Shown one piece after another: positions 1-64,000 of a DNA stretch of 64,000 bases (the first letter of the stretch is position 1; every line of letters starts with the position of its first letter). The stretch comes from Mytilus trossulus. Taxonomy: Eukaryota. A program made the translations under genes and the position numbers. The DNA lies in NCBI RefSeq assembly GCF_036588685.1, contig NC_086373.1, positions 34,410,001 through 34,474,000 of the forward strand, given 5' to 3'. The notes under the pieces are model-generated. The model searched no databases. It was not told the origin of the DNA and was given only the letters and a program-made list of their open reading frames with translations.

Positions 1-231
1 TTAACTAGATCATGTGATATCAGGCTGAGATTACTGAGATGTCCAAAGTCTGTTTTGTCAGACAAGCTGAGTGTGTACTTTATGTGTGATCATAAAATTA
101 TAAAATCTTAATTAAGACACAAAACAATTATGTTACAAGTGTAAGTAACATCATTAAATTCAATCAACAAGATTAACCTCATAAGGTAAATTGATCACTG
201 GTGTAAACAATCTGGGTTTGAACTGGTTTGA

Positions 232-363
232 ACTGGTCAAATTTCACCTGAAAATTTTAGCACCACGGATAAGAATTATACATCGCGGTAAGACCGATAG
301 AACCACGGTAAAAAATTATACATCGCGGGCCCGCGGTCCTTTTAGGGCCTGGGGAGAACACTG
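232..363. mobile_element. Right end of a hAT-like MITE (ends GGGGAGAACACTG) with short internal direct repeats
   Basis: The terminus reads CAGTGTTCTCCCC on the - strand, like the other CAG-ended MITEs in this window. The repeat ccacgg...aattatacatcgcgg occurs twice. The left end was not identified. Confidence 0.45.
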
Positions 364-579
364 CAGTTTCTTTGAGGAGTTGCTGAACCATGAAAATAAT
401 GTCATAGACAAATTTATAACAAATGCCAGCAAGTAAAAAGATAACATTTATTAATATTAAATGAAAAATAATGAAATTTATCTAAAATAAAAATTAAATG
501 TCTCATGTATGTGAAGTTTTGTTTCTAGTAGTTCCAGTTGAAATCCCATTCATGTCACACATCAAACCTTAATACTGAC

Positions 580-3500
580 CTGTGTGATGCGAGGAGAATT
601 TCTGGAGCTCTGTACCATCGAGTTGCTACATATTCTGTTAAATTAGGATCACCCGTCTCAGCATCTATACCAATCTGAGACAGTGACCTTGCCAGGCCAA
701 AGTCACATACCTTCATTACACACTCACTATCCAACAAAATGTTTGAAGGCTGAAAAATAAGTTTTGTCTGATTTATTCATTCTTCACTTATTCTTCGATA
801 CGTTGTTATGGAAAATATCTATTCTATCCTGTTTGAATGGTTTTACACTAGTAATTTTGGGGCCCTTTATAGCTTGTTGTTCGGTGTGAGCCAAGGCTCT
901 GTGTTGAAGGCGGTACTTTAACCTATAATGGTTTCTTTTTAAATTGTTATTTGGATGGAGAGTTGTCTCATTAGCACTCACACCACATCTTCCTATATCT
1001 AAAAGTGACATGCATTTAACTAATTCATAGCTGATTAATCCCCCCCCAAACTGTTTATTATCTTTTTATGCAATGTATCACTATGGTTTCATTGATCTTT
1101 AATAGTTCTCCATTGGTCAAAAATCAATTATGATACTTTTTTCCTGCTTTCAATTGATTTGAAAAATACATTATCTTTTACACAGATCATTGAAAAAAAT
1201 GCTCAAGTATTTTCCTGAAATTGCAATGGTTTATGCATGCAATAATTTACTAACCTACAGTAAATATAGCATTAAATACCATTGATTTATTTATTTCTAC
1301 GATTGAATGTGATTGTATTTTGTATGTATTTACCTCTTGTTTCACATGTGAATGTAACAGAGTGTTTTTAAATTAACCATATTGTATTGTTTTCAATCAT
1401 TTTCATTCTGATATATGACAAATTAATTATTTTCATTGTATTGAATTGTTCACCATATATATATAAGGGATATACCTTATGATCTCTGTGTATTACATTC
1501 CCACTGTGTAAGTACTTGGTGGCTTTGAGTAACTGGTACATAATATATCTCTTGTGTACATCTTTAAGTATATTCCCTCTCTTAATTACATTATGTAAAT
1601 CTGTCTCTGTAATTAAAATCAAATAATGCATTACAAACAAGTGAAACTGCGAGCTACTGCTCACTGATGATACCCCCGCCTCAAGTGGATAATATCAATT
1701 GTGTAAAAATATGCAAGTGTTTGGTAAACAGGAAGTTGTCGAGTGATGAATCTGAAAACGCATCACACAGTATAGCTGACTTATATAAATCCTGAAACCA
1801 AATTTTCAGAAATCCTTGTATTGTAGTTTCTGAGAAAAATGTGACGAAAATTTTCAACTTGGCTATCATGTGTAAAATCATACAAGTGTTAGGTAAACAG
1901 AAAGATGTCAAGTGATCAATCTGAAAACGCATCACACGGTATAGCTGACTTAGATAAACCCTGAAACCAAATTTCAGAAATCCTTGTATTGTAGTTCCTG
2001 AGAAAAATTGCGATGAAAAATATTCATGGAACGGACGGACTGACAGACAGAGGTAAAACAGTATATCCCCCTTTTTTAAAACGGTTAAAGCGGGGGTATA
2101 AAAATGTACTTACTTTATTAACTTTTAAAAATAAAAAAGTAAACACAAAAGCAAAATTGAGGTCTTAGTTCAACCATAGGTCCTCACAATGAGATAAGTA
2201 TTGAATATTTTTTCAAAAAATTAAATTGCTTCACCAAGCGCAGCTGGGTAGACCGCAGATGTCCAACCCTGAACAATTAAGGAGAAAATGGACACAATAC
2301 TCGTGCTTGATACAGGTCTGTATTTGGATTGTATTTAAATATTTGACACATAATAGGTTTCTGACACTGAATAGATGTAGTCAAAGAACTTAGAATTGGT
2401 TATATAATTTGAATTTATATAATATTTTTTTTTGCTTTTGAGCAATACATAATGCTGTTGCGCAGAGAAAAATAAAATTTTACCACCTTTTTATTTGCTT
2501 TTGTGCATAACACTATGCTGTTGTGAATTGCCCCCTTTTCAACTTTGGGCAATACACTATGATGTTGCGAATTGACCCCCCTTTTTGGTCCCTAATTCCT
2601 ATATGGTTTGAGCTATAACCCCAAAAAGCCAATCCTAACCATCCCTTTGTTGTATGGGAACTGGTGGTATAATTTTGGAGAGATCCGAACACCATTCCAC
2701 AAGTCATTGTCTGGAAACTAGAAAAATACTTATTTATTAATGTATCCTACTGTTATAACACAAATGCAAGTTTGAAGATATGAAATACAACCCCTCAAGT
2801 AGGTATGTTTAAGTGATTTTGGTCCATAGTAAATGAGGCATGAAATGTAGCCTACCAGACATGCCAGAATCTGAATTAAACTACAGTAGTTCTAATTTTC
2901 TTATTTTATTCATTTACTAAATAATAAAAAATCCCAAACTTACCCATAAATTCAAAGACCAAATAAATATCCTTATCATTTTCTGCTTTTATGACATTAT
3001 GTAATTTGATTATATTAGCATGGTCTCCAAATTCCTGTAGGAACATAATCTCTCTGAACGTTCTCTGAAAAACAAGTACAGATGTATACCAATTTATGTA
3101 AAATAATCACTTATAAAATACTCAACACATATAACTTTTGCTTTAATGTTTAAAACATCTGCACTTATTGGCCTGATGACTCATCAGATGAAAGCAGACT
3201 ATATATCTATTGTACTATCATTGACTATGCAGTCATTTTTAAAAATATGGTAAAATGATGCTTTAGTCATGTTACATGTTTGAAGATGATGCTGTAATAT
3301 GAAAAAGAAAGAAGAGATGTCATTTCAAAATTCCAGGTTAACCAAAATGATGTAAACAACAGCCGGGTGATTTAACATGGGGGATTAGCCAATCAAAATA
3401 GTCAATCTGATGTTATATAACAATGTAGTAATTTTACTATTTACATTACGACACCTTTTTTAAAATTGTATATATACAGGTACATGTATCTGTGCATGAG

Positions 3501-5397
3501 AAGTTTGCAATTTTTAAGAAGAGTGTTAAGAATTTTTACACTTGTGTTCCTTTCCTTTTTTATTAAACTTAGAACTTTATCACTGTGAAACAATGTTATT
3601 ATAATAATTACAAATGTATTTCCTTAAGTTACAAGACTTGCTTCAAAAACATGATAGAGTATACATTGTACATGTCTATTTCCCTACCTGTGCATCTGTC
3701 TGATTTCTAAAGGCATCAAAGATCTTTTTGACTGCAACAACCTCACCGGTTCTCCTATCAATTGCTTTCCATACAATACCATATGCCTGTTAATATAAAC
3801 ATATATCATGTATATAATTATATAATGAACGCACACTAAAAAATAAAAGATGACACTACTGCCTGTGACCTATAGAGGTGGTAATGCATTTTAGTCCATC
3901 AGGCGTTCAACGGTAATTTTCATCTACTGTTAGTAGTGTCAAATTGGATAAAATTTTATCATGATTTGTTAAAATAATCTTATCGTGATTTGTCAGATGT
4001 CTCAAATAATTATTGTTACCGTTTGGGGAAAAAAATGGCGTGACTAGTCAAATTCAGCTGATTTTTTTATTGTCTAAAAGAAAAGTGTACATTTTATCAC
4101 CATGCACTTAAATTACCATTAACGTAATTTGTCCAGAATTTTTACCATTAAACATCACGAAGGCACCCCCATTACTACTCTCATTATAATTTCCCTATAC
4201 CTGGACCCAAATATTTAATACCAGGTAAACAAAAAGCGGGTTCGGCTTCAGAGTGATCTGTTTGCATTTTGGATCATGATCAAAAGTTAATATTTTTCCA
4301 AATTCATATGGGACTGGTCTGGGATCTCCTGTAGTTGGTGATCGCAATACTGGTATACCAGTATTGTGCACAATACTGGTATAAAAATTTTGTACCAGTA
4401 TTGTATTCCAGTATTGTACCAGTATTGTGTTTTTTTGTTTTTTTTTGTAAATAAACAATACATAGGTAATTAATCTTTTATTAAATGTGTCACATAATGC
4501 AATTAACATATGACATGACTATTATAAGGTATTTGAATAATTAGACATATATAGGTAATTAAGCACTAATTTAATTTTAAACATAATGATATTAAATACT
4601 GATATATATTATATATGATAATGTTCTTTTAGCACTAATAATAAAACAAAAGCATGATGTATAACAATTGTTAAATTCACATGTTTAAATGGTGATACAC
4701 TGCAATTGTCATCAATGAAAGCTTCAAGTCTTCTGTTGTTTTTGTTTTCATGTTACCATACTGTCCAAGTATTTCCACAAAGTCTTTATTTTCTTCTAAC
4801 TTTTCTTTAAGTTCTTTCTTGCCTAAACTCATGGTATACTTAAGTGAATTTTGTATGGACATTGCTGTGATTGCTGCTGTATCGTCAGCATTAGTGTCAT
4901 CAATTTCTTCAGCAGATGGAATTTCTGCCACCCTCCTCTTTCTGTATTCATATTCAGTCTCTGTGGACTTTCTCTTTCTCTTCACAACATGTCCAGCTTC
5001 CTCTGATGGTAATTGTACAGCCCTCTTACTGTCATAGGAGTTGGAGTGTTGACGCCATAGGATTGTGGCAGCATCTTTGGCCTTGGTTGTACTTTTAATT
5101 GTACCAGATGATATATCTTTTAGAAATTGTGAAGCCCATGATTCTGGATCATGTGCCTCACCCTTTGCCATACAGAATGCCAATTTTTTGTTTCTTGTCA
5201 CTTCATTTTTACTTAATATTTTCTTTGTAAGAAGAGTCTGTGATTAGCTTAAGAGGTCTAGTTATGGCACATATGTTGGCCTGGTCTAGTTGTTCTGTTG
5301 ACCAGTTCATGAAATAATTGTTGTTGTGTCTGGTTACAATGATGTGTACTCTGTCTAATACAGACATCTGCTTAGGAAAGTCTGGAAAAGGAGTGTA

Positions 5398-5434
<37 letters not shown>

Positions 5435-8400
5435 CTTTTTCTTAGGGCAAGAAAAGGGTGGGCTTATCTCGCCCCGTTAACACAAAGATATAACAGTTAA
5501 GGGTATTTAACAGGTTTGGGTTGGGCTCATATAGCCTTTATTTTATCTAATTTTCTCAATTTCAAATTGTTCTTCTTAGCCACTTCTTCGATGTTCAATT
5601 TACGTTCTTCTGAGTACAAGAAATTCTTCTTGTCTCGTACATCTAACCAGTGGTCATGACTTCTTTTGATGGCGCTGTAGAAAGTCGGATCTTTTTCTTT
5701 TTCTATCAGATTATAGGGGTACAGCTTATCTGAATAAACAAGGATAAAACTGTTTTCCTTTTCAACTTCGAACAGAAAGGTCTTTTGTGGGAGGTCGAGT
5801 GTTATCTTTCCTATCCTGTATCTTGTAGTTTTTTCGTGTTTTTCCGTTCCTGCATAACTTGCTGAAAGTTGACCCTCGGCACCTGTTGTGCAGGCGGGAT
5901 CCTCGTGTGGTTTACAGGATAGTGTTCTGTCATCATTGGGTACTGTGATTAACGGTTCTTCCTGTGTAATCATTTCCTCTGTATGTTGAGCGGTATTTTC
6001 TCCGTTCTCTTCGGTATTGTTGGTAAGCTCTACATCGGGGTCATTTTCTAGACATTTATTTTGAGCGGGTTCTCCATTCTCACTTGTCGTTGGTGTGGAC
6101 GTCGATGGTGCGGACTTCTTAGCTATATAAGCTTCTAGACGGCGTTTGTTCCTGTCTGATCTAGCTTTTGATGACCGTTTCCGTGTCTTTTGTACTGTAG
6201 GTGACTCGGTCTGCACTTCATGTTGTCTGGACTTTTTCCATCTTATTACTAGCTTGTAATCTCCATTCCTTGCTGAGAGGTCCCAGTTGGCGGTTTGATG
6301 TTCAAGTAAGTGTATAATGGTGAAGATATCTCCAGTCAACAACGAAGGTGAGCATGACTCACTGCTCGAGGTCATAACGATCCACCTCTGCCTGACATGT
6401 TTAACTATTTGTGGTGATTAGTTAAATAAGGAGTGTAATACCAGCCATATCAAAAGTGGTTAATGAGGATAGGCATGAATATTAGTTTATTTATTGTACT
6501 CTGATTTAATCTGTTGTAAAAACAGTAATTTTCATTGGTTGATAAAAAATAATTTAAGAATATACACAAGCTCTAATTAATCATGTTAATTGGATAAAAA
6601 ATAACCAAAAACATCTAATAAATTGGAAAGTAATTAAGAAATGACCTACACATTCATGGAGATAATAATTCCCTAAATAACATGATTAAGCTCATATTTC
6701 ATAGTTTACTGTAAAAGATAAATATATATAAATAAAGCAGAAAAACACATACATGTACATGTGTCATATTAACATTATTTTATTTATATCTATAATAATT
6801 TCATATTATATTATATATATAGTCATCTATCTTCTTACTTTATCAGATTATGAATATAAGATAATTTCAAAGATTAATGTTTTAAAAAAAAAATATACTC
6901 TAAAAATATGAAAGAGGTACTAGTATCATTAAAAGATGAGAAAAACACATAAATTATTAATATATGATTAACAATTGTTTGAATAATATAATTTAATTAC
7001 AATAATCTTTTGAAAATATTTGTATCTCTTTGATCTTAATTAGGGTATAAAGAAGCATGCTTATATTTAATGAGCTGTTGATTAATTTCAATTATCCTCT
7101 TTAATCTTTTTGAGTTCAGTTAATCCCTCTTTGATCTTTAATATTTAATTTTACTTAAAATTCCTTTATTTGTTTTATACTTTCAAAACACAAGCTCATC
7201 TGTGTCTTTAAGTACTGGTCAATGATAGAGTGGTTCATTGAATGTTAAACCTCTCACTTAGATATGGCTAGCTTCTTTACAGATCTTGCACCAAATGTTA
7301 TTTTTAACAGTGACCCTACAGCAGTTATTGACTTCATGAAAAGCCACAAACTATTAGCAGACTCATGTAATTGTACATGCTGTACCAAACCAATGGAGCT
7401 AGTTGCTAGACCAACAACATCAGATGGTTTTGGATGGAGATGCACCAACCAAAGATGTCAAAAACGCCACACATTCCGCACCATCCGTACAGGGTCCTTC
7501 TTTGAGAAATCCAAGGTCACTCTTACTAAATGGTTGTATGCTATATACTTATGGAGTCAAGAAAGCAAAGTAAATACAGTGGTAAAGCAAGTTGATATAG
7601 GTGAAAAAACTGTGATACAAATGTATCAGTACCTACGTGATGTCTGCTCCACAAAGCTTCTAAACACACCTATTGAACTTGGTGGACCTGGAGTGGTGGT
7701 CCAAATTGATGAGAGTCTATTCAACCACAAGTCCAAATACAACAGAGGTAGACGACCTAAGAAAGAATTATGGGTATTTGGCCTGGCTGACACATCATTC
7801 AAACCTGCCATTACTTACATGGAATTAGTAGAGAAGAGAGACGCAGCTACGTTATTACCCATTATTGAAAAGGCAGTGAAACCTGGTACCATTATATACT
7901 CAGACCAGTGGAAGGCTTACTGCAATATACAAAGAGATCTGAAACTACAGCATGCAACAGTCAACCATTCAGTGAATTTTGTTGACCCTGAAACAGGGGT
8001 GCACACACAAGCCATTGAATCGTACTGGGCTAAGGCCAAATATAAGTTCAAAGTAATGAAAGGTGTATCATCAGACCTTCTTCCAAACTATCTTGATGAA
8101 AGAATGTGGAGAGATCGTTGGGGCTCAAGTAAAGATAACATATTCACCAACATATTAGCCCATATTTCTGAACAGTATCCAGTGTAATTAGTTGACAAGT
8201 AGAAGTGAGATAGACAATACATTATCAGTATTTAGTGCTTTTATAATGAACAATTGTTATAGTCATGATAGTGCTCTAACTTTATCATATGTATTCTGGT
8301 CTGTTGATAGAAAAACATTTGAGACTGAACCGAAACTCTGATGGGGATTACAGACGTCAAAGTCACTGAAATCAAGTATCAACACATCGGGGCTCTCATT

Positions 8401-8553
8401 GCGGCAACATTCGTTAGAAATGCGTTCACAATTACGTTTAAGTGAGAAACTAACACCGTTTATTTGTCCAAAGTATAAAATACTAACCCCTTTACCGAGC
8501 CGCTTCTTGATTTCATACTTTTTGGTTATATGGGGCTCTATTTCAGTACTCAT
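580..8553 (-). CDS. MAPK15: Mitogen-activated protein kinase 15 (ERK7/ERK8), 5' five coding exons; gene continues beyond the left edge
   Basis: Exons (- strand): 8553-8488 ([22 protein letters not shown]), 3786-3688 ([33 protein letters not shown]), 3064-2944 ([40 protein letters not shown]), 1606-1476 ([44 protein letters not shown]), 749-580 ([22 protein letters not shown]...[21 protein letters not shown]). All introns are GT-AG with matching phases. GxGxxG, VAVK, HRD, DFG, TEY and APE motifs are present; [20 protein letters not shown] is characteristic of MAPK15. Confidence 0.96.
790..1000 (+). mobile_element. SINE 3' fragment (ends agttgtctcatt...accacatcttc)
   Basis: Near-identical to the reverse complement of 16290-16495 and related to the tails at 15592-15715, 33460-33670 and 45565-45940. 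Confidence 0.7.
1636..2103. mobile_element. Helentron-associated non-autonomous element (HINE/DINE-1-like)
   Basis: Two internal tandem units with a 169-bp period (starting 1711 and 1880), a GACG/GACA microsatellite (about 2028-2050), and a terminal ccccc...gcgggggtataaaa hairpin-like end in an A-rich site. Confidence 0.7.
2230..2730. mobile_element. HINE-like repeat fragment
   Basis: 2295-2370 matches the reverse complement of about 22895-22978 (tgtgtcagaaacctattatgtgtcaaat...cagacctgtatcaagcacga). Confidence 0.5.
4345..4427. repeat. Array of six TACCAGTATTG motifs in both orientations, forming overlapping palindromes
   Basis: Copies at 4345-4355(rc), 4356-4366, 4371-4381(rc), 4393-4403, 4406-4416 (1 mismatch) and 4417-4427. 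Perfect palindromes at 4345-4366 (22 bp) and 4354-4383 (30 bp). Confidence 0.9.
5401..6427 (-). mobile_element. Retroposed, poly(A)-tailed non-autonomous element or retrocopy (1027 bp) with a 13-bp TSD
   Basis: Exact direct repeat AAGGAGTGTAATA at 5388-5400 and 6428-6440. A 34-nt T run at 5401-5434 is the poly(A) tail on the - strand. Single intronless ORF with no RT or endonuclease motifs. Confidence 0.92.
5527..6375 (-). CDS. 282-aa protein of unknown function encoded by the retroposed element
   Basis: Intact ORF filling most of the element: N-terminal segment with WDLS...LVIRW, a basic helix ([23 protein letters not shown]), an acidic low-complexity linker, and an apparently folded C-terminal region. 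Confidence 0.75.
   Translation of the reverse strand: MTSSSESCSPSLLTGDIFTIIHLLEHQTANWDLSARNGDYKLVIRWKKSRQHEVQTESPTVQKTRKRSSKARSDRNKRRLEAYIAKKSAPSTSTPTTSENGEPAQNKCLENDPDVELTNNTEENGENTAQHTEEMITQEEPLITVPNDDRTLSCKPHEDPACTTGAEGQLSASYAGTEKHEKTTRYRIGKITLDLPQKTFLFEVEKENSFILVYSDKLYPYNLIEKEKDPTFYSAIKRSHDHWLDVRDKKNFLYSEERKLNIEEVAKKNNLKLRKLDKIKAI
7264..8187 (+). CDS. Merlin / IS1595 (ISXO2)-like DDE transposase, intact 307 aa
   Basis: N-terminal Zn-ribbon cysteines (CxxC...WRCxxxxC), [20 protein letters not shown] (D1), [19 protein letters not shown] (D2), TVNHS...HTQAIESYW (E), YLDE. Confidence 0.95.
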   Translation: MASFFTDLAPNVIFNSDPTAVIDFMKSHKLLADSCNCTCCTKPMELVARPTTSDGFGWRCTNQRCQKRHTFRTIRTGSFFEKSKVTLTKWLYAIYLWSQESKVNTVVKQVDIGEKTVIQMYQYLRDVCSTKLLNTPIELGGPGVVVQIDESLFNHKSKYNRGRRPKKELWVFGLADTSFKPAITYMELVEKRDAATLLPIIEKAVKPGTIIYSDQWKAYCNIQRDLKLQHATVNHSVNFVDPETGVHTQAIESYWAKAKYKFKVMKGVSSDLLPNYLDERMWRDRWGSSKDNIFTNILAHISEQYPV

Positions 8554-8939
8554 ATTTTCAGACCATTAGTTTGATTACATCAAATTCCGACATGAATGTC
8601 AAATCACTTGTAAATAAATCCTACGCTATAATAAAGTTCTAATCTTGAATCGGTTTACGAACGAAATCACGCTGTGTTCGTTTTTAATAATATATTTTAA
8701 AGACTTTGACAAAATTTAAGATATGTCAAAAGACAAAACTATGACAATCAATTATGATTTCTTTCGTGACGCGTATTAATATTAAAAGTAATTGGAATTT
8801 ACACAATTATTTTTACGTCATCAATTTTGCGAAATTATGTGAAGTTGTCATGGAGCTTATAACCTCTAAACGGGGTTCATGATTTAGCGATTACGTTAAT
8901 GTATCCGGTTTGGAAAATGGCGGGAAACAGCAATTAATA
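8554..8939. promoter_or_regulatory. Putative bidirectional promoter between MAPK15 and the ANK-GNAT gene
   Basis: CpG-retaining 386-bp interval between divergent ATGs (8553 on -, 8940 on +). YY1-like AAAATGGCG (8914-8922) overlaps E2F-like GGCGGGAAA (8919-8927). Partial RFX X-box-like GTTGTCATGG at 8844-8853. Confidence 0.55.
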
Positions 8940-19964
<11,025 letters not shown>

Positions 19965-20129
19965 TGATTATATTTCAAATCTTCAGTATCTACTAAAATG
20001 CCCCATGTGCATGGCCTAGGTTATTCTAGGACAATGATGGCATGATAAACACACAAGAAACCATGAAATATAATGTAGGCTTTTAGGATGGTATTAGATA
20101 CTCATTGCTCACAGATTTGTGGAAAAACT

Positions 20130-20545
20130 ATTGAAGAAAGCAAAAAAACATTGATGTAAATTTAGTACTTTGACATATAATGTGATTTGAGAAATTACAC
20201 TAAGGAAAGCAAAAAACATTGATGTAAATTTAGTATAAGACATATAATGGGACAAGAGTAGAAACACTAAAGTAAAAATCATTGTTGTACAATGATTATT
20301 GTAATATGACATATACAATGTATAATATGAGAAAAAAAATCACTAAAGAGAGTAAAAATTATTGTTGTACAATAAATATTGTAATATGACATATACAATG
20401 TATAATATGAGAAAAAAAACACTAAAGAAGTAAACATTTTTGTTGTACAATAAATATTATAATATGGCATATATGATTTGAGAAAAAAACGCTCAAGAAA
20501 GTAAAAATCATTGTTGTACAATAAATATTGTAATATGACATATAT
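20130..20545 (+). repeat. Degenerate minisatellite, 71-80 bp unit, about 4 clear plus 2 diverged copies
   Basis: Recurring gaaaaaaaacactaaag...attgttgtacaataaatattgtaatatgacatata. The marker aat(a/g)a recurs at 20291, 20371, 20449 and 20520. Confidence 0.85.
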
Positions 20546-20752
20546 GATATATTTACTTTAATGGCCATGAAAGTTTAAAATTATAGTAATTTAACATTGA
20601 ACTGGGATAAACATGGCAAACAATGCATATTGAGTGGCATAAATTGTACTCATTGAAAACATGAAATATTAGATTTTCTTCTTTGAACTACCTTTCCAAT
20701 TTAAGCCACATTTAGAGGGAGTGTTGCTCAGAATAGAAGGTCTTAAAATGAA

Positions 20753-21090
20753 ATAAAATTGAGAATGGAAATGGGGAATGTGTCAAAGAGACAACAACCC
20801 GACCAAATAAAAAACAACAGCAGAAGGTCACCAACAGGTCTTCAATGTAGCGAGAAATTCCCGCACTCGGAGACGTCCTTCAGCTGGCCCCTAAACAAAT
20901 ATATACTAGTTCAGTGATAATGAACGCCATACTAATTTCCAAATTGTACACAAGAAACTAATATAAAAATAATACAAGACTAACAAAGGCCAGAGGCTCC
21001 TGACTTGGGACAGGCGCAAAAATGCGGCGGGGTTAAACATGTTTGTGAGATCTCAACCCTCCCCCTATACCTCTAACCAATGTAGAAAAA
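20753..21090 (-). mobile_element. SINE-like repeat (core tgcgcctgtcccaagtcaggagcc on the - strand)
   Basis: Homologous copies at about 54745-55065, 15900-15973 (fragment) and 27300-27580 (opposite strand). Confidence 0.75.
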
Positions 21091-21459
21091 TGTAAGAAAG
21101 TACAGTTGATCACTAAATCACACAATAAAAAGACTGCACAGTTCTGTTTGAGTTGACCAAGGAAATATTGCACTAAATTTGGAAAGCATGGTCAAAATGG
21201 GAACACAATTTAAAGATAGCTAAGGTAGCCACAGCCTGCCCGATCGGAAAAGCAATAAACACACCAAAAACAAATAAAAACAGAAAATGCGTGTACATGT
21301 ACATTCCTTAGAAGGTTTTAAAAGGTCTCATAAATGTAAATGAAAATTAGCAGTATTTGTGAGAGGTAACTTAAGTAAAGTATTATATATTGAGGGGAAA
21401 AGGACATATTTTTACTACTAAATTACTAATGCATTGTTAGTAAATATTGTAATATGACA

Positions 21460-21829
21460 TGGTACTTTTGATAATAATTTACACCACTGGGTAGATGCCA
21501 CTGCTGGTGAATGTTTCGTCCCCGAGGGTATCACCAGTCCAGTAGCCAACACTCCGGTGTTGACATGAAAATCAATAATGTGATCATTTTTATAAATTTC
21601 CTGTAAACAAAACTTTGAATTTTTCGAAAAACTAGAATTTTTCTTATCCCAGGCATAGATTACCTTAACGTATTTGGCACCACTTTTTTGAATTTTGGGT
21701 CCTCAATGCTCTTCAACTTTGAACTTGTTTGGCTTTATAAATATTTTGATATAAGCGTCACTGATGAGTCTTATGTAGAGGAAACGCGCGTCTGGCGTAC
21801 TAAATTATAATCCTGGTACTTTTGATAAT
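21460..21829 (+). mobile_element. Hammerhead-ribozyme retrozyme (Penelope-associated non-autonomous element), one 354-bp monomer with terminal redundancy
   Basis: 16-bp direct repeat TGGTACTTTTGATAAT at 21460-21475 and 21814-21829. Contains a type I hammerhead at 21755-21798. Homologous to 60217-60501 and 61312-61620. Confidence 0.85.
21755..21798 (+). ncRNA. Minimal type I hammerhead ribozyme (stem II closing pair mutated)
   Basis: gcgtca CTGATGA gtct-tatgt-agag GAAA c-gcgc-g TC tggcgt. Confidence 0.8.
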
Positions 21830-21870
21830 TGTATGACTTAAGAAAAAAACACTAAAGAAATAAAAAAACA

Positions 21871-22319
21871 GATGCCATATGTAACAAAGTATGTACATTG
21901 TACTCCTACTTATTGTCATGGTTCAGCAACTGCTTAAAAATATACATAGTTTGCCATGTTTGACGTTCAAAGATATAAGAAATTCCTAAGTTTGGAATAT
22001 GTCATTTTGTCAGTGCTTCTGGAAGGGTTTGCAGATCCTTCTCAACATGTGGCACCCATTTTAATACTTGTAAGTACAAATGCTGTATTGAAGTCTCATT
22101 GGGGATGTGATAATCAAGGAAAAAGAGGCCAAGGCAATATTGATAGGAACATGTGACATATTCCATAATGAGAAACCAACTCTTGGTGGCTTCAAAAGTC
22201 ACTGACAAATGGATACTTATCATGCAACAGAATTAACTCTGTATTACGGATGCTGTATGTAACAAAGTATGTACATTGTCCTCCTACTTATTGTCACGGT
22301 TCAGCAACTGCTTAAAAAT
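21871..22319 (-). mobile_element. Retroelement fragment with a partial tandem structure (378-bp period)
   Basis: 71-bp direct repeats at 21871-21941 and 22249-22319. The interior carries gggtgccacatgttgagaaggatctgcaaacccttcc (- strand), related to 43992-44210 and 24890-25050. Confidence 0.55.
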
Positions 22320-22980
22320 TTGTTTTTTAATGTGACCCCCAAAATTTATTTGTGGTCGTATATTCTTATCACATCATCGTCATCGTCCGAATACAGTTGG
22401 TTTCCGGACAATAACTTTGAATAAGTAGATAGAAATCTATGAACTTCATACACACGGTTTATAACCACAAAAGGAAGGTTGAGATTGATTTTGGAGGTTA
22501 TGGTCCCAACAGTTTAGGAATTAGGGTAAATAAAGGGCCCCAAATAAGCATTTTTGTTGGTTCCAAACAATAACTTGTAATTAAGTGTATGAATATCTCT
22601 GAAACTATACATTTTGTACCACAAGTGTTCATACCACAAAGGGATGGTTAGGATTGACTTTGGTGGTTATGGCTTTAACCATTTAGAAACGAGAGAAGAA
22701 ACAAGGGTTTCCTGGTTAATGGACAATTAGGACAATTAAAAACAATCTAAGGGAGATAATCCAATCACATTTTAAGTACAATGTATGGATTTACCTCCCT
22801 TACACTACTTGACGGATGGCAGTGTTTTGCACAACAGTAAAAAATTGAATATAAGATCAAATTATATAACCAAATCTAAGGTCTTTGACTACAGTTATTT
22901 TGTGTCAGAAACCTATTATGTGTCAAATATTAATTTAATTACAATCAAAATTCAGACCTGTATCAAGCACGAATAATGTT
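22320..22980. mobile_element. HINE-like element
   Basis: Starts tttttaatgtgaccccc...gtggtcgtatatt, has a CATCGT microsatellite and two internal related units (ccacaaa.ggaaggtt...gatt); shares sequence with 2295-2370. Confidence 0.55.
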
Positions 22981-25084
22981 AAACAAAAAACAGCTCAAGA
23001 CCTTATCATCGGCTTATTCTGCATGACACATAGAAACAAAGCCCAACTAGAAAAACTAGAAACTTCGCAAATGAGGAAAATCATCAACAACAACCACAAT
23101 GTCAACAAAGCATGGCTGACGTTCTAGAAACACTAGTTTGCCAGTCTAGGCAAACTCTTACCATTAAAAATAGTCAAAAGTCCAATAACTGATTGCACAG
23201 GCACTTGTCTCAGATTTTTTCCCTATATTAATGGCTATATACCTTAATGTTATATCAAGATATATAGGGAAAAAAGAATAGTGCCTGTGACTGACTGCCA
23301 TGAATAACCTTCAAGATCAAGAAAATGCTGGAGAAAAAAAACCCAAACCTGTATTACTAAGCCCAAAGATCAAAATCATGAACAAACTAACGCTATTCCA
23401 AAAAAAAAAAACATGCTACATTGAATTCTGGAAAGCAGAAATTAATTATGATAACAATGTCAGAATTGAAGTAATAATGAGAACAACACAATTTTTTTTT
23501 TATGAAATATGTTAAATTAAATAAAACAGGATAACATTTGGGTTATACCACTAAAGATTTAGTAATTTTTTAAATAAATATTCAGATATTGAAGTAACAA
23601 AATTATGTATATGAATGTATAACCATAGATACAGAAAGATGTGGTGTGAGTGCCAATGAGACAACTCTCCATGCAATTTATAATAGTAAACCACCATAGG
23701 TCAATGTACGACCTTCAACACGGAGCATTGTTTAGAAAATAGCATGAGTTGGTAAAAATATAGTTGATTTTAAAAGGAAAATAGCCATAAAGATAAAATT
23801 ATAATCGGAGTTATCGTCCTTTGTTCATTCGAACCAACTACATTTAACGACAAAAATATAAAATCACTAATTCTAAATTTTTCTATGTATGTTGTATTGT
23901 CGTTTGTTTTTTGTTGAATTTTCTGTTGTTTCGTTGTTTTCCTCTTATAATTGATGTGTTTCCCTCGGTTTTAGTTTGTAACCCAGATTTGTTTTCTCTA
24001 AATCGATTTATGACTTTTGAACATAGGTATACTACTGTTGCCTTTATTCACCTAACTAAAGGTTAATTGAGGAATGGTGAAAGTCTATGAAATTTGATAA
24101 AGTCTAACGTTGAAATATATTGCAATTTTAACTTTCAGTGATAACAGCAAATTTCATGCTATGAATCTCTGATTATTTGAGTGAAACTGGTACATAATAT
24201 ATTAAGTATAAAAGTCCCAGATAGAAATTTGTAAAACTGTTGTAATTTGTTGGAGAAAACTGTATTGTCTGTTTAATAATTATTTTTTTTATCGACAATG
24301 TGAATTGAATAAATCCATAGTAGGACATTGGTCTTGACTCTTGAGTACTAAAGATTTGCAGATCTATGCCATTTTGTTTTAGCCGTATATTTTGATAAAT
24401 ACATATTTGTATCAAAGAGTAATATATAATAAAGCTGTGGATAGACATGGTCTAAACCTGTCTTTGGCTATGTATTCAATCAGCTTTCACTGTATTTATA
24501 AGGTGTCTTCTGAAGTTTCTGAACTATTGAAATAAGTCTGCATTAGGTCTGGTTGTGACTTGCACACACTATGTTGTCTCGATATCCCAATAGCATTAGT
24601 TTGAATCCCGTCAAGGGTTGAACACAAATTGACTTTTGCTGATTTGCAGTTTCAATCTTAAACAATTGCATGAAACAATGCAGGTCCATACCTAGGTGTA
24701 TTATCTCGTTTAAGATGGAAATTACGATTACTACAAAAGATAACAATGACAATTTTTTTCTCTTTATCGTGACAGGTATCTCTCTATACAGGTATCAATC
24801 AGGACCTGATTGTAGAGATTTAAGATTGATTACACACGCCACATTTTAAAAGCTGCTACTAAACAATTTGTATTTGTTGCCTAACTTTCCAAAGTGGAGC
24901 AGGACTTGCTTAACCTTCTTGAGTACATGAGATCTTCGTTTTTTTGTAGGACTCATGCTGCTTAGTCTTGAGTTTTCCACGTTTTGTGTTATGTACTATT
25001 GTTTGAAATTTTTTCTCTTTTCTTGTTTTCCTTATTGCTTTGAATGTCTTTTTTTGTATTAAATATGAAAACAACACGTTATAC

Positions 25085-25385
25085 ATTGCATGCGTCTATA
25101 GCGCGTTTCTTCTTGATTTATGTTATCAGCTGGAAAGCTGGTATTCTAATATTTAACAACCAAGGATAAGAATCTAATCAGTTGAATAGATGTATGACCA
25201 AAAAATAACATATACATTGCCAAATCGATATAAGGTCTGGTGAACTTGAAACCTGAGTTTCTGATAATTTCAAATTTTATAAACGGACAATTCTAAAAAG
25301 ATTTGTTATGAATCATGTCAGTACCGAAGTACTAACTACTGCGCTGATGATACCCTCTGGAACTGATAGTCCGTCAGCTATCTCG
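25085..25385 (-). mobile_element. Diverged retrozyme copy
   Basis: Decayed hammerhead on the - strand at about 25092-25135 (CTGATAA...GAAAcgcgc). The body is colinear with 60257-60501. CTGATGA motif on the + strand at 25344-25350. Confidence 0.55.
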
Positions 25386-25974
25386 ATTCTCCTTAAGAGT
25401 TCGAGTGTATACAAAGAAAGACTTCAGTCGCATTTAAAGATTTTTAAAATTGCAGTGTTAGGTATTAGTATTGTTGCTGATAAAATCATTTTTTCTATGA
25501 GATGAATAGGTCGATTATTTGATGTTTCTATGATTAAACATGTTTGTTTGATTCTGTTTGAAGCTTTCATTCGTTGATAAAATGACAAATTATTAACAAA
25601 ACAAAACAAAACTATCAGGTAAAGTTGACGTTATAATGGTTTTTTTTTGTTATTCAGGTCCACTTTGATTATATACCTCTTTACGTGTTCGTCTTTATTC
25701 TGTGGCTAAAAACATGTCGAAATGTACTATTGTTTTGTTTATTTTTGTATTTCTCTATCCTGAATGTTGTTGCATTGATGTATTCTATTTTCCTGTCCTT
25801 TACTGTTGTCATTTTAGTGTTATATTTAACATTGCCATAAAAGCAATATACCATTTGCTCCAAGTCATCAAATGGCAGTAGTTATTTTATAGTTCGTTTC
25901 TATGTGTGTTGCATTGTAGTTTGGGTTTTGTTCATTCACATGTAAATTGTAAAAACATGTAAAAAGTGTAAATT

Positions 25975-26370
25975 CACATTGCGATAAGACGTGTCACGGT
26001 ACTTGTCTATCCCAAATTCATGTATTTGGTTTTGATGATATATTTGTTATTCTCGTGGGATTTTGTCTGATGCTTGGTCCGTTTCTGTGTTTTACATTTC
26101 AGTGTTGTGTCGTTGTTCTCCTCTTATACATGTATTTAATGCGTTTCCCTCGGTTTTAGTTTGTTATCCCGATTTTGTTTTTTGTCCATGGATTTATGAG
26201 TTTTAAACAGCGGTATACTACTGTAGCCTTTATTGTTCACTTCAGTGTTTCTGTTGTTTTCCTCTATAGTTAGGTGTGTCCCTCGGTTTTAGTTTGTAAC
26301 CCGGATTTGATTTCTCTCAATCGATTTTTGTGTTTCGAAAAGCGGTAAACTACTGTTGCCTTTATTTAGA
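25975..26370 (+). repeat. Interspersed repeat with tandem gtttccctcggttttagtttgt units
   Basis: Two units here (about 26100-26235 and 26240-26368) and another copy at about 23915-24050. Confidence 0.65.
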
Positions 26371-27051
26371 AAGGAATAAAACATTGATGATGAATTTGCA
26401 AATTATTAAAAATCATGATTCAAAACCATCACAAAAAAGTAGTTTGTTTTGCTTTCCCTCATTTTAAATCAACTTCGCCACATCACTTTTCATATGGTTG
26501 TACATCCCATGTTTTCATTTTTGTTTTGTTTTGAGCGTTACTGGCGAAGGTTAAACCATATTCCATTGGACTTTTTAAATTTTGTGCAAGGTTTCTATTA
26601 ACTGAACTATTTTGTAACACATTATACATATATTATATATATTAAACCTCAAATTCAACAATGTTTATAATGTTACAATTTCAAGTTAACTACATTGATA
26701 ATATTAACTTTACAAGCAAATACATCTAAATATCCTATAAACTAAACATCTCTTATACAATGCTACAACCGTTTAGTTAATTCTCATGATTCAATGAGGT
26801 CAAATTAAAAAAAAATATATATATTTAACTGAAAATAAATGAGAATTAACATAACATGAGTAACATAAGTTCACTTTTGATATTCAATAGGAATGCGTAT
26901 TGTACAAATAACATTACTCATTAACTCTTTGAGGATTTGAGGATTTACGTTTTAGTGAGTCTCAAGTATAAAATAGTTGTTCAGTTCAAATGCAATTGTG
27001 GTATAAAACCAAAAACTCAAAAAGTTGATGCACAGATGAATGTCATATTTG

Positions 27052-30000
27052 TCAGTATAAAAATCCTACAATAGCTGACAGTAACAAAAACAGCATATTT
27101 TGAGTAAGAATTGATGCAGCACTTATGTCGGGGTCATATGAGATTTTGACGGTACGAGAATTAAGACCCTGAGTTGAACGGTAATTTTTTCCAATAAGTG
27201 TTGTCCCAGAGGATTCCTGGTAGCTGAGTCTGATCTTGGCCAACTGAAAAATAAAGGAGTAACGATAGTACACATATAATATCATTGTCATTTTGCTTAG
27301 TTTCTTATGTCAACTATTCTGACATCGGACTAGGACTTCTTTCGAACTGAATTTTACTGTACGTATAACTCTGTGTTTGTTTATTCTAAATTGACTAGAT
27401 GTATCGTAAGGGGGTTAGGGGTCGATTTCTCACAAATTATTTTCACTGAACTAGCACATATTTTTGGTTAGGGGCCAGGGTGCGGTATTTCCTCGCTGTG
27501 TTGAGGATCCATTGGTGGTCTTTGGCTCTTTTCTGTCCTATGGTCCGGTTGTTGTCTCTTTGACACATTCTATTCTCAAATGTCATTTAGAATGATTTAT
27601 ATCGATCAAATTGATTTAAGTTTTATAACAGGGCTTCGGCTTTTTTTCATCCGTTTTGTTACGCTGCGCGTATTTCTTTACGAGAAACAGCTTGTCCGAG
27701 AGCTTTTATACTTGGTAGCATTGTATATCACGTGACTTGACCTCTCAATTCTGTACTATAATTTTGTGTCTGACTTACGCATATAACTACATGTTTGTAA
27801 ATCATTTATAAAAGTCATTTCTATCGAAAACTTTTTGTCATAACTATCAAATAATAATAAACTAAAGTTTCTTTGATTTCCGTATCTATTGATCTGTATC
27901 TATGACGCGCAAATAATGAATACCAATCGTGACTTACTTGAGCACTTGAGATTGCAATTTTCTCAGTGAAAACTGTCCACTGAACAACTTCGTTACACCC
28001 TGGTGTTGTTAAACCTCCACTGTATCTCACGAACAATGATGTATTAACATTTTGAAATATTGCGCTAATTACAGGCGGTGATGACAAAGTAGCGGTTTGA
28101 TCTATAAAAAAAACCCAACAATCTAATTAATTGACGTTTTCTATCTCCAATTTTCGTTCTTTGCGTATATATTTTCTACATTTTAAAATACCTGTACCAA
28201 GTCAGGAATATGACAGTTCTTGTCCATTCGTTTTTGATGTGTTTTGTTATTTGATTTTGCTATGTGATTATGGACTTTCCGAATTGATTTCCCTCTAAGT
28301 TCAGTATTTTTGTCATTTTACTTTTTATACTTAATTGGTACGTACCATAATAAAGAGTACGTGTATCCAGTATTAAGTGTATCTATAACATTAACAATAT
28401 CAGTTTTATTACACCCAATACGCTTTACGACGTGTTTTTGATTGTTTCTTCAATGATGCCTAGAACAAATACATTCGAAGGTACAAAACATAATACAAAC
28501 GTTATAGCACTGGTTAAACCTAAAAGAACAAAAATAAAATAAAATTTGGACACCGGAATCAGAGCTATTCAAGTGGGGAATACATTGCTTAATTTGAAAT
28601 GATTACGAATTTTTAAACAGCAAATTCGAATATAGGATTACTAGCTATACACATAGTATATCTATTCCCTTAAAAAGAACAACATGCATAAGTTATGCCA
28701 GAATAATTGGCTGCTGCACGATAATACCATCGGGGCCTTACAGTCCACCAGCAGAGAAATCGACACAGTGATAGCAATAACATTAAAGGTGCCAATTTTA
28801 TTTCACCAGACGAGGTTTTCGACAGATGATGTCTCTTGAGTGATGCTCAAGCCAAAATATATAAACTATACATCCATTAAATATCATGTTCTTTGATATT
28901 GAAAATAATCTTTTTTTGCCTCAGTGAAATCTTAATCTTTAAAAGCGAAATCGTAACAGTCAGAAAAATTAACTTGACTTTATAAAACTTAATGTTGGAT
29001 CTTTCTAAAACTTAGATTTTTTAAACATTACGGCTTTTCTACCTCAGGAACAGATTACCTTAACTGTATTTTGCAAACTTTTGGGATTTTTTGGACCCCA
29101 ATGCTCTTCAACTTATTTTACTAATTATTATACTTTATCAAGCCTTATTATCTTTTTTTTATATTCAACAGTTGTCACTGGTGAGTCTTTTGTTGACTAA
29201 ACACGCAACTGACCCACAAACACAAGTTTAATCCGGGTAATGAGATGATGAGTTTATTTAATCAGTATATGAACAGAGCTTTTGCAGAACAGTCGTGATC
29301 AGAGGGAGGAATATTTATAAATAAGATCACATCAACCTGTAGCACCTTCTACCCCATCCACTTACATGAACTCTATCAAGGATTAACGTGTAAAGCTTCT
29401 ATACAAAAAATCATAATATATATCGGTTGGATTCTGTTTACACATCGAGAAAGCATTTTTAACAGATTTACCTTCTATAAGGTTTGAATTGACAATGGAA
29501 AGCCAAATAAAAAAAATACTGAACTCCGAAAGTTCCTAGTCAAATGGCAAAATCAAAAATTCAAACACAACAAAAGAATAGATAACATATGTCATATTCC
29601 TGACTTGAATATAGTCTGTTCTTCCATTAAAAACAATTGTAAAACAATTGTAGAAGGTGGTTTTTGTTAATAGACTATCCAGTAAATAAAATGTGAAGAG
29701 TCATTCAATTTTATTGGTTAAAGCATTTTTTACATGGTGAAACCGCAATGTCGGCAACAAGCTCCAGAGAGCTTATGTTTGTAATGTTTCATGTAAACAC
29801 ATCTTTAAATAGCATTTTCTGGTTTTATTCTATTCATTACTATTGTAAAGTGAACATCACATGAAAACTTTTGTTATTTGATAACATTCCTACCTTTATT
29901 TGCAACGCTAGTTACTGCGTCAAGGAAGGGATCAAGGTTGGCGTTGTCTGATGGATACACCTGTAATGGTATAACATTGTCTTATTCAACTTCTAGTTGA

Positions 30001-33000
30001 AATTATAAAATTTCCTTATATTCAAATTAAAAATTCCACATATTCTATGATCTATAACATGTAGATTTTGAATTATAAATGTGCTGAAAATGTTTAATAA
30101 ATAAGAAAATAACTTATTAATCAATTCGAAAGATAACAAAGGGACATTCGAACTCATAAGTCGAACATAAAATGACAACGCTGTGGCAAAAATGAAGACA
30201 AAAAGACAACAACAATATACAAAACACAACATAGAAGACATAGACTGAGCGTAAAACAAAAGACTGAACAACTTACGGTAGAGATATGTTTTTTGTGGGA
30301 GAAAAGTTAATACTATTATAACCCTAATTTATATTCCAGTTAATATATTTGATCTAGTTTAGAAGTTTATTTTGTACAAGATCCGTTTCACATTTGACGA
30401 TTCGGAAGTTTATAAATCCTTCATATACTGGTTGTTAATAGAACCGCAACACACAATATCACAATATCATGTGGTTTCCTTTAAAAGTACAATACACAAA
30501 GTTTTGAAAGAAAAACAATAGCGGGTCCCTCATGTCCTCAAGCAATTGGCTTCTTGTTACTGCTACAGTTTGGTTTCTGATAGACTTCAGTTTAGAAAGT
30601 TGCGAATAGTTGGTTCAGTATGGAATGATTGAAGCGTTTAAATGTCCGCCAAGCAGAGACAATCTGACCTTTACCTTATATGAATTATTTAAAGGTCAGC
30701 ATTAAGTTTACGCTTTTTTTCCGCTCCTGAGGTCAAATTTATTTGGTGTAAGGGTTAATGGAAGGTGTACTTTCTTTTGATGTGGTTTTGTATAACATTG
30801 ATCTCATATCAGGGTTTACTGCTTGGTTAACGTTTATTTAAGACCAATATTTTTGCAGTGTCTATGAAAATAATCAATAATACCTCGAAAAAAAATCCAA
30901 GGACAGCTAGACCTTCTGGGGTTCCAGCTGCAGTACCAAGGTCAGTTAATGACGCTTTGTAATGTACAAAATGAATCTGCAAAAAGATAGGAATATGTAT
31001 CTATGTTGACTTTATTGTTTACCAATACCAAAATGTATGATCTCACTCCCGGTGATGGAGGGAACATAGTCAACACTAATGATAAATTCTGATATGGGCG
31101 AATTATACAGGTAAAGAATAATTACGATACTCAATTGCCTCAGAATTCTGAATTCTGAAATTTTATAACATTATAAATAAAAAAAAACAAATAATACCAT
31201 AAGTTATCGTTACTGTTTGTCGACTTCACATATAAACTGATGATTTGAGTTTCAATTGTAGTTATTACTTTAAATTATACAACGTTTTTCTAATTAGAAT
31301 TAATATCGTTAACCTTTGAAATTACATGACTTGAACTAATAGCTTTCTTACTTCAAGTGGAGACTGTTTTCCATCAACCGTGTGCTCGGAACCCGTTGAA
31401 TCTGATGTTCCCCAGTGGAAATGAAACTGTGCCAAATTAAACGGTCCACCGTCTAGTCCTCCACCATTCAAAGTAACAGTGTCGTCTGCCATATCAACTT
31501 GAACTGAAGAATTGAGTAGTACCGTTTAGTCATATATTTGAAAATTTCAAGTCTAAAATGATTTTTTTTTCAAATTTAAACAAGATTTTTGGCCTTGGTA
31601 GTCTTGTAGGATTTATAATTCTAGTTCATTTATATGTTTTAGAGTTTAGTATGGCCTCCATTATAACTGAACTGTCTAAGGCACATTTTAGGACACAAAT
31701 TTAACAGTCAAAGCTGCTTGAGAAAAAATTTGCATGAGGAAGTTATAAAAGGAAAAAACAATAGTTGTATAATCTGAAATTCTTCGATCAAAACAATAAC
31801 TTTAATTTCCCTAATACAAAACACTGATTGAATGGTACGACTGTAGACTGATACTTAGCAGTGGTAACGTATCTGATATGGTGTATCGTTACTTACTTGT
31901 GTGTCCGTTATTCTTAATATTTCCATATTTGCTGTTATCATTATAGTTTGTAAGGGTAAATTCTCCAAGTGAAGTGTCGACTGTAGCTGACGAAAGAACT
32001 ATGTTGATTGGTGACTGACTAGTCCCTGTAGAACAAACTCCATCAGTCCAATCTAAAACAACAAAATATGTAGGTTTATAATTGGACAGCAAAATTTTAA
32101 AAAAAAAGCATGCAAGTATTCGTAGACAATTGAAATTTTACTCGTTCCTAATAACAAATAAATCTCTACATCAACAGAGTTAACATGTATAAACTCTATA
32201 AAACTATCATAATTAAGGCGAATTAATTATTCTTACACTATTTTACGAATCGTTTTTACTTTGAAATTCATAAGATATAATTTAATAATATATATAAATG
32301 CTTACCATCTCCATTACTGTCATAATTATAACCTGTAATTATAAAATGTAAAATATCAACATCAACTAGAAAGTTAATCATGTAAAAAATATAATACTAA
32401 AGAAATTATCAATTTTAGTCGAGCAAACTTAATTGGCTACATTGAGAGGTATCATAAAAGTTCATTTTCCTTGCACACAAAAAAACGAAAACATAAATTG
32501 TAACTGCTCTTGAAGTATACTTCAACTATTTATTGAACGATTGGCTCATATTCCATGTCAATGGCATATATCCCCTTCCCTTGACGGCTGAAGGGTTAAA
32601 ATAGAAGGAATTAAGCGAGTCCCTGTGAAAATCGAGAAGAGCAGATATCACTTGTGGGTGTAAAGAACATCAAATAGTTACATTATTTAGGAAAATACAT
32701 TTTAAACGTATTTAAAATCAGGGACTGCAGTTTTTGTTTGTTTACTTTGAAATTTTGTATAGACCCCGATTGACTATAAAGTTTCAGGTAATGAGGAATT
32801 TTTGAAATTTTAGAAGTATCGAACAAATCAGAGATCCACACATTGGAATTTGCATCATCATATACAATAAAACAGAGTCTATGAGGAGCTTCGATGGTTT
32901 TAACAATTTTCTACAAACCGACTGTTAGTAATGTATGATAAGCATAGATTTTTAGAATGAAAATGCCAAAGGATTGTGAAAATGAAGATTTGGATTGAAA

Positions 33001-36000
33001 ACACGTTTGAACTTGTTTAAATCTTATTATTAATTGAGATATCACTAGGGTTATTATATTGCTAAATATATTTGAGATATCTGAATCATGAAACTGTATA
33101 TTCATTTCTTGTTTCTTTTAGTTCATGGAAACAATACCAATTCTGATGATAAGTAAATAATTAACATTATTTATTTGTTCAATGTTGGAACCTTGTTCAC
33201 GACTTATCCAATATCAAAATATTCCATTATGGCGGCTACATGTTCATTTTTATGTATATATTGGTTTTAAATTGACAATCATACATTGATGAAAATATTT
33301 ATTGGAGAAATAAATATCTATAATAACTGTCAAACATAAAGTTCAATATTTATCTAACGTTTTAGATCATTTTGGTTTTTGTCCGACGAAAGCATTAAAT
33401 ATGACCAAAGACTGTTAGTCATTATATAACGGTATATACATCATAAAATGTTGTATGAACTTTATTTTTTTTACATAAATTAGGCCGTTAGTTTTCTCGT
33501 TTGAACTGTTTTACATTTTCTTATCGGGGCCCTTTATAGCTGACTATGCGGTATGGGCTTTGCTCATTGTTGAAGGCCGTACGATGACCTATAGTTGTTA
33601 ATGTTTGTGTCATTTTGGTCTTTTGTGGATATTTGTCTCATTGGCAATCATACCACATCTTCTTTTTTATATTGGGTGTATATAGTTATCAAAAGTACCA
33701 GGATTATAATTTTATACGCCAGACGCGCGTTTCGTCTACATAAGACTCATCAGTGACGCTCAGATCGTCTAGTATATTCTAGACCTGGGGAAGATACAGA
33801 AATATAAAATGGGTTCCCCACTCCATACCCAATGGTCCTCGCCAAACGCTTTTACTCCCTCGAAAAGTACATAAAAAGCATTCATCTCGTGCCCTTGGAA
33901 TCCACACATTGTAGAAAAAATTACGACAGTCTAACAATTACAGAATAGACAACTATTCTGTTTTCAAAATATCAAAGCCTTCGAAAACACATCACTGGTG
34001 AGTTGAACCAAAAACATTATATAGGTCAGCTAATTCGTGACGTTGACCGTAAAATATATATGGTGTCAATTCAATTCTTTTTTGTTTCAAAATATTCTGG
34101 TATCTTTTATTAAGACCGGTTTTTATGCAGTACAAAAGCTGAATAGCTGTGTTTGTGATAGATAGGCTTCAATTGTAAAGTACGTATTTGAATAAGATTG
34201 TTAACCCTTAATGATAATTCATTGTTGCTTGTAATATAGAATAAGTAAATATCACATGCTCTGATTGATTTGTAAATTTAATATCTATGATAGTTTGCAT
34301 TGGTATATTTTTTGATTTATTTGTTTTTTATAAATTCTATCAACTATGTTCAAGGTTATGTACTTATCAAAATGAAGTCAGAATAAATGACACGTTTCAG
34401 AAAAAAAAATGCATTTCGGCATGATGAGGGAGCATTCGCTACGATTTAGATTAAAACTACAAATGGGATTCTTTTTGTTTCGTGCATTATTAAAGGCGTT
34501 GACATAACAATTTGACATAAGAAATCAGTTAGACCAAAATTTGTAAAAAATAGCTAAAAACGTGGTTGGTGTACTATTGACTTGCAATAATTTCGCATTA
34601 TTATTTGTAATTTGATTATACGTTTAAATGTTACAAATCAAATATGACAATTTGAGTCAAATCGATGAACATGAAATTGGCAGCTAATTCTCCCCTCAAT
34701 TTCATAACACATATTGTTAAACGATACATGAATGCTTCTAAGACAAGTAAGCTGCTTATGTAACAATACACCATCGGTCAGGTAACAATTTACCTAGCTA
34801 ATAAAAATGTTTTAAATAGTCCGAACATCAATTCGATCTTTATAATAAACTAGATACCAAGATGGTAAAATTGAATGAGTGGGAAATTTGCAGGTGATGC
34901 AAGCACGTTAATTCCAGTCGACGCAGCACCCCGTGTCATTACTATTGGAGTTGTCTTTGTTACCCTTATTTGTATATTCTTAATCGATCTATGAGATTTG
35001 AAGATTGATAAACTATTGTTGAATTAGTTTACTAATCATCAGTATTTATATACATTACACATGTACATTTTATTATGACACCCCCTTTTATGTACATTGA
35101 ATCACTTAACATACTATGCTGCTTATGCTGTGATAAAAATTTGACATAACTTATTCTTAAGCTAAAAGCAAAATTTATTGATTATACTAAAAAAATATTT
35201 AATCTTTCAGTGTTTTTTTTTTTATCTATACTCTATGCAAATGACAATGCTATATAAAAGCATAAACAAATACAAAGTACCTTAACTTAAACGTATTTGC
35301 ATATTTAGCGTTTGAATTGTTACGTTACATTTGCGATTAATATTATAGTATTTGTTGTATTTATAGGTGTTCATGTTATCAATATTTCTTGATTTAAACT
35401 TTTATCACACCCTGCAAGTAAATATGTATTTGGTATCCAACTAAATACATACGATTACAATGCCAGGTTACTATGTAAATCAATTGTTTGCGAGTCTTTG
35501 AACTGGTCAATGGGTTTAAATTGTTCTTTTGTGTGATTAGAAAAACATTCTTGTATCTTTGCCCAGACCATTTTTATGCATTTGTTTTTTTAATCTTTTA
35601 AACATAGAGAAGCATTGATTTGAAGTTCGTATTTGAAATAAATAGCTGACCCATGATACCCAAGGATAAATGCATAATAGATTGTTGTAATTTTTTTTTT
35701 TATCTCTAAGTATCTTTTGTTCATATTCAATTCAATAATGATCAAGGTTAGACGTTTTCATAAGACTGAATTAAAGTTAATGAACCGTGTCACAGAAGTT
35801 CTAGTCTTGGTCAAGATGTACTCTTAAAGGAACAATAGCTACGAGATATATATAAAAAAATATTATGTTTTTCGCTAACTCATTAATGGAAGTGAAACAC
35901 TGAAATATGAATTGGCTTTTATCAGCCAGTATGGTTCAATTTTTGTCAAAAAAAGTTAAGATACATTGATGATGAATTATTCACTTGCAAGTTAATAATA

Positions 36001-39000
36001 CGACCTCGTTGAATCCGTATTCATGTGACCTTCAATATAACCCCTTAGATAGAGATGGATAACACACGAATTGATCGTGTTGAGTTATCTAAAGAGAAAG
36101 AATGTCAACATTGAAAGTTAAATGAAGGTAAATTAATTGATGGACTAATTCGATCCACAAACATATATTTTTAATCTATAATATGAAATTAAACAGACCT
36201 ACAAAGATGCAATTGCCCTAGTTCGCGGTCTATTTATATCTTTATTTGTGTTTATATAGTTTCTTTAACCAGTGGAGATCGACAGAGTTCAACTCGACAG
36301 TTAATTAGATGGCGTCTATACTAAAATACACACGAAACGAAGCAACATATTATCGAGCTCGTGCCCTGTAAATTGTTTATTTTACACCTTGTATACTTTG
36401 AATAAATGATTTACATTGTTATAAATCGAATTTGAGTGAAATAAGTGAATTTGAATTTGACATCTTTAACATACAAATTACATAAATAATAATCCAGTTA
36501 TGTCTTCAATTTAAAAACAATATGTAAATAACATTGAAATGCAATTAAACGTTCTTGAAGCAGCTTTTCTCAAAACTAATCCATAGATTTTCTGACAAAA
36601 TTAACAATTGGTTTTATATAAATTTAGTGGGCCCAGTTGTTTTCTTAATGAATTAGCATGAAAGCATGAATTTACTAATACACGAAGGACATTTCTTGAT
36701 ATGTATTCGACAATGATTCTTAAGTTTTCATCTACAGTTATACTTTCATAATAAAATGCAGTTTCTTACAACTTTTGGATTTAAGAAGTCAAAGAAATGA
36801 GGAGATATTTTATATCAGGATTGTGTAAAAAAATGCATAGTATATCAATATTTAAAAAAAAATTAGTTTATAAGCCTGACCGTTGATGCAGCTGTTGTTA
36901 CTTAGTCGGTAATTTGGATGGTTATGTATATTTTAGTCTTATCGCTGTTTTTCTTTCTGGCCAGAAATGTATGTTTCATTCGACTTTCAAATTTTAAGTG
37001 TTCTCTTTGTGTCTTCAACATTTTCTAAAAAATCTCAATACAAATTCAAAGAAGTTAGTTCGCTAAAGTTTCATTTGCACGAATATAACAAATTAAATAT
37101 ATATGCAGTGGTAAGATACTGCAAATTCAATCCACCTTCACGAAAGACGCGACTTCAATAATGAACTTTGATTAAAGTTCATTTGTCTTAAATCGACGGA
37201 CATTTTCCTTGCAAAAATAGAAGATCACAATATATATAACAAGACAGCAACGCCAGTAACAATGGGTGACCTTATATGCTTTTGAAGAGTAAGTACTTTG
37301 CTTATTTCGGAAGCATATTCAACTATGGCAATGCTATATTAACACAGATATTGTCTTGTAATTTTTGCAAATGCTAAGAATAGGAGAGGGGATGTTTGTT
37401 ACAAAATATATCCTAATGATAGGAAATTTCAAAATTAACCACAAAAATTGCACTATTCGAATCAGTGATTTTGCATCAATATTTGTAGCATTTGTTGTTA
37501 CTTGGTTGATTTTCTTGCATAGTGTAAGAATACTTTACTGGTAAAAAGTAAATTAAATCACAAAAATAACGAACTTAGAGGAATTTCAATTCGGAAAGTC
37601 CATAATCACATGGCAAAATCAAATAACAAAACGCATAAAAAACGAATGGACAAGAACTGTCATATTCCTGACAGTACATGCATTTTCAAGTGTAGAAAAT
37701 GGTGGATTAAACCTGGTTCTATAGCGCTAACCCTCTCACTTTAATGACAGTCTCATCATATTCCGTTATAATTACATTGATGCAGAACACAAAAACATCT
37801 ACTATCTACGAACAAATTAGCCTGACATGTTTTATTTTGATAAAGAAGCTGCAAAGTAACGATACGTCATAAGTCAACTTTGGTCATTTAACAAAAGTGT
37901 CAAAAACCTTATCAGAAAAACATCATTACAGTCATTATACATTCGCTAATGTCCCTTATACATTTACATCATATCGTAACGACCAATTTACTCTGTACAT
38001 ACAAAGACATATACTTTTATTAAAACCTTATTCAGTGTTATTCAAATCGATATTTCACAGCAATGCTTGTTATACAAAGATCCAATTTCAGATTCGAATG
38101 TCATGAAAGATCCGGACAAAGTTTTAAATGAGCGTTGCATACGTTTTAAGTCAGTATCTATTAGGACCACACTGTATGTCATCTTTTTGACATGGAACGA
38201 ATCAAATTTGTTTTTTACAATCCATTTATGTAAAATTTTGCGTTGACGGACTTGACTAGTTTCACTAAGTCAAGACTGTCATCTCACCACATCGACGAAC
38301 ACGTGCAGGTTTGTGTCACAACTAGTCCAACGCTGTGTCTTCGTCGTCGAATTTTGTGTTGGAAAATCCTGTAACGCAGTGTCTGTGCGGAAATTCTTCG
38401 TAACCTTTGTGTACTAGCATCAGTGGTTGTAGCAATTAATGCTCATAATCAGTCAAGAAGAAAGAACAATGGGATACATCGATCTTAAACGGAATAACAG
38501 GAGCATTGCCCAACACTTCTAAGGCGACATTGATTTCATTAATTTCTTTTATTGTCAAAGGCGTGAAATTGTTCACAGTCAACGCTGAAATGTCAGAAGA
38601 CTTCACATCTTATAATATCAAGTCTGAAGACGACCGATGAGTTTGATACTTGTAGTAAGGCCAAATCTTGTCATAGCGTCTTTTCACATTTGTAATGACA
38701 ATCACCTGTATAGCATCCTATTTTTATACGCAATAGATTCATACTAGAAAAACGCAAAAGATTCAGACTAGAAAAAAACATGAATAGTTTGTCAGCAGGG
38801 TAATGATTCAATCTTTATTTTTTAGGTCTTCAAAAATACACTGGGGGAAATACTCATACAGGCATTTTGTAATTTAAAAGACACCATTGATTAGATATTT
38901 AACAATTTAACGTTTATTATGTATGGTCAATTTTATTTTTAAAAATAAATTGACCAATGCGTTTCTATTTTTGCAGAGTGCTAGTATACCATTCTGGTTT

Positions 39001-42000
39001 TTTTTTACTGTTTATGTAAACACTGATTGTATCTAATAGAAAATAAAGTTTGCTATCATATCAAAATGCAGGACCGCTTGTTGTAAGTTCAGCTTTTTGC
39101 TCTGTGCGTACATTAAAAGACAATTGCTATAAAGAAGAATATCAAATACAAAGTAGTTTTACTTCAAATTATTTGAATATTGAACTTTCGCTTAAACAAT
39201 GTAACCTTTGAAATCAATATCATAGTATTTGTTATATTAATAATGCGTTTACGTTGTCAAAATATATGTTTGACTTATTATACACCATTTAAGTGAATCT
39301 ACAATTGAGCATAATTTCAGAGTACCGTGTTAATAAATTATGTGCGCAACTTACCAATGGTCACGGGGTTGAAATATAGATCATAAGATTTATATATGTA
39401 ATTATAAAACATTTTGTTTCAAAAGATTTTTCTTTCTTTGTAAAGACCGGTTTTAATGCAGTACAAAGGTTGAATACATGTTTTTGTTACCTTTACAGAG
39501 ACAAATAAAACAGTTAACCCCGGTTTTTATGCAGTCGACTAAAGTTGAATAAATGTTTTGTTAAGCATTTAGAGAGTAAAGATCGTGTTTAAATAAGATT
39601 ACTAACCCCTGATATTAATGTATTGTCGACGACGACCAAAAATGTAGTATCATATATATGCGATAGTCGTCATTAAGATATTGTATCTATTTATTCATTT
39701 TTTTCATATTGAATGTGATGATGCTCAATGACAAAGGGTACATAAAAAAGAAGATGTGGTATGATTGCCAATGAGCCAACTATCCAAAAAAGACCAAAAT
39801 GACAAAAAACATTAACAATTATAGGTCACCGTACGGCCTTCAACAATGAGCAAAGCCCATACCGCATATAGTCAGCGATAAAAGGCCCCGATAAGACAAT
39901 GTAAAACAATTCAAACGAGAAAACTAACGGCCTTATTTATGTAAAAAAATGAACGAAAAACAAATATGTAATACATAAACAAACGACACTAGATTATCAA
40001 GATCAATTTACTGTATATGTACCACGTCATAGTTTTAGACTTGGACATGCTGAAATCATCAGAAAATTAAAAAAAAAAAAAAAAAAAAAACTTTATTTTT
40101 CTCATTTTTTAAATGACTGAAAGAAGACTCGTTATGTAGATGAACACTAAGAAGAATGTAAAAAAAGATAAGTAAACATTTTACAGTACCTATTTTCCAA
40201 GCTGATCTAATGATTTATCTGATAATTTTAAATGTTGAATTATAATAAATTTCCATTTCAATGACGTTAAGTATTTATAGACAATTACAGTTCGCCTTAT
40301 TATTAAGTTTGTTATTGTAGTAATTATCAATATATTCCATTTTATAGTTGATTTTTATCTTTCTGAAACACTTACACTTAACACTGCATGTACTCCATAA
40401 TATATATCAGAATTTCGTGTGTATTTTAGTCTAGATGCAATCTCATTAACTTGGGAGATGACCAAAAGAGGCGGCAGATTGTCATATAACCCGATATAAA
40501 CACGAACCTAATTATGAATAAATAGGGACCTCGTGCAATTGGTTTTTTTCGTGGTCTGTTTGGTTTTATGTTATATGTTAAATAAAAAGATAAGTATAGA
40601 TTTTACCTGTATAAGACTGATTTTTTTGTGGATCGAATCAGTCAAAGAAATGGTTCATCTTTGTTTCACTTTCAATATTGACATTCTTTTCCTTTTAATG
40701 ACTGACCACGACTACTACATGCGTAGGCAATCTTTAGCTTTTATTATTCACTTGCAAGTGAATGATTCATCAACAACGTTTCTTGAATCAAATTGGTTGC
40801 GAAAAACGATTTTTTATTTCATCATTTCACTTATATTAATGATTGAATCAAACACAATCATATTCTATTTTTTCATATCTTGTAGCTAGTGCCCCTTTAA
40901 CTTATATGGTTGTTTTTTTGAAATTTTGCGAAACATGCATAATTCGATTAGTGTTGACCTTGTGTACCAAGTTAATGACCTATAACAGTTAAGCTATATC
41001 ATTGGGTAAATTGGCAACAACACACCCGTTTGAATAGATAACGCAGATCTCATCAAACTATTGGTATCAATAAGTAAATGGAATACTAGTATAAGGAAAG
41101 GATTTTGCAGTTGGATATAATTATCTTTATTTTTTCAAATATTTTTTTTAAAGGCATCAGTAGTTTAACGTTATTAAAATCTCATAAACAGCAGTGATAA
41201 GTTCAAAATACAAATACCGCCTCGACATGTTGCAAGAAGAAGAACTATAAAAGTAGATCGCTGCGATATAATCTTTTTGTGCTAACACGGAGTAAGGCAA
41301 ATATCAATCAATCAATCAATCAATCTGTATACGTAGCTCTCACTCATTTGGCTTACGTTATTACCTGTGAATCTCGTATCAAAGGTACGTGATTAAACCC
41401 AACTGTGAAATAGCAACTATACCTATATACACTTACGGTTCAAATCGTTGATGCAACCTAAGTCGCAAAAACATGCATTTATATTTAAATAAAACAACAA
41501 AGGGATTAAAGTGTTCTTTAAAGTTATGTTTACGTCTTCCTGAATCATTTAATTATGGAAAATCAAGGTTGTCTTGCTTCAGTGCAGACTAGTAGATTTT
41601 GAAAATCCGAAATTTCAAACACTTTCGAAAACAAGTGCATACAGACAAATTATCAACCCAACTATGGGCTAGACAACCGTAATCGGTGGTATGTCTTATT
41701 ACTGTGAACTCATTCATAGGTAGTACGAGTATGATTTGACAAAGTAAAAGGAGTGAGGTGGTCTTTGATACTGTTTACTCTGGGGCTATGATACATGTAT
41801 TTATTAAATCTATTTGTAGTCTTTTTTTATCAACCAAATAGTCCCAGTTGTCTCGTATATTGCTGCATTGAAGTTGCATACTTTTTATATTTACATATGC
41901 TCATGTATTACGGATTATTTTATTAAGGACATTGATTTTGAATGGCAAATTGAAAAGTATTTAAAACTTTCTAATATTCGAATATTAAGAATCTATACAA

Positions 42001-43053
42001 TAATCTTCCAAAAAAATTATTAACAATTTTACATATTTCGATTATATAATAATGTTTGAGTGCTACGTATAAATATTACTAATGTTCCTAAAATTGCAAA
42101 TTTCGCGGTTTCATAATATTTTACACCGAAGGGTGTTCCTTGTAACTATGAATTAATTCAAGCAGTTATAATTTGGTCAAATGTTAGAAAATACATCAAC
42201 ATTTTGTTCACAACTTTTATATATACGATTATGTGAAGGCTAGAAAAGATATAAGGATTTTTAGAACATGGCCAAGGTGTGAAATTTATCAAATTACCTC
42301 TCTGAATTGAAGATCAAATTAAACATAAATATGATCTAATAGTTAACGTGTAGCAAATGAGAAAATTCCGTTAATTGTTTATTCAAAAACCATTCAAATT
42401 TAATACAATAACTATTTCAGCTGTTTAGACGATAGTTTGCATTTACATATTAAGTTTGCTTCTTAATTTCTGTTGTTAGTAACCACACAGCATATTTATG
42501 TTCATTTTTTTTTTAAAGTAAAATGATATCAAATTTGTAGTCTAACAAATTGTAGTTAAATACCTATCTAAAATCATAAAAAATGCATTTTCCTATTATT
42601 TCAAAAATGAATATGATAAACATAAAAACATTCTATAACTATATGCTAATCCAAATATGCAAAATTAAATTAATAACGTTACAGAAAAAAAAAACGTGAT
42701 AAAAAGTTATTGTTTCTAAAAAAAAATTGGTATTATTCAACTGTTTAATGTGGGAAATTCATATGTCATAATTAAAATACTTATTTGCTTCCCGTGCTTG
42801 TTTAATTAAAAATCTATAAATTATACTGATCAAAATATGCATACTGTAAGATACATCGTTTGTTGAAGAAATGTTAGTAAAAAGAAAGAAAATAATAATG
42901 GTAACAGAAAAAAGTGATTGTTTCTACATAAAAAAAAAAGAAATTTTGCATTAGTCAACTGTGGGAAAAGTATATCTCATTATTAAAAGACTTACTTGCT
43001 CCTAATGCTTGTGTAATTAAAATAAGAAGAAAAAATAAATTTTGTAGTTCCAT
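27052..43053 (-). CDS. Alpha-carbonic anhydrase, secreted and probably GPI-anchored (CA4-like topology), 8 exons, 302 aa
   Basis: Exons (- strand): 43053-42996 (signal peptide [19 protein letters not shown]), 32332-32306, 32052-31897 (QSPINI, NNGHT), 31503-31352 ([15 protein letters not shown]), 30976-30884 ([16 protein letters not shown]), 29960-29894, 28101-27938 ([20 protein letters not shown]), 27243-27052 ([11 protein letters not shown], hydrophobic tail). Total 909 nt, all GT-AG and in phase. Three Zn-ligand His present. Exon 1 is the least certain because of the 10.7-kb intron. Confidence 0.93.
28380..29265. mobile_element. Decayed retrozyme copies in a CA intron (- strand at about 28380-28870, + strand at about 28940-29265)
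   Basis: Eroded hammerheads at about 28805-28850 (-) and 29172-29215 (+, ctggtgagtcttttgttgactaaac). Body segments match 21600-21830. Confidence 0.6.
33460..33670 (+). mobile_element. SINE 3' half
   Basis: Near-identical to 45750-45940, 62700-62870 and the reverse complement of 39742-39940. Confidence 0.8.
33716..33759 (-). ncRNA. Minimal type I hammerhead ribozyme, intact consensus
   Basis: - strand: gcgtca CTGATGA gtct-tatgt-agac GAAA c-gcgc-g TC tggcgt. Stem I 6 bp, stem II 4 bp, 1-bp stem III with a palindromic loop. Confidence 0.9.
35828..36350 (+). mobile_element. TTAA-flanked DNA-element end (Kolobok-like)
   Basis: TTAA|AGGAACAATAGCTACGAG start; homologous over about 500 bp to the reverse complement of 40395-40896. 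Confidence 0.55.
37545..37785 (-). mobile_element. SINE-like repeat (aaaagtaaaatcacaaaaatactgaac family)
   Basis: Copies at about 58500-58740, 28190-28330 (opposite strand) and 29505-29610. Confidence 0.7.
39742..39988 (-). mobile_element. SINE 3' half
   Basis: Reverse complement of 45695-45940. Confidence 0.8.
40395..40896 (-). mobile_element. TTAA-flanked DNA-element end (Kolobok-like)
   Basis: Ends AGCTAGTGCCCCT|TTAA (TTAA at 40897-40900); inverted homolog of 35828-36350. Confidence 0.55.
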
Positions 43054-43106
43054 TTTCTTAAAAGTATTCCGAAGTGAATTTTGGTAGTATTCGATCAATT
43101 ACAATT

Positions 43107-43114
43107 TTTATATA
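43107..43114 (-). promoter_or_regulatory. Candidate TATA box of the carbonic anhydrase gene
   Basis: TATATAAA on the - strand about 55 bp upstream of the ATG at 43053. Confidence 0.5.
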
Positions 43115-43991
43115 TCACACAGATATAAGTGTAATTGTCAGCGGCACCAGCAATAATCGACCAGTGATTACCACGGTTTAAAATCCTACGTTATATATAC
43201 TAGTGAAGTTTCCCAAGGCTGTTACGCCTAATGGTTTTGGGTTCAAACGAATATGTGACCCACTATGTGGGTTTAACCCGATACTGGACACAATACCAAA
43301 CGTTTGTATCATATTTTCTATACGACTTTAAAAAAACAATGGCGATTATTTTGACCGCGACAAATTTAATATTGTAAATATATACCTTTAGTTTTGGTTG
43401 ATACTTAAAATCTATAAGAAGGCTGAAAATGTCAACGTTGAAATTTTTTCGTATCTGATTTGATTAATAAGTACTAATACTTATTAGATCGTAGATTTGG
43501 AAGTTTTTAAAGACATATATGTATATGTTAATGACACATCATGATATATAGTTTTATTTTAGTACCTTTAATTTACATCGCATTCGAACCATATAAGTTG
43601 TCCTTTTAGTATATACCACACATATTTTATTCATTTCAATAAACTATTCAACTATTAAATCTGTTAAATGAATTAAAGAAGATGACGGGTACAGAACTGG
43701 CTTTAAACAAAGGAAAAGCGAAACATGTTTTGAGGTCTTCATATTGTAAGTAACTAACAATCCGCCATTCCCTTTATGCCATAGAAGTTAGTGACGTTAT
43801 CCAATCAAAATGGACGTTCACAAACGATGTTGCATTAGAATAACAGTTATATCAAGTAGAGTATCGAGCGCTTTGGTTTTTTTTATACATTACTTTTAGA
43901 TTATTGTCACGGATAGCACGTACAGTCATAGCTGTATGTTTTCATGCGGAAATAAAATCTGACGTTAGAGTGCCTTGCGATTGTTGTCAAC

Positions 43992-44210
43992 ATGACGTGT
44001 GGAGCAGGATCTGCTTCCCCTTCCGGAGCACCTGAGAGCATCCCCAGGTTTAGTTGGGTTCGTGTTGCTTGGTCTAGTTTTCTATGTTGTGTTTTGTGTA
44101 CTATTGTTCGTCTGTTGGTCTCTTTCTTTTTTAGGCATGGCGTTGTCAGTTTATTTTTGACTTATGCGTTTGAATGTCCCTCTTGTTTCTGTCACCTCTC
44201 TTTTGTCATT
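43992..44210 (+). mobile_element. 3' tail fragment of a non-LTR/Penelope-type retroelement family
   Basis: tgtggagcaggatctgcttccccttccggagcacctgaga... recurs at about 24890-25050 (+), 22010-22060 (-) and 30130-30270 (-). Confidence 0.55.
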
Positions 44211-45564
44211 TAATCATATTTGATTTTGCATGTCCTCTACAAAGACGCTATTGATTGTGTGTTGCATCAAACAGTTATAAGGTTTATTTTAGAAGATTGA
44301 ATGTTTAATAACAATACAAGATATAAGAGAACTCTTGAACCGACACACATAATAAATTATAGACATGTATATTATATACAGTGCATGAAGAAAAAAAATG
44401 CACAACATAAGACATTTAATAGTTAACACATTTACAGTTGTGAACGTAAAAATATCTAGTCATGCATGTAAGCATATAGAATTAAGTTATGCAGGCACAC
44501 AATAAAGCGGAACTATTTAAACTTAAAATATGCAAAACTCCAAAAACAGAATATTTGCAAAAAAGTAAGGAATTTTTGCTTTTTATGTACGCCGAAGCAG
44601 TATTAATTTATTGATGAAAGTTAGACTAGAGAGAAAATATTGATTCACTACAAAGATTACCTCTTTTATGTTGAAGTCACATAACTAAATTTGTGCCTCG
44701 AAACCTTTTTGTATAAGGTTTTCGACTGTTTTTTATTCAAACAATGTACTTGCAAAACCGAATTTGGTGACCTCTATAGATTTGACATTTATCACAAAAA
44801 AAAGTGAAATTGAAGTGCAATAAAATCACGGTTTAACAAAAATTGTTAAACGGGTTATCGAGGTAATTCAATTTGAGGAGGATGTTGGTATAAATATAAA
44901 TTGATAGAAAACGTCGAAAACGTCAGTTTTCAATGCACAATGTAGTTAAAACCACATGCGTACTGATGCTTTTTCTGACTTTTTTTGTCTCGCCTTGACG
45001 AAGTTGCGGATGCAAGACTAGGGCGTACTGTTTCTGTTATGTGGCTTTCTTTGTTTACTTATGTATTCATTTAGATTAAGTTGTTGGCTCAGATTTTTTT
45101 AACGGCCCAGAAAACAAGTTACTGGTTGCACGAAATGTAACAAACCTCATAAAAGTTAATCGATCAAACACTGCATGAATAATATTTGAACGAACTTTTT
45201 GTACGCAATTTTTTTTTATGTACACTGACGCATGAAATAATCTACTAAAATATATAAAGAAAGATTAATCCCTCAGAATTAGTTTCTATAGATAAAATAT
45301 CACCTTTTACTGCTAACAAATAAACGATGTAATATTTGTCATGTAAAAAGTATGAACATAGCAAATTTGAACTCCATACAAATAATATTGCATATAGGAA
45401 ATTAAAATACTGCTGCTTTCTTGAAAAGAACACTAGCTGTAAATATGCTCTCTCTAAATTGAAATATAAAAACCATTTCTCAAGCAATAAAGATATAAAG
45501 AGATGATCCCCATAAAAAAAATTTTCCACCCGTGATCAGAGAATGAGAACGTAAACAACTATAT

Positions 45565-45940
45565 ATGTCTCACCGTGCGGTTTCAACACTGATGAGCAAA
45601 CTCTTGGGGGAGGGTTGGGATCCAGCTTACATGTTTAACCCCACCACATTATTTATGTATGTGCCTGTCCCAAGTCAGGAGCCTGTAATTCAGTGGTTGT
45701 CGTTTGTTTATGTTTTACATATTTGTTTTTCGTTCATTTCTTTACTTAAATAAGGCCGTTAGTTTTCTCGTTTGAATTGTTTTACATTGTCTTATCCAGG
45801 CCTTTTATAGCTGACTTTGTGGTATGGGCTTTGCTCATTGTTGAAGGCCGTACGGTGACCTATAGTTGTTAATGTTTGTGTCATTTTGGTCTTTTGTAGA
45901 TAGTTGTCTCATTGGCAATCATACCACATCTTCTTTTTTT
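45565..45940 (+). mobile_element. Near full-length SINE (central tgtgcctgtcccaagtcaggagcc domain)
   Basis: Longest copy of the most abundant repeat in the window; an inverted, diverged copy follows at about 46140-46445. Confidence 0.8.
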
Positions 45941-48125
45941 ATAGTTTACGTTTTAAAGGACCCAACGATTTAAGTTTGTGCCAAACATATAATATTTGTT
46001 AACGTATAAATATAAGTCAAACCAAAAATCTACCCGTCTTCTTTCGTTGATATATTTTGAGAAAACAAAATCCATACATAGAAGTTCTTAGTATTTACAG
46101 ATACGAATTTTGAATCCTTGTTACAATTGCAATGATAACATAAAAATAAAAAAGATGAGGTATTATTGCCAATAAGAAAACTGTCCACAAACGATCGAAT
46201 TATACAGAAACTAACAGCTATAGGCCACCCTATGGCCTTCAACAATGAACAAAGCCCATGTCGGATATTCAGCTATAATATTACCCACAACAAAACATGT
46301 AAAACAATTCAAACGGAAGTACTAACGGCCTAATTAATGAACAAAATAATAAACGAAAAATAATAAGTTACACAGCAACAAACGACAACCACTGAAATAC
46401 AGGCTCCTGTCTTGGAATAAGCACTTACAGAATGTGGCGTGGTAAATGTAGATAATAAGATGCAATATGAGTTCCAATGAGACACCTATTCATTCAAAGT
46501 CACATAGAATAAAAGTATACAGCTAAAGGTCAAAGTACTACCTTCAACACAGAGCCTTGTTTGAAGAAGCAAGCCCTCGCCATTATCTGGGACAGTGATG
46601 TAACAGTGCATCATAGGAACAAGCTATATGTTGCACTTTGGAAGTACAGCTGTTTCACATACTACGCCTCTTTTGGAGAGATACAAAACATTCATAGATA
46701 TTTTGTTTTGTTAACCTTCTGGTCCCCAAATATGATTTTTTATGTTTCATTTCGTGGACAAAACTTGGAAATTTTGCCAGTATAAATATACACGGGTAGC
46801 GTGCAAATTGAAATTTAGTGACGACTCAAAGTGAAGGGATTTTAGTATAAGTTTAAACTCTTACAAGTTGAGGTCATATAAATGTTGAAACTTTACCACA
46901 CAGCCTAATAGTTTGACCTTTGAAGAAATAGATAGTAGTGTATATGAGCTTTTCATACTAGGATATTTCATTTTACGAAACTTCATAGTAAACTGCATTT
47001 TCTATATAAACAGAATTGCAATTAACAAAAGTCAGTTGAAAAACCCCCAACTCATCAAATGGATACAAATGTTTATTTTTAAATATATTTGCTTAAGCAA
47101 ATAAACATCATTTGATCTGAAAGAATTTAAATATTTTTTCATAATAGGGCTTAAAGATTATTCTACTTATCCTACTTACGATAGATTTTTTATATGGGTT
47201 CCGATATTCCGACTGTTCACATACGTATGAACTCTTGGCTTAACTTTTTGAAACAAATACTTGTGCTGTTTGATCGCAAAAAAATGATAATGAATCTTCA
47301 ATCTATCATATAAATATTTCTTAACTGGGAGATTAGAAAACAAGCTACGTTCATTGCACTTGACACTTCAATAATATTTTTATGAAGTAAATAAAAAAAA
47401 ATGGATATATATCAGAAAATAGACTTTTCGATGAAAATAGAAAATTTAGATGCTATTGAAAATAAATATAAGAAAACAAATCCCAGAGTTATATCTGCAA
47501 TAAATACAGAATGTGAGGTTAAACATCAAAGCGTACACCCCCCCTCCCCTTTAAGCCTGGGACAGTGGTGTAACTGTACAGCATAAAAACAAACAATGAA
47601 GATCAATTGAAAAAGGCTTTATACAACAGATTGATATAAATAGAAATACATCTATTATAAAACACAAAATGGACGTGGACGGGTACTTGTTCATCCCAAA
47701 ATCAAAAAGACACTAAGTACAGATCTGAGAGTACTCCCAGTAACTGACAACTAGTTCATAGCATAATAACAACTGCTAAACAAAAAACCTGCATTAAGAC
47801 TTAATTATCAAAAGGCACTATATAAATTCTCATTCTCATATATAAATGTTACATTATCATATATAAAAATAAAGAGTCGATATCTTATAAAACGTTGATG
47901 ATCCTTTGGGCTGTGATCACGTTTGACTGGAAACACATACATGTTATAACTATATGTAAAAAGGAAGATACTTTCAATGGGTCATCTATTTGTCAATGAT
48001 CTGCTAAGTAAAATAAAAAATAGTCAACCTGCATTTTATTAATAAGCTCCCTCACATAGTTAATGACAGACCCTCGGCTGCAAAAGAGGCTGATAAAATG
48101 GAGAGCAGATCGATTACACATATTT

Positions 48126-48249
48126 CAGGGGCGTATCGAGCCATTTTTAAAATGTGGAGGGGGGTCCAACTATGTGTCCCGAATCAAATGCATGGATCGT
48201 AAAACAAGTGGGGTTCCAACCCACGGAACCCCCTCGTGATCCGCCTCTA
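48126..48249. mobile_element. MITE of family A, uninterrupted
   Basis: CAGGGGCGTATC...GATCCGCCTCTA with TSD TATTT (48121-48125 and 48250-48254). Colinear with the two halves of 9284-12340. Confidence 0.8.
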
Positions 48250-50134
48250 TATTTATCTTAATGAGATATACATGTGATCTCATTAGCAGAAATGATATAT
48301 GGAGTCAAGGTTGAAGCGCAGACAAAAACTTATACCAATATAATCATTTAATTAATAGTTAAAATATTTCTTTTGAAATTATTTACAAATATAATTTTGA
48401 ATAAGTTCAAAATTGAATACAAAAGTGATTATATTAACCTGTAATAATTTATCATGGATTTGTATCTTGATCTAGTTTGTTAGACAAAATTACGACAAGT
48501 GTGAATTTGAAATTAAAAACGGCATGCAACTATGCGGCAAATTTGAACTTTATTTTAAAGAATTATACAAAGTCAATTTTTTTTCGGAGCAATTTTTTGT
48601 TTACTTTTTGAAATCTATTTATTTGGGTATACAGGATTTTTGAAAAAAATAAACTTTCTATACATTATGAATTTTAATATTTCATTTAATATACAATGTC
48701 ATGTAAATACATCAGGGTGTTTGTTTGAATTTCTTGCTTAAGTTGAAATACTAATTTTCCTTTTTCAGAATTTGAAAGAAATTTTGCTCAAAAGGTGCAT
48801 TTATAAGTGTTTGCATACAATGGTTTTATTGAGAAAATATATCTTTATTTGAAAAGTTTTTCTTTTTGAAACCGATATGTTTAAATATTGTTTAATAAAT
48901 AATTTGAAGACGAATAAAAGAACTATATACCGGTAGATCGTAAAACCTCATTTTAGTTTCGATATGCAAATGAATAAGTAATTGAAAGAAGACCGAGCCA
49001 AACCCAAATTCAATTATAAAATGCATGACTCTGTTATGAAGAAAGTAACTTAATAAATTACAGATGACGTAATTCATTATTTGAAGACACATAACTATTT
49101 AAAAAGCATTAACCTGCATGTCTGTATATTGCATATTTCATTTCTGTGCAGTTTTATTAAATTTAACGACTTTGAAATGTTTAGAAATATTAGTTCATTT
49201 TCTTTGAGGATGATATACTAATGTAGAGTTAAAAGCTTACATGTATGCATCATTGTTTCCTCAAGTCGTAAGTCTTCTCATGACCTTTACGATATGCACG
49301 TCTGTAACATTATAAAGCAAGCAGAAAATCTACACAATACCTGAATTCGAAATATAGTTACTAATAAAGTCACTGTTAAACTTGCATCATATATATACAT
49401 GTATATACATATACATTGTTCATGCGCCAGTCCAACGAGTGACAACTCTATGGCAGATCCATCATTTGGATCACCAGTGAAAGAAGCACACGCCTGAAAC
49501 ACATGTTATATTTATAATTATCATATACTTAGACTAAATAACATATGATTTTTACTGTATGATAATACCATTAAGTTAACGTAAATTCCATATTTTTCGA
49601 ATTGGTCCTTAGCGGGCTGATATGAAAAGTTTATCACGTGGTTAGATTGTTGTCACATGCCTTTCCGTAACGTTATCGCATGGCATTCCGGTGATACTCG
49701 GCAAATTCCGGAAAATACACCTCAATTCTACGTTTTCTGTGAAAACCATTACAAAGTAGTGTACAAAGCAATCATTTGGATACTGGAAAGTATATTTTGT
49801 GAAATAATAATAAAAAGATTTTTTTTTAAAAATAAATGCATTGTTTAAAGGTTTCAAACATAATTTAGAAAGTTACTTAAAAAGTTACCAAACAGTCTTC
49901 ATTATGTGTATTGTTAATTTTTGTTTGTTTTTTGTCAATTCGTCCATATTAAAATGTGTTTCTTCTCTGTTGATGCAAATGATAGAAAAATTTCATATCG
50001 AATGTACTAAATTTGGGGTCCAACGTCCGTGAACTTTTCAATCTTTGAACTTCTATTACAGAACCACGTAAAAGGATCAATATACGAATCAGTTATTTTT
50101 CTCCATTGTTGAAGCATATGATAAAAAGATCATA

Positions 50135-50259
50135 ACATGTCATTTTTCATATCGCATGTATTATCAGCCCTCGGTCAATATTAGCCCTCGAGCCATGCGG
50201 CTCTTGGGCTTATTTTGAACCTAGGGCTGATAATACATGCGATATGAAAAATGCCATGT
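50135..50259. repeat. Foldback hairpin (about 125 bp) of a non-autonomous DNA element
   Basis: acatgtcatttttcatatcgcatgtattatcagccct ... agggctgataatacatgcgatatgaaaaatgccatgt, with a central gagccatgcggctc. Confidence 0.85.
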
Positions 50260-50269
50260 AATAATTTGA

Positions 50270-50420
50270 TATTACTCTAAATATCATCAAAACAATACTG
50301 CGAATTAGTATTATCAAATTTTTGTTCTTCACTCGCCGAGATTCGACCTCAAGCGATTGGTATATTGTGAAAGCACCGCCTGCACTTTGGACAGCGCTGT
50401 AGACAACTCGGTCATCTAGA
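50270..50420 (-). mobile_element. Decayed tRNA-derived SINE head
   Basis: - strand A-box-like TGACCGAGTTG and B-box-like GGTCGAATC; no intact cloverleaf. Confidence 0.4.
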
Positions 50421-50691
50421 CTGATAAAATTCAGCTTTACCGTTCCTCGTCAGTAGAATCTAGAGTGTAGTAAAAAAGTACATGATAATTATATTAGTCA
50501 TGAAGATGGAATTTTTGAAGATTAGCTAAATTGTCTGTTTAAAAGGATCGTAACATAGTCACCGAAATAATTATTTGTTAAGAACGTCTAAACAATAGAC
50601 AACTCTACTACAGATCCATCCACTGGTTCACCAGTGAAGATGCTACACGGCTGAAAACACATATTATATTCATATTTAGAGTAGTTTTGTT

Positions 50692-51055
50692 TAAGAATTG
50701 AATGCTTCTTTTTGTAAATTTATTAGGGTGTAAAAGCGTTGACCGAAGTACATTTTGTATGAAGCGCGGAAGCGCTTCATTCTAAAAATGTACGCAAGGT
50801 CAACGCTTTTACAACCCTATAAAGTTACAAAAAGAAGCATTCAATACTTATAATTACATTTTTTAGCTAGGATCATAAAAACACGATTTTTATCCAGATT
50901 TATTCAATTCACCTGTGCACTTTATTGTAGAACCTCGTGTCATCATGCATGATATTTTTTATTGTCTAATGCAATTGTTTACGGAATAACATGTGATGTG
51001 CAGTTAGCCAATCAGAATAACGTATTATAATGAAACTTACATCTAATGTAATTAT
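50692..51055. mobile_element. Foldback hairpin element with AGCCAATCAGAA tail (Crypton-like, non-autonomous)
   Basis: Hairpin 50692-50850 centred on gaagcgc-ggaa-gcgcttc; tail contains AGCCAATCAGAA at 51006. Confidence 0.7.
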
Positions 51056-51433
51056 ATACATATATTAATATACTTCTGTGTCATATTGTATATGCTTGAG
51101 AGTTGTCTCATTGACAATCATACCACATAAACTTATTGTAAATAAAATTGATTATTGTATCGTTTAGAAATACCTTACCTTACGATCCAAACAGAGAAGA
51201 TGCACGAAAGGTTAAAATTGTTCCAAGATAAAAAAAAATGCAAAAAAGTCTGACCATTTTAATACTTGAATATAGACATAGTTGTTCTATAACTTTTGAC
51301 ACAAATATCTTGTTTGTATTACATGACAATACTGATTACCAGAGTAATGACCCCTTCATAACTATAGCGTGACAATATCTAGAATGGTTTTACTTTTACC
51401 GCAACCTTCTAACCATGAAAGTTGTTTTGTTTA

Positions 51434-51851
51434 AGCCTCGGTCACACCTTACCGGATAGCACGAATGCACGCCTAACGGATGAAAATGGTATCCGTTGGG
51501 TAGAAGTCCGTTGGTAAATTTATTTTTCAGAACTCCAACGGATGTATAACGGACACGTAACGGATAAAAAACGGAAACGAAACGGACGAGTACCGTACAC
51601 AATAAACGCCTAACTGGACGTTCAACGGACATTTTATCCGTTTAACGTCCGTTCAAAGTTTTGAACATGCTAAAAATTTTCCACCAGACAGAACAGACAT
51701 CGACGGATAAAACATACGCTTAACGGACATGCAACGGGTATAGACGGACGTTTAACGGACAAGAACGGACGTCTAACGGACATGAACGGATTGAACAAAA
51801 GTTATCCGTTAGGCGTCGGTTCGAGCTATCCGGTAAGGTGTGATCGAGGCT
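51434..51851. mobile_element. PIF/Harbinger-like MITE
   Basis: 27-bp TIR AGCCTCGGTCACACCTTACCGGATAGC (1 mismatch); TTA on both flanks; many internal AACGGA repeats. Confidence 0.88.
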
Positions 51852-52088
51852 TTAGGTAATTAGTATAAACATTGGGTAGGTACTTTGGGTTACAGAACAT
51901 GAAGAACAGCAGACGGCGGGCAACGTTTCTTGAAGTTGATAATGCCCTCCCCCCCCCCCCCCCCCCCTGAACAATGCTCAAAATAATCATTCTTTGACAA
52001 TGTCATCGAATTGTGCTGAGTTAGTAGCTAATGAAAGCACTTGTATGAAGATATTTGTGTTATCTGGCGTAAAGATTTTTGAAATATT

Positions 52089-52390
52089 TAAGGAATGACT
52101 GTAATATTTTTTCTGTCTATTCGAAATAACATAAAACATTTGGTGCACACTGAATAATGCGCGTAGCGGGTTATTTAACATTGTGCACCACATTTTTTAT
52201 GTTATTTCGAATAGACAGAAAAAATATTGCAGTCATTTCTTATAATTTAATTCTAAATTCCGATTTATACTATAAAACCATGAAAAAACGTTGATAACGT
52301 CACGGTCACATGACTAAATTATGTCTATGGACTGATAACAAAATAACGTCAGCCAATCAGAAGACGCGTTACATCCAAAATTAAATTATA
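52089..52390. mobile_element. Foldback hairpin element with AGCCAATCAGAA tail (Crypton-like, non-autonomous)
   Basis: Hairpin 52089-52242 centred on gcgcgtagcg; tail contains AGCCAATCAGAA at 52351. Confidence 0.7.
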
Positions 52391-55300
52391 TCAATTTAAC
52401 ATTCAAGTTGTGACCCTTTTATATTTTTTTATGAAGTTAAAAATAAGGCCATATCTTTCCAACAGTAAACTTAGTCCTTTAGTAGGATTACCTTGATCAG
52501 CCTCCAGCTTGTTGCTGGGGGATTCAACAATAACAATGCCTGGTGCATTTCCGTCATGAAGCTGTCTTTATTCGGTTTGTTTTTAAGGCCTGTTCATGAT
52601 TACGTCTGAAGTTACCCGTGTGGATCACAAGTCGTACAAGATGTGGAATTACTTTTGACATACAAAACTCATGTACAAATACACTGTTTAACTGGACACA
52701 TAAACAGTCGTCATTTGTATCATGTCTCATCGATTTTAATTCATATCAGTATAATACTTGATAAGGTAATTCTTTATGAGAATTCTTTGCAAATACAATT
52801 GAACCTATTATGTTGGCATCTATGCTTTTAGCCACATACAAACTTTCTTTGTTTGTATACCTTATTTGATAGCGTTGACGTTGCGCACTATGTTGGTACT
52901 ACTAAGCGTTTTACGACGTTCCTCAAAATAAGGCGATTTCGACGATTTCAAAGAAAATTTCAGGCGTTCAAGCATATTATTGATGAGGTCAATTTATTCT
53001 TTGTCTACATATTTTACTGCATATTTAGATAGTAATTTGCCAATACTTTGTTAATAAGATGTGACATCAGTACAGTGCTGCGCATACAAAAAAAAGGTGT
53101 ACAGTATCTTTTGATTTCAAAAGTTAAAACAAAATAACAAGGTACCAGTAATCATTATGATTAAAACAGAAACTATCCCATTATAAACAACTTAGGTGGT
53201 CTGCATTTGATGCGCATGAAAACTTCATAACTGTAAACGTGTTTTAAACAATGAATATTTATTTCCCAAATTAAATTTCTTGAATAGTGACAGTAATGGT
53301 ATTTCAAATCAACAATCTGTTCCAGTCGTCCCAGTCTTCTTTTAAATGAACATCATGTCATTATTTGAGTGATGTTCCTTATAGCTGGTGAAAAACGAAA
53401 ATATTTTATTCGTTTTTCACACAATTTAGCTAACAATCATATTTCACTTTACAAGATGTAGACAAAATACCATTAATGAGATTGTTTAAATGATCTATTT
53501 TGTTTGAAGGCAACTCAATTAAGGAGCTTTTTAAATTCTTTGTGAAACCAAGCCAAACTAATGATTGAACCGGCGTCCAAATACATTTATCCTTAACTGG
53601 GACAAATCCGGATAATATCGAATCATTTTAACCTTCTCTGCTTGATCTTGACCTTGTTTTTAAGTCTCTGATGAAAAAGCCCGTCATCTAAATAAAATAT
53701 GATTTTGATATCATCTTTATGCCAGTTAGCAACTAAATGTCTTTAACTTTAGTAAACACCTTGGCTTCACTTCTGAATTTAAACATAAAAAGCAAAATCA
53801 TTAAAACAAAATAGTGCACTGTTTCACCAAACAATAAAGATAATCCAAGATATTTTCGATTTTCGATATGAATGGCTTTTAAATCCAATATTGATAGATT
53901 GTTGCTAAATTAACGTCCAGTGGCAATCATTCCAAGGATCAATCTAATTAAAATATGGATCTCTGATTTCGTTATTCTACATATGAGTAGTATAACAAAA
54001 TCAGAGATAAATTAAAACAATATGTAGGTTATTCAAGTGAATGATAGAGATAAATGACAGAAAATTCGAACTGCCACAGGAAAGCATTGATAGGTTTAAT
54101 AGTGGCAAAATTGTTACCTTGCAACAAGCCACCAACGTAAACAGTTATTCATATTGTTCTTTGAAATAAGATTCTCCTTGCACTCTCTCTATGTGAGGCA
54201 TCGGATTTAATGTCTTAATTTTTTCTTGGACGTGACTGTGAATTTGTGAATCCTGCACAGCCAAACGGACGCCCGATATTGGCAACGGTTCTACTGCCCG
54301 TCGAATGAAAACCTATTATAGCACAGTCATTATATGGGGTGTTAAATAAAGGACAAATCTAATACAGTTTTAAAAACTAACTGCCAGTTTTCCCGTCCTC
54401 AAACTTGAATCTGCTATAAACACACTGTTACAAACATGGCCTAAAGACTACAATTAAAGACCTGTACCCGATGAGGTACCAAACGAAACAGTTAAAGGGT
54501 TAACTAATGTGGTCTGTTTAATACGTTATTTATCAAATTAGCTTCAATCAATTTCAGAATTGCTTGATGTATAAAATCTTTATGGTCTAAAGTCAATTTC
54601 TTATTTTTCAATAAAACACTCTCTCGTGATTCAAGGTATTAAACAGCCAAATTAATTTGCGTCTTAAATAGAAAAAAAGAAGAATTAATAATTTTCGATA
54701 ATCTGAAGATTTTTTCAGTATATTTTAACGTTTAAACTAAAAGTAAAATTGAAATGGGGGAACATGTCAACGAAACAACCTAACCAAAGAGTAGACAACA
54801 GCGAAGGCCTCCAATACAGCGAGAAAAACATCTGCATCCAGAGGCGTCCTTCAGCTGGCCCCTAAACAAAAATGTGCGCTAGTTCAGTACTAATGAACGT
54901 CATACTAAACTCAAAAATATATAAAGAAAACTAAATTTAAAAATCATATAAGACTTACAAAGGCTAGAGACTCCTGACTTGGGACGGGCGCAAAAATGAG
55001 GCGGGGTTAAACATGTTTTTTGAGATCTCAACCTTCCCCCTTTACATCTAGCCAATGTAGAAAAACAAACACACAGCAAAAAGTCAAATGACAATGATAC
55101 ACAAGTTAAAAAAGGATTACTAGTAGTAACTGACATGCCAGCTCCAGGCATCAATTATACTGATTCAAAGACTATGTTTTCATCATATGAATATCAAGCA
55201 CAATCCTTCCGTTAGTACTTGATTCATGCTAATTGAAAAACTAAATTGTCTACAGTTTATTCCAGAATTGTTAAGATCAACTTAGATGAGAGGTTTCTGG

Positions 55301-57789
55301 GGGTAACTTTCCCCCTTTCACAGTATTATGCTCAGTGTCTGTTTAGGCCATAACTATATCTGATTTTCCATGTTGTTGATCTCCTCTGCTTTAGTGTAAC
55401 GGAGAAGAAGGCTGCTTGACCCCAAAAAGCTACCACAAGGAAATACCAGTATTCTTACCTATTATCACCACATAGAACAAGCATATGTAGGAACATCAGC
55501 AGCTCCCACAGTCCCCTTCTTAAATTTTTTCTTCTTTACAGTTTTATATATCTCCATCGTTCTGCTCGCAACCGCCTTCATGGAACGCTTCTTGTCCTGT
55601 GAGTCGCTAGCCGTTTCGCTGGACAGAAACTATTCTGATATTTGTATACCACTGTCTAATTTATCAGCTATACGAACAAGTTTATTCATTTTCTTAAACG
55701 ATATACCTGATTCTATTAATGATAGCATTTGTAGCAGCGGTGTTCTATACAGTTAATGACTATTTTAAACTGTCCAAAATTTCCTAATTATATCAAATTG
55801 TCTTTGTTTCAGAGGAAATTGAACCTTCTTGTCTTCGTTTTTAGAGAACTCTCAAATTTAATTACTTTTCATCCAATGTACTGGTATTATCTGGAAAATT
55901 AGTTTGGCCAATTTTCCCTTCGTTTGTTTCAAATAAAGGCTCTTTTCCAAAATTCTTTCAATATTTATCTAAATTCAAAGTATTACTGCCAAATATTTGT
56001 AATTCATGAGTGTTACAATATTTTGGCTAATTTCTGAATGTTTTGTCGAATTGTAGACATAGAAAAAGTGGCAGAAAACTGTTTGTTTCGAATTTTCCTC
56101 GGAGGTCAGTATTTTTGTGATTTTACCTTTTGAAAATATCAATATGCCAATTAGCAAATAGTGGTCGTTCAACTTTAGTAAACAAGTACACGGAATATAG
56201 AAAAAGGCGAAAATTTAAAAACAAAATACAGTTTCACTAAACGTTTTTACGATTTATTTTTTTCAATTTTCGAGAACAAAATTGTCTATATGATTGTAGT
56301 TGCTTGCTTATTCAAAATAGCATGGACAGTTGCAGACATTTTCCTTGCAACAAGCCAGAAATGGACAACTTAAACAGTTATAAAGACTGTTTTTGAAAGT
56401 GCAGAGATCCTAGTACTCTCTCATTACGAGGCATTAGATTACACCTATCCAATCTAAAAAAATATCTAGCAGTTCACCCGTCCTCACACGTAAACATCAT
56501 ATAAACAACATGTTACTAGTCTATTTTTCAACGTTTTTACTCAAAGTACCAGATTCCTAATCCTTAACATTGTCAAAATATCTACATTCTATACCTTAAG
56601 AAAAAACTAAAGTTCTACTCGACAAGTCTACACTTACAGAAATGTTCCACATTTTACTATTATTTGGCCATTTGTCTGTCCAGTTCACAATTGTAAAAAA
56701 TATAAAAACAAAATATCATTCAACGTTTGTACTAAAAGTATCAGATTCCTATTCCTTAACATTGTCAAAATTATCTACATTCTATACCTTAAGAAAAAGA
56801 AAAAAATCTACTTAGACAAGTGTACACTTACAGAAGTGTTCCATATTTTACTATGTTTTGGCCATTTGTCTGTCCAGTTCACAATTGTAAAAAATGTAAA
56901 AACAAAATATTTTACAGTTTCGCAAAACCTTTTACGAAAATTCACGATTTTTTCAATTTTCGAGAAAATTGTCTGAATGATTGTAATACTTGCTTATTTA
57001 ACGTCTAGAGGACACTATTTCATGCATATCTAGAACATGAAACTTTAAAAATGGGATGAATAAAATGACTGCCATTGGAAAGCAATGCTAGGATGGATGG
57101 TTGCAGAAATTTTGCCTGGCAACAAGCCAGAAATGGACAACTTAAACAGTTGTTAAGATTGTTTTAAATCTTGCAGAGATCCTAGTACTCTTTCATAACG
57201 AGGCATTATCATTATATTACACTTATCCAATCTAAAAAAAATATAGCAGTTCACCCGTCCTCATACGTAAACATCATATAAACAACATGTTACTAACATG
57301 TCCAAAGCTACAAAAATAGATTTGTACCCGATTTGTACTCACTTATCAAAATAAATCCAGTCAAATCCTGGATTGATTTATCTTTTAAAGTTTTATGGTG
57401 AACATGATTTTTTTATTTCTAATAAAACACTCTGATTCTTTGATTAACGTATTTAATACCCCAAATCACTTCCTTTTATCATAAAAAAGTGTGATATTAA
57501 TAATTTCCAAACAATTAAAACATTTTTTCTGTATATTTTTAACGTTTTTTACGTATTAAAAAGTACTAGATTCATCTGGAATCTTTAATAAAATTTGGAA
57601 AGTTATCAACATTCTATACCTTAAGAAAAAATAAAGTTCTACTGAAATAAGACTCCTTTTATAGCAGTGTTCGCCTTTTTACTCTTTTTCGGCCATGTGT
57701 CTGTTCAGTCCACAATTATTAGATAACCTCTGGATTTGATCTTCTCCGCTTTGTTGTATTGGAGAAAAATGACCATCAATCTGTTGACA

Positions 57790-58095
57790 GTCGCTCAAAT
57801 ATACAATCGTCCTCTAGGTAACTAGCCGCGTCGTCCAACAGAAATTCGTCTACAATTTCCCAATCGCCGTCTGATTTATTATCTATACACGTCAGTGTCT
57901 CCCATATCTTGAGGAATTTTCTCGATTCTACTAGTACTTCGATGTCATTTTCTTGTCCATTGTGCCCTATACAGTGTATGAAAATATCATATTATTGATA
58001 CTGTTCTAAATGTTCGAATTTAAATCGAATTAAGCCTTCTTGACTTTGAATTAAAAGACCTCTCAGACTTTTTTACTTTTCTTTCAAGGTCCTGA
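57790..58095 (-). pseudogene. Decayed DIRS/Ngaro-type gag (ORF1) fragment within the tandem unit; sister copies at about 55550-55900, 59750-60050 and 61660-61965
   Basis: Conceptual translations: LKIWETLTCIDNKSDGDWEIVDEFLLDDAASYLEDD (this copy), IKKGNKLIRTANNSDGG*KIV (about 61782-61720), KKMNKLVRIADKLDSGIQISE*FLSSETASDSQDKKR (about 55700-55585). These fit the RNKLIxIADxSxxGWxxVxEYxxxxxASDSEDEKR motif I recall from tyrosine-recombinase retrotransposon ORF1. Confidence 0.72.
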
Positions 58096-58982
58096 CTATT
58101 ATCTACCCAAGTGCATGAACTAAGAGTTTTATTTAATATAAGGACGATTTTTAAGGAGTATTTCAATCTTTACTTTTATTCCTGAGATCACTGTCAAATA
58201 TATGTATTTTATGGTTCTTACATTATTTTGGCAAATTTTTTAATAGTTCGTTAAATTGTATACACCGGAAAAATTAATAAAAACATAAATTTTAAGAGAT
58301 TTTGGCACATTTTGATTATTAATATAATTATCCTTATTTGGGATAAATCCTGATAATATCGAATCATTTAAAACTTCTCTGCTAGATCTTGAATTCTTAT
58401 AAAAACTAGTCGTCATATAAATACACTGTAATTTTGATATTATCTTTCTGCATGTTGGCAACAAGAAGTCGCATAATCTTGGTCAATAAGTACACTACTG
58501 AAAAGTAAAATCACAAACATACTAAACTCAGTGGAAAATCTAATCGGAAAGTCCATAATCACATGGCAAAATCATGTGACAAGACACATCACAAACGAAT
58601 GGACAAGAACTGTCATATTCCTGACTCCGTACAGGCATTTTCAAATGTAGAAAATGGTGGATTAAACCTGAATTTATAGCGCTAAACCTCTCACTTTGTT
58701 GGAAGTCTCGTCAAATTCCGTTATATTTATAATGATGTAAATAAACAAAAGACAAACATGAAAAAACAAAATACTTAAAAGTTTAGCCAAATTTCAAGAA
58801 AATTCATGATTCTTTCAATTTTCGAGAAACATGTCCTAATTATGTGTTAAGTTAACGTTCAGTGGCAATTATTTCATGCATACCCAGGACAAGAAACTTT
58901 AACAATGAATACAATATAAAGGTTCTGCAAGTGGGACAATAGTGATGAATTAAAAATAAATTCGAATATTTTTTTTATTCTA

Positions 58983-59026
58983 GCGTCACTGATGAGTCTT
59001 TTGTAGACGAAACGCGAGTCTGCCGT
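58983..59026 (+). ncRNA. Minimal type I hammerhead ribozyme, slightly decayed
   Basis: gcgtca CTGATGA gtct-tttgt-agac GAAA c-gcga-g TC tgccgt. Confidence 0.75.
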
Positions 59027-60216
59027 TAACATAAATTTTTAATCCTGGTATCTATAATGGGTTTATTCTCAAACTACCACTAGAAAGCAATGCTAGGTTG
59101 GATAGTTGCAGCAATTTCACCTTGCAACAAGCCACCAACCTTAAAAAGTTGTTCATATTATTATTCAACTCTCTATACTCCCTGGTACTCTCTCTATAAG
59201 AGTTATTGGATTGCACATTTATATTCTCTCAATCAACTGGCAGTTCATCGGTTGTCACATTTGAATCTACTATAAACAACATGTTACCAACAGGTCTCAA
59301 GACTACAAAGATAGATTTGTACCCGATGTACTTCCTTTAACAATATTAAATTCAATCAACTCCTGGATTGGTTTATCTACTTTATCTAATGGTCTAAATA
59401 ATTTTTTCAATTTTCTCTCTCAATAAAACACTCTTTGAATCTTTAATTTAATATATTTGATACCCAAAAAAAGAGTGACATTAATATTTTCCAAAAAAAT
59501 AGTCTATTTTTAAAGATTTACTTATCGACATTCTATACCTTAAAAAAATAAAGATCTACAAAGATAAAACTCTTTTAATAGCAGTGTTAGCCTTTTTGCT
59601 GTTTTTCGGCCATGTGTCTGTTCAGTTCACAATTATATCAGATAACCTCAGGTTTTGATCTTCTCCGTTTTGTTGGGTCGGAGAAAGGGACCCTAGACCC
59701 GAAAATATACAGTTGTGACAGATTTCAATATCTTAACTGCTCTGTTGGCAGCCGCCAAACTATACAACTCGTCCTCTGGCTCTAGCCGCGTCGTCGAACG
59801 AACTTCGTCTACCATTTCCCAATCGCCGTCTGATTTATCATCTTTATGAGTCCGTGTATTCCCGTTTAAGAGGTATTTACGATACTACTAGTACTTTGAT
59901 GGCCTTCTCGCGTCATTGGCATTCTATACAGTGTCTGGCAATATCATATTATCGATTTTGTCCAAATGTCCAAATTAAAATCAAATCGACCCTGCTTGGC
60001 TTGAATTGAAAGACCTCTCAGATTTCTTTACTTTCTTTCAAGGTCCTTTGTAGTATCTGCGAAAGTGGTCGAGCCATTTTTTCCCGAGTTTATTTAAAAC
60101 AAGGGTCATTTTCAAAAAGTATTTCAATAGTTATTTCTTTTCATGATATCATTGTCAAATATTTGTACTTCATGAATCTTACAATATTTTTGCCAATTTA
60201 TGAACCGTTCATCAAA

Positions 60217-60501
60217 TTGTAAATAGTTATCAAAGGTACCAGGATTATAATTTAGTACGCCAGACGCGCGTTTCGTCTCCACAAGACTCATCAGTGACGT
60301 TCATATCAAAATATTTATAAAGCCAAACAATAACAAAGTTGAAGAGCATTGAGGATCCAAAATTCCCAAAAATTGTGCCAAACACGGCTAAGGTAATCTA
60401 TACCTGGGAAAAGAAAATCCTTATTTTTTAGAAAAATTCAAAGTTTTGTAACAGGAAATTTATTAAAATGACCACATTATTGATATTCGTGTCAACACCG
60501 A
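60217..60501 (-). mobile_element. Retrozyme copy, truncated
   Basis: Reverse complement of about 21555-21829. Confidence 0.82.
60257..60300 (-). ncRNA. Minimal type I hammerhead ribozyme, intact
   Basis: - strand: acgtca CTGATGA gtct-tgtgg-agac GAAA c-gcgc-g TC tggcgt. Confidence 0.88.
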
Positions 60502-61311
60502 TAGAGTGACAAAAACACAATTTCAAGAGATTTTGGCACTTTTTGATTATTCACCACAATTATCCTTATTTGGGACAAATTATGCTAAAAATATTATATC
60601 GAATCTTTAAATACTCTTTAGATCTTGCATCGCCGATTAAAACAAGTAGTCATCTATAAATACATTGTAATTTTGATAATAGTATTATGCCAGTTTAATA
60701 GCAACTTGAGGTCTTACAAATTTAGGAAACAAGTACACTTCTGCATAAAGACAAAAGGCAAACATGTAAAAACAAAACTCTTTCGACAAGATTCTTTCAT
60801 TCTAAAAGAGTGAAGTCCGTTTGCTTACTTAAAGTCAACTGGCAACTATTTTATGGATATCTAGGACAAGAAACTACAATAATAGATCTGTACCCGATGT
60901 ACTTCCTTTTATCAATATTAAATTTAATCAAATCCGAAATTATTTAATCTGCTTAATCTTTATGGTTTAAATTATTTACTTATTTTTCAATAAAACACTT
61001 TCTACTTCTTTGATTTAATGTATTTAATACCCAAACTCACTTACTTCTATATTGAAAAAATAAAGATAATTTCCCAAAAATCTAACGAATTTTCAGTCTA
61101 TTTTTAACATTTAAACCAAAAGTACCAGATGAATACTAATAAAAATTGTGAAAGTTATTTTCCGTCAATAATTTTTAAAATTCAGTTATACTAAGATAAG
61201 ACTCGTCGTAAAGCAGTGGTTCACTCTTTTTACCGTTTTATGGTCATGTGTCATTTCAGTCAAAATCTAGTTCAATAAATCCCTGGTTTTGATTTTCTCC
61301 GCTTTATTTCA

Positions 61312-61620
61312 AATAAACTCATCATAGATACCAGGAATTAAATTTGACACTAACGCCAGACACGCGTTTCATCTACAAACGACTCATCAGTGACGCTCGA
61401 ATAAAAACATGTTTAAAAGGCCAAGAAAGTACGAAGTTGAAGAGCATTGAGGACCAAAAATTACTAGAAGTTTTGCCAAATACAGCTAAGGTAATATATT
61501 CCTGAGGTAGAAAAGCCTTGATATTCAAAAATTCAAAGTTTTGTTTAACAGCTCATTAATTATTATGAACATATCAATATATCAATGATAATTCATGGCA
61601 ACACAGAAGTGCTGACTACA
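61312..61620 (-). mobile_element. Retrozyme copy (second subfamily) with a hammerhead at 61353-61396
   Basis: - strand: gcgtca CTGATGA gtcg-tttgt-agat GAAA c-gcgt-g TC tggcgt. Body colinear with 60257-60501. Confidence 0.78.
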
Positions 61621-62699
61621 TCAGTTTTAAATACCTTGACCTTGGCTGCTCTGTTTGAAGTTGCCCAACTACGTTTACCGCCCTCTGTGTCACTATCGCT
61701 TCGTCGATCAGAAATTGTTCACTATTTTTCAACCGCCGTCTGAATTATTAGCTGTACGAATCAATTTATTCCCTTTCTTGATGAATTTTAATAATTCTAC
61801 TTGCACTTGGATGGTCTGCTCGTGTCAACGGTGCTCTATTTCATGACAATATCATATTATCGATGCGGTCCAAAATTTCCAAATTTAAATCTAATAAAGC
61901 GTTCGTTCTTGACTTTACATTTCAAGAACTGTAAGACTTCCTTACTTTTCTTTCAAGGTCCTGGGTAGTTACTGTGTTATAGTGGTTTGACCAATTTCCC
62001 CCAAATTTGTTTTATAGGCAATGGACCATTATCAAAAAGTCTTTCAATATTTACTTACATTCATAATATCACTCCAAAATATTTGAACTTCATGGTTCTT
62101 ACCATAGTTTAGCTTATATCTTAACAGTTCGTCAAATTGTATACACCAGAAGAATGTCTCCCAAAAAAATTCGATAAATCGACTTATTTCAACCTTGAGT
62201 CTATGTATTAAAACAGGTCGTCATCTAAATACATTGTAATTTTGATACCCTCTAGAAAATTGAGATCGTGCAGCTTAAGTAAACATATACACTACTGAAT
62301 GTAGACAAAAGGCACGACTGAAATAACTGTACAGTTTCGCGAAAAATGTTGATAGGATTGTAGTCCGATTGCTTAATTAACGTCCAGTGGCAATTGCATA
62401 AAAATGGCAAGAAACTATTAATCCATAATTCAGTGGCAATTGCATAAAAATGGCAAGAAACTTTAACTATTAATACAATACGTTGGTTCTGAAAGTGGGA
62501 CGATAGAAATTAGTGAAAGGAAATGCGGACTTCCGCTGGAAAGCAATGACATGTTGGATAGTGGCAAAATTTGTACCTTGCAAAAAGCAATCAACCTTAA
62601 GGAGTTGTTTATAGATACGTAAAAATGTGGTATAAGTGCCAATGAAACAACTCTCCATCTTAGTCACAATTTGTAAAATTTGAGATTGTTGTTTTTTTC

Positions 62700-62870
62700 T
62701 TTTACGTGCATTGTCTTATCGGGGCCTTTTATACCTGACTATATGCGGTATGGGCTTTGCTCATTGTTGAAGGCCGTACGGTGACCTATAATTGTTAATG
62801 TTTGTGTCATTTTGGTCTTTTGTGGATAGTTGTCTCATTGGCAATCATACCGCATCTTCTTTTTTATATA
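62700..62870 (+). mobile_element. SINE 3' half
   Basis: Same tail as 33520-33670; an inverted tail fragment lies just upstream at about 62615-62680. Confidence 0.78.
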
Positions 62871-64000
62871 GACCTATGTTCTCTCACTATCAGACGAGAC
62901 ATCAGATAGCACCTTTCCATTTTCCAAAGCCTACTAAGAGTTCACCCGTCCTCAAACTAAAATCTCCAAAAAAAATATGTATAAAGACTGCAATAATGAA
63001 TTGTGTCGATGTAATTCCTTTATCAAATCAACTCCAATCAAATCCTGAATTGCTTTATCTTCTAAATCTTTATGGTCTTAATGAATTCATTTTTGCTCAA
63101 TAAAACATTATCTGGTTCTTTGATTTAATGTTTTTGATACCCAAACTCACTTATCTTTTATAATAAAAAAGAAATATGAATAATTTTCAAAAAAATCTAA
63201 TGAATTTTTCACTCTATTTTTAACGTTTTAACTCAGAGTATCCGATTCATACTCTCATGAAAACTGCCAAAATTGTCTACAATTTATACCTTAAGAACAA
63301 ATAAGATAGAATAAGATATAACAGTGCATCCCTCTTTAAACCGTTTTTTTTTTGGCCTAGAATCTGTGAAATCTTCTTAAAAGAAGTTTCTACAAAATTC
63401 GATTTTCTTAAACCACATGGGGTTTTCTATACTTTAGTATTTCGGTGTTATTTTTGAAATTTTGTCCCCGAAACTTTATTTGTTCACGCTTGATGGGCTC
63501 TTGGTCAGTGGCATCCATTTGGATGGATAGCAGTTTAACTTTCAGTGACAAATACAATACATATTTAGGACGAAAACATGTTAAATGCAAAATATTTTTG
63601 CAAAACAGTATGATCCTTGCTTTTCAAACCTACACACTGAACCAAACTTTTGAGTTAACAAGGTAATAGTCCACAGAGATACCTTTTGCATTTCCCAGAA
63701 ACATTAATCTGCTGATTCGAAGCGGACCTGTCTTTTTCTCTTATTCCTTATGCCGTCTAAAAGTAAACACAAAATTCTATTGTTTGCTATCCGTCACAGT
63801 TGGAAACTTTTTGTTCCATATGGTATTCACGCCGTCTTGAATTTATTACGTAACAAATATTGGTGGTCATTGTTGCTCATGATTTAAAGAAAGATAAAAT
63901 TGGCTAGAATGATATATAGAGTTGGAACATTTCGCTGTCAGGAAAATATATTTCGTGAACAAAAATACAGTATGGGAATTAACGTTCTGATACGATACTA

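What the first reader, a model, noticed from the sequence alone, without database searches (positions are those of the whole stretch)
5388..6440. Young poly(A)-tailed retroelement that encodes a single non-RT protein
Seen in sequence: a perfect 13-bp TSD, a 34-nt pure A tail and an intact 282-aa ORF filling about 83% of a 1027-bp insert, with no RT, endonuclease or introns. The site in element orientation (GG|TATTAC) is not the TT|AAAA preferred by mammalian L1. The protein has a Trp-containing N-terminal segment, an Arg/Lys-rich helix and a C-terminal domain ending W-x-D-V-R. I recall this pattern from uncharacterised mollusc proteins, but that is unverified. Inference: a non-autonomous, ORF-only retrotransposon (HAL1-like logic) carrying its own RNA-binding protein and mobilised by a partner LINE, rather than an ordinary retrocopy.
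Basis: partly seen in the sequence, partly recalled or inferred. Interest (0 to 1): 0.72.

Follow-up and report, generated by a model that had tools for sequence, protein, structure and literature searches.

The report
Histone-headed mini-retroposon of mussels
This is a young copy of a small mussel jumping gene that encodes one protein of no known family and starts with the exact front end of histone H4 messenger RNA, likely because it and its helper LINE insert just behind histone start codons and are transcribed from the histone promoter.

Summary
In detail: 13-bp TSD, 34-A tail, 1027-bp insert, intact 282-aa ORF. It belongs to a dispersed family (28 loci, three subfamilies, different TSDs), not a retrocopy of a spliced gene. 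Of 22 copies reaching their 5' end, 13 carry a histone head (10 H4, 3 H2B), joined near the start codon. An autonomous L1/Tx1-group LINE carries the same heads; one copy sits behind a real H4 promoter, and one short copy has H4 sequence continuing after its poly(A). Three head versions recur across lineages, sorted by age, so heads are re-acquired. A sister LINE shares its 5' end with two subfamilies. The protein has two domains under purifying selection, no Pfam or fold match, and no detectable ORF1 homology, so it is not HAL1. Best model (0.6): histone-gene insertion and co-transcription; rival (0.28): template switching onto histone mRNA. Against the best model: 0 of 80 H4 genes in the donor array are occupied. 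No such system turned up in my paper searches; Repbase was not available.

The parts
6428..6440 (.). Target-site duplication, 5' side of the element
   Evidence: empty site in host-repeat paralogues
6385..6427 (-). Histone H4 head: 29 nt of 5' UTR plus coding bases +1 to +14, starting about 30 nt below the H4 TATA box; identical to 17 of 80 H4 genes of the C6 array and one base from most others
6372..6398 (-). Short upstream ORF (MSGRGGSL) begun by the captured H4 start codon; its stop overlaps the main start codon (AUGA)
   Evidence: any role in translation is inferred
5527..6375 (-). Intact 282-aa ORF of a mussel-type protein family with no known domain
6106..6345 (-). Conserved N-terminal region (aa 11-90): helix, beta-hairpin, then an Arg/Lys-rich helix
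5551..5820 (-). Conserved C-terminal domain (aa 186-275): four-stranded sheet plus two helices, W-x-D-x-R motif, pLDDT about 95
5537..5542 (-). AATAAA at the end of the ORF, at the same place in subfamilies A, B and C
5441..5526 (-). 3' UTR with conserved layout (G-rich/C-rich motif, TGTTATA, T run, second G-rich/C-rich motif); predicted terminal hairpin 5444-5475
   Evidence: z -2.7 for this copy; no compensatory double change in the alignment
5401..5440 (-). A tail: 34 pure A plus an A-rich proximal part
5388..5400 (.). Target-site duplication, 3' side
4677..5387 (-). Host sequence: decayed low-copy repeat of unknown class (87-89% to paralogues), interrupted by the insertion

Best explanation
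This is a young copy of a non-autonomous 1-kb retroposon family whose 5' end is the front of histone H4 mRNA; it is likely copied by an L1/Tx1-group LINE whose endonuclease probably favours the sequence around the histone H4 (and H2B) start codon, so that rare copies inside histone genes would be transcribed from the histone promoter and seed headed copies elsewhere. Shown: multi-copy family with TSDs and A tails; histone heads from the cap region to about the start codon; the same heads on an autonomous APE-RT LINE; one LINE copy directly behind an H4 promoter; one short copy followed by H4 sequence; heads tracking the array's sequence over time; purifying selection on two protein domains. 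Inferred: the cut site (about -9 to +7..+14 of H4), co-transcription, trans-mobilisation through the poly(A) tail, annealing of the head to the target on re-insertion (which would refresh the head and keep the old junction), and quick loss of in-array copies. Most likely role of the protein (inferred, about 0.5): a cis-acting RNP factor that binds its own RNA through the basic helix and helps it compete for the partner's ORF2, doing an ORF1-like job without ORF1 ancestry.
For: Family: 8 subfamily-A loci at 89-99%, 28 loci in three subfamilies with distinct TSDs. Heads: 13 of 22 copies that reach within 100 nt of the 5' end score above all 100 shuffles against eight histone 5' ends (10 H4, 3 H2B; L193 only just, 27 vs 26); 0 of 6 more truncated copies. 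Most H4 heads start at -30 to -32 and end at +7 to +14. LINE family F1 (ORF1 zf-CCHC, ORF2 APE-RT-zf): all 5 copies that reach the 5' end have an H4 head, 3 of them found by body search alone; the sixth (L144) follows 3 kb of a histone unit with H4 promoter and joins at +7. L193: new TSD, H4 head, element, A run, then 21 nt of H4 from -9 to +13, second A run, TSD = read-through from a source inserted in H4 sequence; the only hit of that pattern in the genome, control 0. L142 inserted at a site resembling the H4 UTR. At C2:57.10 Mb a sister LINE 3' end, H4-like pieces and a subfamily-C copy lie in tandem. Three head versions are shared by short elements and F1 and sort by age; the middle one has 6 exact matches, none in an array. 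Sister LINE L187 shares a 32-38 nt 5' end with subfamilies B and C (above all 60 shuffles); the motif has 13 genome hits, control 1: 7 short elements, 5 decayed relatives, that LINE. F1, F2, F3 form one RT clade (90/100). In run X2 one contig has the F2 tail inserted 2 nt from this copy's site in the host repeat. Same head junctions in other samples. Synonymous sites saturated (pS about 0.8) against pN 0.28-0.41 in both domains, linker near neutral.
Against: 0 of 80 H4 5' ends in the C6 array are interrupted (the array has assembly gaps) and none of 42 protein matches lies in either array, so no short-element source inside a histone gene was seen. No poly(A)-to-H4 junction appeared in 4 runs. 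L144 lacks its 3' end, so no TSD, and lies about 180 kb outside the C9 array. Dispersed TSDs show no clear H4-like consensus by eye; 5'-truncated LINE copies are scattered too. 9 of 22 copies reach the 5' end without a head, and L041 carries a 3' transduction from a non-histone source, so histone genes are not the only source. L193 could derive from insertion into the head of another dispersed copy. Subfamily A, the window's own, shows no significant 5' similarity to any LINE tested; 3' UTR similarity to the LINEs is weak (best p 0.01 of 9 tests, AT-rich). F2/F3 copies examined have no clear head. Expression rests on one guessed RNA run.
Confidence: 0.6

Rival explanations
1. [quoted passage not shown] The elements have their own internal promoter and no real preference for histone DNA.
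For: Many different junctions; 9 of 22 headless copies, several with a precise common 5' end; stacked heads in L002 and at C2:57.10 Mb; empty arrays; precedent for 5' additions in SINEU-2 (PMC4494074, sections 17-18) and R2 template jumps (PMC3414825, abstract). It also predicts heads that track the array.
Against: Does not explain H4 sequence after the poly(A) of L193, the H4 promoter upstream of L144, or the H4-like target of L142. Only H4 and C9-type H2B heads occur among eight histone 5' ends tested, and their start regions resemble each other, as a DNA target would. The subfamily-A junction stays at +14 in old and young copies and in three other samples.
Confidence: 0.28
2. A head was captured once in an ancestor (as MAST2 in SVA-F1) and inherited; it is a fixed part of the element and no histone targeting exists.
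For: Constant +14 junction in subfamily A.
Against: Young copies of three lineages (A, B, LINE F1) carry today's array sequence while older copies share earlier versions; H2B heads and different junctions occur in B and C; a copy in run X8 carries the array's other +9 variant.
Confidence: 0.05
3. Ordinary retrocopies of a host gene, or 5'-truncated LINEs with a third ORF, with chance chimeric ends.
For: A Mytilus coruscus gene model joins a subfamily-C N-terminus to a Tx1-like RT piece (P0032).
Against: All 42 protein matches fall in intronless poly(A) elements; the profile finds nothing in six-frame translations of the LINE loci and no longer protein (weak); full-length F1 has no such ORF.
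Confidence: 0.04

Closest known systems
SINEU of crocodilians with Tx1-Mar partner (Kojima 2015, PMC4494074; abstract, passages and sections 17-18 read)
   Same: Non-autonomous retroposon, head from a Pol II multicopy gene, heads added repeatedly with staggered junctions, Tx1 partner inferred from shared targets, possible transcription from flanking DNA.
   Different: Heads here come from protein-coding histone mRNA, not U1/U2 snRNA; the element is 1 kb and encodes a conserved protein.
Target-specific Tx1 LINEs such as Keno (U2) (passages in PMC4494074; target list in PMC8869645)
   Same: APE-type L1/Tx1-group LINE linked to a tandem multigene family.
   Different: The targets listed in those passages are rRNA, tRNA, snRNA, spliced leader, microsatellites, telomeres and transposons; 'histone' has 0 occurrences in either main text. 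Here most copies lie outside the arrays.
R2 and its non-autonomous SIDEs (PMC3414825, PMC3774820; abstracts read)
   Same: Co-transcription with the target gene, up to 36 nt of target sequence kept on the RNA and proposed to anneal at the target; short parasites sharing ends with the autonomous element.
   Different: R2 uses a different endonuclease type (recalled) and an HDV-like ribozyme, none found by Rfam here; SIDEs are deletion derivatives; occupancy of the array here is 0 of 80.
HAL1 (definition from PMC5753468 passage; the original paper was not held)
   Same: Non-autonomous, one ORF, poly(A), TSD, L1-group partner.
   Different: HAL1 encodes L1 ORF1p; this protein shows no homology to the partner ORF1.

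Membership tests
HAL1 | Non-autonomous, single ORF, no RT | tested here: met
HAL1 | The ORF is derived from LINE ORF1p | tested here: not met
   hhalign of the 21-sequence profile against F1 ORF1: probability 0.2; no hit in six-frame translations of F1, F2, F3 and other LINE loci; no zinc knuckle. Very remote ancestry cannot be excluded.
HAL1 | Ends derived from the parent LINE | tested here: inconclusive
   5' end of B and C shared with LINE L187; not for A; 3' similarity weak
Processed pseudogene of a host gene | A spliced parent gene exists and copies are dead ends | tested here: not met
   All 42 matches are intronless elements; six intact ORFs in three subfamilies with selection between them
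SINEU | Head from U1 or U2 snRNA | tested here: not met
   Head is histone mRNA; no Rfam match at gathering level
SINEU | Short (mostly under 500 bp), non-coding | tested here: not met
   1027 bp with a 282-aa ORF
SINEU | Recurrent 5' head addition with staggered junctions | tested here: met
Target-specific Tx1-group LINE (partner F1/F2) | ORF1 with zinc knuckle, ORF2 APE-RT | tested here: met
   (L142)
Target-specific Tx1-group LINE (partner F1/F2) | RT groups with named Tx1 references rather than L1 | not testable with these tools
'L1/Tx1 group' rests on domain layout.
Target-specific Tx1-group LINE (partner F1/F2) | Target sequence on both flanks of insertions, with TSD | tested here: inconclusive
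   Histone sequence 5' of 6 of 6 F1 copies examined, but true upstream promoter in 1; H4 on the 3' side in 1 short copy; 0 of 80 array genes occupied
Target-specific Tx1-group LINE (partner F1/F2) | Endonuclease cuts the target in vitro | not testable with these tools
   needs an assay
R2-type SIDE | 5' self-cleaving ribozyme | tested here: inconclusive
   No Rfam match; 5' regions fold no better than shuffles

The most novel reading that the evidence does not exclude
Mussels harbour a retrotransposon system that homes to protein-coding histone genes: a Tx1-like LINE clade cuts at the H4/H2B start codon, and a family of 1-kb satellites with their own new two-domain protein rides the same machinery, takes its promoter, cap region and start codon from the histone gene, and uses the captured head as a homing guide that is refreshed from the array, leaving a dated record of histone UTR turnover across the genome.
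Probability: 0.45. Interest if true: 0.85.

Novelty: new variant of a known kind. Interest (0 to 1): 0.74.

Why it matters
The target-specific non-LTR elements listed in the papers I read use RNA genes, simple repeats or other transposons. A system tied to Pol II histone genes would add a new class of safe harbour and give the element a strong, probably cell-cycle-timed promoter. The satellite's conserved protein is unrelated to ORF1 by the tests run, so it is a new candidate for how parasites of LINEs overcome cis preference. The heads also preserve extinct versions of the H4 5' UTR, a direct record of concerted evolution, and such elements explain a set of orphan, presence/absence-variable 'genes' in Mytilus annotations. 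Under the rival model it would still show systematic capture of histone mRNA 5' ends by a reverse transcriptase.

Tried and rejected
Structure: a first model from 8 sequences was unusable (pLDDT 36); the 21-sequence model gave no Foldseek match at E<=0.001 in PDB or BFVD and best Z 4.8 against single propeller blades, taken as no assignment; the N-terminal part was barely tested and an absent match shows no new fold. PDB sequence search, Pfam and ESM Atlas gave nothing usable. Complex prediction (homodimer of the N-terminal region) was not available, so oligomerisation is untested. A shared 3' tail: exact and degenerate hairpin patterns found no LINE; extra hits L123, L127-L129, L132, L133 looked unrelated. 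The I-group LINE in the C9 array was considered as partner and rejected: other target, other ends. An apparent fourth subfamily with a snoRNA-like 5' extension is a decayed relative inside another repeat, with no Rfam snoRNA match. Trans-splicing rejected: H4 has no donor GT at the junctions. Histone stem-loop at the 3' end: not present. Alignment-level covariation of the 3' hairpin: none. The empty-site joint in run X3 is one contig and may be a host-repeat paralogue. L146 gave no nucleotide hit and was dropped from the 29 loci given. The C9 array was not read whole; only H2B spacing and selected stretches. Paper searches: 1 paper, listing only; 0; 8; 0; 0; 5; 0; 0; none listed a histone-targeting retroposon. 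'Histone' had 0 main-text occurrences in PMC4494074, PMC5753468, PMC8869645, PMC10294476, PMC10886601, PMC4640811 (passages only; supplements and figures not seen and could bear on novelty). Repbase and Dfam could not be searched; I have an unverified recollection that some Repbase Tx1 entries may be annotated as histone-gene insertions. Earlier scan notes held nothing on this element.

Full report
Observation. The insert is as described: exact 13-bp TSD at 5388-5400 and 6428-6440, 34 pure A, 1027 bp, an intact 282-aa ORF on the minus strand and no RT or endonuclease. It interrupts a decayed low-copy repeat; three paralogues show the empty site. Named protein hits are all uncharacterised Mytilus proteins; unnamed relatives at 24-46% identity lie on 1-2 kb contigs, so the family may reach beyond Mytilus, which I could not determine.

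A transposon family. DNA search gave 8 close loci including this one. Protein search scored 53 of 53 candidates and gave 42 matches, all in intronless elements. I gave 29 loci to one script; 28 aligned, in subfamilies A (9), B (13), C (6), with different TSDs and A tails; L005 and L006 share flanks and are probably one insertion duplicated. Run X8 holds a whole A copy with 9 differences at another site. Six ORFs are intact. Between subfamilies synonymous sites are saturated (pS 0.74-0.88) while pN is 0.28-0.42 in aa 11-90 and 186-275; the linker is near neutral. So the protein matters to the element.

The head. The first 43 nt are identical to the H4 5' UTR and first 14 coding bases in a tandem array on C6, starting about 30 nt below the TATA box. 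Of 22 copies that reach within 100 nt of the body's 5' end, 13 carry a head (10 H4 of C6 type, 3 H2B from a second array on C9), none of 6 more truncated copies does. H4 junctions fall at +7 to +14, H2B junctions at -6 to +1. Nine copies have no head, several starting at the same body end. The captured start codon makes an 8-codon upstream ORF whose stop overlaps the main start.

Heads are re-acquired. Three versions occur. The present array sequence is on the young A copy (window), a young B copy (L039) and a young LINE (L142); a middle version is on older A and B copies and LINEs and has 6 exact matches, none in an array; an oldest version is on the most diverged copies. Independent lineages cannot have inherited this succession.

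The partner. Searching the middle head found an L1/Tx1-group LINE, F1; L142 is full length with zinc-knuckle ORF1 and APE-RT-zf ORF2. All five copies reaching the 5' end have H4 heads (two were found through the head, three through the body). The sixth, L144, follows 3 kb of a C9-type histone unit with the H4 promoter and joins at +7; its 3' end is lost. F1, F2 and F3 form one clade among 17 rows (90/100); three other L1/Tx1 loci showed no head (their 5' ends were not mapped). Full-length F2 copy L187 shares 32-38 nt of 5' end with B and C; that motif has 13 genome hits against 1 control, all short elements, decayed relatives or this LINE. Subfamily A lacks this similarity, and 3' similarity is weak. 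One contig of run X2 has the F2 tail 2 nt from the window's site in the host repeat. H4-to-A, H4-to-B and H4-to-F1 junctions recur in other samples, one a guessed RNA run.

Signs of DNA targeting. L193 reads: new TSD, H4 head, B element, A run, H4 from -9 to +13, A run, TSD. This is what read-through from a source inserted in H4 sequence would leave. L142 sits at an H4-like site, and an F2 3' end, H4 pieces and a C copy lie in tandem at C2:57.10 Mb. Against: 0 of 80 H4 5' ends in the C6 array are interrupted, no short copy lies in either array, no poly(A)-H4 junction appeared in 4 runs, and most TSDs are not H4-like. Specificity is therefore loose at best.

Protein. The model shows a helix-hairpin N-terminus, an Arg/Lys-rich helix (70-88), a disordered linker and a confident C-terminal alpha/beta domain. 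No Pfam, PDB, Atlas or fold assignment and no ORF1 homology. A cis-acting RNA-binding role is my inference from the basic helix, the conserved 3' UTR layout and selection; binding was not tested.

Mechanism. Best model (0.6): the LINE clade prefers the H4/H2B start region; rare, short-lived copies in histone genes are co-transcribed from the histone promoter; the headed, polyadenylated RNA is copied in trans, mostly to off-target sites such as this one, and re-insertion into H4 refreshes the head, as proposed for R2 RNAs that keep 28S sequence (PMC3774820, abstract). Rival (0.28): template switching onto histone mRNA during integration, as discussed for SINEU-2 (PMC4494074, sections 17-18) and R2 (PMC3414825, abstract). 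Both may operate.

Comparison and novelty. It works like SINEU with Tx1-Mar and like R2 with SIDEs, but fails membership in SINEU (head source, size, coding) and HAL1 (ORF origin; definition from PMC5753468 passage). My paper searches listed no histone-targeting retroposon, and the target list in PMC8869645 (passage) omits histone genes. Subscription papers, figures, supplements, Repbase and Dfam were not seen; Repbase holds 14 L1-Tx1 oyster families (PMC10294476, passage), so the partner clade may be catalogued. Verdict: real, a new variant of a known kind, interest 0.74.

Noticed in passing
L119 (G000:C9:27755000-27764999); L087/L115: A 7.3-kb intact I-group LINE (APE-RT-RNase H) and, in another unit, a 35-bp piece with a related tail are both inserted at the same site at the H2A transcription start in the C9 array, with the same 9-bp TSD: a possible second histone-targeting system.
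   Followed up: partly
window 7264-8187 +: Intact 307-aa ORF with an ISXO2/IS1595-like transposase domain.
   Followed up: no
G000:C6:33.644-34.100 Mb and C9:27.63-28.03 Mb: Two core-histone arrays (about 5.6-kb units, many inversions) with the same proteins but different UTRs; the C6 array has two H4 variants at +9 (17 and 63 of 80).
   Followed up: partly
L191:3309-3485 -: An ORF in a MULE-like transposon weakly resembles the N-terminal domain (hhalign probability 52, E 1.5e-4): a possible origin of the domain.
   Followed up: partly
L041: A subfamily-B copy carries a 26-nt 3' transduction between two A runs, found in no other fetched locus.
   Followed up: partly
L263, L264, L267, L268, L269: A decayed relative (5' motif plus basic helix) has been carried along inside another repeat.
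   Followed up: partly
L003: The flanks share a duplication much longer than a usual TSD.
   Followed up: no
L082 (G000:C9:7716432): Orphan H2B promoter and 5' fragment far from the array.
   Followed up: no
P0038, P0032: Public Mytilus gene models fuse this ORF with DDX23 or an RT fragment, probably annotation artefacts.
   Followed up: no
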